In this document: positions 1 to 64,000 of the stretch, piece by piece
Layout: each line of letters opens with the position of its first letter
How positions within the stretch are numbered: the first letter of the stretch is position 1
DNA from: Promethearchaeota archaeon
GTDB taxonomy: Archaea; Asgardarchaeota; Lokiarchaeia; Sigyniarchaeales; SOKP01
Length of the DNA stretch: 64,000 bases
Reading direction: 5' to 3'
Assembly: GCA_048941285.1 (NCBI GenBank)
Contig: JBHLNS010000006.1
Span: 42,338-106,337, forward strand
Position numbers and translations under genes: made by a program
The notes under the pieces: generated by a model
What the model was told of the DNA's origin: nothing
The model's input: only the letters and a program-made list of their open reading frames with translations
The model's database searches: none

Positions 1-680
1 GTATGTCAATAGAAAATTCCAGTAAACATTCTTTTCAAAAAGTTATTTCAGATGCAGGCATATCCACAACAGCCATAAAATCTATTACAGCTACAGGATA
101 TGGAAAAAGTAAAGTTTTATTTGCTAATAATTATAAAACTGAAATAAGCTGCCATGCTAAAGGAGCATATCACTATTTTCCTAAAAAACTTACAATCATC
201 GATATAGGAGGGCAGGATACTAAAGTTATTAAACTTGATGAACGGGGAAAAATCATACGGTTTAAAATGAATCGGAAATGTGCTGCAGGAACAGGGGCAT
301 TTATTGAAGAAATTGCTTATCGTCTTGATATTCCCCTAAAAGATTTAAATGACCTAGCCGCAAAGTCTACTTCAAATGTTCCACTTGCTAGTTTTTGTAC
401 CGTTTTTGCAAAAACCGAAATTCTTACTCGTATTAAAGATGGAGAAAAAGTAGAAGATTTAATAAGAAGCGCGTTTGGTTCGGTAATAAAGAGGATTATT
501 GAAATGACTGAGATTGAAGGCACAGTAGTTATTACAGGGGGTGTTATAGCTTATAACAGCATAATTGGAGAAATCTTGAAAACAGAATTAAATGCAGATA
601 TTTTAATTCCACCTTGTCCGCAATTTATAGGTGCAATAGGAGCGGCTTTATATGGTTTAGATGGTCACAATCTTACCTAA
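1..680 (+). CDS. 2-hydroxyacyl-CoA dehydratase activator (HgdC/BadFG-type ATPase), probably 5'-truncated by the window edge
   Basis: ATGYG, EISCHAKGA, IIDIGGQDTK, MNRKCAAGTGAF and SFCTVFA motifs; the N-terminal GIDxGS motif is absent. Confidence 0.9.
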   Translation, partial: MSIENSSKHSFQKVISDAGISTTAIKSITATGYGKSKVLFANNYKTEISCHAKGAYHYFPKKLTIIDIGGQDTKVIKLDERGKIIRFKMNRKCAAGTGAFIEEIAYRLDIPLKDLNDLAAKSTSNVPLASFCTVFAKTEILTRIKDGEKVEDLIRSAFGSVIKRIIEMTEIEGTVVITGGVIAYNSIIGEILKTELNADILIPPCPQFIGAIGAALYGLDGHNLT

Positions 681-723
681 TTAGTATTAAAAAAAAGAAG
701 AAATTAAGAAAAATTTAGCAGTT

Positions 724-1242
724 CTAACTTATTACTTTACCAAGTTCTTTTCTTGCTTTCTTAGTCCTCTCATTTGTGATGTAGAAACCGATAAAATATG
801 CGATAATTACAAGAAGGAAAAGACAAATTGCTGATACATAAAACCAACGTCCTCTTTCACCTACAACATCCATAATTATCCATTTAAGTAGCCAAGTTGC
901 AAGCCCACCTATTATAACAAATATAATATCAAAAAATGCATTAACAAAAGTATCTCTCCTATTTTCATATTTTAGTCCTAGTCTCCATAGAACTGTGTTT
1001 TCAAAGATTTCCCAAATCACACCCGTAATAAGAACTAATAGTAAGATAAAATACCATGGTATAAGAGCGGGTCCTATTAATAATTCCCATATAGTTATAA
1101 TTAGTGAAAATATTGAAAAAGAACCAATACCAAAGGCAATATGGCCCCAACTATAATAATCCCATGGTGACCGGCCAACATAATCCTCTAAAAGGCCTAT
1201 AAAAGGCAAATAATGTTTACTTTCTGATTCTTTATCTGACAT
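724..1242 (-). CDS. hypothetical membrane protein (~4 TM)
   Basis: 172-aa ORF with hydrophobic segments and a WDYYSWGH...WEIFEN...D pattern. Confidence 0.7.
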   Translation of the reverse strand: MSDKESESKHYLPFIGLLEDYVGRSPWDYYSWGHIAFGIGSFSIFSLIITIWELLIGPALIPWYFILLLVLITGVIWEIFENTVLWRLGLKYENRRDTFVNAFFDIIFVIIGGLATWLLKWIIMDVVGERGRWFYVSAICLFLLVIIAYFIGFYITNERTKKARKELGKVIS

Positions 1243-1803
1243 AATAATTCATTTTTTTTTGGATATTTCTAATTAAAGTATGAATTATAAAGAAATAAAT
1301 GGATTTATAATTGATCCTACTAATCGTTTGGTTAATCTTATTATAATTAATTAAATGTTTTTTAGTAATTAATTTAAATCTCTATTTTAATATGAATTAA
1401 GGTTCCTTAGGTGAATTTTAAAAATTAATAGAGAAACTAACAACCGAGTAAGCTTCTAAATTAATTTGTCGGTTCCATTCGAAATTTTAAAACATAATCA
1501 TTTTTGGGTATTTTAAAAAGATTTTACTCTTATTAAGATCTTAATAAAATTCAAAATTATTTTTCCTAAAATGAAGAGGAACAAAAATTTTTGAAAAACT
1601 TTGGAAAATACTTTTCAAAAAAATCTAATTATTTCGTTTTTCATGAGAGAAAAATTTTGTTTTTTAATTAAAATTATGGACTTTTTTAGCTTTTATTTTT
1701 AAAAAAAGGATGTAATAGAGAAATATAAAAAATATAGTCTCATAATGTTATCATAGCAATTATATTTACGGAATAATGGAACAGAACGTTCATAAGATTC
1801 ACG

Positions 1804-1820
1804 AAACATTTATTAAGATG
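1804..1820 (+). promoter_or_regulatory. putative BRE/TATA promoter with no protein gene downstream
   Basis: AAACATTTATTAAGATG, identical 17-mer to 27526-27542, which lies just upstream of a gene start. Confidence 0.5.
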
Positions 1821-1831
1821 TTTGACTAGAT

Positions 1832-1934
1832 ACATAATAGAAAAAAATTAATTTTTTTTCTAGTAGTGGAATGTAAAAGCCATATTTATTCCTCCACGAA
1901 TAATAAAAACACATTCCATTACTCCATTTTTTTT
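1832..1934 (+). ncRNA. candidate structured small RNA (two hairpins + T8 tract)
   Basis: Stem 1838-1847/1853-1862; stem 1862-1874/1911-1923 (13 bp, one G-U) with inner TATTC/GAATA stem; T-tract 1927-1934; upstream TATA. Confidence 0.35.
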
Positions 1935-2053
1935 CATAAGCAATAATCTTTTTTATATCCTATAAATTATTGCTAAGTTTAATTTTGTAAATATAGCTTA
2001 ATTAACTAATAACATAGTTTTAAGAAACCTTTTATATTTAATACCTCTTCATG

Positions 2054-3247
2054 TTAATCTATAGCTTTGCTTTTCATAAATTCTTTAATAAGTGCAGGTA
2101 GAACTTCATGTAGGTCAGCTACTATCCCATAATGAGCCACATTAAAAATAGGAGCATTTGGATCTTTATTAATTGCTACAATAATTTCTGAATTCTGCAT
2201 TCCAACTAAATGTTGAATCGCTCCGGATATTCCACATGCAATATACAATTTCGGTGAAACAGTTTTTCCAGTCTGACCTATTTGTCTATCTTGATTAAGC
2301 CAATTTAATTCAACAGTCACTCTCGATCCTCCTAACTCAGCACCTAAAATTTCTGCTAATTTTTCTATTATTTTAAAATTCTCCTTTGAGCCAACTCCTC
2401 GCCCTCCTGCTATAATAATATCTGCATCCTCAAGATTTACTTGTTCTTTATGTTTAGTAATAACTTTAAGGATTTTAGTAACTGAATCTTTTTGTTTAAA
2501 GTCGTAGTCTATCTTTCTTATCTTTACTTTTCTTTTTACGCTTTTTAATGCCTTGAATGTACCAGGTCTTACAGTTGCCACTTGCGGTCTACTATTTGGA
2601 GTCCTTATAGTAGCCATTATATTACCTCCAAAAGTTGGACGTGTTTGTAATAAATTTCGAGTATATAAATCAATATCTAAACCTGTACAGTCTGCGGTTA
2701 AACCGGCATTAAGCCTTTTAGCCATTCTTGGTGCAAAATCTCTACCCGTTGGAGTTGCACCAATTAAAACGATTTCTGGTTTATTTTCTTGTATTAATTC
2801 TGTTAGTACTTGAACATACAAATCAGAATAGTAATGTTTCAATATTGGTGATTTTATGTAAATTATTTCATCAGCACCATATTGGGTTAAATTCTTCAGT
2901 TCTTCATCAATATTAGCAGCAAGAATTATAAGTGATAAACCTACTTCTAGCAAATCTGCTAATTCTCTCCCTTTTCCTAACAATTGAAAGGCTACTGGGT
3001 GAATTTCATTGTTGTAATGTTCTGCTATGACCCAAACTCCACTATAATCAGAAAGATCCTTCTTTTCAATAATCTTACTTTCTATTGTGATTGCCTCGAC
3101 AGGACAGACTTCTATACAGGCACCGCAAAGATTACATTTTTCATTCATAACAGCCTTATTATCAATTATTTCAATTCCTCCATAGGGACAGTTATCTAAG
3201 CAACTAGCACATCCAGTACACAGTTCATCATCAATTATAATGCTCAA
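2054..3247 (-). CDS. etfA: electron transfer flavoprotein alpha subunit with N-terminal 2x[4Fe-4S] ferredoxin domain
   Basis: CTGCASCLDNCP and CNLCGACIEVCP, then GLTADC, RPTFGG, QIGQTGKTV, GISGAIQH, AINKD. Confidence 0.95.
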   Translation of the reverse strand: MSIIIDDELCTGCASCLDNCPYGGIEIIDNKAVMNEKCNLCGACIEVCPVEAITIESKIIEKKDLSDYSGVWVIAEHYNNEIHPVAFQLLGKGRELADLLEVGLSLIILAANIDEELKNLTQYGADEIIYIKSPILKHYYSDLYVQVLTELIQENKPEIVLIGATPTGRDFAPRMAKRLNAGLTADCTGLDIDLYTRNLLQTRPTFGGNIMATIRTPNSRPQVATVRPGTFKALKSVKRKVKIRKIDYDFKQKDSVTKILKVITKHKEQVNLEDADIIIAGGRGVGSKENFKIIEKLAEILGAELGGSRVTVELNWLNQDRQIGQTGKTVSPKLYIACGISGAIQHLVGMQNSEIIVAINKDPNAPIFNVAHYGIVADLHEVLPALIKEFMKSKAID

Positions 3248-3260
3248 TCTTAAAAACTCC

Positions 3261-4079
3261 TTATATTACTTTATCATTCTTTAGATTTCTCAATAATTTT
3301 TGTGTAATTTCTTCTATTGTTCCCTCTAAGATAATTCGATCTCCCTTTCTTTCCGGAGTAAATATTTTCCACACTTCTGTCATTGAACCCTTTAAACCTA
3401 TTTTAGACTCCTCGGCATTAAGCGCTTTTGCATCTAAATATGAGATTTGCTTTTTTTCATATGCTCCTATTATTCCTAACATGGACGGATATCTTGGTAT
3501 ATTGATCTCCTTCAAAACAGAAATCAAAGCTGGTAATTTAGTTTCGATAATCACGACTTCTTCTTTTCGAAAAGCTCTTTGAACAATTATGGCATCTTCT
3601 TTCAGCTCAAACTTTTGAACATAAGTGATTTGCGGGATCTCTAATTCTTCGGCAATCATAGATCCAACTTGAGCTGTATCCCCGTCTATTGCATTAGTGC
3701 CACAAATAACAAGGAATTTTTCACAATTTCTAGATTCCTTTAGAATTTTGTTAATTGCTAGGGATAAAGTATATGATGTTGCGAGCGTATCCGCACCCGC
3801 AAAAAGTCTATCTGTTAATAAATATGCTTGATCTGCACCCATAGCTAAGGCTTCGCGTAAGATCTCTTCTGCTTGAGGTGGACCCATACTTATTGTAATT
3901 ACTTCTGCACCGTACATCTCCTTTATCGATAGAGCTAATTCAATCGCATTTTTATCAAGTGGATTTATAATAGATGGTATACCTTCTCTAACTAGGGTAT
4001 TAGTTTTAGGATCGATCTTAACTTCTGGTACAGCTGGTACTTGTTTAATGCAAACAAAGACTTGAAATTTTTTTTTCAT
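3261..4079 (-). CDS. etfB: electron transfer flavoprotein beta subunit
   Basis: VCIKQVP, INPLD, SMGPP, ALAMGAD, FAGADTLATS, DGDTAQVG. Confidence 0.95.
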   Translation of the reverse strand: MKKKFQVFVCIKQVPAVPEVKIDPKTNTLVREGIPSIINPLDKNAIELALSIKEMYGAEVITISMGPPQAEEILREALAMGADQAYLLTDRLFAGADTLATSYTLSLAINKILKESRNCEKFLVICGTNAIDGDTAQVGSMIAEELEIPQITYVQKFELKEDAIIVQRAFRKEEVVIIETKLPALISVLKEINIPRYPSMLGIIGAYEKKQISYLDAKALNAEESKIGLKGSMTEVWKIFTPERKGDRIILEGTIEEITQKLLRNLKNDKVI

Positions 4080-5236
4080 TATTGAATTCCTTTTCGTAAT
4101 AGATGATTAGCTATTACTAACCTCTGAATTTCAGAAGTACCTTCATAAATTTCTCCCATTTTAGCATCACGGAAATATCTCTCAACAGGATATGCTTTCA
4201 TCAGTCCATAGCCTCCATGTATTTGAACTGCATCATGTGCTGCTTGCATTGCAGCTTCAGATGCCACTAATTTTGCCATCGAACTTGTATACCCATATTC
4301 TTTTCCTTTATCACATAAGTATGCAGCTTTATAAGTAATTAAACGACCAGATTCAACCGTACATGCCATATTGGAGATCATCCATTGTATTCCTTGAAAT
4401 CTTCCTATAGGCTGTCCGAATTGAACTCTTTCATTTGCATATTTAATAGAAGCTTCTAATGCTGCTTGTCCTAACCCCACACATTGAGCAGCTATAGAGA
4501 TCCTCCCAAAATCTAAGGTTTGCATTGCTAATTTGAATCCTTCTCCTCTCTTACCCAAAATATTCTCCTCTGGGACACGAACATCTTGAAAAACCAATTC
4601 TGATGTATCTGAACCTCGAACTCCTAATTTATCTTCTTTTACACCAACAGAATAACCAGGAGTGTCAGTATTAACTATAAAAATTGTTAATTCCTTTCTT
4701 TTATTTATTTCTCCAGTTTTTGCTACAACTAATAATGTCTTTGCAATACCTCCATTTGTAGCAAATATTTTACTTCCATTTAAAATCCATTCATTACCAT
4801 CCTTTTCTGCTTTTAATTGCACTCCAGCGGCATCAGAACCTGCATTAGCTTCTGTTAAACAAAAAGCCCCGATTTTTTCTCCTTTAGCTAATGGAACTAA
4901 GAATTTTTTCTTTTGTTCTTCAGTTCCAAATCGATAAAGGGGGCTTGCAACAACAGAACAATGAACTCCTGTGGTGATCGACCAAGAAGCATCCACTCGT
5001 CCAATTTCTTCTGTGACGATACAAAAACTTAATGTATCATTATGAAGACCTGCCCCCCCATACTCTTCTGGGATACAAGTGCCAAAGTAATTCATTTCTT
5101 TCATCTTTTCCATAACTATGGGATCTAATTCTTGCTTATGGTCGCTCTCTTGGGCTACAGGCGCAATATATTTCTCAGCAAATTCTCGTGTAACTTTCTT
5201 TAACATTTTTTGCTTTTCAGTTAAGCTAAAATCCAT
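4079..5236 (-). CDS. acyl-CoA dehydrogenase (butyryl-CoA dehydrogenase-like)
   Basis: FCLTEANAGSDA, LNGSKIFATNG, QIHGGYG, IYEGTSEIQR; stop overlaps etfB start. Confidence 0.93.
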   Translation of the reverse strand: MDFSLTEKQKMLKKVTREFAEKYIAPVAQESDHKQELDPIVMEKMKEMNYFGTCIPEEYGGAGLHNDTLSFCIVTEEIGRVDASWSITTGVHCSVVASPLYRFGTEEQKKKFLVPLAKGEKIGAFCLTEANAGSDAAGVQLKAEKDGNEWILNGSKIFATNGGIAKTLLVVAKTGEINKRKELTIFIVNTDTPGYSVGVKEDKLGVRGSDTSELVFQDVRVPEENILGKRGEGFKLAMQTLDFGRISIAAQCVGLGQAALEASIKYANERVQFGQPIGRFQGIQWMISNMACTVESGRLITYKAAYLCDKGKEYGYTSSMAKLVASEAAMQAAHDAVQIHGGYGLMKAYPVERYFRDAKMGEIYEGTSEIQRLVIANHLLRKGIQ

Positions 5237-5563
5237 AATAAATCAACAATTTCTTTACTCTTTTATCTAAATTGTACTTTTGATGTAATCTATTTGAAAA
5301 AATTAGTTAATAATCATAATTATATTTTATTAAATTTTTAACACATAGGAGTGAAGGCTACTTGTTGTTTATTATCTTAACATTAAGTAAGGATATATTT
5401 GTACACAATTTTTATATATTAATGAAATTAAACTATATATTAAACTACTTAATTAAATAAATAAGTTTTTAAGCAAAATTAAAAACAGAACGAATATTGT
5501 TTACTCTTGTTTTTGAGATTGTTTTTTAAAAAATTTTACCTAAAAAAGAGGAAAGAAATTAAA

Positions 5564-6841
5564 ATGGAAATTGAACAAGTTTTTTTAAAACTTTTTGGGA
5601 GGAATCTCATAAGTTATAAAAAGCTTGAAAATGGCCAAGTAAAAGGTTCAGGGATTCTTAATCCCATCCTCGATAGATTTGTAGTATACCGTTTAATTTT
5701 TATGCTTCTATTACAAGCAAGTTTCTATAAACAATATAATAACATAGGGAAATGGAAAGGAAAGTATCAGGTAGCAAATACATTTGCTCCCCCAGTCGGA
5801 AGCAAACCAATGTTTCGTGCTTTAAAAGGATTAATAAAATCACAACTGATGCCTTATCCATTTCCATTAGCAATGACTTTCGCTGTTAGTTATAAATGTC
5901 AATGTAATTGTGTTCATTGCAGTGCTGGAAAGCATCTTAGGAAAGATAGGAAGGAACTTACCACAGAAGAGGCGAAGAAACTAATAGATGAAGCTCAGGA
6001 TTTAGGAGTATCTATTATTACTTTTACTGGAGGAGAGCCTTTATTACGTGAAGACATTTTCGAACTTATTTCTTATGTAGATACCAAAAAAGCAATGCCA
6101 ATGATGTTTACAAATGGAGAGTTTCTCACAGATGAAAATGTGGAGAAACTAGCGGATGCAGGTCTCTATTCAGTTTTTTTAAGTATAGATTCGCCTAATC
6201 CAGAAGAACATGATACTTTACGAAGAAGACCTGGGCTCTTCGAGATTGCAATCGAAGGTCTTTTAAAAGCTAAATCAAAAGGAATTTTTGTGGGATTTTC
6301 TAGTTATGCTACCCACACAGGTGCCGATCGAGGTATATATCAGCAGCTATATAAGTATGGGAAAGAATTAGGGGTTCAAAATATCTTACTTTTCGATTGT
6401 GTACCAACTGGAAAAATGTTACATGATACAAGTGAAATGTTAACATTTGAACAGAGGGAAGTGCTACATCAATTCTCTGCTGAAAAATTCAGAAACAGTG
6501 ACCTACCGCCACTTTCGTCACAAAGTTGGCAAAATTCTGTAGAGGCATATTTATCGGGAATAGGATGTTTAGGAGGAAATATTCAGTTCTACGCTTCTGC
6601 TTATGGAGATATTTGTCCTTGTGATTTCGCTCCTCTTTCTTTTGGAAATGTTCGAAAAGAGTCACTAAAAAAGATATGGATGCGAATGGTAAAACACCCC
6701 GCTTATAATCATCGAGTCCCATTCTGTAGAATGCAAAATCCAGGTTTCAGAAAGTATTACATTGATCCTATTCCTGATGATGCATATTTGCCTTACCCTA
6801 TAAATAAACTTCCAAGCGTAGATTATCGGATAGAGAATTAG
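5564..6841 (+). CDS. radical SAM/SPASM-twitch domain protein
   Basis: CQCNCVHC (CxxxCxxC), FTGGEPLLR, C-terminal GC...GDICPC; ATG at 5564 follows GAGG (track start 5507). Confidence 0.88.
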   Translation: MEIEQVFLKLFGRNLISYKKLENGQVKGSGILNPILDRFVVYRLIFMLLLQASFYKQYNNIGKWKGKYQVANTFAPPVGSKPMFRALKGLIKSQLMPYPFPLAMTFAVSYKCQCNCVHCSAGKHLRKDRKELTTEEAKKLIDEAQDLGVSIITFTGGEPLLREDIFELISYVDTKKAMPMMFTNGEFLTDENVEKLADAGLYSVFLSIDSPNPEEHDTLRRRPGLFEIAIEGLLKAKSKGIFVGFSSYATHTGADRGIYQQLYKYGKELGVQNILLFDCVPTGKMLHDTSEMLTFEQREVLHQFSAEKFRNSDLPPLSSQSWQNSVEAYLSGIGCLGGNIQFYASAYGDICPCDFAPLSFGNVRKESLKKIWMRMVKHPAYNHRVPFCRMQNPGFRKYYIDPIPDDAYLPYPINKLPSVDYRIEN

Positions 6842-6898
6842 TTTATTCTATTTTCCCTATACTTATATTTTTAAAAAAAAAAATTAAAATATATTTAT

Positions 6899-7624
6899 TT
6901 AATCCATTTTTAATAATTTTTTTACCCAGTTAGGTAATACTAACCCGATATAAAATTCAAGAGAGCTTGATAATAAGATTAACCTTGCTATAAGATATGT
7001 AATCGGTGTCGGTATTGCAAAATCTAATACTGTGCCAATAGTGAAAGAAATGAAAGCTATCAAGAGAAATTTGCCTTTCATGTGTATATCTAGTTCTTCA
7101 GAGCGAAGAGAAACTCTAGAAAAGGGTATACCAACTAGTAAAAAGACTATCAAACTAAATATAAAATATATTTGACTGGGGATAGACCACTCTAGAATAA
7201 AAATGTCTTCGAATGCTGCAATAAAAGACAAATCTATAAAGAGAAAGATAAAGAAGTAGATTTCGTATGCTATATTAGCACAGACATCGATAATAAAAAA
7301 GATTTTCTTATTCTTTTTATTTAGTGGTAATACTTTTAGAAAAGCAATGAGTCCTATAGTAATTGTTATGGGTAAAAATGCAATACCTAAAACTACATAT
7401 ATTGCTATATTAATAGCTCCACCAGTTACAAGAACCATTATAAAAGTAATTATATTTGGCCACCAAGGAGTTGTCATTCCAATCCAAAATATGCCAAATA
7501 ACAGAAATTCATTTCTTTTAAGCTCAAAATATCTTGACACTATTCTTAATCCAAGTATAATTGATATAACTACGAACAATATAGTTAGGCTTCCATGTAA
7601 TACTTCTAATAGGTCTAAGACCAT
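6899..7624 (-). CDS. polytopic (~7 TM) hypothetical membrane protein
   Basis: 241 aa, seven hydrophobic stretches, C-terminal G..LPNWVKK. Confidence 0.75.
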   Translation of the reverse strand: MVLDLLEVLHGSLTILFVVISIILGLRIVSRYFELKRNEFLLFGIFWIGMTTPWWPNIITFIMVLVTGGAINIAIYVVLGIAFLPITITIGLIAFLKVLPLNKKNKKIFFIIDVCANIAYEIYFFIFLFIDLSFIAAFEDIFILEWSIPSQIYFIFSLIVFLLVGIPFSRVSLRSEELDIHMKGKFLLIAFISFTIGTVLDFAIPTPITYLIARLILLSSSLEFYIGLVLPNWVKKLLKMD

Positions 7625-7805
7625 GCAAAATCACTGTAATTTAATTTTTTTGTTAAAAGTCATTTTTTTAAATATAATCTTTATACAATAAAACCCTTAA
7701 TATAGCTTTATTCACTGATTTTCCAATATTGTCAATAAGCTAAACAACGATTTATAATTAGGAATTATAATTAGAATTAAATCTACAACAAGCATTATTT
7801 AAAAT

Positions 7806-8615
7806 ATGGATAGTGAAGATCAACATTTTGAGGTTTCAAAACTTAAGGATTATCTATATGTAATAAAAGAAAATATCTCGTTAGTCCATCCTGTTTATAC
7901 TAATGATCCTCTTAATATGTATTTACTTTTAGGATCTCATACAGCTCTTTTAATTGATACAGGATGTGGCCTTTCACCTCTAAAACCAATCGTAGATAAG
8001 TTGGTAGGTGAGAAAAAACTTTTAGTTTTCAATACTCACTATCATTGGGATCACCCTCTAGGTAATGTGGAATTTAAAGAGGTATATATTCATGAAAATG
8101 AATTAGATATTGTTTCAAAACCTTATGATGTTTCATATTTTAAAGATTCTCCTAATAAAATTGTACGGATATATGCAGAACAGAATTTTTTAATCCCACC
8201 AGCCAAAATAGTTAGGCCCTTAAAAGATGGAGATAAGTTTAATTTGGGCGAAATAAAATTAAAAGTGATTCATTGTCCTGGCCATTCTCCTGGCTCTATA
8301 TGCTTGTTAACATCATCAGGTGAGCTTTTTACTAGTGATGTTGCTTATTATGGAGATCAGTTCCTACCTAAAAAAGAGATGTTTCCTCAAGTTCTTAAAA
8401 CTCTTTCTAAATTAATAGCGTTATGTGAAATGGAAAAAAATCTTGAACTTTATCCATCTCATAGAAAGTGTCCGTGTGATAAGACTCTTTTAACAGATTT
8501 ATACAATGAAATTGAAAATATAGAGAATTTATGGGATACGAAAAAAGCCTTTGATTTCTTTGAAGCTTGGCAGATTGATGGTAATAAATTTAGATTCTTT
8601 ATATCTCGAAGGTAA
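7806..8615 (+). CDS. MBL-fold metallo-hydrolase
   Basis: LIDTG, THYHWDH (HxHxDH), PGHSPGS, FTSD. Confidence 0.9.
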   Translation: MDSEDQHFEVSKLKDYLYVIKENISLVHPVYTNDPLNMYLLLGSHTALLIDTGCGLSPLKPIVDKLVGEKKLLVFNTHYHWDHPLGNVEFKEVYIHENELDIVSKPYDVSYFKDSPNKIVRIYAEQNFLIPPAKIVRPLKDGDKFNLGEIKLKVIHCPGHSPGSICLLTSSGELFTSDVAYYGDQFLPKKEMFPQVLKTLSKLIALCEMEKNLELYPSHRKCPCDKTLLTDLYNEIENIENLWDTKKAFDFFEAWQIDGNKFRFFISRR

Positions 8616-8773
8616 AATATATCTTTTCTATTATAATTCTATATTTTATAATACAAATCCTAAAATAATCAAAAAATTTTTTTTAAACTCATAAAGATAT
8701 TATAAGATTCTTTTAAAATCTTGAAATATGAAAACGCTAATAGTAAAAAAGTTAAATATAAAAGTGTATTATT

Positions 8774-10282
8774 ATGGAAGATGTTTCAGAATTTTCTGTA
8801 ATGAAAGAAGGTATAAATTATAAATATTATTTAAATGGGCAATGGCAAAAATCAACTTCAGATAAAGTAATACCTGTTTATAATCCATATAATCATGAAC
8901 TAATTGGAAACATACAAGCTTGTACAAAGAATGAGGTAGATGAACTTATACAAGCAGCTCATGAAAATATCAATTGTTGGGACAACATACCTTTAAATAA
9001 GCGAGCGGATATTTTAAATAAAGCAGCTGATTTAATGTTAAAGTGGTCAAAATCTTTAGGCTTTTTATTAATGAAGGAGATAGGAAAACCAATTAATAGT
9101 GCAATATCTGAAATTATCCGAACAGCAGAAATTTTTAAAGCAACTGCAGATTCAAGCTTGCAGGTATCAGGTGAAACAATTTTAGGTGACGCTTTTGAAG
9201 GTTATACGAAAGAAAAAGTATCTATGACATATAGAGTTCCATTAGGAGTTGTTTTATGTATAGGGCCATTTAATTACCCATTTAATTTAACTGGTTCTAA
9301 AATTGCTCCAGCACTTATTGCAGGGAATACTGTGGTAATGAAACCTCCAACTCAAGGGCCTATAACCGCCCTTCATTTTGGAATTATTTTGGAAAAAGCC
9401 GGTGTACCTCCTGGAGCATTTCACATCATAACCGGCCGTGGATCAGAGATTGGAGATTATTTAGTTAGTCATCCTTTGATAGATATGATTAATTTCACTG
9501 GATCTTCTGAAACTGGGAAAAGTTTAGCAAAAGTTGCAGGGATGAAACCTTTATTACTTGAATTAGGAGGAAAAGACGCTGCAATAGTGTTAGACGATGC
9601 TGATTTAGAAATTACTGTACAAGCAATAGTTTCAGGCGCTTTTTCTTATAGCGGGCAACGTTGTACTGCCGTAAAACGAGTATTACCAATGCCTGGTATA
9701 GCTAATAAATTAATTGAAAAAGTAACAAAAGAAACTCTTAAGTTATCAGTAGGAGATCCAGCAGAAAACAAAACAATTGGACCACTTATAAGTTCAGAAC
9801 AATGTAATTATGTTGAAGGTTTAATAAACGATGCAATTGATAAGGGAGCAACCTTAAAATGTGGAAATAAACGCGAAGGTAATATTATCTGGCCTACAAT
9901 TTTAGATAATGTTAATACTAATATGAGGATCGCTTGGGAAGAACCTTTCGGACCAGTGCTTCCTTTTATTCGTATTAAAAGTGCTGAAGAAGCTATAGAA
10001 ATTTCAAATAAATCAGAATATGGCCTTCAAGGAATGATTTTTACAAATGATATTGATCTTGCATTTAATATTGCACAAGAATTAGAGGTCGGAACTGTTC
10101 AAATTAACGGGAAGAGTGCTCGTGGTCCAGATCATTTTCCTTTTTTAGGAACCAAATCTTCTGGTCTAGGTACTCAAGGTATAAGATATTCTATCGAAGC
10201 TATGAGCCGCCCCAAAGTGGTAGTTATCAATCTTTCTGAAAAGGGAAAATTAGTAAAACAATGTTTTTCTCCAAATGAATAG
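8774..10282 (+). CDS. gapN: non-phosphorylating NADP-dependent glyceraldehyde-3-phosphate dehydrogenase (ALDH family)
   Basis: PFNYPFNL, KPPTQG, FTGS, LELGGKD, FSYSGQRCTAVKR, EEPFGP, RGPDHFPFLG. Confidence 0.85.
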   Translation: MEDVSEFSVMKEGINYKYYLNGQWQKSTSDKVIPVYNPYNHELIGNIQACTKNEVDELIQAAHENINCWDNIPLNKRADILNKAADLMLKWSKSLGFLLMKEIGKPINSAISEIIRTAEIFKATADSSLQVSGETILGDAFEGYTKEKVSMTYRVPLGVVLCIGPFNYPFNLTGSKIAPALIAGNTVVMKPPTQGPITALHFGIILEKAGVPPGAFHIITGRGSEIGDYLVSHPLIDMINFTGSSETGKSLAKVAGMKPLLLELGGKDAAIVLDDADLEITVQAIVSGAFSYSGQRCTAVKRVLPMPGIANKLIEKVTKETLKLSVGDPAENKTIGPLISSEQCNYVEGLINDAIDKGATLKCGNKREGNIIWPTILDNVNTNMRIAWEEPFGPVLPFIRIKSAEEAIEISNKSEYGLQGMIFTNDIDLAFNIAQELEVGTVQINGKSARGPDHFPFLGTKSSGLGTQGIRYSIEAMSRPKVVVINLSEKGKLVKQCFSPNE

Positions 10283-10508
10283 ATTAAGTTTCGAGCCGAA
10301 AATGAATTAAATTGAATGAAATTATGAACTTCTCAAATCTTTGAAAATAAAAATATTTAATAGGTAAGGATTTTCAAAGTTATAGATATCTTGGTAATTT
10401 TTACTAATCTTGAATGAATCCTCCAAAATCACCTTTAAGAAACATAATTTTTTCTGAAAATTTAAAAAAAGAGAAAGATAATGAATTTAATAAAAACACA
10501 ATAAAAAA

Positions 10509-10700
10509 ATGATTCCAAGAAAAATTATTGAAGGATTAGTAGACAATTATGTTTATGTCTACATTAAAAATTTAGGTAAAGAATTTGCTGGAAAAATTAA
10601 TTCTATAACTGATTCGGATATAGTTGTTTTAGAAGATAAAAATGAGAATCTCTCTTATATTCCAATTTCAGAAATAACTGTCATTACTGAACGAAGATAA
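10509..10700 (+). CDS. small Sm/Lsm-like beta-barrel protein
   Basis: 63 aa; V.V....G.EF.G.I....D.VVL......YIP.SEI..I resembles Sm1/Sm2. Confidence 0.55.
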   Translation: MIPRKIIEGLVDNYVYVYIKNLGKEFAGKINSITDSDIVVLEDKNENLSYIPISEITVITERR

Positions 10701-10830
10701 CTGTTAAATTTTCATTAACAAACCAATAATTACGATAGAATTGTTCTATTAAAAACAAAAAAATTACCATGTTAATTATATATTAAAATCATTTGAAAAT
10801 TATTTATAACGTGAAATATGAGATATTAAT

Positions 10831-12276
10831 ATGGTAATTAGTATAATCATAATTTTAGGATGTTTTATTGCTGTAATTATTTTAATAATCACTAATAAAC
10901 TAAATAGAGCCATCTCTTCATTACTAGCTGCAATTATTACTTACTTCGTCCTTATTTTTATTGAGGGTAAGGATTTTTCTATAATAGTTGAGTTACTATT
11001 TGGATCTCCCACTGAAGGATTTGTTAACTTGCATTCTTTAATTATGATAATTGGTACAATGATGATTGTACAAATTGCTCATGAAGCTGGTTCATTCCAA
11101 TTTATTGCTGGTAAATTAATTAAATTATCAAGAGGAAAACCTATTGCTTTAATGGTAATATTTTGTGCAGTGACGGTCTTTATTTCTGCTATTTTAAACA
11201 ACATTTTAACAGTCATTATAATTATTCCTCTAACGATTACAGTTTCAAGAATTTTAAATATAAATCCATCTCCTTATATATTAACCCAAGCAGTATTAGT
11301 AAATGTTGGAGGAACGGTCTTTTCAATTTCCTCTATTCCAAACATTTTAATTACAACTTACGCGGGAATAGAATTCTTAGAATTCTTCATTAACGTAGGG
11401 CTAATCTCCTTTATTATTTTTATATTTACTCTCCTTTTTTTCATTTTAATTTATAAAAAGGAATTAACAATACCGGAAGAAGGTCAAAAAGCATTAAAAG
11501 AATTTGATGTTTGGAATGTTGTTCAAAATAAAAGATTATTATATCAATCATTATTTTCTTTAATCATCTTATTAATTTTACTCACTCTTATTCCTTCTTC
11601 ATTAATTTCTCCAGATATCATTGCATTAACTATTGCCATTATTTTAATTGTTATAACGAGATTAGACCCTAAAGAAATTATAAATAAGATAGATTTTGAG
11701 TTGCTATTCTATCTATTGGGTATTTTTATAATTGTTGGAGGGCTTGAGGTAACAAGAGCAACGGAAGCCTTGGGAACTTTTATTTTAAATATTGGTGGAA
11801 GTAATCTTTTTTTTCAGATTCTTATAGTACTATGGTTTTCAGCTTATTTAAGTAGTTGCATTGATAATATCCCAATAACTAAAGTATTAATTCCAGTTGC
11901 AAATACAATGACAGAAACCGCTTCAATATTTAATAGAAAACAAATTTTTTATAGCCTTGCATTTGGAGCAAATTGGGGAGATAATTTGACACCATTAGGA
12001 GACAATATTCTTGTTGTGAATATTGCCGAAAAAAACAAGCGTCCTATAAGTTTTAAATCATTTTTCAAATTAGGATTTGTTACAACGAATTATCAATTAT
12101 TAATTATTTCAATTTATTATTGTTTAATTTTTTATTTACAAATAGGCATTATTATTTTAGCGATTGTGGGTTTATTTTTAATAGTAATCTATTGTTTGAA
12201 TAAATTTGGTTCTAAAAATATTAAATCACGTATGAATAATTTTAGTACTAAACTAAGAGAAATAATAATAAGGTGA
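10831..12276 (+). CDS. ArsB/NhaD/SLC13-family ion permease
   Basis: SAILNN, NVGG...SIPNILI, SSCIDNIP, GANWGDNLTPLG; ~12 TM. Confidence 0.88.
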   Translation: MVISIIIILGCFIAVIILIITNKLNRAISSLLAAIITYFVLIFIEGKDFSIIVELLFGSPTEGFVNLHSLIMIIGTMMIVQIAHEAGSFQFIAGKLIKLSRGKPIALMVIFCAVTVFISAILNNILTVIIIIPLTITVSRILNINPSPYILTQAVLVNVGGTVFSISSIPNILITTYAGIEFLEFFINVGLISFIIFIFTLLFFILIYKKELTIPEEGQKALKEFDVWNVVQNKRLLYQSLFSLIILLILLTLIPSSLISPDIIALTIAIILIVITRLDPKEIINKIDFELLFYLLGIFIIVGGLEVTRATEALGTFILNIGGSNLFFQILIVLWFSAYLSSCIDNIPITKVLIPVANTMTETASIFNRKQIFYSLAFGANWGDNLTPLGDNILVVNIAEKNKRPISFKSFFKLGFVTTNYQLLIISIYYCLIFYLQIGIIILAIVGLFLIVIYCLNKFGSKNIKSRMNNFSTKLREIIIR

Positions 12277-12283
12277 TTATTAG

Positions 12284-12922
12284 TTGGTTTTTAAAAATAT
12301 TTTAAGAATAAAAGCAGCTTTACCAGAAGTTAAACATATTGCTATGTTCTATAATAGTGGTATAATTTTTCAAACTACGTTTGAGCAAGAAACTAATATT
12401 CCTAAATTAGGCGAGAATTTAGCAGAAATTTTAAATCATGCGAGAAAGCTATATGATATCTCCAATTATAGTTTTGAAAATTATAAAAAAATTATTTTTG
12501 AAACTGATGATATTTCAATTATTATTTTAAAACTTGGTGAAGATAGTAATATTGCTCTGTTTTTCAAGAAAGAGGAAGAAAAAGAACTAAAAATAACAAC
12601 AATAAAACGATATATGACAAGAATCGAAGAAATAATTGATATGGATGAAAAAGAACTGATAATACAAGAAATATTATTGAAAGAAGAGGAAATTAAACGC
12701 TTAAGGGAATTACTCAGTGAGAGAGAAAATAAGATCGAACAATTAAATATAGAATTAAGTAATATAGAGAAAGCGGTAATTGAGGGAGATAGTAAAAAGA
12801 TTAATACGGAATTAAATGACCTAAGTCTTGAAAGTGTAAATTTGAAACAAGAATTAGAAAAAAAAAGTAATGAAATCGAGCATTTAAAAGAAAAAATAGA
12901 AAAAAGCCATAAAAAAGAATAA
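12284..12922 (+). CDS. roadblock/LC7-like domain fused to C-terminal coiled coil
   Basis: N-terminal helix-beta-beta-helix-beta x3 pattern (LPEVKHIAMFYNSG...IIFETDDISIIILKLGEDSNIALFF), then E/K-rich heptads; AGGTGA SD before TTG. Confidence 0.6.
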   Translation: MVFKNILRIKAALPEVKHIAMFYNSGIIFQTTFEQETNIPKLGENLAEILNHARKLYDISNYSFENYKKIIFETDDISIIILKLGEDSNIALFFKKEEEKELKITTIKRYMTRIEEIIDMDEKELIIQEILLKEEEIKRLRELLSERENKIEQLNIELSNIEKAVIEGDSKKINTELNDLSLESVNLKQELEKKSNEIEHLKEKIEKSHKKE

Positions 12923-12949
12923 AATGCTTACCTAATTTTTCTAAAATAA

Positions 12950-13135
12950 TTATAGGGTAAATCCTAAGATTAAGGGAATTAAAAAAATTATCACCAGACA
13001 TATAATAGTAAGAATGATAAAAGACTCATTTGATTCTTTATTCAACTGTTCTCTAAATATATATATCAATAATATTAAAGATATAATAAACGCTCCATAT
13101 ACAAGCACAATTAATATCATTAGGTTATTTAGCAC
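12950..13135 (-). CDS. small 2-TM membrane protein
   Basis: 61 aa, two hydrophobic helices around a polar loop; co-oriented downstream of the coiled-coil gene. Confidence 0.5.
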   Translation of the reverse strand: MLNNLMILIVLVYGAFIISLILLIYIFREQLNKESNESFIILTIICLVIIFLIPLILGFTL

Positions 13136-13203
13136 TTTACTTATTCTATTTTCATTTTAATTCGATTTTAAAAATTAAAAAAAAAAATTATCTCCTTAAT
13201 TTT

Positions 13204-13860
13204 TTAAGAACTTGGTTCTAAAGGTCTAACCTTTTCACGTTCATTTAATTTTTCTGATAGATCTTTCTTAAGATCAGCTAATTTGTTCTGTTTTTCAACT
13301 ATTTTTTTATTCAAATCTAGGGCATCGGTTTCAATCTTGGTTAAGTACTTCTGAATTCTATGATATGCTTCTTCTGCTTTAGAGATTTTCTCACCAGGTG
13401 CATTATTATTAACTAATTTTACATAAACCATAATTCTTTTTGCTAAATTAGCTCTTTCTTTAGCCTCATCAAGCTTCTTATTAGCAATTTTAACTCTTAC
13501 TTCAGTAATTTCAGTTTCAACATTTGCAATCTTTTTTTGAATATCAGCTATTTCTGTTTGAATTTTAGCAACTTCTTGGTTGTATCTCGCTTGTACTCTT
13601 TCCGCTTTTAAAAGATCATCACCTATTTTTAAAAGATCTTTCACTTTCTCTTTTTTTTCAACTAATTTCTTACTTCTTTCTGCCAATCTCTCTCGAACTT
13701 TTGCTACTTCAATTTCATTCCTAGCAAGCATTTCTCTGGCTTTAGCCCTTTTTACAGATTGCTTAGCTAATTCTTTCATTTCACTAGCAGATTCTTTTTC
13801 AATTTTGGCTAAATTTGAATTTTCTTCAGCTATCTTTTCAATATTTTTAACTTCTTCCAT
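13204..13860 (-). CDS. all-helical coiled-coil protein A (Ala-heptad stripe), paralog of 14892-15560
   Basis: Ala at 11,18,25,32,39,46,53,60 and 91,98,105,112,126,133,140; helix breaks at IGDD and NNAPG. Confidence 0.85.
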   Translation of the reverse strand: MEEVKNIEKIAEENSNLAKIEKESASEMKELAKQSVKRAKAREMLARNEIEVAKVRERLAERSKKLVEKKEKVKDLLKIGDDLLKAERVQARYNQEVAKIQTEIADIQKKIANVETEITEVRVKIANKKLDEAKERANLAKRIMVYVKLVNNNAPGEKISKAEEAYHRIQKYLTKIETDALDLNKKIVEKQNKLADLKKDLSEKLNEREKVRPLEPSS

Positions 13861-13905
13861 ATTCTCATCTCTTTTTTTATTTATTTTACTATAATTTTAT
13901 TTATT

Positions 13906-14079
13906 CTAACTATATATCTCGTTAAAATTATCTAAATCTTCTTTTTCTTCCTCATCTTCATAATCCCAATCATCTTCTTCGTCAGAATCATCATCTTCGT
14001 AATAACCATCATTTTCATTACCATAATCATCATTTTCATAATCATATTTCTTCTTATTTTCTTTCGGGTCCCCTTCCAT
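13906..14079 (-). CDS. 57-aa highly acidic protein (missed by ORF track)
   Basis: Manual translation MEGDPKENKKKYDYENDDYGNENDGYYEDDDSDEEDDWDYEDEEEKEDLDNFNEIYS*; AGGAGGT SD at 14096-14090. Confidence 0.8.
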   Translation of the reverse strand: MEGDPKENKKKYDYENDDYGNENDGYYEDDDSDEEDDWDYEDEEEKEDLDNFNEIYS

Positions 14080-14254
14080 TAAGTTAATTACCTCCTATAT
14101 TTTGTTGGTTAGTGTTTGTTATTTTTTAATTGTTGCATAGTATTTAAATGTTTTCATATGAAAACAAATCCATCTATCGACAACTTTATATACTTTGATA
14201 TCATCATTTTATTAAAAAAAAGAGAATCAAACTGGAAAAAAGGCTATATTTAAT

Positions 14255-14824
14255 ATGGCAAATAAAGAAATGAAGAAAACTAGCAATTTTCTTGGATTTA
14301 GGCTTTCAGAAGAAATAATTGAGAAATTAGAACTAATTGCAAAACAAGAGAATAAGACGCGTGGTTTGGTTGCTAAAGATGCTATTGAGCAATGGCTAAA
14401 TTTAGAATTATTAAATCAAACTAACCAAATGATTATGATATCCAAATCGATTTTTTCAAAAATTCTCTCTAAATTAGATGCACAAACTTTAAATATAATA
14501 GCTAAAGATTTTGCTGATTTATTTTCAGATCTAATGAAGTTTTCAACAGCAAAACCAATGAATGAAGAAACCTTGAGATCTTATACTGCTTTTTTAATTA
14601 ATTTTTTTGGCAAAAATGGATTGAAATGGTTTAATACACTTGATATTCAGACCAGGGAAAACTCTTTCATATTTAGAGGTTTGCACGATATGGACGAGGT
14701 CTATTCCAATTTTTTCACAGAATTTTATAAATATCTCCTATCTAAATATTTTGAACTAGAATTTACAACAAAAATAGAGGAAAAAACATCTAATTTAATC
14801 CATTTAGAATTTAAAATTAATTAG
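14255..14824 (+). CDS. ribbon-helix-helix (CopG-like) regulator with C-terminal putative ligand-binding domain
   Basis: FLGFRLSEEIIEKLELIAKQENKTRGLVAKDAIEQWL is an RHH pattern. Confidence 0.7.
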   Translation: MANKEMKKTSNFLGFRLSEEIIEKLELIAKQENKTRGLVAKDAIEQWLNLELLNQTNQMIMISKSIFSKILSKLDAQTLNIIAKDFADLFSDLMKFSTAKPMNEETLRSYTAFLINFFGKNGLKWFNTLDIQTRENSFIFRGLHDMDEVYSNFFTEFYKYLLSKYFELEFTTKIEEKTSNLIHLEFKIN

Positions 14825-14891
14825 AATTTTAAAATTCAAGAAAAATTTAATAAAGGATGAGCTCATAAAAATTAAAACAAGGTAAAAAATT

Positions 14892-15560
14892 ATGGAAGAT
14901 TTAATTATTATAGAGAAAGAAGCTGAAAACAATTTGAAAATAGCGCAATTTGAAAAAGAACTAGCCCAAAAATCAAAAATAAATGCTCTAGCTGAAATTA
15001 AAAAATCAAAAGCAAGAGAAACTCTATACAAACTTGAATATGAAATTGCTGACATAAAAAAAGAATTAGCTGAAAAGAGAAGTGTATTAGCAACCGAAAA
15101 ATCAGAAATTAAAAAAAATCAAATTTTAGATTTTTCAGAAGAAGAATTAAAAAATGAAAAAGATTATGCCAATTACAACAAAAATATAGCAAAAAGTCAA
15201 AAAGAGATTGCTGAGGTTCATAAGAAAATTGCTTCAGTTGAGAAGCAAATAGCTGAACAAAAATTAAAATTGTCTAAGGAAAAATTAGATGTAGCAAAAG
15301 CGCGACAAAATTTGGCTAAGAAACAAACGATATATGTTAAAGTAGCTCGAAGAACTAATTCAGAAAGTAAAATTTTGAAAGCTAAAAATAATTTCGAGGG
15401 TCACAAAAAAAATCTTTTAAAACAAAAGAATGACGTTTTGGAAAAGGAAAAGGATATTAAGAAAAAAGAAAATAATCTAGCAGAATTAAAAAAGGAACTT
15501 TCCTTAAAATTGGCAGAAAGGGAGAAAATAAGACACCCCGGAGTTATATTAGCCGAATAA
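14892..15560 (+). CDS. all-helical coiled-coil protein B, paralog of 13204-13860
   Basis: Same Ala register (11,18,25,32,53,60); shared KARE.L, YN...A, YVK, LA.LKK.LS.KL.EREK.R motifs. Confidence 0.85.
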   Translation: MEDLIIIEKEAENNLKIAQFEKELAQKSKINALAEIKKSKARETLYKLEYEIADIKKELAEKRSVLATEKSEIKKNQILDFSEEELKNEKDYANYNKNIAKSQKEIAEVHKKIASVEKQIAEQKLKLSKEKLDVAKARQNLAKKQTIYVKVARRTNSESKILKAKNNFEGHKKNLLKQKNDVLEKEKDIKKKENNLAELKKELSLKLAEREKIRHPGVILAE

Positions 15561-15608
15561 ACTTTTTTTCTCTAATTATATAGTAAATTAATTAAAGGGT
15601 TTAAGGAA

Positions 15609-16700
15609 TTATATCCATTTTTTCCTTTTAAAGAAATACAACATGGTAAAAGCTATCGCAAACATTATGATGATTAAAATTGGATATGCAAACGGAGAGG
15701 AAAATTCAGGCATATAAATAAAATTCATCCCATAAAAACCTGCTAGAAATGATAGTGGAATAAAAATTGTGGATATAATCGTTAAAACTTTCATAATATC
15801 ATTCATCCTATTGCTAACACTGGATAAATACATATCTAACATTCCAAAAATGATATCCCGATAATTTTCTAAAAGATCACTAATTCTAAAAATATGATCA
15901 TATATATCTCTTAAGTAGATTTGTAAATCATCTCTGATTAACTTTGATTGTTCACGTTGCAGTTTATTGATTATTTCTCTTATTGGCCAAATTGATTTTC
16001 TTAATTCAATCGAAGATCTTTTCAATCGATAAATAAGCTGTAAGGTTTCTGGTTCAGGTTTCTTTATTAATATATCTTCAATATTTTCTATATCCTCACC
16101 TACTTTTTCCAATACTATAAAATAATTGTCTATTATAATATCAATTAAAACATAAAAGAGATAGTCTGCTCCCATTAATCGAACTCTTCCCTTTGGAACT
16201 TGTATCCTCTCATAAATAGGATTGAAAAGATTCGTATCTCTCTCTTGGAAGGATATTACATAATTTTCCCCCAAAATTAAGCTAATTTGTTCATATTCAA
16301 ATTCTTCTTCTTCTTGATTCCAACTTAATTTTTTTAATACTGCAAAAATAAAATTTCCATAATCTTCTAATTTAGGTCTTTGATTTGGATTTAAAATATC
16401 TTCCAATATGAGAGGATGTAAATCAAATTGGCGACCAATCTCTTCAATAATTTCTACTTCTGCAAGACCATATATATCAATCCATCTAATTAATGATTTT
16501 TCAATTTGAGTAAGATTTTTTTTAATATCCTCAAATTCTTGCATAATAAAACGGTCTTCTGTATAATCTGTTACCTTAATTTTAGTTTTTTCTTTTACTT
16601 TGTCCCCTGTATAAATTAAAGTTCCTGGAGGAAGCCCAACCTTTTTCTTTCTTTTACTAGATGGAATCATTTTATGTAAAGGTCGAGATATTCTCCTCAT
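15609..16700 (-). CDS. corA: magnesium/cobalt transporter CorA
   Basis: GLPPGTLIYTG, LHPLILEDI, QRPKLEDY, GFYGMNF, MPE. Confidence 0.95.
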   Translation of the reverse strand: MRRISRPLHKMIPSSKRKKKVGLPPGTLIYTGDKVKEKTKIKVTDYTEDRFIMQEFEDIKKNLTQIEKSLIRWIDIYGLAEVEIIEEIGRQFDLHPLILEDILNPNQRPKLEDYGNFIFAVLKKLSWNQEEEEFEYEQISLILGENYVISFQERDTNLFNPIYERIQVPKGRVRLMGADYLFYVLIDIIIDNYFIVLEKVGEDIENIEDILIKKPEPETLQLIYRLKRSSIELRKSIWPIREIINKLQREQSKLIRDDLQIYLRDIYDHIFRISDLLENYRDIIFGMLDMYLSSVSNRMNDIMKVLTIISTIFIPLSFLAGFYGMNFIYMPEFSSPFAYPILIIIMFAIAFTMLYFFKRKKWI

Positions 16701-16851
16701 TTTTTTTCACTCAAAAAATTTATGGTTTCTTTTGACTAATTTATTAATAAATTAGCTTTTAAAATAAAAGTTTTCTTAAGATGATTTTATAAGAAAATTG
16801 GAACCTTAAGAAGAGAAGGGTTTAGATAAACCTTTTTCTTTTGAGTTTGGT

Positions 16852-17487
16852 TTATGGATCCAGAGAGATACCATATTTTTTTAAATCTTCTATTAATTTT
16901 TCAGTGTAATAATAATGAATTCCTTTCAATCCTAAAGATCTTGCTATTTTTATATTTTTTTTCTCATCATCGATTAAAATAGCTTCAGAGGGTTCGCATT
17001 CTAAATGTTTTATTAGTTCATTATAAAATTCAATATCATCTTTATTCATTTTATAATCAAAACTTAATATTGTATCATCAAAATACTTTAAAAATCCACA
17101 CTTTTTTTCTAAATAGTCTATACGTTCTCTTATGTTTCCGCTAAAAATCAACAATCTATAATTATTCTTCTTCAAATTCTTTAATAATTCTTCAATACCA
17201 TAGTGGATACAATATGAACCAAACCATATATATCTTGTATGCTTTTTTTCTTTTTTATTAATTCCTAGTTTAAAGAATAAGTTTTCCTCAAATTCATCAA
17301 TAGTCATTAAACCTTTACGTAAAAGATTTCCCTCAGAATTTGGTTTATCACTAAAAATTTCTCGAAGTAATTTTTCATTTTTAATGTCGTAAATCTCTTT
17401 AATTTTCTCTATTGCTAAAAAAGAACCTGGGGTAAAATATACGCCCCCTAAATCAAAAATAATTGTTTTTATTTTATCAATTTTCAT
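16852..17487 (-). CDS. HAD-family phosphatase
   Basis: IIFDLGGV motif I; ILIDDEKKNI motif IV. Confidence 0.85.
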   Translation of the reverse strand: MKIDKIKTIIFDLGGVYFTPGSFLAIEKIKEIYDIKNEKLLREIFSDKPNSEGNLLRKGLMTIDEFEENLFFKLGINKKEKKHTRYIWFGSYCIHYGIEELLKNLKKNNYRLLIFSGNIRERIDYLEKKCGFLKYFDDTILSFDYKMNKDDIEFYNELIKHLECEPSEAILIDDEKKNIKIARSLGLKGIHYYYTEKLIEDLKKYGISLDP

Positions 17488-17731
17488 AATAACTTATGTT
17501 ATAAATATTAAGAATAAAATTATCTATTATCTATATATTTATTGTCAATAAAATTTGGGCTTCCCTTCATTTAATCTGTTCTTAGAAAACTATTTATAAT
17601 TAAGGGTTATCAGAAAATCATTTTTTTTTAAATATTATGTAAACTTTTATAATAAAACTATTCTTATAATTTTTTTATAAAAGAATTAGCCTTGTAGAAT
17701 TAATAAAAACCTTGGAGTTGAAGTTTAAAAT

Positions 17732-18649
17732 ATGAAAAGACTTTATAAAATCTTCATTTGGATTACTATTATAGGACTTTTTATTCTAGGTTATTTTTAT
17801 TTTGGATTTGAGCAATTTTTATTAAATTTAATCCTTTTGAACATGGTTGCTTATGTCCTTAGATCTATTTTAATTGATGTATTTCAGACTATAATTAAAA
17901 ATTTGATTGTTCGTTATATCTTGATGATTATAATCAATATCCTGTGGTTGATATTTCCTTTTTGGCTATTGTCTGTTATTTCACCAATTTATTTTGTAGC
18001 AATAATCTCTTTTTTGGTTGTGGCAATTTCTCTGACTTTTCAAAATATTATAAATAATATTGCTTCAGGAATAATGCTTTTATCATCAGAAGGCTTTGAA
18101 GCTGGTGATTTGATTGAAACAAATGGAGTTCAAGGTATTGTAAAGGAGATAACCTTAAATAGCTTAAAGTTAGAAGATTTTGATGGTTCTATTACATATA
18201 TACCTAATAAAAATGCATTTAATTCCTCTGTAATCCGATTTACGCATAAACCTATAGAAAAGGGAAAAAAAATAGAAATCTCTAAAGTAGTCAAAAAAAT
18301 CGGTAAAATTATCACTGGTGAAAAAAAATTAACTCGTTATATTAAGGTAGTAGAACTTTTAGGTACTGTAGATTCAAATAAGCTTAATGAATTATTGGAT
18401 CCAATTTTTGAGAAATATGAACCCATATTTGGGAAAAAACCTTATTTTTATGCAAATACTACTGTTAGTGGGCTTATAAATCGTTTAAGTATAACTATTC
18501 AGATTATTACAGAAAATCCGAAGTTGATTTTAACCTACACAGATCCATTCTTGAAAGAAATCCTTTTTAAGATTTATGATGAAGAAATTAATTATGGTTG
18601 GAATGAAAAAGCACAAGAATCTTCACAAAATAGCAAAGAGGTGGATTAA
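17732..18649 (+). CDS. MscS-family mechanosensitive channel 1
   Basis: N-terminal TMs, SLTFQNIINNIASG, FEAGDLIE, GIVKEI, YIPN. Confidence 0.8.
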   Translation: MKRLYKIFIWITIIGLFILGYFYFGFEQFLLNLILLNMVAYVLRSILIDVFQTIIKNLIVRYILMIIINILWLIFPFWLLSVISPIYFVAIISFLVVAISLTFQNIINNIASGIMLLSSEGFEAGDLIETNGVQGIVKEITLNSLKLEDFDGSITYIPNKNAFNSSVIRFTHKPIEKGKKIEISKVVKKIGKIITGEKKLTRYIKVVELLGTVDSNKLNELLDPIFEKYEPIFGKKPYFYANTTVSGLINRLSITIQIITENPKLILTYTDPFLKEILFKIYDEEINYGWNEKAQESSQNSKEVD

Positions 18650-18651
18650 GG

Positions 18652-19563
18652 ATGGCAATCTTCAGTTCAGATTTAGAGGCATTAATATATCTTGCAATAA
18701 TAGGAGTTGGGCTTTATATCATTAATAAGTTGGTTTCTTCAATATTTGCTAAAAGTAAAAAAATACCCTTAAAACAGAAGGTTATTCTTAATTTTACTCT
18801 AAAAATAGGTGTTGTTCTTATTTTTGCATTTTTTATTATTGAGGGCTTTCCCGTTATTGGTTCAATCCCTATTGAATACACAGCAGTGCTTACTGGAGCA
18901 ATAAGTACTGCAATTGCTTTTGCTTCCAGTGGAATATTTTCTAATTTTATTTCTGGCATTGTTCTCATGTTAATAAGACCTTTTGAAGTTGATGATTTAG
19001 TTAAAATTGAAGACGATAAAGGAATTATACGAGCAATAAATATAACTAAAGTGAAATTAGAAACATTTGATAATATAATAATCGAGAAGTCAAACGCTCA
19101 AGTTCTTTACTCCAAAATTGTAAATTATACTGTTAAATTAGGGAAAAAAAAATCATTTGAAGATTTTAAAAATAAGATCCTCGCTCCTCAGGATATTGGG
19201 TTTAAAGGTATTTATGAAGATACATCAAGTTCAAAAAGGGAATTTGAAAGTAATTTAGAAAAGGCTTACAATTCCTTTTCTAGTAAATATTTCCCAAAAT
19301 TATATAATTATACTTTTAAAATGGCTTTTCCCTATAAAGGATTTAGAGTTCTCATAAATGAAGTAACAGAACTTTGTGATTTATATAATCAGAAGAATAT
19401 TTTTCGGATTAAACCTCAATTTGATATAGTAAATTTTAACATTAGCATAATTGTCAAATTTCGATTGTTAACTTTTAATCCCCAAAAAATATTTGATTTT
19501 CAACCTAAATTCGCAAGGGATGTCTATAATATAATTTTCAAACACAAAATAATGCAAAATTAA
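18652..19563 (+). CDS. MscS-family mechanosensitive channel 2
   Basis: AIAFASSGIFSNFISGIVL, RPFEVDDLV, ETFDN; 2 nt after the previous gene. Confidence 0.8.
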   Translation: MAIFSSDLEALIYLAIIGVGLYIINKLVSSIFAKSKKIPLKQKVILNFTLKIGVVLIFAFFIIEGFPVIGSIPIEYTAVLTGAISTAIAFASSGIFSNFISGIVLMLIRPFEVDDLVKIEDDKGIIRAINITKVKLETFDNIIIEKSNAQVLYSKIVNYTVKLGKKKSFEDFKNKILAPQDIGFKGIYEDTSSSKREFESNLEKAYNSFSSKYFPKLYNYTFKMAFPYKGFRVLINEVTELCDLYNQKNIFRIKPQFDIVNFNISIIVKFRLLTFNPQKIFDFQPKFARDVYNIIFKHKIMQN

Positions 19564-19598
19564 CTCATCATTTATTATGATCAAAAATTTAGAAATTC

Positions 19599-20246
19599 TC
19601 AGGCTTTACTTCTTTTTCTCCAAACTCTAATAATTTCTTTTTGTTTTTTTTGTTCTAATGGGTTTATGTAGCCTAGTAAGTCTTCAAAAACAATTTTTTG
19701 GTGTAAATGCGGTCGGAAAATAAATTTAAAATATTTTTTTTTCCAATAAAAACGTAAACTATTAAGATATAACGATAATTCTTTGATTTGTTGAGGTTTG
19801 ATTTCATGGTATGAGTCGATTATATTTTCTTCTGTGTTATTTTCAATATTTCTTTTTAATAAGCTTCCATCAGTTTTTAAAATATAGATTGTGCCATTTA
19901 AATAAGCGTCATTCTCCTTATTATGAGTTAATCCAAGATATTGAGCATATAATTTAAAGTTTTGACTAATTTTAGCATTTAGATAACTTTTTTGAATTAT
20001 GTCTCGATTTTTATTTTTGACTAATGTTTTAAGTTCTTGTTCTTCCATCTCTCCTTTACTGCTTTGTAATATTTCATAGTATTTCACTTGTAAATTGGTA
20101 AATATTAACATCTCAATATCAATATAAAAATCTTGAACCTCACGTGCTAAAATCCTGTCATCTTTAATATGGTCCCAGATTATAAAGAAAAGTACAGCAA
20201 TTGAAACACATAAACTAACATATACCAATATATCTTGTGGGTTCAT
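19599..20246 (-). CDS. hypothetical protein with N-terminal membrane anchor
   Basis: 215-aa ORF, one hydrophobic helix at the N-terminus. Confidence 0.65.
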   Translation of the reverse strand: MNPQDILVYVSLCVSIAVLFFIIWDHIKDDRILAREVQDFYIDIEMLIFTNLQVKYYEILQSSKGEMEEQELKTLVKNKNRDIIQKSYLNAKISQNFKLYAQYLGLTHNKENDAYLNGTIYILKTDGSLLKRNIENNTEENIIDSYHEIKPQQIKELSLYLNSLRFYWKKKYFKFIFRPHLHQKIVFEDLLGYINPLEQKKQKEIIRVWRKRSKA

Positions 20247-20331
20247 TTTTTTAGTTTTAATTTACCATCTGGGTTGAATTAGATAAATATAGATTTTTAT
20301 CATTTTTAAAGAATTAACCTTGTCATTTATA

Positions 20332-20346
20332 TCAGATTAAATCTGA
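20332..20346. promoter_or_regulatory. palindromic operator candidate between divergent genes
   Basis: TCAGATT-A-AATCTGA perfect 7-bp inverted repeat. Confidence 0.4.
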
Positions 20347-20392
20347 CATATTTTTCAGGTTTCTAAAAACCTTAAAAGTTCTTTTTTTTTAT

Positions 20393-21355
20393 TTGATCAT
20401 AATCAAGGTGATCCGAGCGATTTCCATATTTAAATTATTGACACCAGAAAATATTTTAAAAGGATTTTCATATGGAGCTTACTTTTTAAAACATAAAATA
20501 AAGAAAATTCCATTTGGAGTAAATTATGATTTAACATGGCAGTGTAATTTAAAATGTAGGCATTGTTATTTCAGGTCTTCTGTCCAAGAGTTGGCTAATT
20601 ATTCAACAAGAAAAATAAAAGATTTAAGTGATGAACAGTGGTTAAAAATTTTTGATTATCACAGTAAATTAGGTATTAAAAGTGCTTCATTAACAGGAGG
20701 AGAGCCTACTCTTAGAATGGAGTTAATACATAAAGCTATAAAAATGTTTCCCTCAGTCCAAATTGCTTCAAATGGCATTATCAAATTACCTTGGTTTGAT
20801 CATCATAAACAACCTATTTATTGGGTCAGCTTAGATGGTGGAGAGGAAATACATAATAATATCAGAGGAGCAAATATATTTCAAAGAGTAATCGAAAATA
20901 TCAAAGAGGATAAGAGAGTCTTAATCTCTACTACTATAACTGCCATAAACTATAAGGATATTGAAAATGTTGTGAATATTGCTTATAATACGGGAGTTTC
21001 AGGTATATTTTTCTTAATGTATACCGGTTATCCTAATGATCCTTTATTAATAAAAGGAGAAAAATTGAAAACGGTAATTCGTAGTATATTAAAGGTTATG
21101 TCAGATTTCGATGATTTTATACTAATTTCCAGGAAAATGCTTGAATTATACATGACTAAAGAATTTATACCTCATTGTATTTTTAAAAGTGGAGGGATTA
21201 AAAGTTATTACCCTAATGGTCAGCGCAAATTCTGTGTCATGGGAAATTCTCCTTTATTATGTGAAAATTGTGGTTGTATTGTACCTGTAGCTTCTTATGC
21301 TCTTTCTAAACTTGATTCTGAAACTGTTGAAAAATTGCAAAAATTCCCTTTTTAA
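20393..21355 (+). CDS. radical SAM protein (start uncertain; possibly ATT at 20420)
   Basis: CNLKCRHC, LTGGEP, SLDG, C-terminal C...C...CENCGC. Confidence 0.88.
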   Translation: MIIIKVIRAISIFKLLTPENILKGFSYGAYFLKHKIKKIPFGVNYDLTWQCNLKCRHCYFRSSVQELANYSTRKIKDLSDEQWLKIFDYHSKLGIKSASLTGGEPTLRMELIHKAIKMFPSVQIASNGIIKLPWFDHHKQPIYWVSLDGGEEIHNNIRGANIFQRVIENIKEDKRVLISTTITAINYKDIENVVNIAYNTGVSGIFFLMYTGYPNDPLLIKGEKLKTVIRSILKVMSDFDDFILISRKMLELYMTKEFIPHCIFKSGGIKSYYPNGQRKFCVMGNSPLLCENCGCIVPVASYALSKLDSETVEKLQKFPF

Positions 21356-21568
21356 TAAATAAAGAAAAAATATAATGATTTGATTTTTGTAATTATATTC
21401 AGATTTAGCAAAAAGCATCTCTGAATCGGATTTTCGAGAATGTTTATTAGGACGAGCTCAGACGACTAAATAAGGCTCTAATAGATGAATAATAATCTTT
21501 CTATTAAATAATAATTAAAAGTTTATATGGATTTACAAGAATAATTGAAATTATTTTTATATTATCTT

Positions 21569-22120
21569 ATGAAAATCATCCAGATCTTTAGTAAAGATTA
21601 TCCAAATAATAAAAAATCAGTATTTACGTATGAATCTGATTATTATTATGATATTAAACTCCAAACAACTAGTAAAAATAGAGGTTGGAGAATATCTATT
21701 CAGAAAAAAAAATTCTATTCTATCTTCAAAAAACAAAAAGAAGAATTAGTATTTAATGATTTTATAAAAGATGCTGATTATTATACTATGGTAAATGAAG
21801 AAGGTGAAGAATATGGTTGGATTTGTATTTCTCACCAGAAATGGAATAACACTGCTAGATTGTGGAACATCGATGTAAAGCAAGACTATAGAAAGCAGGG
21901 TATTGGTAAAAAATTATTAGAATATGGAATATCAAAAGCAAAAGAGTGGAATTGTAGAGCTCTAACTCTAGAATGTCAAAGCTCGAATTTTCCTGCCATT
22001 TCATTTTATCTCCAAAATGATTTCAATTTAACGGGGTTTGATCTTATTGCATATTCAAATCAAGACATTGAAAAGCATGAAGTCAGGTTAGAAATGTCAA
22101 GAATTATCAATTTTAACTAA
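21569..22120 (+). CDS. GNAT N-acetyltransferase (streptothricin acetyltransferase-like)
   Basis: WN..A.L.NIDV...YRKQGIG, LECQSSNFPAISFY...F.L.GFD...Y. Confidence 0.8.
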   Translation: MKIIQIFSKDYPNNKKSVFTYESDYYYDIKLQTTSKNRGWRISIQKKKFYSIFKKQKEELVFNDFIKDADYYTMVNEEGEEYGWICISHQKWNNTARLWNIDVKQDYRKQGIGKKLLEYGISKAKEWNCRALTLECQSSNFPAISFYLQNDFNLTGFDLIAYSNQDIEKHEVRLEMSRIINFN

Positions 22121-22146
22121 GAAGAAAAATAAAATTTAATAATAAT

Positions 22147-23238
22147 TTAACTTATTTCTGGAGGAGGTATAAATACTCTTCTCATTTCGGTTCGTTCTAA
22201 GTTTATTGCGTTCTCAGGGCATAAATGAGCACAAACTCCACAGCCTAAACACCTGTCTTCATTAACAACAGCCACAGTATCAACAACTTCAATAGCCTCA
22301 GCAGCACAACTTTGTTCACAAGTTCCACATGCAGAACATATTTCTTCATCTACATGGGCTAGATGGGAAGTTAAATCCATTAAGGGAATTGCTCCGGTAT
22401 AATGTAGTAGAAATGTACCGCAACAGCATTTACAACAATTACAAATACCATCAAGATCCTTTTCTATATCCAAATTTGTATGAAATGCTTTGTGAACCAG
22501 ACCCTCATCTTCAGCTTTCTTCATTATTTCCATGGTTTCTTCTTTTGAAATTTTTTCCATAAATCCATGTTGAATAAGAAATTCAGCAGTTCTACCAAAA
22601 GAAAAACAGTTTCTTCTTTCTTTTGTTGTTTCACATGGCTCATCAAGAAGATCTTTTTTATGTCTACAATAGCATACCGTCACTCCAATTGTATCATGCA
22701 TCTCAACTAATTTTGAAATTTCTTCCAGGGGCAAAACAACCTCATCTTTTACTACTACTTCTTCTTCAACCGGAACGACTCTATCAAGTGAAGGACCGTT
22801 TTTGAATTCTTGAACCATTTGATCATAATTAGTTTGAGTATCTTGGACTACTTGTTTATATAATCTGGAGTATAATCTTGCCAGATTTTTTGCTCTTTCA
22901 TCAGTCTCGCCACGCATCAAGGTAAATTCAATAATTCCCGGAAGTAAGGGAGTCTTCCGATAAACCATAACTCCTGTACTTCTGCTGGGAATACCAGAAA
23001 TCACACCTATGTTCATTAAATCATTTAACATCTTATTAAGAGACTCATCATCCATATCAGTTAAAGGCTTGATCTCATCAAAATTATATGAAGCCTTTCT
23101 AAGTAATGTAATAAATTTCGCTTGTTCTTCAGTAAGTAGAGTTTGCATTATTTCTATAATGATATCACTTACTCTTATTGGTAACCTTCCCGCTTTTATA
23201 AAATTTCTTGCTACTTTAAACCATAATTTTTCAGACAT
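22147..23238 (-). CDS. 4Fe-4S cluster-binding protein (N-terminal HTH-like, C-terminal ferredoxin)
   Basis: CYCR, ICNCCKCCC, CSACGTCEQSC, CLGCGVCAHLCP. Confidence 0.85.
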   Translation of the reverse strand: MSEKLWFKVARNFIKAGRLPIRVSDIIIEIMQTLLTEEQAKFITLLRKASYNFDEIKPLTDMDDESLNKMLNDLMNIGVISGIPSRSTGVMVYRKTPLLPGIIEFTLMRGETDERAKNLARLYSRLYKQVVQDTQTNYDQMVQEFKNGPSLDRVVPVEEEVVVKDEVVLPLEEISKLVEMHDTIGVTVCYCRHKKDLLDEPCETTKERRNCFSFGRTAEFLIQHGFMEKISKEETMEIMKKAEDEGLVHKAFHTNLDIEKDLDGICNCCKCCCGTFLLHYTGAIPLMDLTSHLAHVDEEICSACGTCEQSCAAEAIEVVDTVAVVNEDRCLGCGVCAHLCPENAINLERTEMRRVFIPPPEIS

Positions 23239-23289
23239 TTTTAACCAGTTTCTCGATTCAGATAATATAATATATTCATTTTATTAATA

Positions 23290-23320
23290 TTCAAAATAGA
23301 ACTATTTGTACTATTTTGAA
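23290..23320. promoter_or_regulatory. inverted-repeat operator candidate between divergent Fe-S and mutase genes
   Basis: TTCAAAATAG-N11-CTATTTTGAA perfect 10-bp arms. Confidence 0.45.
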
Positions 23321-23402
23321 CGATTAAGTATTTTAGTAAATGATTATAATTAAACTTATTAGATTGAATATTCAAATCAAAACAGATCAATGTGATTAAA
23401 TC

Positions 23403-25076
23403 TTGTTTGATAAAAATTATCTTTATAAAATAAAGCAAGAAAAAGAGAAATGGGATGAAAAAATAAAAGGTGCAAAAGAGCGCAATATTAAATTCGTTAC
23501 GGATTCTGATATTCCTATTAAGCAATTATATACACCTTTAGATGTAAAAGGTGATTATTTTGAAAATATTGGCTACCCGGGTTACCCTCCTTATACGAGA
23601 GGTGTTTATCCTTCAATGTATCGAGGAAGACTCTGGACAATGAGACTATTTTCTGGTCATGGAACTCCTGAAGAAACAAATAAGAGATGGAAATTTCTAT
23701 ATGCGAATGGTGAAACTGGTTTTAGTGCCGCTGTAGATGCTTTAACGTTTAATGGAATTGATCCTACTAATAAAGACGGAGCCCCGGAAGTGGGGACATC
23801 TGGTGTACCACTTTATTGTATAGACAGTCTTTTTGCTCTCACTGAAGATATTCCAATAGACAAAATTAGTGTAGCCTTAGTTGTAGAACCTTTTACTTCT
23901 GCTCCCGTTTGCTCAATGTATTTTAACATGGCAAAAATGCGTGGATATGATATTAAACAATTGATGGGAACAACTCAAAATGATATTTTAACAATGACAG
24001 TTGGCTACATCCCATATAAAAATAGTCCCCCTTATCACATTCTTCGATTAGCATGTGATTTTATAGAATGGACAGTCGCACAAAAAAATGTACCAAAATG
24101 GCACCCTATAAACTTTACTGGATATAATTACCGAGAAGGAGGAATCGATGCTGTCCAAGAATTGGGTTTTGTATTTGCAAGTGCTTGTTCTCATATTGAT
24201 AATTTAGTTGAAAGGGGATGGAAAGCTGATGATTTTGTTGGGCGTTTGGCATTTCACTTAGCAGCGCATAAGGACTTTTTTGAAGAGATTGCTAAATTTA
24301 GAGCTGCTCGAAGGATTTGGTATAAATTAATGAAAGATAAGTATGAAGTAAAAGATCCTAGAAATCTGGGTTTTCGATTCCATGTACAAACTGCTGGTTC
24401 TTCTTTAACGGCACAATCACCTAAAATTAATATTGTAAGAACAGCAATTCAAGCCTTAGAAGCAAATTTAGGTGGATGCCAATCATTACACACAAATTCG
24501 TATGATGAAGCTATTTGTTTACCCTCCGAAGAAGCAGCTTTAGTAGCCTTAAGAACTCAACAAGTAATTTCAGATGAAACTAGAATCCATAATACTATAG
24601 ATCCTCTCGCTGGATCTTATTTTATTGAATGGTTAACAGATGAAGTTGAAGAAAGAGTGTGGAAATACATTGATAAAATCCAAAAGGTTGGAACTATTGA
24701 TAAAGCACTCTCCACTGGATTTTTATATAAAGAGATGAGGGACGCTTTTCATAAACGAAGAATGAAAATCGAAAATGGTGATGAAATTATGTTGGGAGTT
24801 AATAAATACCCTGTTCCTTATGACACTGTCACAGACGTTTTTAGAACAAATAAAGAAGCAATAGATATTGAAGTTCGTCGAATTGAAAAGTTAAAAGCTC
24901 GTAGGGATAATGCAAAATTAGAAAAAATCCTTGATAAACTACGGAATGTTTGTGAAAAAGAAGAAAATGTAATGCCAATCGTTATGGAAGCCACAAAGGA
25001 AGGAGCTACATGTGGGGAAGTATGTGACATATACAGGGAAATTTGGGGAACTTGGGACCCTCCCTTAGCAATTTAA
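23403..25076 (+). CDS. B12-dependent acyl-CoA mutase, large subunit (methylmalonyl-CoA mutase family, atypical specificity residues)
   Basis: PYTRGVYPSMYRGRLWTMR, GTTQND, FEEIAKFRAARR, HVQTAG, QSLHTNSYDEA, DPLAGSYFIE. Confidence 0.93.
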   Translation: MFDKNYLYKIKQEKEKWDEKIKGAKERNIKFVTDSDIPIKQLYTPLDVKGDYFENIGYPGYPPYTRGVYPSMYRGRLWTMRLFSGHGTPEETNKRWKFLYANGETGFSAAVDALTFNGIDPTNKDGAPEVGTSGVPLYCIDSLFALTEDIPIDKISVALVVEPFTSAPVCSMYFNMAKMRGYDIKQLMGTTQNDILTMTVGYIPYKNSPPYHILRLACDFIEWTVAQKNVPKWHPINFTGYNYREGGIDAVQELGFVFASACSHIDNLVERGWKADDFVGRLAFHLAAHKDFFEEIAKFRAARRIWYKLMKDKYEVKDPRNLGFRFHVQTAGSSLTAQSPKINIVRTAIQALEANLGGCQSLHTNSYDEAICLPSEEAALVALRTQQVISDETRIHNTIDPLAGSYFIEWLTDEVEERVWKYIDKIQKVGTIDKALSTGFLYKEMRDAFHKRRMKIENGDEIMLGVNKYPVPYDTVTDVFRTNKEAIDIEVRRIEKLKARRDNAKLEKILDKLRNVCEKEENVMPIVMEATKEGATCGEVCDIYREIWGTWDPPLAI

Positions 25077-25094
25077 TTTACGGAGGTATCAATT

Positions 25095-25493
25095 ATGAGT
25101 GAGAAGAAGATAAGAGTTTTGATGTCTAAACCAGGCATCGATGGACATTGGCGTGGGGGCATAGTTGTATCAAGAGCGATAAGGGATGCAGGGATGGAAC
25201 TCATTTTTGGAGGATTTCAAAATACCCAACAAATTGTTGAGTCTGCTATCCAGGAGGATGTTGATGTAATTGGATTAAGTATTCATTCTGGAGCTCATTT
25301 TGCCTATACACAACAAATTATTGATCTCTTAAGAGAACGTGGTGTACTTGACAATATTATGATATTAGTTGGTGGAGTAGTTCCCGCGAAGGATTTTGCT
25401 AAATTAAAAGAGATGGGTGTTGCTAATGTATATGGCCCAGGGTCAATGACAAGCGATATCGTAGAGTTTATAAGAAAAAACGTAAAAAAATAA
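25095..25493 (+). CDS. cobalamin-binding small subunit of acyl-CoA mutase
   Basis: KPGIDGHWRG (DxHxxG), QEDVDVIGLS, VGG. Confidence 0.93.
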   Translation: MSEKKIRVLMSKPGIDGHWRGGIVVSRAIRDAGMELIFGGFQNTQQIVESAIQEDVDVIGLSIHSGAHFAYTQQIIDLLRERGVLDNIMILVGGVVPAKDFAKLKEMGVANVYGPGSMTSDIVEFIRKNVKK

Positions 25494-25651
25494 GAGAAGT
25501 TAAATCAGCTTTTTTATAATTTTTTTCATTTACCTTTTAATTATCAAGAATTTATTTATTAAACACTATGTCAAAAAATAAAAAAGAAATGTAGCATTTT
25601 TTTTATCAAATTATAATTTTACATCTATTTTTCATTGAGGAATGTATTTCA

Positions 25652-26626
25652 TTGAATGCTTCATATGATATAGAAACTCTCATTAGTAGATTTAAAAAAA
25701 AAGATAAAATTGCCTTAGCAAAATTGATAACACTTATCGAAAATGAACCAGAGAGAGCACATGAAATATTTAAGCATTTTGAAGATATAAATCATGATTC
25801 ATACATTATAGGAATAACAGGTTCTCCTGGGGTCGGAAAAAGTACATTAACAGGCCAAATAACAAAAAATATGTTGAAAGAAGGAAAATCTGTGGGAATT
25901 ATTTGCGTTGATCCTACATCTCCTTTTAGTGGAGGGGCATTTTTGGGTGATAGGGTTCGTATGACAGATATTTCGCTACATCCAAACGTATTTTTACGGA
26001 GTTTAGCATCAAGGGGTTATAAAGGGGGAATCTCAAGAGCAGTTTTTGATATTTGTTTATTATTTGAAGCATATGGAATGGATATAATTATAATTGAGAC
26101 TGTTGGTGTTGGGCAAGCTGAATTTGATATTTATAATCTTGCGTATTCTGTAGTTGTAGTGTTAGTTCCAGGATATGGTGATGCAATTCAAATGCAGAAA
26201 GCAGGGATTATTGAGATTGGTGATATATACAACATAAACAAAAAAGACTTAGGTGGGGAAGATATAGCTGTTCAAATTGAAATGATGCTTGATGATACCG
26301 TATTTCAAAGTGGGTGGAGGCCACCAGTTTCTATGACTGATGCAATTGCAGGGGAGGGAGTAGATGAACTTATCCAGAATATATGGGATCATAAAGAACA
26401 TCTTGAGCTATCAGAAGCTATTAATGAAAAAAAGAAGAATAGATTCACATATAAGATTAGAGAACTAATTTATTCCAAAATTGAAAAACTTGTTTCAGAA
26501 AGCTTTCTTAATGAAAGTGATATTAATGAAATAGTAAATCACGCGGTCGACGATGGAAAATTTAAAATCTACCGCATAATCCATAATAAATTCGAAGATG
26601 TAAATTTCGAAATTAAAAAAAAATAA
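25652..26626 (+). CDS. meaB: MeaB/ArgK-family GTPase chaperone
   Basis: GITGSPGVGKST, VDPTSPFSGGAFLGDRVRM, ETVGVGQ, NKKD. Confidence 0.93.
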   Translation: MNASYDIETLISRFKKKDKIALAKLITLIENEPERAHEIFKHFEDINHDSYIIGITGSPGVGKSTLTGQITKNMLKEGKSVGIICVDPTSPFSGGAFLGDRVRMTDISLHPNVFLRSLASRGYKGGISRAVFDICLLFEAYGMDIIIIETVGVGQAEFDIYNLAYSVVVVLVPGYGDAIQMQKAGIIEIGDIYNINKKDLGGEDIAVQIEMMLDDTVFQSGWRPPVSMTDAIAGEGVDELIQNIWDHKEHLELSEAINEKKKNRFTYKIRELIYSKIEKLVSESFLNESDINEIVNHAVDDGKFKIYRIIHNKFEDVNFEIKKK

Positions 26627-26698
26627 TTAAATTACTTCTTATTATTCAAAGAAGCAAAAATAAATCGAAAACTTACTTAAACTGAATTTTTATTAATT

Positions 26699-27517
26699 AT
26701 GCCAATACTAGGAATAGATTATGAAAAATGTAACAATTGTCAAATTTGCTATTATGTATGCACAGGATATTTTAGACGTGATAAAGAACTAAATAAAATC
26801 GTATTTGAAGATCCTAATAATCTTTGCTATTTATGTGGGCGGTGCATAGCAATGTGTAAAATGGATGCGATTTTGTATGAGAATCTAGGAGACGTAATAA
26901 CATTTGAAGAAGTTCAGGATCCAAGTACTTTAATTCCGTATGAAACTATGCATAAATTTATGAGTGCTAAACGGTCAATTAGAGGTTTTAAAAAGAAAAA
27001 AGTTCCAAGGGTTTTATTAGAAAAAGTCTTAGATACTATGAAATATGCCCCTACGGGAGGCAATATCCGAACATTACAATGTACTATAATTTCTGATGAT
27101 GACAAAATCAAAAAGTTATCAGAATTGGTTATGGATCGAATCATTGCTTCAAATAATCCACGGTATAGTGAAAGAATGAGAAAAGCCAGAGAGCGTGGAA
27201 TAGATAGCATATTTTATAATGCCCCCCATGTAATGATAATACACTCAAGTAATCCAGGAGATGGTATGAATTCCACAATAGCTTTGACCTACGGAATGTT
27301 ATGTGCTCAAACATTAGGACTGGGAACTTGTTGGATTGGATTAGCTCATGGAGTTCTCTCCATGAGTACTCCATGGAGTTTAGAAGCACGTAAGAAAATT
27401 GCGGGGATTGACGGTTTTGTGGGGGGTGTAATTATTATCGGATATCCTACACAAATTTATTATAGAGTACCACCACGCCCAGATATAAAAACTAAGGGTT
27501 TTAATGAACTAGAATAA
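26699..27517 (+). CDS. nitroreductase-family protein with N-terminal ferredoxin
   Basis: CNNCQICYYVC, CYLCGRCIAMC, KRSIRGF, APTGGN, GLGTCWIG. Confidence 0.9.
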   Translation: MPILGIDYEKCNNCQICYYVCTGYFRRDKELNKIVFEDPNNLCYLCGRCIAMCKMDAILYENLGDVITFEEVQDPSTLIPYETMHKFMSAKRSIRGFKKKKVPRVLLEKVLDTMKYAPTGGNIRTLQCTIISDDDKIKKLSELVMDRIIASNNPRYSERMRKARERGIDSIFYNAPHVMIIHSSNPGDGMNSTIALTYGMLCAQTLGLGTCWIGLAHGVLSMSTPWSLEARKKIAGIDGFVGGVIIIGYPTQIYYRVPPRPDIKTKGFNELE

Positions 27518-27553
27518 ATTGGTTAAAACATTTATTAAGATGATAAGAGATTA

Positions 27554-27913
27554 ATGGTTGAATTTTGTCCTGAATGTGGAAATTTATTAAGAAAAAAAAC
27601 CTGTAGATGTGGTTATACAGAACGTGAAACCACAACTGATAAAATATCTTTAATCCAAATGTGGGAACCTCCCTCCCCCAATATCATTTATTGTAAAATA
27701 ACGGCTACTCCATACGAGAAACTTAAGTTAATGTTAAATAAGGGAGTGTATCCCGGAAAATTAAAGGAAATTAAAGAAAAAGTAAGAAATCACCTTTATT
27801 CTTGTGACGATTGTGTGTATTTTCATGAGGAAATATCTCATTGTAAAATAAAAAATAAATACATAAAAGAAGACTCAATTTGTAAGACTTTTGAACCGTA
27901 TGAAAAAATTTAG
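27554..27913 (+). CDS. Cys-rich zinc-ribbon protein (RpoM-like N-terminus)
   Basis: VEFCPECGNLL...CRCGY and C-terminal CDDC...C...C; TATA at 27531. Confidence 0.6.
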   Translation: MVEFCPECGNLLRKKTCRCGYTERETTTDKISLIQMWEPPSPNIIYCKITATPYEKLKLMLNKGVYPGKLKEIKEKVRNHLYSCDDCVYFHEEISHCKIKNKYIKEDSICKTFEPYEKI

Positions 27914-28105
27914 TTCAAGAAGAGCACCTTATTTTTTTTAAGGCTTCTATTAGGATAAGTATTTTAACATAAGATTAAAATTCCTTTCTTGACATCCCTT
28001 TCTATTTATCAAATAAATCTTTAAATAATTTAAAATTCATATAATAATATTCAGTACATAAATTGTGAATAAATCTTTAAATTCTCTCAGAATATCAATT
28101 GAAAG

Positions 28106-28591
28106 GTGGATAATATCACTCAAATAGAAAAATTTCATAATTTGAGTAGAGATCTAAAAGCCAAGAATTTAATTAAGGAAACTAAAATTAGTACTGTTGG
28201 TAGATTAGCCAAAATGCTAGTTGATTTGTTTGGTTCGGATGAAATATTTAAATCAATTGGTAAAGTTGATGGTCAAGAAATTGAAGTATATTTTAAAGCT
28301 ATGGATAAATATTTAACTTTTATTTTAACAACAGATAGAGAAAATTTTGATTGTTATGTTGATAGAGCCAAAAATCCAGTTTCTAGAGTTATAATAGCAG
28401 TTAAAGAAGAAAAGATACTTCAAGTATTCAGTTCGATTGTAAGATCAAAAAACAATTTTTTTGGATTGCTTAAATTGTTGAAATATATAATTCCTGGAAA
28501 AGTAAGGATCAAAGGCTCATATATTACCACTTTAAAATGGGTAAGATGCATAATGATTGGTAATCACAGCGTTTATAAAAATGATAAATGA
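28106..28591 (+). CDS. SCP2 sterol/lipid-carrier-like domain protein
   Basis: C-terminal GKVRIKGS resembles the SCP2 GKlkikGd motif; first gene of the dehydratase operon. Confidence 0.5.
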   Translation: MDNITQIEKFHNLSRDLKAKNLIKETKISTVGRLAKMLVDLFGSDEIFKSIGKVDGQEIEVYFKAMDKYLTFILTTDRENFDCYVDRAKNPVSRVIIAVKEEKILQVFSSIVRSKNNFFGLLKLLKYIIPGKVRIKGSYITTLKWVRCIMIGNHSVYKNDK

Positions 28592-28600
28592 GGTTTAAAT

Positions 28601-29752
28601 ATGAATTTGCAGGACGATCCTTTTCTAAGAATTTCGAACACAATAGTAAATCCATATATAACAGAATGGCAAAAAAACAATAAAAAAATTATAGGTCATT
28701 ATTGTACATATATTCCAGAAGAATTACTATATGCTGCAGATTTATTCCCTTATAGAATTAGAGCAACTGGACATGAATATACGGATTTAGCAGATATCTA
28801 TATGGTAAGATTCACGTGCTCTTTTGTTAGAGCAACTTTGGATATGGCATTAAGAGGTATGTATGATTTTTTAGATGCTCTTTTTATTTGTAATTCTTGT
28901 GATCATTCTAGACGTATGTTTGAATTATTTGATTTAAAAGTATTTCGAAGAGAAGGATTTATGAAGAGAGTTCCAAGATATTATGTTTCTATTCCTCACG
29001 TTATTACAGAAGAAGGTTTTTATTGGTACAAAAGAGAAATTGAAGAATTAAAAGAAAATATTGAGAAAAATTTCATAAAAAAAGCAATTACCAATAAGGC
29101 TCTTCAATCTTCGATAGAAATACATAATGAAAATCGCAGACTCCTTAGAAAAATTCACGAATTACGAATTATTGATGCACCAAAACTTAACGGAACTGAA
29201 GCTCTACAAATATCAATAGCAAACGCCTCAGTTCCAAAAAATATTGCCAATCAAGAGTTGGAACGGATTTATGGTATTTTAAATGAAAAAGAAGGAATAA
29301 ATGGAAATTCTAAAAGAATAATGTTGATTGGCAGTGAAGTTGATGATATATCCTTTACCAAGCTTATTGAGAATTCGGGGGCAATTTTAGTATCTGATTT
29401 CTTATGTTTTGGTACACGGAATTTCTTAGATGATGTAAAAGTAGCTGAGGGGCGTACTCCGCTAGAGAGTATTATAAATAGGGTATATTTCAGAATGTCT
29501 TGCCCTAGAATGATGGATGATCATGTTAGGAGACTAAAATTTTTAAAAAGAGAAATTGATAGAGCAAATGTCGATGGAGTAATATTACAAAGAGTAAATA
29601 ATTGTGATCTTTATGGATGTGAAAATATGATGTTACTTCATGAATTAAGGGAATTAAATATTCCTATTCTGAATATGGATAGAGAATTTTACCAAACTGA
29701 TACCACAAGAATGCAAACAAGAATAGAAGCATTTCTCGAAATGATTTCTTAA
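28601..29752 (+). CDS. 2-hydroxyacyl-CoA dehydratase/benzoyl-CoA reductase family subunit (HgdB/BcrC-like)
   Basis: GHYCTYIPEEL, TCSF, NSCD, LCFGTR, SCPRM, VDGVI..CD, TRIEAFLEM. Confidence 0.88.
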   Translation: MNLQDDPFLRISNTIVNPYITEWQKNNKKIIGHYCTYIPEELLYAADLFPYRIRATGHEYTDLADIYMVRFTCSFVRATLDMALRGMYDFLDALFICNSCDHSRRMFELFDLKVFRREGFMKRVPRYYVSIPHVITEEGFYWYKREIEELKENIEKNFIKKAITNKALQSSIEIHNENRRLLRKIHELRIIDAPKLNGTEALQISIANASVPKNIANQELERIYGILNEKEGINGNSKRIMLIGSEVDDISFTKLIENSGAILVSDFLCFGTRNFLDDVKVAEGRTPLESIINRVYFRMSCPRMMDDHVRRLKFLKREIDRANVDGVILQRVNNCDLYGCENMMLLHELRELNIPILNMDREFYQTDTTRMQTRIEAFLEMIS

Positions 29753-29792
29753 TAAATTCAGATTATAAATTAAGAGTAGGTGGTGAATAATC

Positions 29793-31082
29793 ATGGAAAA
29801 AAGTTTTGAATTGGAGAATCGAGTTATACCAATTAGGATGCTTTATGAATCTATTTCAGCTACTCACCAATTAGTTGAAGGAATCCTTCCTGAAAATGGA
29901 ATACCAGAATTGAGAATAGCTCTTGACAAAGTAAAATCGGTTTTAAAGAAAAATCTCACAAAAGCAAAAGAAGGGTTGCCAATCGTAGGATACCATTTTG
30001 CGATTCCTGCTGAATATCTCTCCTGTTTTGATTGTGTTCCCGTATGCCTTGAAGGAACCGGTTATTATTTGTCAACACTATTATTGGATGGTGTAGAGAA
30101 ATACTATGATTTAATGATAAATTGGGGCCATCCCTTTCATACATGTACAGCACAAAAGGGTCCAATGGGAATGGCCTTAGATGACTTATTTCAATTTGAT
30201 GCAATATTTACACCTACTGCCCCTTGTGATAACACATGTGCATCCTATCCATTTTTTAGATTAGAAAAAAAATTCCCCTTAATAATTGCTGATATGCCAT
30301 TTCGTATAAATGAGAAGAGTTATGAATATTATGGCAACCAAATTAAGCAAAGTTTATATGAAATAGGGAGGGTGATAGGTCAAGAACCAGATTTTGAAAA
30401 GATGAAAACTCATATTGAAATTGAAAACCGAGTACAGCAAATTAGATTTGAAATATTTGAGTTGACTAAAGCTATTCCTAGCCCTATTTCAAATATCTAT
30501 AACGCAGTTTCTGCAGGTACATTCATTCTTGTTTCTGGGACACAAGAAAATTTAGCTTTTTATGAAGAAGTGTTAGAGATTGTGAAAAAAAGATATAAAG
30601 CTAAAAAACATCATGGAGGTGAGGAAAAAATAAGATCTATTTGGCCTTATATGGTAACTTATTTTGACATGTCTTTATGTGAATGGTTGGATCGAGAATT
30701 GGGTATGAGTGTACTTTTTGATATTTTCAACTATAATTTTTCAGAACCAATAAATACAGCATCAGATTTGGATACCATGTTTTTTGATATGGCAAGAAAA
30801 AGCATGGGATGGCCCATGGTAAAGCAATCTACTGATTTTTATTATAATTCGCTCGAAAATTGTCTTAATATGGCCAAGGAATTCAGTGCGGATTGTTTTA
30901 TTTACACCCAGAGTTTGGCTTGTAAACAGTTTGGCTCCTTTCCACAATTATTAAGAGAAGCTCTTATGGATGAATTGGGAATTCCAATGTTACTTATTGA
31001 ATTTGATGTTGGAGATAAACGTTTTACTCCATTAAAGGTCATTAAAGAAAAAATTAAACTGTTTGCTCAGACTCTAATGTGA
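29793..31082 (+). CDS. 2-hydroxyacyl-CoA dehydratase family subunit (HgdA/BcrB-like)
   Basis: TC, PCD, ADC.I....ACK, GIPMLLIEFD.GD.R. Confidence 0.85.
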   Translation: MEKSFELENRVIPIRMLYESISATHQLVEGILPENGIPELRIALDKVKSVLKKNLTKAKEGLPIVGYHFAIPAEYLSCFDCVPVCLEGTGYYLSTLLLDGVEKYYDLMINWGHPFHTCTAQKGPMGMALDDLFQFDAIFTPTAPCDNTCASYPFFRLEKKFPLIIADMPFRINEKSYEYYGNQIKQSLYEIGRVIGQEPDFEKMKTHIEIENRVQQIRFEIFELTKAIPSPISNIYNAVSAGTFILVSGTQENLAFYEEVLEIVKKRYKAKKHHGGEEKIRSIWPYMVTYFDMSLCEWLDRELGMSVLFDIFNYNFSEPINTASDLDTMFFDMARKSMGWPMVKQSTDFYYNSLENCLNMAKEFSADCFIYTQSLACKQFGSFPQLLREALMDELGIPMLLIEFDVGDKRFTPLKVIKEKIKLFAQTLM

Positions 31083-31182
31083 GTTTAAAATTATAAATAT
31101 AAGAATTTTAAATATAATAATTATTATAACAAATTATTTTCTTAAAACTTGAATTATTTTAATTTGAATAAGGTTTCCAAAA

Positions 31183-32658
31183 ATGATTGAACGTAAAGTA
31201 ATATCAGAATTAGAGCAAATTGTCGGAGAAAAGTATGTTTCGGATGAGCCTGAAATACAATTTCTTTATCATTATGATTTTATAACTGCAGAACCTGAGG
31301 GCAAATGTGATATAGCAATTATGCCAAAAGTAGCCGAAGAAGTTCAAGATATTGTTAAAATTGCTAATAAATATAAAATTCCAATAGTTCCTTGGGTTTC
31401 TGGAATAAATTTTGGTTCTATTGCAACCCCTCGAAAAGGAGGGATTGTTGTTGATTTAAGGCGCATGAATCGAGTACTTGAAGTCAATGAAGATGATATG
31501 TATATCGTTGTGGAAGGAGGAATTACTTGGGCTGATTTAAAAGGATATTTAGATAAATACCATCCTAATTTTAGAGCAGGAATAACTTTTTCACCTCCTG
31601 GGACGGGGGTTATTCCGTCATGTTTGTGTTATGGGATGTTTGATCTTGGAATGTTAGGTGGAACTGGAGCAGAATTTATAAATGGAATGGAAGTTGTATT
31701 AGGTTCTGGCGAATTAATAAAGGTGGGGTCTTGTAGCCTTTCAAATCATTGGTATGGGAGACAACCATTACCTGATCTAGCTGGATTATTTATAGGGTGG
31801 GAAGGAGGCACAGGCATAGTTACTAAAGGTGCTATTAAACTATGGCCTAAATTACCCTATCGAACAGATTACATGCCTATTGGCTCCAAAGTGGAAATTG
31901 GAGTCCCTATGATGCTTAAGCTTTCAAAAGCAGGTTTAGGAATCTGTGATCTTGTTTTTCTTAATATGGGGTGGACGCAAGCTATGCAGGGTTTTTCTGA
32001 AAAGAATGTAGCTATAGATCCAGTTGCTTTAGGGCTACCAGATTTCTTAGGACTCATAACGACTCAAGCATTTACAGAAGATCAACATAAAGCACAGTGT
32101 AAAGCTATTGAAACTATTTGTAGAGAATATAAGATCGATCCTTTACCTTCTGATATTCAACTAAAAACCTTTCCAAAAGATATGAGAGGAATCTTTAACG
32201 ATTTAACTCCCGCCACAGGAGGTCAAACTCCATTTCAAGGATGGGGTTGTTGGAATTTTAGTCGAGGTGGGGGTGGTGAATGGATAGGGTCTTATTGTTC
32301 TACACGCGACATTGTAAAATATTATAGTTTATCAAGAGAAGTTTGTCTCAGGCATGGTAAACCACCACAATTTTATAGCAGAATTCTATTTGGGGGTCAT
32401 TATTGCGTTGCTCGCACTAACGTATGCTTTAATAAAAACGATCCCGAGGATATTAAAAAAGCAAGATTAGTATTAAAAGAAATTCATGATGTTGTCCAGC
32501 AGTTAGATGGCGTTATAATGTATAAAGCCCCTTTATGGGTAGTAGAATATTATAAGAATAAAACTCATCCTGCTACAACTAAATTGATTGAAAAACTTAA
32601 AAATCTTCTTGATCCTAATGGAATAATGAATCCAGGTCATGGAATTGGAGGTGAATGA
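31183..32658 (+). CDS. FAD-binding oxidoreductase (GlcD/D-lactate dehydrogenase family)
   Basis: GGIVVDLRRMNRVLEV, GMEVVLGSG, GLFIGWEGGTGIVTK, LDPNGIMNPG. Confidence 0.88.
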   Translation: MIERKVISELEQIVGEKYVSDEPEIQFLYHYDFITAEPEGKCDIAIMPKVAEEVQDIVKIANKYKIPIVPWVSGINFGSIATPRKGGIVVDLRRMNRVLEVNEDDMYIVVEGGITWADLKGYLDKYHPNFRAGITFSPPGTGVIPSCLCYGMFDLGMLGGTGAEFINGMEVVLGSGELIKVGSCSLSNHWYGRQPLPDLAGLFIGWEGGTGIVTKGAIKLWPKLPYRTDYMPIGSKVEIGVPMMLKLSKAGLGICDLVFLNMGWTQAMQGFSEKNVAIDPVALGLPDFLGLITTQAFTEDQHKAQCKAIETICREYKIDPLPSDIQLKTFPKDMRGIFNDLTPATGGQTPFQGWGCWNFSRGGGGEWIGSYCSTRDIVKYYSLSREVCLRHGKPPQFYSRILFGGHYCVARTNVCFNKNDPEDIKKARLVLKEIHDVVQQLDGVIMYKAPLWVVEYYKNKTHPATTKLIEKLKNLLDPNGIMNPGHGIGGE

Positions 32659-32659
32659 G

Positions 32660-33910
32660 TTGGAGAAAGAAAAGAATTTGAAATATATTAAGGGTACAGG
32701 AATAACTGAATTAGAAATATTTGCAGATCGAATTTCATTAGAAAGAAATAAAACTTTAGATTATTATAAAGATATTTTATATCAGTGTGGAAAGTGTGGA
32801 ACATGTAGGACTGGATTTCAAGAAGAAGGTTGGTATCGCGTTTGTCCCTCTGGAGAATATGGAAAATTCGAAGCCTACTACTTAGGAGGGAAAAATCTAC
32901 TTTCTTGGGCAGTTTCATCAGATCGATTGAATTGGACTGAAAATCTATCAAAAATATTTTATAAATGTTCTCTATGCTTAGCTTGTACTCAACAATGTCA
33001 AATCCCAGAAATCCATCATTATGCTGGAGAATGGCTAATGGCAATGAGAGAGGAAGCTGTTCAAAGAGGCTTAGGACCCATGCCAGAACAAATTAGATAT
33101 TCGGAACACATTGCATCAGAATATAATCCTTATATGGAACGGCATAAAGATCGCACAAATTGGTTATCATCAACTATTAAACAAAATCAAAATGCAAAAT
33201 TAGCATATTTTGTGGGTTGTACCACTAGTTATAGGGAGCAAAATATTGCTAAAGCTACTGCTGAAATATTAAATTCAATTCAAACTGATTTTAAAATTAT
33301 AAAAGATGAACATTGTTGTGGCTCACCTGTATATATGACTGGTCAAACTGCTCAAGCAAAAAAAATTGCTGAAAGCAATGTAGAGATTTTTAAAAAGGAA
33401 GGAATCGAAAAGATTATTACTTCTTGTGCTGGTTGCTATCGAACCTTGAAAGAAATGTATCCTAAGAAATTTGGACTCGATCATGGTATTGAGATACTTC
33501 ATTTACCAGAGTTCTTATTAGAGAAATTAAATGATAATGAGATAAAATTTAATAATAATCTAAACATGAAAGTAACTTACCACGATCCATGCCATATAGG
33601 TCGCCATATGGGAATCTATGAACCCCCTAGAGAAGTATTAAAAAATATTCCTGGGATTGAATTGATAGAAATGTCAAGAAACCGACAAAATGCTTGGTGT
33701 TGTGGTTCTGGGGGGGGTGTGAGGTCCGCGTTTAAAGATTTATCTAGTTTTGCAGCGAAAGAAAGAATTGAGGAAGCGAAAGAGAGTAATGCTGAAGCAC
33801 TTGTATCTTGCTGCCCGTTCTGCTTAAATCAATTCAAATCAAATATTAAAAACAATGAAATCAAAACTTATGATCTTTCAGAATTAGTACATAAAGCAAT
33901 TAAGAGTTAA
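32660..33910 (+). CDS. Fe-S oxidoreductase (GlcF/HdrD-like, CCG domains)
   Basis: CGKCGTC...CP, CSLCLACTQQC, YFVGC, EHCCG, TYHDPCHIGR, CCGSGGG, CPFC; TTG at 32660 after GGAGGTGA. Confidence 0.9.
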   Translation: MEKEKNLKYIKGTGITELEIFADRISLERNKTLDYYKDILYQCGKCGTCRTGFQEEGWYRVCPSGEYGKFEAYYLGGKNLLSWAVSSDRLNWTENLSKIFYKCSLCLACTQQCQIPEIHHYAGEWLMAMREEAVQRGLGPMPEQIRYSEHIASEYNPYMERHKDRTNWLSSTIKQNQNAKLAYFVGCTTSYREQNIAKATAEILNSIQTDFKIIKDEHCCGSPVYMTGQTAQAKKIAESNVEIFKKEGIEKIITSCAGCYRTLKEMYPKKFGLDHGIEILHLPEFLLEKLNDNEIKFNNNLNMKVTYHDPCHIGRHMGIYEPPREVLKNIPGIELIEMSRNRQNAWCCGSGGGVRSAFKDLSSFAAKERIEEAKESNAEALVSCCPFCLNQFKSNIKNNEIKTYDLSELVHKAIKS

Positions 33911-33962
33911 AACTATTAATCTTCTTTTTTTATTATTTTTATAGAACTTTAATTTAAATTAT

Positions 33963-34745
33963 ATGAAACTCAAATTATTTCTAGAATTTCTCAATAATTT
34001 GCGAAATTTTATAGACTCTGAATCCCAAAAAGGGAAAAAAGTATTTATTTATGAAAAAAAATCAGATCCTCTTAAATTCTTTGAAAATTTACAAATCAAA
34101 GTAGGATTAGACAAACATAAAGATATAATTCTTGAAGGTGAAACTACACTTGAGTTAGGAGGTATTAAAAGAAAGTCTTTTTCTTTAATTTATTCCTTCT
34201 CAAACCTAGATTTCATAAATCATATAAATAACGGAAGAATTACATTAATTGGACCAGAAAGTAAAGATATACTTGATTTGTCTACGAATTTTGGTATGAT
34301 AATCCTAATTGGGGTAAGATATATTGCTGAAAAAGATTATGTGTCTCTAAAACAATTTAATTTAATATCTAATGGTATTGAAGGATTTTTAATAAGGACT
34401 ATTCCTAGAAAATTTTGGTGTCGAATAAGCGAGAATATAAGACCGCATTTTTCATTCGAATTTTTAGGAAATGCAATTTTCTATTTATATAAACAAAGAT
34501 TTAAAGATTTAATCAGATCTATGGAAATTTTTTTTGTAAATTCCTATCCCGATGTAATTGAGGAAATAATAGAAATTTCCTCCAAAATTTCCATTTCTCA
34601 AAATAAGAAATGGTTAAAGAAAATTGAAGAATGGAAAAAAAGAATCTATTGTGAGTATGATTGGGGATGCGAAATCTGCCCTTATCAGGAAGAATGTTAT
34701 GGAATCAAACAAGTTTTAGTTGAAAGAGAAAAAATTGAAAAATAA
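33963..34745 (+). CDS. truncated acetyl-CoA synthase beta (CdhC/AcsB)-like domain protein with C-terminal Cys cluster
   Basis: ELGG..SF, ITLIGPE, EGF...FWCRIS...FSFEFLG, MEIFF resemble the ACS middle domain; CEYDWGCEICPYQEEC tail. Confidence 0.6.
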   Translation: MKLKLFLEFLNNLRNFIDSESQKGKKVFIYEKKSDPLKFFENLQIKVGLDKHKDIILEGETTLELGGIKRKSFSLIYSFSNLDFINHINNGRITLIGPESKDILDLSTNFGMIILIGVRYIAEKDYVSLKQFNLISNGIEGFLIRTIPRKFWCRISENIRPHFSFEFLGNAIFYLYKQRFKDLIRSMEIFFVNSYPDVIEEIIEISSKISISQNKKWLKKIEEWKKRIYCEYDWGCEICPYQEECYGIKQVLVEREKIEK

Positions 34746-34772
34746 TATAAAAGGATTTTTGGTACCCTCGAT

Positions 34773-35555
34773 ATGAAAAATGTAAATCATTTTAACAAGC
34801 CATTAACAATTTCAGTTGTAGGGAAGGGAGGTTCTGGTAAAACAGTTATAACAGCTCTCTTAGCTAAAAGTATTTCAAAATTGTATAAATTTAAAACGTT
34901 ATTGATTGATGCAGATCCAACACATCCACATTTGAGTCATATGGTGAATTTAATCCCAGAAAAGAGTCTTGAAAGATTAAGGACTGAAGTTATAGATGAA
35001 ATTTTAACTAAAGCAAAGGATTTCGAAAAAGTAGCGGAAAATATTGATTTTGAGGTTTATAATGCTATTGCTGAAAGTAAACATTTTAGTTTGTTCTCTA
35101 TAGGACAACCAGAGGGACCGGGGTGTTTTTGTCCTTCAAATACTCTTTTACGAAAGGTTATTGGATCGATTTCTAAGGATTTTGATTTGGTAATTATTGA
35201 CTGTGAAGCGGGACTTGAACAGATCAACCGAATGGTAATAGAATCTGTAGACATTCTCTTAATTGTATCTGATATATCAATGAGAAGTATTGAGACGGCG
35301 GCTGCTATACGTGAAAGTGCGAAGAAATTCACTCATTATAAAAAATTAGGGCTTATTTTAAATCGAGTTAAAGGGAATATACATCAAATAAAACAAAAAT
35401 TAAAAGATTTAAATTTACCTCTTCTAGGAGAAATTCCAGAAGACAATGAAATCTCTGAAATTGAATTAAAGGGTAAACCAATAATAGATATACCAGAAAA
35501 ATCAAAAAGTTTTATTGCTTTAAATAAATTAGTTGATAACATTTTAGATTTTTAA
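34773..35555 (+). CDS. cooC: CooC/AcsF-family nickel-insertion ATPase
   Basis: GKGGSGKT, IDADP, GPGCFC, DCEAGLEQINR. Confidence 0.88.
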   Translation: MKNVNHFNKPLTISVVGKGGSGKTVITALLAKSISKLYKFKTLLIDADPTHPHLSHMVNLIPEKSLERLRTEVIDEILTKAKDFEKVAENIDFEVYNAIAESKHFSLFSIGQPEGPGCFCPSNTLLRKVIGSISKDFDLVIIDCEAGLEQINRMVIESVDILLIVSDISMRSIETAAAIRESAKKFTHYKKLGLILNRVKGNIHQIKQKLKDLNLPLLGEIPEDNEISEIELKGKPIIDIPEKSKSFIALNKLVDNILDF

Positions 35556-35640
35556 TTTTAAAATCTCTTAATGACTAAAACAGCATATCTAGTGTCTCTA
35601 ATCTCAATACATCCTAAGAATCTTAACTTCAAAGATTTTT

Positions 35641-35677
35641 AAAAAAAGTTCGAAAAGTGCACCTCAAATCTTAATAA
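35641..35677 (+). promoter_or_regulatory. conserved operator+promoter motif, copy 1
   Basis: AAAAAAAGTTCgaaaAGTGcACCTcAAAtCTT, shared with 37425-37460. Confidence 0.6.
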
Positions 35678-35719
35678 TCATAATCTCATAAATTAAAATC
35701 AAAAGAGATTAGAAATAAA

Positions 35720-36796
35720 ATGAATTCAAAGAAGCCAACCCTAAAGAAATATATTTTTATTACTATTGCTTTTATTATAATTTTTTCAAACGGAAATAAA
35801 GTATGTGGAGATTTAAATATATATCCACGAAAGATCGGACAATTTAGCACTCCATTTGCTTGGGATGTTGTGGTTATCGACGATATAGCCTATATCGGAA
35901 GTAATGAAGAAGGGCTCCAAATTATTAATGTTTCTGATTCCCGCTATCCAATTGAGTTGGGACACATTAACCTGGGAGTAACTCATAGTATCGATGTTCT
36001 TAAAGGAGTTGCTTATTTAGCAAATTATTTTAATGGTTTACAAATAGTTAATGTATCAAATCCCCTAAATCCAATTAAAATAAGTGATTTTCATGATGGA
36101 GGACACATTTTTGATGTTTCTACTAATGAGGATCTTGTTTATATAGTAAGTGCAGAAAACGGGCTTGAAATTATAAACTGTAGTGATATTAGAAATCCAA
36201 ATAAAATTGGTGAGTATAATGATGGCGGTTTGCCTAATGGCGTTTTCATTAAAGATGATCTAGCTTATATAGCAGAATATCATGCAGGGCTTGAGATAAT
36301 AAATATTTCCGATCCATACAATCCTTTCGAAATTGGAGGATGCTTTATCGGGGAAGGGGCTTATAGTGTTGATGTTGTAGAGAATCTTGCTTACTTATGT
36401 TATAGCTCATATGGATTAGAGATCATAGATGTAAGTGATCCATTCCAACCGATTACTATAGGATCATTTGATAATGGAGGTAATGTTTATTTTGCTTTTA
36501 TTTCAGATGACTTAGCTTTTATCTCAGATGATGTAGATGGGTTCGAACTTGTTAATGTAAGTGATCCTACTAATCCTTGGAAGATATGTGGATTTAATGA
36601 CGGAGGACACACAAGAAATTTATTTGTTGATAATAATATTGTGTTTTTAACTGATTTAGACCATGGATTAGAAATCCTCGAACTATCAGATGTTCCACCA
36701 AGTAAAGATCCAAATTTTATACTCCCCTCAATAATAATTACTATTTTGACAGGTGTGATTTTGGTAATAATTATTATATATAGACATAAAAAATAG
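35720..36796 (+). CDS. LVIVD-repeat beta-propeller surface protein with signal peptide and C-terminal TM anchor
   Basis: ~7 repeats of AY......GL.I.NVSDP..P..IG; hydrophobic termini. Confidence 0.9.
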   Translation: MNSKKPTLKKYIFITIAFIIIFSNGNKVCGDLNIYPRKIGQFSTPFAWDVVVIDDIAYIGSNEEGLQIINVSDSRYPIELGHINLGVTHSIDVLKGVAYLANYFNGLQIVNVSNPLNPIKISDFHDGGHIFDVSTNEDLVYIVSAENGLEIINCSDIRNPNKIGEYNDGGLPNGVFIKDDLAYIAEYHAGLEIINISDPYNPFEIGGCFIGEGAYSVDVVENLAYLCYSSYGLEIIDVSDPFQPITIGSFDNGGNVYFAFISDDLAFISDDVDGFELVNVSDPTNPWKICGFNDGGHTRNLFVDNNIVFLTDLDHGLEILELSDVPPSKDPNFILPSIIITILTGVILVIIIIYRHKK

Positions 36797-36842
36797 AATA
36801 AACATGTATCTAAAAATATTTTAAGGATATTGGTGTGATGAG

Positions 36843-37358
36843 TTGAATTTTTTCAAAAGAAATGTTAAAGTCCTGCCAATTATTGGGGGTTTTTTAGCAA
36901 TAATCTCTATACTAATGCCAACATCTTTTCATACTGAAATAGGAAATACTTACTTTGTATGGATAAATCAACTGTACTTAAGAATTGATCCAACTCCTAT
37001 TGCTATTGGATTGTTGAGAACTGATCTTACATTAGTTATTTTTTCTATAACATTTGGATTAATAATAGTTTCAAGTTCTGTAACAATAATTACTGCAACA
37101 TTGTTATGTAAAAAATTTTCAAAAATTCTAAGCGAAAATAAAAAAATTTGGATAACAGTAGCATTATTAATCGCGATTTCAACTTTATCTTGGATTATAA
37201 TGATGGAAGTTTTTTATATGATTTATGGATATAACCATTGGATTACTAGTGGAGGTGGGTATATTCCTTATTTCGGAGTGATAGGGCCTTTTATAGGAAC
37301 AATCATTATTATTATAGGTGTTCTATTCGACAAAAATTCGAATCGTTCAATAAATTAA
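36843..37358 (+). CDS. 4-TM hypothetical membrane protein
   Basis: Four hydrophobic helices; P.FG.IGPFIG motif. Confidence 0.7.
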   Translation: MNFFKRNVKVLPIIGGFLAIISILMPTSFHTEIGNTYFVWINQLYLRIDPTPIAIGLLRTDLTLVIFSITFGLIIVSSSVTIITATLLCKKFSKILSENKKIWITVALLIAISTLSWIIMMEVFYMIYGYNHWITSGGGYIPYFGVIGPFIGTIIIIIGVLFDKNSNRSIN

Positions 37359-37424
37359 AATCGTAGAGATCCTATTTTTTTGGATATATTCTTTTTTATC
37401 TTTTTTATTTAGAGCCCAAGTATT

Positions 37425-37460
37425 AAAAAAAGTTCTATAAGTGGACCTTAAACCTTTAAA
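37425..37460 (+). promoter_or_regulatory. conserved operator+promoter motif, copy 2
   Basis: AAAAAAAGTTCtataAGTGgACCTtAAAcCTT. Confidence 0.6.
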
Positions 37461-37514
37461 AATAGAATTTTTTCATATTTAATAACAATAATTACAAATT
37501 TAAAGTGAATATAA

Positions 37515-38108
37515 ATGAAAAGTAATAGAGATAAGATTAAAGGTAAAGTATATTCAATCTCAACAAGTATTTCTTCATATTTAATTCCATTTTTTCAATA
37601 TGTGCCATGTACTGCAGTTTGGTTTGGTATAATGAGTGTACCATTATTTGCTTATTTATCATTATATTTTCAAAATCCTGGAATTTTAGTATATGATCTT
37701 GCATTTATATTTGGAACTTATGAAATTTATATTATATTGTTTGGATTAACAATCTTTGTTATTTCTCTCATCTATCAATTGACTCATAGAAAACAATTAA
37801 TCCGAGCAGGACCATATAAATACGTAAGGCATCCTCAATATCTTGGTGTTATTATTATAACTTTTGGAATGACGTTAATCGCTTTTCAAACAAGTCCTAT
37901 ATTCAATTTTAACTTAGGATATCTTAATGGTTATACGGTATTACTATATATATGGATTGGTGAAATATTAGCATATATTGTATTAGCAAAGATTGAAGAA
38001 TTTGCTTTAAAAGCTAAATACGGAGATGATTTCATGGAATATTGCAACCATGTTGCTTTTATGATTCCGTTCTTTAAATTAAAAAGAAATAAAACAGAGA
38101 ATACATAA
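37515..38108 (+). CDS. isoprenylcysteine/phospholipid methyltransferase (ICMT/PEMT) family membrane protein
   Basis: GPYKYVRHPQYLG, EE..L..KYG..F.EY. Confidence 0.85.
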   Translation: MKSNRDKIKGKVYSISTSISSYLIPFFQYVPCTAVWFGIMSVPLFAYLSLYFQNPGILVYDLAFIFGTYEIYIILFGLTIFVISLIYQLTHRKQLIRAGPYKYVRHPQYLGVIIITFGMTLIAFQTSPIFNFNLGYLNGYTVLLYIWIGEILAYIVLAKIEEFALKAKYGDDFMEYCNHVAFMIPFFKLKRNKTENT

Positions 38109-38117
38109 ATCATATTA

Positions 38118-38846
38118 TTGATGAAAAGACTAAAAAAAGAAATGAAAGATAAAAGATTTAATCGCTTAGTATTAAAAAAATTCGGAATTTTACTTTTTTC
38201 TCTCACATTATTATCAATTGTTTTAATTCAGATAATTTTATTATATGAAGCAGTTTTAGCACCCACAGAAGTCATTAATCTAGCTATCATAGTAATATCA
38301 GTTTTGATATCAGCAGTATTATCAATTACCATATTTGAAATTCTTACAATAAAAGAATATAAAGGATATTTTATAAAGAGAAGATTTATCAAAAAGGGAA
38401 AATCTTATTTAACTCTTACAGATATATTCGAAAATGAAAATCGTATAAATATTTTAACTCAAATTTTAAATAATCCTGGAATCCATCAAAATGAATTGTT
38501 AAGAAGCTGTGATCTTCAAAAAGGTCAATTACAATGGCATTTAGATGTTTTATTAAATTATCGTATTATAAAAAAAGAAAAACATGGACAATATACTATT
38601 TATTTTCCTATTACAAGTTCAATTGAATCGATTGAAAACTTTAAAAGTCTGCCAACTAAATCAGAAACAACCTTAAAAATTTTAGAAATTATTGAAAATA
38701 ATCCAGGAATTACATCATCTGAAATTGCAAAGAAAACTAATCTTGCTAGAAATACTATTAAATACCATATAGATAAATTATCAGAGAGCAATTTAATCTC
38801 ATTTAAGGAAAAGGGGAGAAAAATAGAATTATACCCAAAACAATGA
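38118..38846 (+). CDS. membrane-anchored double winged-HTH transcriptional regulator
   Basis: 2 TM helices, then NPGIHQNEL...LQWHL and NPGITSSEIA...IKYHI. Confidence 0.85.
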   Translation: MMKRLKKEMKDKRFNRLVLKKFGILLFSLTLLSIVLIQIILLYEAVLAPTEVINLAIIVISVLISAVLSITIFEILTIKEYKGYFIKRRFIKKGKSYLTLTDIFENENRINILTQILNNPGIHQNELLRSCDLQKGQLQWHLDVLLNYRIIKKEKHGQYTIYFPITSSIESIENFKSLPTKSETTLKILEIIENNPGITSSEIAKKTNLARNTIKYHIDKLSESNLISFKEKGRKIELYPKQ

Positions 38847-39062
38847 AATATATAGTAATTATGAATCCAACAATTTGTGATTTTATTTTGTCTTAATAAT
38901 TCCAATTGAATAAATTCATCAAAAATCTCCCGCATACATTAAGAAGAAATTCTAACTATAAGCCTTTTTATAATTAACAAGAATAAAAAAGTAAAGAATT
39001 TAGATTTGAATAATCTAAATTTTATTATATTCTCTTTTTTTAAATATTTTTCAAAATAGAAA

Positions 39063-39944
39063 TTAAGTGTTTAGTAATTTTGGGAATTTATTTTGCTTTG
39101 CCAATTCTTTTTGAATTATTTTATCCAATAGATCTTCTCGCTCCTTACCTGAAAGAACCTCTAATTTTCTAATTCCTAATGGGTCAACTTCTTCTCTTAA
39201 TAGCTTAATTTCTTTTACTGTTGGCGGTTCCGTTTCTTTCAACTTATCTGGAATGATTAATTCAAATCCAGTCGATTGAATCACAGTATTGAGTTCAATA
39301 TTTGGATGAATTGATCCTACTCTCATTTTTTTAGTATTATCATCAAAATCTAAATAAGCAAGATTTGTAATAACACACTGTGGTCCTGATCCACCACATA
39401 TTGAAGGTTTTCCATCGGGAAATCCCACCCCAGATATAAAAAAAAGATTTTCAGTTGGGACAAACGTCCTTGAATCATGTCGGGGTGTATAAAGGAAAGA
39501 CCCACGAGCATAAAACATACTAAAATCGAGTATTCCAGCAGCTCCAGGAAGTCTTATTTTTGGTTTATTCCAATCCCCTATACAGATATTATTACTGTTT
39601 CCATATTGGTCAATCTGAGCAGGCCTAAAAAACTCAATAGTAGTAAGTTTATCTGAAGGGAGAGACTCTAATGTGCATTCTACACTATCTTGGAATCGAT
39701 ACGCTCGGGCTGTGTTCATCTCGAGATATAATAAAGATACTTGGCGAGGTTCCATCACAAAAGTGTTCCCCATTATATAATGATATATTGCATCGGGTGC
39801 ATTGGTCAATTTAGCTAAGGTAAATGCTGCCCATACCATAGGAGTTGCTACACCAACTATCATTACATCATCATTTCTAACTTCTCGAGCCATTAAAACA
39901 GTCATCATTTCATCTATAGTATAGTCCTTTGAATATTCATTCAT
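39063..39944 (-). CDS. CoA-transferase beta subunit (glutaconate CoA-transferase GctB-like)
   Basis: AQIDQYGNSN, RLPGAAG, VITNLA..DFD, STGFEL. Confidence 0.88.
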   Translation of the reverse strand: MNEYSKDYTIDEMMTVLMAREVRNDDVMIVGVATPMVWAAFTLAKLTNAPDAIYHYIMGNTFVMEPRQVSLLYLEMNTARAYRFQDSVECTLESLPSDKLTTIEFFRPAQIDQYGNSNNICIGDWNKPKIRLPGAAGILDFSMFYARGSFLYTPRHDSRTFVPTENLFFISGVGFPDGKPSICGGSGPQCVITNLAYLDFDDNTKKMRVGSIHPNIELNTVIQSTGFELIIPDKLKETEPPTVKEIKLLREEVDPLGIRKLEVLSGKEREDLLDKIIQKELAKQNKFPKLLNT

Positions 39945-39956
39945 GATCTTTTCCTC

Positions 39957-40817
39957 CTATAATAAGATATTAAAAATAGTTTGAATCCCACCTACGGCCT
40001 CTAAATATTGAGTAGGTGTCTTCTCTAATATGAAATTTTTCTTGTATTCTTCAAAATCAGTTTTTAAATAGCATTGAATATGCAATGGATCAAACGTATA
40101 AATGGGAAAACAGGATGTTGGATGTGCTCCAAAAGGCATTTTTACTACTGCACTTGTAGTTTGAATTGGTAATTGTGCTTTTCCCGGTAAATAGCGGATA
40201 TCCTCTGTTTCAACCAATTTCTCGCATATAATAATTGTTTTTTTTGCTGTTTTAGCCATATCTGCATCCATCCATACTGCTCCAGCAATATTGCCATTCC
40301 CAAATTCATCAGCATAAGGTACATGAATTATTGCTATATCTAAATCAATCTTAGGTACTGCCATAACTTGTGTTCCTGAACCGAGAGGATCATCAATTTG
40401 TTTAATGTCATTCCTTACTTTTGGCATATCTGTTCCGATGATACCTTTTAAAGGCATAAAAGGTACTTTTAAATAGGATGCTCTTAATCCTAAAGCGATT
40501 GTTGCTTCGCTTTCTTCAGATATTTTAATAGAACCAGATTCTACAGCTTTTCTAAAATTTGGGGCCATTCCGAAAATTTCCATACCAACGAAACAAGATC
40601 TAACTTCGGAGATGCACTCTGCGGCAATTAGCATATCAACTTCAATACCACCTACAAAAGTACAAATTGATAGTTGTTTTTTATCCTGCCTTATAATCTC
40701 CTGGCAGGCACTTATAGGCTTTCTCCAAAAAGATAATCCACCAATTCCCACCAAGTCCCCATTTTGAATATTCGTAGATATAGCTTCTTCTAATGACATT
40801 AATTTACTCTGCCGAAT
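39957..40817 (-). CDS. CoA-transferase alpha subunit (GctA-like); start ATG 40799 or ATT 40817
   Basis: KLMSLEEAI, GD.VGIGG, PFMP..G..GTD, ADEFGN, PFGAHPTSC. Confidence 0.88.
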   Translation of the reverse strand: MRQSKLMSLEEAISTNIQNGDLVGIGGLSFWRKPISACQEIIRQDKKQLSICTFVGGIEVDMLIAAECISEVRSCFVGMEIFGMAPNFRKAVESGSIKISEESEATIALGLRASYLKVPFMPLKGIIGTDMPKVRNDIKQIDDPLGSGTQVMAVPKIDLDIAIIHVPYADEFGNGNIAGAVWMDADMAKTAKKTIIICEKLVETEDIRYLPGKAQLPIQTTSAVVKMPFGAHPTSCFPIYTFDPLHIQCYLKTDFEEYKKNFILEKTPTQYLEAVGGIQTIFNILL

Positions 40818-40902
40818 TTATAATCTCCCCAATTGAAATGTGATTTTGTTAAAAATATATTTAGAATCAATTGTTGCTAAATTAAAAATTCTAATAATAT
40901 TA

Positions 40903-40920
40903 TAGTGAATTTATTCACTA
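40903..40920. promoter_or_regulatory. palindromic operator candidate upstream of CoA-transferase operon
   Basis: TAGTGAAT-TT-ATTCACTA perfect 8-bp arms. Confidence 0.55.
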
Positions 40921-41666
40921 GAATAAATTTTAGCAAATAATTTTATCATTTTAGCAATTGTTTATTAAAATGAATTCTTGAAGCTAATCCACCATTAGAA
41001 AATAAAGCAAGAATTAATTTAAATTAAAATAAGGATTAATTCAAATTTAGTTCCCATATCGGAGATTTGGAAATTAACATGAAAAAAAGCAATATTGCAG
41101 TTCAGACCTCATAATGAAGGACAAATCTCATAGTGAAGCAATAATCATGTTATTCTTGATGAAATAGAGTTACTGTATCACTAGACGTATTTCAAATTTT
41201 GGTTTATGAACCTGTTACATTTACTTATCTTCCGTTTATGTCTTACTTTTTCTAATTTTGGCCTTAATTCTTCCATAATTAGGTTTAAAGCCAAATTCCT
41301 AATTTAGAAGATTCATAATTAAATTAAAAGCCTTTCTCGAATTTTGAGATATAATCATATTTTTAATTCAATTTTATATAGCTTGTACTAATTTAAGAAT
41401 AATTAGGATAACAATTATAAATCTAACCACCTTTTAAATCAAACAAGTGGCTTAGTTCAGATATAATAGTTTGAAAAGCGGTTTTTAAGAGTCAAAGGGT
41501 CCTAAATGGTATTAAAAATACAAAAATTTAAATATCTACGATTTCTTTAATTTATTATTAGGTATATTATTATTAATATTTAATATATTATAAAAGTACA
41601 GTTTAGGTGAATCTTTATATGATCTGGAATATCTCAATAATGGTGATTTTTGCTGAGGTAAGCAGT

Positions 41667-41741
41667 ATGTATTATAGCTTTCCTGGGGCTATCTATTGTC
41701 AGTTAGATCATAAGAAAGCTCCTAAAATGAGTAACATATGA
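41667..41741 (+). CDS. possible 24-aa small peptide
   Basis: MYYSFPGAIYCQLDHKKAPKMSNI*; GAGGT SD 7 nt upstream; TTTATAT TATA-like at ~41614. Confidence 0.25.
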   Translation: MYYSFPGAIYCQLDHKKAPKMSNI

Positions 41742-41953
41742 CCTTAGGGTTTAAAACTCAAGGGCTTATCAATTTTTACATTCTATAATTTAGATTTGAA
41801 AATAGGAAGTAAAAAAGATAAAATATAATTAAGAAATCTCAAAAAATTAAGATTTCATACTAATAAAATTAATTTCAATTTAATAATAAAAAGAAGGTAA
41901 GCTAAACGTAAACAGATAAAATTGGAAATTGAATTGGTTTAAAGGTGATCTAA

Positions 41954-43192
41954 ATGAGCTTGGTCCATGAAACAAATGTTGAAAGTAAATTAATAATGAC
42001 TAAAAAGGACAAGGTTCAAAGATCAAAATACAAATCAAATATTATTAAATTATACTTCTTTAATTTCTTTGTTGGGTTTTCTCTTATTTCAGGTATTTTG
42101 ATCCCCTTTTACTTAATCTATGGGGGATTTACTTTTTTTGAATTTATGTTATTGCAGAGTTATTATGCTCTTATAGTAATTATCTTAGAAATTCCATGCG
42201 GTTTAATAGCGGATCGAGTTAGCAAGAAATTTGCTTTCATATTAGCAGGAATATCATATCTTTTAATTCCTTTTGTTTATGGAATCGCACCGAACAAACT
42301 TCTTTTTTTTGTAGGAGAAACCTTATTTGCGTTTAGTAACGCTTTAATTTCAGGGACTAATGAAGCTATAGTATACGAAAATCTGAAAATGATGGGAAAA
42401 GAAAACCTAATCATGAAAACCATAGCAAAAAATGATGGAATGTTTCTTTTAGGGATTATCATTTCAGCTCCATTAGGTTCAATTATTGCTAATTTAATTT
42501 CAATAAGAATGGTGGTTTTACTCATGATCTTACCTTATTTCATCTGTCTTTTTATTACTTTTACTATTCATAAAACCAACAGAACAGGCGATCCTAAAAA
42601 GAAAACTACTCAAATTCTGAAATCTGGGTTTAAATTGCTTTGGAAGAATAAAGTTCTTAAGATCTTAGTATTTGAAAAGATAATAATTGAAATAATCATA
42701 ATTTTTTTAGTTTATACATATCAATTTTACATTCTTTCCGAATTCAGTATTCCCTTATTATATTTTGGCTTTATCGACGCTGGTTTGAATCTTTCACACT
42801 TTATGTTTTTAAATTTAATTCCCCATTTAACAACTAACAGCATAGATAAAAAAAAAGTACTTTTGATAAATACTATTATTCCTGGGGTGGGCTACATTTT
42901 AATTGCTATAATTAATTTCATTCCAGCAATTATATTTCTATTTTTAATAGTAATTGGTTTAGGAATGTCAAGATATATAATATTTACTAATGGAATTAAT
43001 AAACAGATTGAAGAAAATAACAGAGCTACAATTTTGAGTACTATTAATGTAATATCTGGAACTTTAAAAGCAATTTTGTATCCATTAATAGGAATCTTAG
43101 TTATCTTCAATATAAACTTTCTGTATGTGATTTTTGGAATTTTAATTGTATTTTTTGCATTAAAATCTAAAATTAAAAAAGAATATCTTTAA
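41954..43192 (+). CDS. MFS transporter
   Basis: LEIPCGLIADRVSKK (motif A variant), SGT.EA..YE, RATILS; ~12 TM. Confidence 0.9.
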   Translation: MSLVHETNVESKLIMTKKDKVQRSKYKSNIIKLYFFNFFVGFSLISGILIPFYLIYGGFTFFEFMLLQSYYALIVIILEIPCGLIADRVSKKFAFILAGISYLLIPFVYGIAPNKLLFFVGETLFAFSNALISGTNEAIVYENLKMMGKENLIMKTIAKNDGMFLLGIIISAPLGSIIANLISIRMVVLLMILPYFICLFITFTIHKTNRTGDPKKKTTQILKSGFKLLWKNKVLKILVFEKIIIEIIIIFLVYTYQFYILSEFSIPLLYFGFIDAGLNLSHFMFLNLIPHLTTNSIDKKKVLLINTIIPGVGYILIAIINFIPAIIFLFLIVIGLGMSRYIIFTNGINKQIEENNRATILSTINVISGTLKAILYPLIGILVIFNINFLYVIFGILIVFFALKSKIKKEYL

Positions 43193-43289
43193 ATGAAAAC
43201 AAGTATTAAATCAAAAATATTAAGAATTACTTCTAGTTTTTGTATTATTACAAAATATATACTTAATTTGTGGTTGTTAGCTTTAAACA

Positions 43290-44249
43290 ATGTTTGAACT
43301 TAAGAAGCTAATAGGAAATACAACATTTACTGAGGCAAAAAACTTAGCTAATTTATTAGGATGTGAAAGACTATATTTAAAATTTGAAGGTAGTAACCCA
43401 ACTGGAACTCAAAAAGATCGAATTGCATTGGCCTTAATTGAAGATGCTGTCAAAAATAAATATAAAGTTATAACAACTGCCACATGCGGCAATTTTGGAG
43501 CAGCATTAGCATATGTGGCAAAAAATTTTGGTTTGGAAACTCACGTCTTTATCCCCACAAATTATCATCCTTCGAAAAATAGAATTAATTACTTATATCA
43601 AGCCAATGCTCATATTCACTATATTGAGGGCCATTATGAGGATGCTGTAAATTATTCGTCTGAAATTGCAGAAAATCAAGGCTTCTATAATGCTAATCCA
43701 GGTATACCGCAAGTTAAAGAAATTTCCTTTCTCGCATATAGTAAAATCTCCTTGGAATTATTTCGAACTTTAAGAAGAGCACCTGATTATATTTTTTGTC
43801 CAGTAGGGAATGGAACAACTATAACAGGAATTTATATCGGTTTTAAAAACCTATTTGAAGATGGCAAAATATCAAAAATACCTAAAATAATAGCTACAAG
43901 CACTAAAAAAGGAAATCCTATTATAAAATCATTTAAATTAAAAACTAAAATAGTATTAGATTTATCTCCAGATGAAATTAGGGAAAGTAGAATCAATGAA
44001 CCTTTAACAAATTGGCATTCATATGATGGTCAAGAAGCTCTAGATGCAATATATGCTTCTAATGGTTTTGCCGATTATGCTTCTGATTCTAAAATGATTG
44101 AATTTTCTAGAATTTTGAGAGAAGAACAAGGTTTAAATGCCTTACCCGCGGCTACAAGTACTTTAGCAGTTTTATCAACTTTAAAGAGGGGTGCGGTCAC
44201 TTTAAAAGGAAATTATGTAGCAATTCTAACGGGGAGAGATTTTAAGTAA
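43290..44249 (+). CDS. PLP-dependent threonine synthase-like enzyme (fold type II)
   Basis: LKFEGSNPTGTQKDR, ATCGNFG, PVGNGT, ILTGR. Confidence 0.85.
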   Translation: MFELKKLIGNTTFTEAKNLANLLGCERLYLKFEGSNPTGTQKDRIALALIEDAVKNKYKVITTATCGNFGAALAYVAKNFGLETHVFIPTNYHPSKNRINYLYQANAHIHYIEGHYEDAVNYSSEIAENQGFYNANPGIPQVKEISFLAYSKISLELFRTLRRAPDYIFCPVGNGTTITGIYIGFKNLFEDGKISKIPKIIATSTKKGNPIIKSFKLKTKIVLDLSPDEIRESRINEPLTNWHSYDGQEALDAIYASNGFADYASDSKMIEFSRILREEQGLNALPAATSTLAVLSTLKRGAVTLKGNYVAILTGRDFK

Positions 44250-44296
44250 AATAAAACTTATTTAAATAAAATTTGATAATTATAGCAAACATAAAC

Positions 44297-44833
44297 TTAT
44301 AATTCTAATACCATCGTTAAATTTTCATTATCATTTCTCTCTTTAAGACTGAATCCTAGATTTTTGTAAAAGTTATATAATAAAATTTTCTTTTCATCAA
44401 TTTCTTCAGTTTCTACGCGTATATACTTATATTTCTCTTTTTTCAACCATTTAATAAACCATGATAATACTTGAACACCAATCCCTTTACCATAATTTTT
44501 AACAGCAATAGTATCTAGAAAAAATGTTTGTTTTTCTTCGTCAGGAAATAAATAACCTAATAAAGTAGCTTCAAGTTTATTATTTACTAAAATAAAGAAA
44601 AAAACTATGTTATCGTTGCCTAATCTTTTTTCCATTTCTTTAAATGAGTATCTTAATTCTTCTCTAAAAGCTATATTTTCAATTTCCTGAAACCATTCAT
44701 AATATTCATTATTCCAAGTATCAGGAAAAATTAATTCTATTGAGCTATCCAACTTTTTATTCAATTCTATTTTTAAAGATCTCCAAATAGAATTATTTTT
44801 TTTAAAATTTGAGGGATTTAATTTTAGACTCAT
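44297..44833 (-). CDS. GNAT N-acetyltransferase
   Basis: FLDTIAV...GKGIG, FYKNLGF. Confidence 0.82.
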   Translation of the reverse strand: MSLKLNPSNFKKNNSIWRSLKIELNKKLDSSIELIFPDTWNNEYYEWFQEIENIAFREELRYSFKEMEKRLGNDNIVFFFILVNNKLEATLLGYLFPDEEKQTFFLDTIAVKNYGKGIGVQVLSWFIKWLKKEKYKYIRVETEEIDEKKILLYNFYKNLGFSLKERNDNENLTMVLEL

Positions 44834-44866
44834 GAATTATTTGAATTTATGTTAAGATTAATTAAA

Positions 44867-45865
44867 TTAATGTAAATTAAGGCCATAGCGACAACAGGCA
44901 GATTCTAAAATGCGTTGAATTAACTGATCATAAGTGTATCCAGATTTCATCGCCATAAATGGATAAAATGAAAAATCATTATTTTCAAGATCAAAATCAA
45001 TACCAGGGAGAGGATTTATCTCCAAAAAGTAAATTTGATTCTTAGTATTCATTCTAAAGTCAATTCTGCCAAAGTCTCGTATATATAAATATTTCCAAAT
45101 ATTAATTGAAATTGTTTGCAATCTTTTTTTTAAATCTTTTGGGATTTTTGCAGGGCAAATATAATGCTCTAGTGAATCATAAGTAGTTTTAGCTCGCTGT
45201 CCAAATACATTACCTATTTCCTTAGGTAATTTAGAATAATCTATTTCTAGAATTGATAACACTTCCGGATTTTCCCCAGGTCTTCCTAATAAACCTACGC
45301 TAAATTCGCGACCTTGAATAAATTGTTCAACTAAAATTGATTGTTGATAAGTATCTAATAAATTCTTAAGTTTAATTTTCAAATTATCCATATCAAAGAC
45401 AACATTGTCTTCATTTATCCCCATAGAAGAACCTTCTTCATTTGGTTTTAAAATGACGGGGAAAGAGATATCAAATTCGCTGATCTCTGTAATATCTGAA
45501 ACTGTAATAAATTTAGGAGTTAAAATTTTATGATATGCTAAGCACTTTTTTGCCCATGTTTTATTTAATCCTATAGCCGTTGTCAGTACATTAGAACCTA
45601 CATAAGGAATCTTTAACATCTCCAACATTGCGGGTATATGAGATTCTCGACTTTCTCCTCTAATACCTTCTGCTCTGTTAAATACTAAATCAGGTTTAAT
45701 TTTTTTCAAATTTTCAAAAACATTTTCATCAGCTTCAATAAATTCATAATAATTTCCTGTTTGTTCAATACCATGTTTTATTAGTTGAATAGTATGAGGT
45801 GGATCATACTCAATTTCAAATTCAGAAGCTTCCTTCCTAGTATTTAATACAACTGCAATTTTCAT
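44867..45865 (-). CDS. D-Ala-D-Ala ligase-like ATP-grasp enzyme
   Basis: VFNRAEG, IPYVGS, KPNEEGSSMGI, VEQFIQGREF, RIDFR, LEINPLPG. Confidence 0.88.
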   Translation of the reverse strand: MKIAVVLNTRKEASEFEIEYDPPHTIQLIKHGIEQTGNYYEFIEADENVFENLKKIKPDLVFNRAEGIRGESRESHIPAMLEMLKIPYVGSNVLTTAIGLNKTWAKKCLAYHKILTPKFITVSDITEISEFDISFPVILKPNEEGSSMGINEDNVVFDMDNLKIKLKNLLDTYQQSILVEQFIQGREFSVGLLGRPGENPEVLSILEIDYSKLPKEIGNVFGQRAKTTYDSLEHYICPAKIPKDLKKRLQTISINIWKYLYIRDFGRIDFRMNTKNQIYFLEINPLPGIDFDLENNDFSFYPFMAMKSGYTYDQLIQRILESACCRYGLNLH

Positions 45866-45931
45866 TATATTTTCAATTATTGACTAGATTATTAACTAAA
45901 AAAATGTTTAGAATATAATTAATAGTAAATC

Positions 45932-47302
45932 TTATAATTCAAATTTAGACAATTCCTCTTTATAGATGGATAACACGTCATTTTTCAATTCTTTAGGTAA
46001 CGACATTGGTTCATAAATCGAACAAAATTTATTAAAAAGCTCATCTTCTCGACTTTTAGCTTCTTCAAATAAACCTCTTTTTATAAACTCTTCAATTAAA
46101 TCTCCTTTAATTCCTTTTTTAATGGCACTATAAAATGCAAATAATTGTTCATCTCTAGCTACTTCTGTATTGGCATAAGTAAGATTTGACTTACTTCCAA
46201 ATAATGTATAGAATGGTTTAAATTCCTTTTTTAGCATATCATTTTTTAGTCCAATTAGCTTTGGATCTAATCCACTCCCAACACACAATAGATACATTTT
46301 CGCGCAGACAGAACAATTATGACACCAACGATAATCTCTTCCAAACTCATTTTCAGTAAAACAACTCATTTGGTACTTCGCAATATGTGGATAACGATGA
46401 ATTAGCATATATTGTATCATCATATCCATTAATGGTTCGATTAAACTTCCCGTAATTACTGAATGACCTGAAAAAATTTGAGTTATTTGACTTATATGTA
46501 CTGTCCAAAGATGAGATTGATCATAAGCAGGATAAATTAACCATTTATTCGAACTGTCCATATAGGAAGCTGCAGTCGTTTGTTCATTACCAAAAAAGAT
46601 ATATTTTCCATTGAGTGCATATGCAAAAGGGATAAATTCAATTGCATATTCTGTATTTTGCAAACCCCATCCGAACTCAGATTTTGGTAAACCTAAATAA
46701 TCATAATCCCTCAATTTCCCTGTTTCATGAGTGAGAATGTGTAAATTTTTTCCAAATTCTTTTTTAAATTCATTTGCTAAAATTCTTTTATGTTTTTCCT
46801 CGTATGTTAAGCTTTGTTCTACCACATATATAATTTCTGGTTTTAAATTAATTTCTTCTGCCACAGCATATGTTAAAAGACTATCTTTTCCAAAACTCAT
46901 TCCAATTAAAGCTTTATATGCTCCTTCTACAGGTTTATCAGAAGGATTTACTACTTCTGGATTGATAAATTGGAATTCGGTGTTTAAAAATTGACGGATT
47001 ACGACATCGGTATTAAGGCCATCGACCTCGGTGCAGGAAGGAATATCTTTTAAAAAATTTTGCATAAAGTATGGTTCTAATAAAGGTCTTCCCGAATAAT
47101 ATCTAATTTTCATTTTATTGTATATCAATGGTAGATGCATTGTTGTTACGAGCACTAAATTATCTTTTAACGCCTCGCATGTTTGACTAGGTGTTGAATT
47201 CCAAATATTTTCTCCAAAATCAATAGGATATTGAACTGCTTGAAATTCTATCTGCATCCCAGTTTTAGTAGTTGATGAATAGATTTCTAAAAAATTATTC
47301 AA
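45932..47302 (-). CDS. PP-loop ATPase resembling MurL-type peptidyl-glutamate epimerase
   Basis: SFGKDS PP-loop, GNE, QSH, SCF...WCHNCSVC. Confidence 0.55.
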   Translation of the reverse strand: MNNFLEIYSSTTKTGMQIEFQAVQYPIDFGENIWNSTPSQTCEALKDNLVLVTTMHLPLIYNKMKIRYYSGRPLLEPYFMQNFLKDIPSCTEVDGLNTDVVIRQFLNTEFQFINPEVVNPSDKPVEGAYKALIGMSFGKDSLLTYAVAEEINLKPEIIYVVEQSLTYEEKHKRILANEFKKEFGKNLHILTHETGKLRDYDYLGLPKSEFGWGLQNTEYAIEFIPFAYALNGKYIFFGNEQTTAASYMDSSNKWLIYPAYDQSHLWTVHISQITQIFSGHSVITGSLIEPLMDMMIQYMLIHRYPHIAKYQMSCFTENEFGRDYRWCHNCSVCAKMYLLCVGSGLDPKLIGLKNDMLKKEFKPFYTLFGSKSNLTYANTEVARDEQLFAFYSAIKKGIKGDLIEEFIKRGLFEEAKSREDELFNKFCSIYEPMSLPKELKNDVLSIYKEELSKFEL

Positions 47303-47582
47303 ATGTAAAATCCTTTTCTTTTAATTTATATCTTATTTGATCCTTATGATTTGTCAAAATAAAATTCTTACGTAAATCAAAAATTAAAAACTGTTAATTA
47401 TAAGTCATTATGATGAAATCATAAATAAATGTTAAAACAAAAACTATTGAGAGAATATTAATTTATCAATGTCTTATACTTTCATGTACCTTATTTACAA
47501 TTCTATAGTATAATTCTTTTTAATGTTTAATTATTTTTATAGAAACAAATAAATAAATACGAAGCTTGCTCTATTTGTTACT

Positions 47583-48017
47583 ATGAAATTATCGAGTAAT
47601 GATTTTAAAAATAATCAGTTATTAGATAGTAAATTTTCATTACGTGGAGCGAATAAATCACCTCACCTGAAATGGGAGAAATCCCCCCCAAATACTAAGA
47701 GTTTTGCTATTTCCTGTAATGATCCTGATGCAACTGCAGGTGATTGGATTCATTGGCTTGTTGTGAATATTCCAAAACATATAAATGAAATTCCTCAAGG
47801 AGGTCCAATTCCGGGCGACCCACTACAAACTGATTTCGGAAAGACGGGTTATAGTGGTCCGGCACCCCCTAGTGGTACGCATAAATACATATTCAAGGTA
47901 TATGCACTAGATATTGATAGACTAAAAGGTGTCAATAAGAAGAATTTCTACGAAGAAATGGAAGATCACAGTATAATGTCTGCTGAGCTGGTTGGATTAT
48001 ATAAGAGTAAAAAATAG
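47583..48017 (+). CDS. YbhB/YbcL (PEBP/Raf kinase inhibitor-like) protein
   Basis: DPDA, WIHW, GYSGPAPP, HKY.F.VYALD. Confidence 0.92.
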   Translation: MKLSSNDFKNNQLLDSKFSLRGANKSPHLKWEKSPPNTKSFAISCNDPDATAGDWIHWLVVNIPKHINEIPQGGPIPGDPLQTDFGKTGYSGPAPPSGTHKYIFKVYALDIDRLKGVNKKNFYEEMEDHSIMSAELVGLYKSKK

Positions 48018-48283
48018 AATTCTCTCTATAACAAAAAGTTAAAAATTGGGATAGTAGCAGCCATGTTAAAACTATTAATAATTATTAAATTGCCTAAAAT
48101 TTATGTAAAAGAAAGTAAATATTAAGGCATGTATTAAATAATAAACACTGGTTTTTTTTTTCTTATTAAAATTTATATTATTTAAAATCTAATAGTTTCC
48201 TATAAAATCATATTAGTCTAGCATTAAAAACTAATTAAATAATAGATTATTTCAGAATATAATTAATTCTAGATGGAAAAACA

Positions 48284-48826
48284 ATGAGCATATCAAGAAA
48301 AAGATTAATGCAAGGGTTAGTTCAAGTTTACTTTGGACGAGGGAAAGGGAAAACAACAGCAGCTATAGGACAAGGAATACGTGCTACGGGACATGGTTTT
48401 AAAGTATATATGATTCAATTTATGAAGGGGAATTATAAATATGGTGAAATTGAAGCAATCAAAAATATCTCAAATTTTGAATTAAAACAATTTGGTAGCC
48501 CAGATCTCATCGCTGAACCAGGAGAATTCGATTTAGAAGAAGGTAAGAAGGCACTTGATTATGCAAAAGAAATTATTATGAGTGATGAATACGACATCGT
48601 TATCCTTGATGAGGTTGGGGTTGCGATCTCTATGAACGTCATATCTGTGGAACCCGTATTAGAACTCATAAAAAATAAACCAGAAAAAGTCGAATTAATA
48701 TTAACTGGTGGCCCCAATATGCACCCCAAAATAAAAGAATTAGCTGATTTAGTAACCGAAATGAGAATGATTAAACATTATTATGCTTCTAAAGGTATCA
48801 AAGCTAGATATGGAATAGAATATTAA
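48284..48826 (+). CDS. cobO: cob(I)alamin adenosyltransferase (CobO/BtuR)
   Basis: GRGKGKTTAAIG, QFMKG, VILDE, ELILTG, ADLVTEM, GIEY. Confidence 0.92.
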   Translation: MSISRKRLMQGLVQVYFGRGKGKTTAAIGQGIRATGHGFKVYMIQFMKGNYKYGEIEAIKNISNFELKQFGSPDLIAEPGEFDLEEGKKALDYAKEIIMSDEYDIVILDEVGVAISMNVISVEPVLELIKNKPEKVELILTGGPNMHPKIKELADLVTEMRMIKHYYASKGIKARYGIEY

Positions 48827-49188
48827 TTTAATATCTAAGAATTTAATCAAAAAATAAAAAAAATGAATATAGATATATTTTATAATCTCATTGAAAATGA
48901 GCCTGAAAGAGAAACTTTTAATAAATTTGAATCAAGAGGAGATTATGTAAATTGGAAACAAAAATTTATTGTAAAGGTATATCTTCTACAATTACACTAT
49001 ATACTATTAAAAATTTAAAGGGAAAAGAAAGAGAAGAGGTATTAAAAACCAAACCAAAAAAATAGATTAAATTCGATCTGTCCATATTGTATTTCGCATT
49101 ATTAAATATATGGATTGAAATTTCTATATTAAGACACTTAATTAGATAACTGATTAAATTTTTAATAAAAGAAAGGATAATCAAAATC

Positions 49189-49557
49189 ATGAATGAAGGG
49201 AAGACTTTTCAGATAAAAAAGATAATTTCTGTCTGCGGGTTAGATTGTGCTCAGTGTAAAATCTATCAAGCACCATTTAATCCAAGTATCGCTGATAAAT
49301 TAGTTAGAATGTTTGATAATATGTGGGATAATGTAAAACCCGAAGACTTTCATTGTACTACATGTAGGGGTGAAATTTCAGAATGCTGGACAAAAGAATG
49401 CTGGATTAGATATTGTTGTGTAAATGAAAGAAAATTAGAATATTGCTATCAATGCCAAGATTTTCCTTGCAAAGGGTTAGAAGAACGAGCAAAAAAAAAT
49501 AAAAGATACATAGTAGCATTAAATAATCTTAAAGGAATGAAGAGAAAAGAGAAATAA
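49189..49557 (+). CDS. DUF3795-like Cys-rich protein
   Basis: CGLDCAQC, C..CR, C.IR.C, CYQCQDFPC. Confidence 0.8.
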   Translation: MNEGKTFQIKKIISVCGLDCAQCKIYQAPFNPSIADKLVRMFDNMWDNVKPEDFHCTTCRGEISECWTKECWIRYCCVNERKLEYCYQCQDFPCKGLEERAKKNKRYIVALNNLKGMKRKEK

Positions 49558-49650
49558 ATATCCAAATATCTAATTTCTTACAATTTCAGGTTTGAGTTCA
49601 AATTCCTCAATAATATTATACATTCTAGAAACAGCTTAATTGGTTAAATA

Positions 49651-50871
49651 ATGGAACTCGATAATTTAGATAAAAATAAACGCAGAAATCTAATAACGCT
49701 AGCTATTACCAAATTGATTCATGGATTTGGTACAGGGTTATTTTCTGTAGTTTACCAATTATATCTATTGGAACTCACCGGTTCAATAGTATTAACAGGA
49801 TTATTCATATCTATAGGTTCAATAATGCAATTTATACCTATGCCATTAATTGGAAAATTATCTGATAAATTCAACCGAAAATATATCCTTATATCAAGTA
49901 TTCCTATTTACATCTTAGGATTGTTCTTTTTAATATCAGCAACTTCGGCCAATTTACATTTTATTATTTTTGGGATAATATTTTATTTCTTAGGTTTTAT
50001 CACTAATAACTTAAACACCCAATTTTTAGTTGCTGAAAATACTAATAAATCCAAGGGATTAAACTTTGGATTTATGTTTTTTTCTTATTTTGGTGGAACT
50101 ATTGCGGGATCAATTTTCATAATTCTTGAAAAAGGCTTGAACTCTAGATTTTATTTCTCTATTTTTATATTAATATTAGTTATTGAAGGTATTTTCTACA
50201 TAATTTTTCTATCTGCTCAAACCCACCACATCCAGACTTCAAAAATTCAAGGAAATAATAACCTAAAGAAGAAAGAGAATATTTGGGCCAAAATATTTAA
50301 AACAAAAACATTAAGATCCATTCTAATTTTCTTTACATTAGACATTTTCGTTTATAGTATTTCTCTTTCAATCTACTCTGGAGGATTATATAATTATTAT
50401 AATCTTACCCCAGATGATGTAGCTTTCATAATATTATGGTTTAATATTACAAATGCAGTTTTCCAGATTCCTGCTGGACGTATTACGGATAAAATTGGTA
50501 ATAAAAAGACTTTGATTTTGAGTCAATTCTTTGGGTTCGGATTTTTTTTAATGAATATTTTATCTGTGATGCTTTGGACTATAGTATTTAAAAATACATT
50601 GATTCTTCTACTAAGTATAGGTTATATTTCATTAGCGTTATCCGTCTGTACGTTTATACCCGCCGAACAAATAATTTTAACTAACTTGGGAGAAAACCAA
50701 AAAGCAGAATCATATGGGGTAATTTCGTTCTTTAGAGGTATTGGGTTGATTCCAACAGGATTTTTAGGAGGATTAATGGTAGAAAATGTTCATTATATAG
50801 CTCCATTTATATTTAGCGTAATAGGATTAGCGGTTGAACTTTTATTCCTTGTTAAATTTTTTCACGATTAA
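49651..50871 (+). CDS. MFS transporter
   Basis: GKLSDKFNRK and GRITDKIGNK motif A repeats; 12 TM. Confidence 0.9.
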   Translation: MELDNLDKNKRRNLITLAITKLIHGFGTGLFSVVYQLYLLELTGSIVLTGLFISIGSIMQFIPMPLIGKLSDKFNRKYILISSIPIYILGLFFLISATSANLHFIIFGIIFYFLGFITNNLNTQFLVAENTNKSKGLNFGFMFFSYFGGTIAGSIFIILEKGLNSRFYFSIFILILVIEGIFYIIFLSAQTHHIQTSKIQGNNNLKKKENIWAKIFKTKTLRSILIFFTLDIFVYSISLSIYSGGLYNYYNLTPDDVAFIILWFNITNAVFQIPAGRITDKIGNKKTLILSQFFGFGFFLMNILSVMLWTIVFKNTLILLLSIGYISLALSVCTFIPAEQIILTNLGENQKAESYGVISFFRGIGLIPTGFLGGLMVENVHYIAPFIFSVIGLAVELLFLVKFFHD

Positions 50872-50969
50872 GTAGTAATTGTTCAATAAAATGAAAAGAA
50901 ATATAATTTTTAGATAATTCAATTCATTAATTTTCAAAAAAAAAATCAAAATTAAAGAATGGTGGAAAT

Positions 50970-52229
50970 ATGGGTAAATTAGCAAGAAAAGTTGCTATTG
51001 TTGGTGCGGGGATGAGTAAATTTGGACAGAATTTTCCCCTTAAACGTAATCCTGATATGTGGGTTGATGCTTGGATTGATGCTGTGAGTAAAGTAGATAA
51101 TGGTATTGAACCAAAAGAGGTTGATGCATGTTATGTAGGTAATTACTCCTCAGATTTATTTAATCACCAAGGACATTTAGGTCCCCAAATGGCTAATTTG
51201 GTAGGATTAACTCCGAAACCTGCGGCGAGATTTGAGGGGGCATGTGCTAGTAGCGGTGTAGCCTTTCGACAAGGAATATTAGCCATTGCATCGGGGATTC
51301 ATGATATTGTAGCAATAAGTGGCGTCGAATGTATGACAGAAGTATCTACCACATTAGTGACGGATACATTGGCAACTGCATCGGATAACTTATTCGAATA
51401 TCCAGCAGGAGCTACTTTTCCAGGATTATATGCTGCGGTTGCATCAGCTCATTTTCATAAATATGGGACTACTCATGATGATTTAAAGCGTATAGCTATA
51501 AAAAACCATGAAAATGGAAGTCAAAATCCTTATGCACAAATGCAACAAAGCTTAAAAGAGATAATGGCAAGTAAGATCAAGAAACTTGAATCTCAAGGGA
51601 GAGATATACCTGAATGGAAAGATGAAATGGATTTTTTAAACAGTTCCGCAAATCCTATTATTGCCTCTCCATTAAGATTATTTGATTGTTCATTAGTTAC
51701 TGATGGTGCAGCTTGTGTTTTCTTAGCAGCAGAAGAGGTCGCAAAGAAATATACTGACACTCCAATTTGGATAACTGGAACTGGACAGGGAAGTGCAGCA
51801 CTTTCTTTACACGATAGAGATGAAATTACAGGATTTATAGCTGCTAGAGAAGCTGCTAGACAAGCATATGAAATGTCAGGTTTAAAACCAAAAGATATTC
51901 AAATTGCTGAAGTACATGATTGTTTTACTATCGCAGAACTCATTGCATTAGAAGACTTAGGGTTCTATGAAAAAGGTAAAGCAGCAGAAGCAATTAAAAA
52001 TGGAGAGACAAAGAGAGACGGAATAAGACCAATTAACACTTCTGGAGGCTTAAAATCAAAAGGACATCCTGTTGGTGCGACTGGAGCAGCTATGGCAGTT
52101 GAAATCTTTAAGCAAATGCGTGGAATTGCTGAGAGGAATAGACAGGTTAAATTTGATGTTGAAAGAGCATTAAGTCATAATTTGGGAGGTTCGGGAGCCA
52201 CATGCGTGGTGACCATGTATGAAAAATAG
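50970..52229 (+). CDS. archaeal-type thiolase (acetyl-CoA C-acyltransferase)
   Basis: EGACASSG, DCS..TDGAA, EVHDCF, SGGLKSKGHPVGATG, HNLGG. Confidence 0.93.
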   Translation: MGKLARKVAIVGAGMSKFGQNFPLKRNPDMWVDAWIDAVSKVDNGIEPKEVDACYVGNYSSDLFNHQGHLGPQMANLVGLTPKPAARFEGACASSGVAFRQGILAIASGIHDIVAISGVECMTEVSTTLVTDTLATASDNLFEYPAGATFPGLYAAVASAHFHKYGTTHDDLKRIAIKNHENGSQNPYAQMQQSLKEIMASKIKKLESQGRDIPEWKDEMDFLNSSANPIIASPLRLFDCSLVTDGAACVFLAAEEVAKKYTDTPIWITGTGQGSAALSLHDRDEITGFIAAREAARQAYEMSGLKPKDIQIAEVHDCFTIAELIALEDLGFYEKGKAAEAIKNGETKRDGIRPINTSGGLKSKGHPVGATGAAMAVEIFKQMRGIAERNRQVKFDVERALSHNLGGSGATCVVTMYEK

Positions 52230-52246
52230 AAAGGTGAAAAAAGAAA

Positions 52247-52669
52247 ATGTCAGAACAAAAAGAAATTACAATTCAAAATTATTTAGAATTTATCCAAAAT
52301 AAAAAATTGATGGGTTCTAAATGTAAAAAGTGTGGTACTCTGGACGTACCTCCAAGAAAATTATGCATAAAGTGCAACTCAACTAATATCGAATGGGTAG
52401 AAATGTCAGGCAAAGGTAAATTAGCTGCCTATTCTTGTATTGGTGTAGGAGCTACATTCATGGTCAAAAAAGGGTATTCAATGAAAAAACCATATTGCTT
52501 TTCGGTAATAGCACTTGATGAGGGTCCAATGATTTCAGGTCAATTAGTTGGCGTTGATGAAACTAAACCAGAAGATATCAAAATAAATACGCCTGTAAAA
52601 GCTAGATTTTTAGAAACTGAATTGGAAGGAGGAGAAATAAGAATAGATCTTGGTTTTGAGCCAATATAA
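52247..52669 (+). CDS. DUF35 Zn-ribbon/OB-fold thiolase partner
   Basis: CKKCG...PP..LC.KC, SGKG; adjacent to thiolase. Confidence 0.9.
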   Translation: MSEQKEITIQNYLEFIQNKKLMGSKCKKCGTLDVPPRKLCIKCNSTNIEWVEMSGKGKLAAYSCIGVGATFMVKKGYSMKKPYCFSVIALDEGPMISGQLVGVDETKPEDIKINTPVKARFLETELEGGEIRIDLGFEPI

Positions 52670-52758
52670 AATCTAAATTATATTTATATTTTTATTTTTA
52701 ATATTATATAAACAAGAAAAATAGCTTTAATATTTCTTTTATAACTTGGTGAATTTTT

Positions 52759-53934
52759 ATAAAAAAGAGAAATAGTATCATAATTTCAACTGTTTTATTA
52801 TCAGTCCTTATCTTTTCTATTGTATATTTATTCCTTCCTCTAAATTATCTGAATATTCAGAATTATGATATAGAATTACAATTTAATAGAGACAATGCTT
52901 ATTCATATGTAGAAGACCAGTTAAACATAGGCTACCGTATCCCTGGAACCCAAGAGCGAGTGAACTGTACTAATTATTTTATATCAAAATTTTTAGAGAT
53001 AGATATTAACTTCAGTTATGCATTACATAACTTTTCAGTTTATTCTACTGATTGTCAGAATGCGTTATTCAAATTAAACGAACACGAAAATAACATCGTT
53101 ATTCTAGGTGCTCATTATGATTCTCGAGCTAGAGCAACCAAAGATTTAATAAACACATCGGCACCGGTCCCGGGGGCTAACGATGGAGCTAGTGGAAGTG
53201 CTGTTTTAATTGAATTAGCAAGAAATTTCTACATAATGAGAGAGAATTTGAGTTGTCAAATATGGTTTGCTTTTTTTGATGCTGAAGACCAAGGGTATGA
53301 TCTAGGACCGGGTATAAGTGGATGGGGATGGTGTGAAGGTTCTCAAAGTTTTGTTTCTGAAATTAATAATTTTTATGATACTGAGACAGAAAGTTTTGAG
53401 TGTATGATATTACTTGATATGGTAGGTGGGTTAAATTTAAGATTTATTAATGAACAATATTCTACTTCCTCATTGTTGGATGAGTTATTTGCTATCGGAA
53501 GGAGTTTAGGTTATTCAAACGAATTTCCAAAAAATGCAATCTCACAAGCAATTCTTGATGATCATGTGGCTTTTAAGAACAATGATATCCCTTCTGCAGA
53601 TTTAATTATCAAATTTTGGGATAGAAATCCAGATTGGCCTTACCATCATACCACTAAAGATAACCTTACTTATATTTCTAAAAATAGTCTTGAAGTTACG
53701 GGTAAAACTGTTGAACAATTTATCTATAATAACTTTATTGAAGAAATAAATAATCCTTATCAGGGGAACTATCCTTGGAACCAAGATAAGAATCTACCGA
53801 GCATAGAAATTATGATTGTTATTACAATAATTATTGCTATTGTAGGAATTTCAATTATAGTATTGATTTATACAAAACACGTGTCAGATAAAGAAGTTAA
53901 AATGCTAAACAGCAATAAAACTATCTATTTTTAA
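52759..53934 (+). CDS. M28-family metallopeptidase/glutaminyl cyclase-like, membrane-anchored; probable ATA start
   Basis: GAHYDSR, GANDGASG, FDAED, LDMVG, DDH, HHT..D; frame open upstream of the track start (52960) with signal anchor and FNRDNAYSYVEDQLNIGYRIPGT. Confidence 0.88.
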   Translation: MKKRNSIIISTVLLSVLIFSIVYLFLPLNYLNIQNYDIELQFNRDNAYSYVEDQLNIGYRIPGTQERVNCTNYFISKFLEIDINFSYALHNFSVYSTDCQNALFKLNEHENNIVILGAHYDSRARATKDLINTSAPVPGANDGASGSAVLIELARNFYIMRENLSCQIWFAFFDAEDQGYDLGPGISGWGWCEGSQSFVSEINNFYDTETESFECMILLDMVGGLNLRFINEQYSTSSLLDELFAIGRSLGYSNEFPKNAISQAILDDHVAFKNNDIPSADLIIKFWDRNPDWPYHHTTKDNLTYISKNSLEVTGKTVEQFIYNNFIEEINNPYQGNYPWNQDKNLPSIEIMIVITIIIAIVGISIIVLIYTKHVSDKEVKMLNSNKTIYF

Positions 53935-54820
53935 TGATAGTTCCACACTGCTGGCAATATTTTTCCAAATGTTCTAATTTCATGCCGCAAAATTTACAGA
54001 AATAAAAAATCTCTTTCGCTTTTTCCTCTTTTTTATCTTGGATTGAACTTATAGGCTTTTGTTTTAATAGTTTTAGATCTGGTGTAGTTATATCATTTTG
54101 AGCATTAGAAATCAATTTAACCTTCTCTAACTCTTTAACTGATTCTGAGGGGATTGGTTGTAGTTCACTGAGTTTCATTTGTGGAGGTTCAGAAGTAAAA
54201 ATTTCAGAACTTACTGGTGGAGGTACTTCTGGCATTTTTGCCGCTATTTCTGGTTGAGTGGTGGAGATATCTTTAATCTTTTCTTTCCATGTATCGGAAG
54301 TAGATGGTTCCATATCAGTTTTTATAAATTCTGGCGAGGGACTATCGATTATTGGTTTTGGAATAAATTTTTGCTTCTGTGCTTGATTTTTCATATAGTT
54401 TTCTCTTCTAACATTATAGATACCAAAATATTTTTTTTTAGCTTTCCTTAAACTGTATCTACTCCCACATTTTTTACAATATCCTGGATTTTTAATGGAG
54501 AATTCCCAACAATAAATGCAAATATAATGATATTCTTTTAAAAAAGTTGCTATATCAACCCTATCTTGTTGGGGAACTGATATATCTTCTTTTAATTGAT
54601 CTTGTACTGGTTGCTGTGTTTTCAATATATAAAAATTAAAATCTTTTTTGTTTGCTTTTCTTAAACTATATTTAGCACCACAAGCTTCACAATATTTTCT
54701 AAATGTATCTGTAAATTTCCCACATTTATTACAAATCAAAGGCTGTGCTTTTAAAAAAGCTTTCCAATTCTTAATTAATGGTTCAACATCCTTCGTTAAA
54801 TACTTATCACCATCAGAAAT
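53921..54820 (-). CDS. multi zinc-ribbon protein with Pro-rich linker; probable ATT start
   Basis: Two C..C...C..CG..YSLRKA repeats, C-terminal CKFCG...CQQCG; frame open to 54820 after AGGTGA SD. Confidence 0.75.
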   Translation of the reverse strand: MSDGDKYLTKDVEPLIKNWKAFLKAQPLICNKCGKFTDTFRKYCEACGAKYSLRKANKKDFNFYILKTQQPVQDQLKEDISVPQQDRVDIATFLKEYHYICIYCWEFSIKNPGYCKKCGSRYSLRKAKKKYFGIYNVRRENYMKNQAQKQKFIPKPIIDSPSPEFIKTDMEPSTSDTWKEKIKDISTTQPEIAAKMPEVPPPVSSEIFTSEPPQMKLSELQPIPSESVKELEKVKLISNAQNDITTPDLKLLKQKPISSIQDKKEEKAKEIFYFCKFCGMKLEHLEKYCQQCGTIIKNR

Positions 54821-54933
54821 CCTATTTCACCTTGTAAGATTCAATTTCGAAGTAAAATTGATTAAGTTATTTGTTGTATAATTTCAAATATAAACATTTG
54901 TATAAATTCAAATTATGATAATTGAACAATCTT

Positions 54934-55557
54934 TTATTTTTTGATGCCTAAAACTGCGCGATGTCTCTCTCTATCATTATAAATTTCTAATATGTTGAAT
55001 GAACTAAATACATCATATATTTCTTCCATTGTAAAAAAATGATGCGGAAGTCCTTTCTCTTGTCCTGCTTGGGGGATGTAAGTACCTGTTTCAATCTCTT
55101 TCAAATTCCAATCATCGAAATCGGGTCTATCTCTTAATTTGGGAAAAGTTATAAAAATTATTCCACCTTTTCTTAAGACCCTATTAATTTCCTTAACAGT
55201 ATTAAAGATATCTTCCATCTTATTATGATGAATAACCTGAATTGAAATAATAGCATCAAAAAAATTATCTTCGTAAGGAAATTTTGTCTCCATTCTGTTA
55301 AGTTTTATTTCTACCTTTAAATTTTCTTCTAAAAGCCATTCTTTTGCAATGGAAATAGCTTTAGGAGATGCATCAAAACCATGAATCTCAAATCCCTTCT
55401 TAGAAAAAAAGATAAGGTGACGTCCTGTTCCGGATCCAATATCTAATATCTTCCGCACTCCGCTTTCTTTGAAGAATGTGGCAATCCTTTCCATATCTTT
55501 ATGTGGTTCTGTAAAGACCTTACCTTTCTCAGAAAAAATTTCATCCCAATCAGGCAT
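54934..55557 (-). CDS. class I SAM-dependent methyltransferase
   Basis: ILDIGSGTGRH, GFDAS, FDAIIS..VIHH, RVLRKGG. Confidence 0.9.
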   Translation of the reverse strand: MPDWDEIFSEKGKVFTEPHKDMERIATFFKESGVRKILDIGSGTGRHLIFFSKKGFEIHGFDASPKAISIAKEWLLEENLKVEIKLNRMETKFPYEDNFFDAIISIQVIHHNKMEDIFNTVKEINRVLRKGGIIFITFPKLRDRPDFDDWNLKEIETGTYIPQAGQEKGLPHHFFTMEEIYDVFSSFNILEIYNDRERHRAVLGIKK

Positions 55558-55593
55558 AATATATAAAGAAATTATTTTTAAAAGAGGATTTTA

Positions 55594-56547
55594 TTAATGA
55601 TCACATTCATAAAAATAGTGTCCATATTTCTCTTTGAACTCCTCTGCAACTTCATTAATTTTTGGGCGTATAAACTCATATCCTTCTTTAATGGTTTCAT
55701 AGGTAACCGGTAAAGGGCCTAAAACTTCACCATCTACTTGACACATATATGATTCTTCATCAGGATTCTTCATTTCAATTCTAACTTTCTTGCTCTGATA
55801 TTCATGTACATTTGGATGAGGTAATAGAGAAGCGCTATACATCTTTTTAAATTGAAGAAGTAGCTTGAATTTTCCAATATTGACAATACTAATATCAAAT
55901 AATCCATCATCAACACTAGCTTTCTGACATATATACATCCCTCCTCCATAAGCACCACTATTTCCTACCGCTGCTAAATTTGCTACTCCCTCATATATCT
56001 CATTGTCCATTCTTACTATTATTTCTCTGGATTTCCAACTAAATAACGCTTGGAATATAATTAAATTATAATTTTTTCCACCTTTCTCATTTGATCTTCT
56101 TGCCACTTCCGCATCAAATCCTTGGCTACCAATTCCTAAAAAGTACCGTTCAACCCCTTCATCTGTTTTTGCAAATCCAATATCGCATCTACTAGTATAT
56201 CCTTCTGCAATAATTTCACATGCTCGTTTTATGTCTGCTTTAATTCCCACCGCTGCAGGAATGTCATTACCAGAACCCATAGGAATAAAACCACACAAAG
56301 CACCTGTATTTGATGTTATAACTCCATGAAATACTTGATTTGCAGTACCATCTCCTCCAGCCGCTATAACTCGGTATCCTTCCTTTGCCAATTTTCTGGC
56401 TAGTTCTATAGCATGTCCATCATATTCTGTTTCTACTGATTTGTATGAAATCTTCAAATCATTTAAACATTTGAAGGCATAATCGAGGTCTTCCTTAGTT
56501 TTTCCCTTCTTAGCAATAGGGTTATAAATAATTGCATAATCTTCCAT
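55594..56547 (-). CDS. diacylglycerol/lipid kinase family (YegS/DgkB-like)
   Basis: IYNP, AAGGDGT, PMGSGND, GFDA, YGGGM, QVDGE. Confidence 0.9.
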   Translation of the reverse strand: MEDYAIIYNPIAKKGKTKEDLDYAFKCLNDLKISYKSVETEYDGHAIELARKLAKEGYRVIAAGGDGTANQVFHGVITSNTGALCGFIPMGSGNDIPAAVGIKADIKRACEIIAEGYTSRCDIGFAKTDEGVERYFLGIGSQGFDAEVARRSNEKGGKNYNLIIFQALFSWKSREIIVRMDNEIYEGVANLAAVGNSGAYGGGMYICQKASVDDGLFDISIVNIGKFKLLLQFKKMYSASLLPHPNVHEYQSKKVRIEMKNPDEESYMCQVDGEVLGPLPVTYETIKEGYEFIRPKINEVAEEFKEKYGHYFYECDH

Positions 56548-56707
56548 AATTTTCAACTCAAATTATTTAGATCTGAACAAAAATATGACTATGATAACCA
56601 TTTAAATGCTATACTATTTAAAACTATTTTTAGTCATTGTATAGAACAAGGTTTTCAGTAAGGAGAGGAAAGAAACCATTAAAAAAATTAGTTGAAAGTA
56701 TCATAAA

Positions 56708-57493
56708 CTACTTCCATTCAAAACCACATAACCCACAATATTTTTTTTTTCCATATATGCGTGGATAAGCCATTAAAATTATACTCTTATCTATTACCTC
56801 ATGAATGGACGTTTCATCTCCACAACTAGGACATTTTCTACGTTCAATAGAATCTTCAAACACAGTAACACTATTATGATAAGAACTAGAAGGATCCTTA
56901 TCATCTATAATATCTAAGACTGATTCATCCATTTCTATTGGTTGCTCAGATTTAATTGAATGTGCCGTTTTCTCAACTGCTAAATTCTCATTCATCATTA
57001 ATATATATCCTTCCACTATAGAATGCAATTCATTCTCATTTGGAAACCTATTATATTTTTCAATAAAATTCTCTATAAATGTTTGAACATCATTATCCTT
57101 GACCACGTATCCCTTCAATTCAATAGAGTTTTTTATCTTTTGAATAATTTCTTCTTTTGGTGTTGTAAATTTCTCAAATTTTTTGCTGTAAGATGAGTTA
57201 ATCAATTTTTTTTGAAAATCTATCCATAATTGTCTAATTTGGGTATCAGTTAATTTACCTTTAATTTGTATATATACTCTTTTTTCTGGTTCTTGCAAAA
57301 TAGTAATTCTATTATTTTTTTGTTCCTCTTGATTAGTATCTTTATCAAAATAGACTATTCTGAGTAAAGATCTTCCCAACTTTTTTGTTTTGATTGATAA
57401 TGATAACTCTTTTTCTAATATATTCTCCATAATTGTTTGAATTTCACTGTAACTCTTATCATTTACGTTAAATGATTGACTTCTCTCTACCAT
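56708..57493 (-). CDS. hypothetical protein with C-terminal zinc-finger
   Basis: RRKCPSCG...IHE..DK......PRIYGKKKYCGLCGFEW. Confidence 0.75.
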   Translation of the reverse strand: MVERSQSFNVNDKSYSEIQTIMENILEKELSLSIKTKKLGRSLLRIVYFDKDTNQEEQKNNRITILQEPEKRVYIQIKGKLTDTQIRQLWIDFQKKLINSSYSKKFEKFTTPKEEIIQKIKNSIELKGYVVKDNDVQTFIENFIEKYNRFPNENELHSIVEGYILMMNENLAVEKTAHSIKSEQPIEMDESVLDIIDDKDPSSSYHNSVTVFEDSIERRKCPSCGDETSIHEVIDKSIILMAYPRIYGKKKYCGLCGFEWK

Positions 57494-57710
57494 TTTTAAG
57501 TTCTTAACCCTATTTACAATACATTTATTCAATCAATTTGGATAATTTTAATCTAGATGTTTTAGTTTAAAATGTTAATCTTTTGGTATAATTCAATTTC
57601 TTATTTATTGAATCAAAACCTTTAATATCCTAAATTTAAATCATTATATTAAGAAAATTTATATTGATTTTCTGATTAAATTTGACCATAGAACAACACT
57701 TTGTTTAGTT

Positions 57711-58415
57711 ATGGAAAAAGAATATTTAAAAACGGGTTCTAATAAGAAAAAGTCGCAAAAAACGCAATCATCTTCAAAAAGAAAAATCATTATCGCAATC
57801 ATTTTGATTGCTTTTGCGTTTTCAGGATCATTTTTGATTTATTTTATCCTACAGGTTTCTCTGAATACCAACACTCCCATGGTTGTTGTAATTTCGGGTT
57901 CAATGGAACCAACTTTATTAAAAGGGGATCTATTATTTGTACAAGGCAAAGATCCTACCTATATAAAAAATGGCACAATTGAAGGAAAAGAAGGTGATAT
58001 AATTGTTTTTGATGCTTGGAATCTATATGGTTGGATTCATCCTCCTCGTGATCCAATTGTTCATCGTGTTGTTGATAAATGGTATGATGGTGGGTGGTAT
58101 TTTCTTACGAAGGGAGATGCCAACCCAACTGTTGATGATGCACCTGTCCCAGCTAATAGAGTACTAGGAATAGTAGTAGGAAGAATTCCCTATATCGGAT
58201 GGGTAAAGATAATTCTGACAGATTCGGGATTGTTAATTCCACTTTTAGTTATTGTATCCGCTCTACTCATTATAAGTATAATTTGGGATATCTTAAAAAA
58301 GGATGATAAAAGTCGAGATAAAAAGAAGGGAGAAAATAAGCTAATTTATGACTCAGAAGAGAAAGAGGATGAGTCAGTAAGGGAAATTGAGTTTGATTTT
58401 ACAAAACCTAATTAA
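57711..58415 (+). CDS. sec11: signal peptidase I (archaeal/Sec11 type)
   Basis: VVISGSMEPT...GD, PIVHRV, LTKGDAN..D, IPYIGW. Confidence 0.92.
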   Translation: MEKEYLKTGSNKKKSQKTQSSSKRKIIIAIILIAFAFSGSFLIYFILQVSLNTNTPMVVVISGSMEPTLLKGDLLFVQGKDPTYIKNGTIEGKEGDIIVFDAWNLYGWIHPPRDPIVHRVVDKWYDGGWYFLTKGDANPTVDDAPVPANRVLGIVVGRIPYIGWVKIILTDSGLLIPLLVIVSALLIISIIWDILKKDDKSRDKKKGENKLIYDSEEKEDESVREIEFDFTKPN

Positions 58416-58546
58416 ATTAATTTCATAATAGATTAATGCCCTATTTCTCTATCAAACATAAGTTAAATCTTTATAAAAAAACAAATCGAATAATTAAATA
58501 TCAATTTTAATTAAAAAAAAAATAAAAAAAATATTGGTGTATAAAG

Positions 58547-58771
58547 ATGGGATGGACACCCCCTAGCAAATTCATCGTAATTTTAACATTCTTATTCATG
58601 GCTTTTGGAGTATTTATTTTAATGGATATCGGTTTAGGACTTTGGCCTTCATTATTAGCATCATTATCATTCCCAATAGGACCATATAATGGATGGTACA
58701 TTATTGCATTGATTCTATTTTTTCTCACTTGGTTTCTCTTCTATTTGGGAGTTAAATTTTCGGGAATGTAG
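58547..58771 (+). CDS. small 2-TM membrane protein
   Basis: 74 aa, two hydrophobic helices, GGTG SD. Confidence 0.7.
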   Translation: MGWTPPSKFIVILTFLFMAFGVFILMDIGLGLWPSLLASLSFPIGPYNGWYIIALILFFLTWFLFYLGVKFSGM

Positions 58772-59024
58772 TTCTTTAAGTTTATAATTCCTTTTTTTTA
58801 TTATTTTATTAAGAATTTCCCAATTAGCTAGATTTTGTTAGAAAATAAAAAATCCTTATTAATTAGACAATAAAATTTAAAATACTTCTAAAATTTCAAG
58901 AAAATGTTATTACGTAATTTAATATCAAAAATACAATAATACTACAAAACGTAATACGTAAACGCAAATTAGCAAAAAAGTAAAGAAATACAATAAAGAA
59001 TTAAAAACTAAAGAGGAAATTAAA

Positions 59025-59309
59025 ATGGCTAAAGAAAAAGAGACAAATTCTGTTTTCGTTGGTCGCCGTCCAACTATGAACTATGTGATGGCCACTATGA
59101 TGATCCTTAATAAAGGTGAGGAATGTACAGTAAAAGCAAGAGGTAGAGCTATTTCCCATGCTGTTGATGTTTGTGAAATTTTGAGAAATAGGTTCTTAAA
59201 AGGCACAGAATATAAGGACATCAAATTAAGCACAGAACAATTAGAAGGAGAAAACGGACAAAACAATAATGTCTCAAGTATTGAAATTGTTCTTGCTCCA
59301 CCAAAATAG
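59025..59309 (+). CDS. albA: chromatin/RNA-binding protein Alba
   Basis: VFVGRRPTMNYV, KARGRAISHAVDV, VSSIEIVL. Confidence 0.95.
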   Translation: MAKEKETNSVFVGRRPTMNYVMATMMILNKGEECTVKARGRAISHAVDVCEILRNRFLKGTEYKDIKLSTEQLEGENGQNNNVSSIEIVLAPPK

Positions 59310-59752
59310 ACAGTGAAATTTACTATAATTCGCTGAAACAAATAACACAATCTTTATTTTTTTTTATTACTCTATTTTTGTGAATTTAGTGTAGAAAATC
59401 ATAAATTTAACCTTTATTTTAATATATATACTTCTTATTTTAATAAAGGATCAAATTTACTGAAATTAGTAAATGAATGTTTATTTGTGAAAGAAGAAAA
59501 CGAGGTATTATATTAATACGTTATTAATGTGAAAGATATTATCTTATTAATAATTGTTTTACCACTTCACAAATCTGGTTTTTAGCTTAATTCTATCAAA
59601 GATACTTGGAAATTCACAAATTTTTGGTTAAATCACAAACATTTAATAATACAGTTAGAAAATAAATAATTAACAAAAAATAATTTGTTTTAATAATAAA
59701 TCCTAATTTTTATATAAAACTTAATAAAAATTTCTAAAAGAGGAAGAGAAAA

Positions 59753-59947
59753 ATGGCTAAAAAGGCTTCGGAACCAATGTATGTAAAATCTAAGGTAAGA
59801 GAATATATTAAGGGTAAAGGGTGCAATACAAGTAGTGGTGTTCTTGATGGGGACACATTGAATAAGCTCATAATGGAAATGCTTGATAATGCAGTAAGAC
59901 GAGCAAAAGGTAATAATAGAAAAACAGTAAAGGCAAGAGATTTATAA
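59753..59947 (+). CDS. short histone-fold protein with truncated alpha3 (DUF1931/face-to-face-like)
   Basis: VKSKVREYIK...NTS...LN......A..RAK.N.RKTVKARDL ending right after the RD motif. Confidence 0.8.
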   Translation: MAKKASEPMYVKSKVREYIKGKGCNTSSGVLDGDTLNKLIMEMLDNAVRRAKGNNRKTVKARDL

Positions 59948-60010
59948 CTCCACTTGCTTAAAAATATTATTTTTTTTTTATATTATATTTCATAAATTAA
60001 GAGTTAAATT

Positions 60011-62104
60011 TCAAATATTAATTAATGGTTTTTCATATTTAGCTCGGCTAATTCCAGTAGATAAATCCTTTTCTACAATTATTTTAGAAGTAGATATATC
60101 AGGTGGGATTAATGTATGAGTAATCAGAAAAATTTGTGAAAAAGATTTAGATTTTATTAAATGCTTGAGTATTCTTTCTCTACGTATTTCATCTAATGCA
60201 GCTAAAGGTTCATCCAATAATAAGAAATCAATTTTTGGATTTTTTCTTGGTGATTCTTTTGTTGGTCTAATCGAACTCATTAATTCTGATATTGCGAGAC
60301 GTAAAGCAACTCCCAAAGCAGTACGATCTCCCCCCGAAAGAACATCAGTAGACTCATATTCCCCATTAAAATTGTCTTTAATTCTTAGAGATAAGCCGGT
60401 TTTTTTAGTCCCACTTAAATCCAATAATAAATCACTATATTGACCTGAAGTAAAATCTTTTATGTATTTTTCTGTGCTTAAAGCAATATTTTTAACTAAT
60501 CGCTTTACAACCATATACTCTGTTACAAATCTACGCACAAATTCTTTTGCTTTTGTAATATGTTCAAGATCTATTTCATGTTGATTAATACTTTTTTCTA
60601 ATTCTGTCATTTTTTGAATTTCATTGTATAATTTTTCTCGTTCCTTTAAATTATTTTGAAACTTCAATTGTTTTTCATTCAATTCATTCTTAATTGAATT
60701 TAATTCAGTAGATGCTTTTCCTTTTTCTACCTCTAATTTTTTAATGCCGTCTATACTTGAATCTTTAAATTTATCTCCGTGTTGAGAAAGGAAAATTTTT
60801 AAATCGCTTTCAAATTTCCTTAAATCTAATTCATATTTCTTATAATTTTCGAAGTCTTCTTTAAGATTTTGGTGAATAATTATCATCTCTTTAACTTCAT
60901 CCAATCTAAATTGAATTAATTTTATTTTTTCATCAAAATCTGTTAGAATTTTTGAGATATCATCAACTTTTTTTTTGTTAATTTTTAGTTCATCAGTAAA
61001 TTGTTTAATAATATCATCATAGTGTTCTTTTGTTAATTCACTTTGACAGGTAGGGCATTGAGCTAACTCCTTACCCCCTCCTTTGTCTGTAAATTTTAGA
61101 CTAGTTTCCATTTTTTTGACACTTTTTTTAATATCTTCAATTCGACCCTTGGTTTTACCCAATCCTTTGAAAGTAGCGTCTCTCTTTTTTGCTAAATCTT
61201 CTTTATTTGTTTGGATTTCTTTTTTATTAGAAATTAGCGTTTTAATTTTATTAATTATAGTCTCTTGAGAATCAAAATCTACTAAATTTAAATTTGTCTT
61301 TTTTAACTTAAGAGTGAAATCATCATAATAAGATTGGAATTTGTCTTTGGTTGAGTTATATTGATTATATAACTTTTCTAACTCAGAAATTAATTCATTC
61401 GATGGGAAATTCTCAATTCTTTTTGTTAAATTATCAAATTTCTTCTTTTTGTCTAATATCTCTTCCTCTAATAGAGTATTTTCATTTTCAACATTTTCAA
61501 TATCTTCTTTAATTCTCTTTAAAGGGACTCTAGTTTTTTCGAGATTTTCTTTTTCCTGTTTTTTAACTTTAAATTCAGCGTCTAAAAAGGAAAGAGCATC
61601 ATCAATAATATTTAATCTAAATAAATCAATAATCAGTTCTCTTAGTTCAGCTCCTTTTTTATTTGCAAGTTCTTCTACTTCACCTTGTCTCACGAAAACT
61701 GTACTTGTTGCTTGCTCAGAAGATATTTCGAAAAATTCTTCAATATTAAACCTCTTTACTTCGCGATATACATTATTAACTAAATTCCACTCAAATAATT
61801 TAGTAGTAATACTGCTAGTCCTACCCCATTTCCGATAAATATAGTATTTTATTTTATCAAGAGTAAAATGTATATAAACCTCCGCTTTATCTTCCCCATA
61901 AGTTATGAAGGAAGCAGCATTTCGCCCGCGAAAAATTTTTGGTCCAAAGAAAGCAAAGAGAATTCCTTCTAGAATTGAAGATTTTCCATAAGAATTTTTC
62001 CCACTTATTAAAATTAAACTTTCAGGAAATTCATCAGTTCTTTCTGGCAAATTCAATTGTTTATAGCCCATGAAATTTTTAAATATGATTTTCGTAATAT
62101 GCAT
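60011..62104 (-). CDS. rad50: Rad50/SbcC SMC-like ATPase
   Basis: GKNSYGKSS Walker A, VRQGE Q-loop, CPTC zinc hook, LSGGD, LLDEP, ITH. Confidence 0.92.
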   Translation of the reverse strand: MHITKIIFKNFMGYKQLNLPERTDEFPESLILISGKNSYGKSSILEGILFAFFGPKIFRGRNAASFITYGEDKAEVYIHFTLDKIKYYIYRKWGRTSSITTKLFEWNLVNNVYREVKRFNIEEFFEISSEQATSTVFVRQGEVEELANKKGAELRELIIDLFRLNIIDDALSFLDAEFKVKKQEKENLEKTRVPLKRIKEDIENVENENTLLEEEILDKKKKFDNLTKRIENFPSNELISELEKLYNQYNSTKDKFQSYYDDFTLKLKKTNLNLVDFDSQETIINKIKTLISNKKEIQTNKEDLAKKRDATFKGLGKTKGRIEDIKKSVKKMETSLKFTDKGGGKELAQCPTCQSELTKEHYDDIIKQFTDELKINKKKVDDISKILTDFDEKIKLIQFRLDEVKEMIIIHQNLKEDFENYKKYELDLRKFESDLKIFLSQHGDKFKDSSIDGIKKLEVEKGKASTELNSIKNELNEKQLKFQNNLKEREKLYNEIQKMTELEKSINQHEIDLEHITKAKEFVRRFVTEYMVVKRLVKNIALSTEKYIKDFTSGQYSDLLLDLSGTKKTGLSLRIKDNFNGEYESTDVLSGGDRTALGVALRLAISELMSSIRPTKESPRKNPKIDFLLLDEPLAALDEIRRERILKHLIKSKSFSQIFLITHTLIPPDISTSKIIVEKDLSTGISRAKYEKPLINI

Positions 62105-62110
62105 TACAAT

Positions 62111-63418
62111 CTAAACCTCTTTTTCTTTCTCCATTATTCTTAAGGCTTTTTTTATTGCTTTCATCCCAAATTCAGTTAACTTATCTAAATCATAGTGAGT
62201 TTTATCTTCACTTAATTTCTCCTGCACAAATTCTTTAAATTCATCATCAGGTTTTTCAAGTATATAATCTTGGACAACTCCTGGACTAGTATCACTCTCA
62301 AACGTCTCTGAAATGTCAGATATTTTCCAAATCAATTGCAAAATATTATATTTTTCAGGCTGAGAAAAGCAATTTCTACGCATTTTTAACATTATATCAT
62401 TTATTTGCCAAGTCTTTTCAAATGTCATTTCACCGTAAAAATTTAGTTTTAACCTAGCAGATGTTTCTGAATTAAAACCTTCTTTTGTTATATATTTGTT
62501 TAATTCTTTTTCAATCCATCTTTCTAAATCTGAAGATGACTCTTCGGGATTGGTTTCATGCGAAATCAATTCAAATGGGCGATTCAAGAATTTATCAGTA
62601 AAAATTCTCTCAATATTTAAATCCTTTGTCTTATCATCAATTTCAACAACTAAATAGGTTTGGTTTTCAAACTTCTCTTTGAAATTCATAGGTAATAAAC
62701 ATCCTGAGTAAAAATGATTTCTTGAAATGGATTTAAAACCATGTTCATGTCCTAGAGCTACGTAATCATAGCCAAAATCATCAGAATTTACCTTACTATG
62801 TAATGTTTCATCACTTATAGAACCGTGAGCTATAGCAATATTGACATAATCATTATCTTTTGGTTGCTGCTTATGTATCCAATTATCATATGCATTTGCA
62901 TAAATTTCATGACTTTTAAATTCAAAATAAGGAAATAAATAAAATCTTACCTTCTTGTCAGGAAATTCTAACAACAATGGATTACTTGCCTTAATTGCTT
63001 CTAGCAAATCTCTTTCTTTAAAATAATATAAATTTGGATATTGATCTTTAATGATATGTGATTCAAATGGAGTATACTCATATCCTCTAAAAATGCCATG
63101 ATTTCCTTCAATATATATAAATGGAACTTGATTATTTGTTTTTTCAAAAAAGAGCTGTAAACCATTTTTTAATGCTCTTCTTGCTGGTTCAGGAGGGGGA
63201 TAGGAGCTATACTTTGAAGGATGATGAAAGATATCTCCACAATGTACTAAGAAATCTATATCATTGATATTTGAGATATCATCCATTATATTAAGAAAAC
63301 AATCATAAATTTCTTGTTCAAAGGGTTTTGAATAATTTTCGATCGCCCATTTATTTATTGTACCTCTTCTAGGGCGATATCCTAGATGAGTATCTGCCAT
63401 ATGGATGATCTTAACCAA
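62111..63418 (-). CDS. mre11: Mre11/SbcD nuclease
   Basis: ADTHLG, GDIFH, GNH, AHG, YVALGHEH, YSG. Confidence 0.9.
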   Translation of the reverse strand: MVKIIHMADTHLGYRPRRGTINKWAIENYSKPFEQEIYDCFLNIMDDISNINDIDFLVHCGDIFHHPSKYSSYPPPEPARRALKNGLQLFFEKTNNQVPFIYIEGNHGIFRGYEYTPFESHIIKDQYPNLYYFKERDLLEAIKASNPLLLEFPDKKVRFYLFPYFEFKSHEIYANAYDNWIHKQQPKDNDYVNIAIAHGSISDETLHSKVNSDDFGYDYVALGHEHGFKSISRNHFYSGCLLPMNFKEKFENQTYLVVEIDDKTKDLNIERIFTDKFLNRPFELISHETNPEESSSDLERWIEKELNKYITKEGFNSETSARLKLNFYGEMTFEKTWQINDIMLKMRRNCFSQPEKYNILQLIWKISDISETFESDTSPGVVQDYILEKPDDEFKEFVQEKLSEDKTHYDLDKLTEFGMKAIKKALRIMEKEKEV

Positions 63419-63462
63419 ATTTTTTCCCTCTATTTAATGATTTATAATAAATTATTATAATA

Positions 63463-64000
63463 TTATTCACCTAACACCTTTTTCCTCCATTCTTGTGCAT
63501 AATTTTTAGTTTTTTTGTTGAATTGGAGCTCCAAAAAAGCACTTTCTAATTTGTTATATTCTGAGACAAGTAATGTGCTAGCTTCATGTGCACCACTTAA
63601 ACTCAATGGATATCCTCTTGGAGAATAAGGGATTAAATTTTTTAAAACGTAGATGGCGTCTTTTGTATCTAAATAGTCACAAACATCAAATCTAAGAGCT
63701 GAACTATTTTGTTGCAATTTAGTAATATATGCTTTACTTTTAGTATATATTGAAAGATCTGGTAATTCAACTAAAAAATTTTTATCATTTAAGATCTCTG
63801 CCCATATTGGTAATATAAAATTACCTTGGGCATCTCGAAGACGACATGTTTTTGAAAAACTATAATATTTTATATCAAAAGTTTCAATAAATCTATAAAA
63901 GAATTCAGTAAAAGCACCAGGTGGAAATATATGTTGACGAAACATTTGTATTCCATCACCAAGCAAGACAACATTACTCTTTTTTCCCCAATTACTTTCA
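63463..64000 (-). CDS. nurA: NurA-family nuclease, 5'-truncated by window edge
   Basis: VLLGDG, SK, GYPLSL..AH; frame open to window end; upstream of mre11-rad50. Confidence 0.75.
   Translation of the reverse strand, partial: ESNWGKKSNVVLLGDGIQMFRQHIFPPGAFTEFFYRFIETFDIKYYSFSKTCRLRDAQGNFILPIWAEILNDKNFLVELPDLSIYTKSKAYITKLQQNSSALRFDVCDYLDTKDAIYVLKNLIPYSPRGYPLSLSGAHEASTLLVSEYNKLESAFLELQFNKKTKNYAQEWRKKVLGE

Follow-up and report, generated by a model that had tools for sequence, protein, structure and literature searches.

Two paralogous proteins of an Asgard archaeal lineage with a predicted BAR-like three-helix fold, encoded beside CorA and MscS genes

Proteins A and B, encoded in a 64,000-nucleotide stretch of DNA from a Promethearchaeota archaeon that was analyzed as a whole (the window), are paralogues, each of them conserved, and belong to an undescribed protein family whose members are confined to a single Asgard lineage. 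In the literature we searched, no paper describing the A/B family was found, although some of the published Asgard BAR proteins could still belong to it. What is new is an unannotated, well-conserved family with a confidently predicted three-helix fold of BAR-like shape, together with a genetic system in which the paralogues are accompanied by a candidate 2-TM partner, an acidic microprotein and a presumed regulator that resembles ligand sensors and has a candidate operator, all in unusually tight linkage to CorA and MscS genes. The explanation that we prefer, at a little short of even confidence, is that A and B may act as BAR-like scaffolds at the membrane periphery, under regulation and linked to ion channels. 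Much of the interest in Asgard archaea stems from their position as the prokaryotes most closely related to eukaryotes, and the machinery that shapes membranes is at the heart of this issue. Should A and B bind membranes or shape them, they would make up a self-contained archaeal BAR-like system in a context of ionic or osmotic stress; should they bind CorA, they would be CorA accessory proteins of a new class. These prospects are limited mainly by the occurrence of the family in a single Asgard lineage and by a function that we infer.

Both open reading frames are present exactly where an earlier note on this DNA had placed them. Protein A (13204..13860, minus strand; 218 aa, pI 9.43, net charge +10) is predicted to be a three-helix Alacoil bundle, and protein B (14892..15560, plus strand; 222 aa, pI 9.52, net charge +14) is its paralogue. 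The earlier note had described them as colinear paralogues, which agrees with a BLASTP alignment over residues 1-212/214 with 92/214 identities (43%, E 3e-38). All the common motifs it had listed (KARE.L, YN...A, YVK and LA.LKK.LS.KL.EREK.R) are seen in this alignment. The alanine stripe is likewise real: in A, Ala occupies positions 11, 18, 25, 32, 39, 46, 53 and 60 and then 91, 98, 105, 112, 126, 133 and 140, with Thr at 119, while in B it occupies 11, 18, 25, 32, 53, 60 and 67 (Ser at 39, Tyr at 46) and then 93, 100, 107, 114, 121, 135 and 142 (Ser at 128). The top mod-7 class holds 10 of the 23 Ala residues of A, a value equalled in 43 of 20000 shuffles, and 9 of the 22 in B, equalled in 151 of 20000. 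Both proteins are K/E-rich and basic with a pI of about 9.5, and the claim that they are Lys-rich holds, with Lys making up 17.4% of A and 21.1% of B. Neither the sequences nor the model of A and B contain a separate N-terminal amphipathic helix or a hydrophobic segment.

Members of the family are basic, all-alpha proteins of about 215 aa. In a sample of 301 genomes from the Asgard phylum they fall almost entirely within one Asgard family. The A and B proteins form separate clades in the tree, with supports of 100/99 and 100/100, as expected of a pair that is kept as such; the two clades are old and separately conserved. The source genome encodes four paralogues, A, B, C and D, all of them basic with net charges of +10 to +20. 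Fused forms were considered and dropped: an exhaustive representative search, with proteins of all lengths admitted, returned full-length matches of 206-245 aa, and the much longer proteins match in pieces only and are probably generic coiled coils.

The AF2 monomer model consists of a single elongated three-helix bundle (pLDDT 93.5, pTM 0.77) and bears out the antiparallel arrangement that had been proposed. Its helices span residues 2-72, 81-151 and 156-210, with a short one at 74-77, and thus have lengths of about 70, 70 and 55 residues. The breaks, previously put at about 80 and 155, therefore lie at about 73-80 and 152-155. Helices 1 and 2, which look like an internal duplication, run antiparallel in the model and pack against each other via their stripes of Ala at every seventh position, as in an Alacoil. 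The Alacoil is a packing motif with Ala at every seventh position on two antiparallel helices and no protein family; what distinguishes A and B is a stripe of about 50 residues per helix on two helices, which are covered by a stripe-free third helix. With a length of about 200-250 aa and three long antiparallel helices, the model has the dimensions of the BAR superfamily. The likeness to BAR domains that the earlier note had suspected is reflected in a Foldseek search of the PDB, where the solved folds closest to the model are BAR domains: BAR-superfamily chains account for 34 of the 35 matches listed, among them Lsp1/Pil1, SNX1/5/9/33, I-BAR, F-BAR, arfaptin, endophilin and ACAP4. The scores are weak, with a best E of 2.5e-3 (no match at E <= 1e-3), TM values of 0.22-0.65 and the best TM, 0.65/0.75, to 8a1g_D. 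A second structure search with the Atlas's own model returned an MCP signalling hairpin, an HlyD hairpin, PPE and one FCH cluster (TM 0.50-0.64). Since these neighbours are generic long-helix proteins, the BAR likeness of the models may reflect just a long helical bundle.

The earlier note had also considered polymers of the ESCRT-III/PspA/Vipp1 type that coat and repair the membrane. A and B resemble these proteins in their size of about 220 aa, the long alpha-hairpin and the membrane-stress theme of the gene neighbourhood, a resemblance and nothing beyond it. They differ in profile and architecture: PF04012 has no match on A or B (E <= 1), with the only sub-threshold match of the genome lying elsewhere, and the model shows three helices of nearly equal length packed into a closed bundle, whereas the ESCRT-III type has a hairpin and then the short helices alpha3-alpha5. 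As no PspA, Vipp1 or ESCRT-III chain occurs among the Foldseek matches listed either, we dropped this part of the earlier proposal and consider such polymers very improbable.

Sequence profiles do not place A and B in any BAR family of Pfam. None of the BAR-type models (BAR, Vps5, Pil1, IMD, FCH, arfaptin) has a match on either protein at E <= 1, and for 23 family members no such model is among the best 25 of 59 families. Profile searches of the genome with PF03114 and PF09325 gave no match at the A or B genes, and a profile search of PDB sequences at E <= 1 retrieved designed coiled coils alone (7 sequences). No Pfam or NCBIfam model exceeds its cut-off on A or B. Below threshold, Pfam offers Val_tRNA-synt_C (20.2 bits, cut-off 25.9) and, in 7 of the 23 members, CT398_CC, while the NCBIfam matches are SMC/Rad50 coiled coils. 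Two candidate functions suggested by such matches were rejected. A tRNA-binding arm would rest on 25 residues of the Val_tRNA-synt_C match, which we take as coiled-coil noise at its score below cut-off, and an alpha-pore-forming toxin of the ClyA/MakE type has as its only basis an NCBIfam MakE match at E 0.44, with no hydrophobic head in the sequence.

These coiled-coil arms, together with the basic pI, the K/E-rich composition and the generic structural neighbours in the Atlas, are what one would expect if the family consisted of generic charged coiled-coil proteins without a membrane role, for example nucleic-acid-binding or structural ones, that hitch-hike in an accessory island and owe their linkage to channels to shared inheritance. 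Such proteins seem an unlikely explanation to us. Many residues other than Ala are invariant in the 23 members (N14, K37, R42, K70, E115, R136 and K158), which argues against it; the stripe columns A11, A18, A98 and A105 are also invariant or nearly so. Gene order, taken up below, bears on it in both directions.

Comparison with known systems gives a mixed picture. Like members of the eukaryotic BAR superfamily, A and B are elongated antiparallel three-helix bundles of about 200-250 aa with a net positive charge, and paralogue pairs occur in both, SNX1/SNX5 on one side and A/B, whose dimer score amounts to "weak support", on the other. They differ in the missing sequence-profile match and the weak fold scores, in standing alone without PX, SH3 or PH domains, and in being restricted to an Asgard lineage, where their genes lie beside CorA/MscS and are accompanied by those for an RHH regulator, an acidic microprotein and a 2-TM miniprotein. 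A prokaryotic protein has been proposed as a membrane sculptor via a BAR-like coiled-coil domain; it is similar by description alone, no relationship is claimed, and it differs in belonging to another domain of life and acting in outer-membrane extensions. Asgard "Vps5-BAR" and Lokiarchaeum BAR-domain proteins are annotated as BAR in two publications (PMC10307638; PMC13716822). A and B differ from Asgard Vps5-BAR in that PF09325 has no match on either of them. This profile yielded nothing above cut-off in the source genome and was silent in all 301 Asgard genomes at E <= 1e-5, and equally so in control genomes, so that it makes no statement on absence. A paper on Lokiarchaeota with an IMD domain was not found in the literature we searched.

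BAR-like proteins are expected to act as dimers, and the earlier note had proposed a heterodimer. The complex prediction for A and B had a median score of 0.52, while the best of three controls stayed at 0.00, and was given the verdict "weak support" by the tool. Contacts were shared between the three runs to at least 98%, and the partner pLDDT was at least 85. In the benchmark of the complex score, 58 out of 80 solved complexes passed the mark, as did 2 of 110 mismatched pairs; of these, 7 solved complexes and both mismatches had scores of up to 0.60. According to the tool, predictions in the band of A/B are wrong in most cases if the pairing was not already likely. As the prediction consists of a score for the A/B pair, an antiparallel, crescent-shaped dimer with a six-helix core is a conjecture.

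The gene arrangement may contribute to answering the question of what the proteins do. As had been noticed earlier, A and B are transcribed divergently with an acidic ORF and an RHH-type gene between them. The module consists of two operons, acid57-A-TM61 and RHH189-B, that diverge from a palindrome-bearing spacer. The gene for acid57 (13906..14079, minus strand; 57 aa, 49% D+E, net charge -23) precedes A on this strand with a gap of 45 nt. The protein has conserved ends, MKGDPK.KKKKYDYEYDDY ... DEIYS, and a homologous acidic ORF is found upstream of 11 of the 21 A-clade genes. TM61 (12950..13135, minus strand; 61 aa with two hydrophobic segments) is encoded 68 nt downstream of A, again on the same strand. 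A small ORF with two hydrophobic segments follows 15 of the 21 A-clade genes, and 14 of these 15 share an end of the ...LIP.ILGLIQE type as judged by eye. TM61 is a candidate for a partner of A or for its anchor in the membrane. The earlier note had included neither TM61 nor the putative sensor domain of RHH189, nor how very closely the module is linked to CorA.

RHH189 (14255..14824, plus strand) is encoded on the same strand as B with a gap of 67 nt and combines an N-terminal RHH-like segment with a C-terminal alpha/beta domain predicted to resemble the V4R/H-NOX/Bet3 fold. Its RHH_1 score (PF01402, 17.0 bits) stays below the cut-off of 20.5; close relatives are named "CopG family RHH" by NCBI. 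In the AF2 model (pLDDT 83.9), a low-confidence N-terminal stretch is followed by helices at residues 19-31 and 36-55. Residues 55-189 have no Pfam match at E <= 10, and Foldseek finds H-NOX, BcsD, TRAPP Bet3/TRAPPC3 and YslB, weakly so (E 4.7e-3 to 0.1, TM 0.3-0.5). The V4R, H-NOX and TRAPP-Bet3 folds are mutually related, and the modelled C-terminal domain may be similar to small-ligand sensors. Strict orthologues of RHH189 occur in 12 genomes, every one of them with A and B, and none was found in the six genomes of the genus that lack the A/B family. RHH189 is presumed to be the regulator of the module.

The spacer contains a perfect 16-bp palindrome, GTTTTCATATGAAAAC (14150..14165), 90 nt upstream of the start of RHH189. 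A copy with at most two mismatches is present at the equivalent site upstream of the RHH189 orthologue in 14 of the 17 RHH-bearing loci, which makes the co-regulation suggested in the earlier note plausible and points to a candidate operator, presumably of RHH189. Within the 64-kb window, TTTTCNNNNGAAAA and the full palindrome (up to three mismatches) occur once each where about one occurrence is expected by chance, and the weight of the palindrome hence rests solely on its positional conservation across loci. A regulon-wide operator within the window was rejected, as the palindrome is found at a single site there. Three other matches in the fetched loci, each with two mismatches, lie near CorA or MscS1 genes (L040, L045 and L052) and are a lead only. 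A dedicated regulator with a conserved candidate operator argues for a specific regulated function and against generic coiled-coil proteins.

The module resides in an island with genes for CorA, two MscS-like proteins and a CitMHS permease. A CorA-type Mg2+/Co2+ channel (15609..16700, minus strand; PF01544, E 3e-71) is encoded convergently with B at a gap of 48 nt, and tandem MscS-like genes follow at 17732-18649 and 18652-19563 (both plus strand; PF00924, E 1.6e-16 and 8.1e-13). Synteny of the CorA/MscS/CitMHS island across loci, the tandem MscS-like genes included, shows the neighbourhood to be conserved, as the proposal of an unrecognized system required. Within one genus, genomes either have the island as a whole or lack it, which fits with hitch-hiking generic proteins; it is often rearranged, yet the adjacency of family member and CorA, of A and TM61 and of A, RHH and B persists, which does not.

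The tight linkage to CorA suggests a further possibility, namely that the family consists of soluble accessory subunits or regulators of CorA, the BAR-like shape being incidental. The cytoplasmic funnel of Thermotoga CorA is acidic, and the basic rod might dock on such a funnel of the cognate CorA pentamer (B on CorA1, D on CorA2) and tune Mg2+/Co2+ gating. The source genome has exactly two CorA genes, and each abuts a family member, B convergently at 48 nt and D co-directionally at 86 nt. The convergent B-CorA pair is retained across genera and in a second family (G317) at 44-47% identity. In 25 genomes of the genus a family member lies within 3 kb of 20 of the 24 CorA loci. The 40 fetched loci contain 58 family members, and for 38 of them a CorA gene is found at a distance of up to 3 kb. 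As all the synteny stems from a single taxonomic family and one outlier genome, these counts are not independent. Family and CorA are both present in 18 genomes of the genus and both absent from five, with one genome each containing only the family or only CorA (Fisher p = 6.5e-4, kinship ignored); the co-absence in the five genomes could go back to a single island loss. Pairs of D and CorA2 stand without the remaining island genes, which supports a partnership with CorA and speaks against generic proteins confined to the island. In another genome, genes for an SPFH/Band-7 and a Usp protein are located between the D paralogue and CorA. On the other hand, the genes of the A clade are linked with TM61, acid57 and RHH189, not directly with CorA, no CorA is present in the fetched flanks of about 1.5 kb around the C paralogue of the source genome, and CorA occurs without the family in 16 of 16 genomes searched of the sister families f2, f3 and f4. 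Furthermore, B and CorA are convergent and thus not co-transcribed. We regard an accessory role for CorA as conceivable, although on the improbable side.

The BAR-like scaffolds that we prefer are favoured by the predicted fold and its nearest structures, the basic charge of all four paralogues, the A/B score, the gene order that links the family to membranes (the 2-TM ORF behind A, CorA and, in one genome, the SPFH/Band-7 gene), the conserved palindrome together with RHH189, and the separate conservation of A and B. Against them stand the missing profile matches, the weak Foldseek scores, the generic Atlas neighbours, the lack of a separate amphipathic helix or hydrophobic segment, the low band of the complex score, the narrow taxonomic base of the synteny, and the sister-family genomes that have CorA without the family. 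The most likely mode of action would be as follows. A and B would dimerize, as A/B and/or as homodimers, and the basic surface of the family proteins could seat them on the cytoplasmic face of the membrane. Small membrane partners might hold them in place, TM61 in the case of A and CorA in the case of B and the D paralogue. During ionic or osmotic stress the proteins may then stabilize or organize the membrane around the channels. The basic face could be covered by the highly acidic acid57 as long as it is not required, and RHH189, as a regulator similar to small-ligand sensors, presumably would act at the spacer palindrome. A more far-reaching version is rather improbable in our view: here an A/B heterodimer would be a regulator-controlled, BAR-like Asgard membrane-scaffold device, anchored by the 2-TM miniprotein and checked by the acidic microprotein, that forms an eisosome-type domain for tension and ion homeostasis beside CorA/MscS and is a genuine diverged relative of eukaryotic BAR/Pil1.

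On its other side the module is bordered by a 212-aa protein for which neither an Atlas model nor a named family was found. An N-terminal Roadblock/LC7 domain, an impression gained by eye, was rejected, since the one Pfam match of residues 1-115 is to DUF6849 (E 0.002). The protein has a coiled-coil tail, and its gene (12284-12922, plus strand) starts 7 nt after that of the CitMHS/ArsB-type permease (10831-12276, plus strand; PF03600, E 6.9e-55). By synteny, both genes are conserved flanks of the island.

Two divergent genes, A (13204-13860, minus strand) and B (14892-15560, plus strand), encode basic proteins of 218 aa (pI 9.4, net charge +10) and 222 aa (pI 9.5, net charge +14), respectively. 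Both open reading frames recognized in the earlier note were recovered with the same ends and lengths, and the colinear paralogy, high Lys content and Ala stripes that it described all hold. The two proteins align from end to end with 43% identity (92/214; E 3e-38), and Lys makes up 17% of A and 21% of B. Ala recurs at every seventh residue of A in two runs, the first of which is unbroken (eight Ala, residues 11, 18 and so on to 60) and the second of which, from 91 to 140, is interrupted solely by T119; in B the register is the same, three of its positions being taken by Ser or Tyr. When the sequences were shuffled 20000 times, the top Ala count in one mod-7 class was matched or exceeded 43 times for A and 151 times for B. 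Besides the stripes, N14, K37, R42, K70, E115, R136 and K158 show no variation among 23 members of the family. Helices 1 and 2 (residues 2-62 and 82-142 of A) share a ..N..(I/V)A start, correspond in their Ala stripes and can be aligned with each other (hhalign probability 72%, E 3.5e-5, 30% identity over 61 columns), suggesting that they likely go back to an internal duplication; helix 3 aligns weakly with either of them.

An AlphaFold2 model calculated from a 23-sequence alignment (pLDDT 93.5, pTM 0.77) features three long helices (2-72, 81-151 and 156-210). Foldseek found no match in the PDB at E ≤ 1e-3. Among the matches listed, 34 of 35 rows are chains from the BAR superfamily (Lsp1/Pil1, SNX1/5/9/33, I-BAR, F-BAR, arfaptin, endophilin and ACAP4) and one is a chemoreceptor, all with weak scores (best E 2.5e-3; TM by query 0.22-0.65, top 8a1g_D). 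We are confident that the model represents a three-helix Alacoil bundle with BAR domains as the nearest solved folds, and we conclude that the predicted fold class is BAR-like, with the BAR profiles PF03114 and PF09325 giving no match at the A and B genes. The BAR reading of the earlier note is retained for the fold and not for sequence-level membership. Its other proposal, an ESCRT-III/PspA-like module, found no support; PF04012 is likewise silent at both genes, and we regard a polymer of this type as highly improbable. The A/B heterodimer was addressed in three prediction runs (alignments of 36 rows for A and 29 for B) that scored 0.60, 0.44 and 0.52 (median 0.52) versus 0.00 for the best of 3 controls, with at least 98% contact agreement and a partner pLDDT of at least 85, a result rated as 'weak support'. 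In the benchmark, 58 of 80 solved complexes attained the score mark, as did 2 of 110 mismatched pairs; only 7 of the 80 did so with scores at 0.60 or under, and so did both passing mismatches. The score is compatible with a heterodimer without establishing one and is silent on the shape of a dimer.

No Pfam or NCBIfam model scores above its cut-off for A or B, nor for any of the 23 members when scanned singly (25 of 59 sub-threshold families listed). Of 1023 candidates in a word-indexed search, 24 qualified as relatives at E ≤ 1e-3; these are all labelled as Asgard and, wherever a name was given, as 'hypothetical protein'. When 1.84 billion representatives were searched exhaustively with a profile, 105 proteins matched at E ≤ 1e-3, 69 of them at ≤ 1e-10 and 36 at ≤ 1e-30, the full-length matches being single-domain proteins of 206-245 aa. 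The family occurs in 20 of 41 whole genomes of relatives, including 18 of the 24 other genomes of the genus, and in 45 genomes of a phylum-wide sample of 301. By taxonomic family, this sample gave 42 of 68 genomes for that of the window (f1), 1 of 1 for f6 and one marginal match (E 4.3e-4) in f21; the remaining 27 families sampled yielded no member. The three-helix family is undescribed and lineage-restricted. BAR-type proteins as such are already known from Asgard archaea: reports exist of Vps5-BAR, often fused to Vps28 in Thorarchaeia (PMC10307638), and of two BAR-domain proteins that were detected, not significantly enriched, upon co-immunoprecipitation with Lokiactin (PMC13716822). A BAR-like protein from bacteria, BdpA, is also described (PMC8687657). 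Neither the three-helix family nor its channel context turned up in a literature search, supplementary lists of published Asgard proteins aside. The genome studied here contains four paralogs, A, B, C (contig 4) and D (contig 77). In a maximum likelihood tree of 62 members, A (21 rows, support 100/99) and B (16 rows, support 100/100) form separate clades, with a D clade as well, and the A and B clades each contain members of several genera, such that A and B are an old, conserved pair.

Gene order and spacing point at two divergent operons. In the first, A is preceded at a distance of 45 nt by the gene for a 57-aa acidic microprotein, acid57 (13906-14079, minus strand, net charge -23). This gene and the one for an RHH-like protein lie between A and B, as the earlier note had described. 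In acid57, a basic KKKK patch is followed by YDYEYDDY and an acidic core, with DEIYS at the C-terminus. Homologs with conserved N- and C-terminal motifs reside upstream of 11 of the 21 A-clade genes, only where A adjoins the RHH gene; acid57 is a real, conserved microprotein. TM61 (12950-13135, minus strand), a 61-aa protein with two hydrophobic segments that the earlier note leaves out, is encoded 68 nt downstream of A and is probably part of the same operon, as open reading frames of 57-75 aa with two such segments follow 15 of the 21 A-clade genes.

The second operon comprises the gene for the RHH-like protein RHH189 (14255-14824, plus strand) and, after 67 nt on the same strand, B. The spacer holds a perfect 16-bp palindrome (14150-14165) that precedes the RHH189 start by 90 nt and has no second copy in the window. 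In 529,108 nt from 40 fetched loci we counted 17 copies with at most 2 mismatches, 14 of which are situated at the equivalent site upstream of an RHH189 ortholog (14 of the 17 loci with RHH189; the copy in L067 lies inside an over-long ORF call). The remaining three adjoin CorA or MscS1 genes. The conserved palindrome is a candidate operator for RHH189 as a presumed dedicated regulator. Several of the 89 relatives of RHH189 bear the name 'CopG family ribbon-helix-helix protein'. The model of RHH189 (pLDDT 83.9) combines an N-terminal two-helix segment with a C-terminal alpha/beta domain that no Pfam model covers. The nearest solved folds of the latter are H-NOX, BcsD, TRAPP Bet3/TRAPPC3, including two TRAPPC3 structures from Thorarchaeota, and YslB, with weak scores throughout (best E 4.7e-3). 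These folds and V4R are mutually related, and we read the modeled domain as a putative ligand-sensing domain of the V4R/H-NOX type. Strict RHH189 orthologs (E < 1e-90) are present in 12 of the 25 genomes of the genus, all 12 with at least two family members, and absent from the 6 genomes without the family, one of which has a distant paralog.

The module is embedded in an island of channel and transporter genes. B is convergent with a CorA gene (48-nt gap); a HAD hydrolase gene and two MscS-like genes in tandem belong to the flanks, and a gene for a 215-aa protein without Pfam or NCBIfam match (19599-20246, minus strand) marks the island edge, where it recurs with about 80% identity in several genomes. 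On the opposite flank, a CitMHS/ArsB-type permease gene is tightly coupled to that for a 212-aa protein (12284-12922, plus strand), which starts 7 nt after it and holds the same position in many genomes. In this protein, a globular part at the N-terminus is followed by a coiled coil at the C-terminus; a resemblance of its N-terminus to Roadblock/LC7 noted by eye was discarded, the only Pfam match being DUF6849 (E 0.002). The 40 loci (35 other genomes) contain 58 family members no shorter than 190 aa; among these, CorA lies within 3 kb of 38, the 212-aa protein within 3 kb of 27, MscS-like genes within 3 kb of 23 and RHH189 within 500 nt of 23. The order within the island is often rearranged, and three adjacencies outlast this in the 40 loci (B convergent with CorA, A-RHH189-B and A-TM61), confirming the conserved neighborhood expected in the earlier note. 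The convergent B-CorA pair is also found in another taxonomic family (G317, 44-47% identity). Weighed against this conserved setting, a generic coiled-coil passenger is in our view unlikely.

The genome contains exactly two CorA genes, one abutting B and the other located 86 nt downstream of D on contig 77 without the rest of the island (L004 1492-3257). In G014 (L048 6369-9942), an SPFH/Band-7 gene (E 2.3e-33) and a universal stress protein (Usp) gene (E 5.7e-18) sit between D and CorA. Across the 25 genomes of the genus, a family member resides within 3 kb of 20 of 24 CorA loci; CorA was found in 18 genomes with the family and not found in one, and found in one without it and not found in five. 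Fisher's exact p of 6.5e-4 overstates this co-occurrence, given that the genomes share ancestry and that a single island loss may account for the five double absences. These five genomes (G004, G015, G019, G020 and G021, 88-95% complete) have neither the family nor CorA (PF01544, E ≤ 1e-5), and each of the 16 genomes searched in the sister families f2, f3 and f4 has CorA without the family, which suggests that CorA of this genus resides on a dispensable island. The genomic tie of the family to CorA and the channel island is exceptionally tight. A direct role as CorA accessory is our main alternative, conceivable with a rather low probability and compatible with a scaffold function. We tentatively prefer to see A and B as regulated BAR-like peripheral scaffolds tied to ion and osmotic homeostasis, and infer that they would work on the cytoplasmic side of the membrane.

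Two further arrangements deserve mention. In another genus (G096, L057 6478-7840), a tandem family pair is located beside CorA and two MscS genes; its two members belong to different subclades of a single five-row clade (98/100) that is separate from the A and B clades, and adjacent pairs thus include paralogs other than A and B. For a 63-aa protein (10509-10700, plus strand), matches to both NCBIfam MM0924 (30.9 bits, cut-off 45) and Pfam DUF6897 (19.9 bits, cut-off 23.9) stay below threshold. Its homolog takes varied positions in the island of other genomes; in L035 and L045, for instance, it lies between the RHH gene and B.
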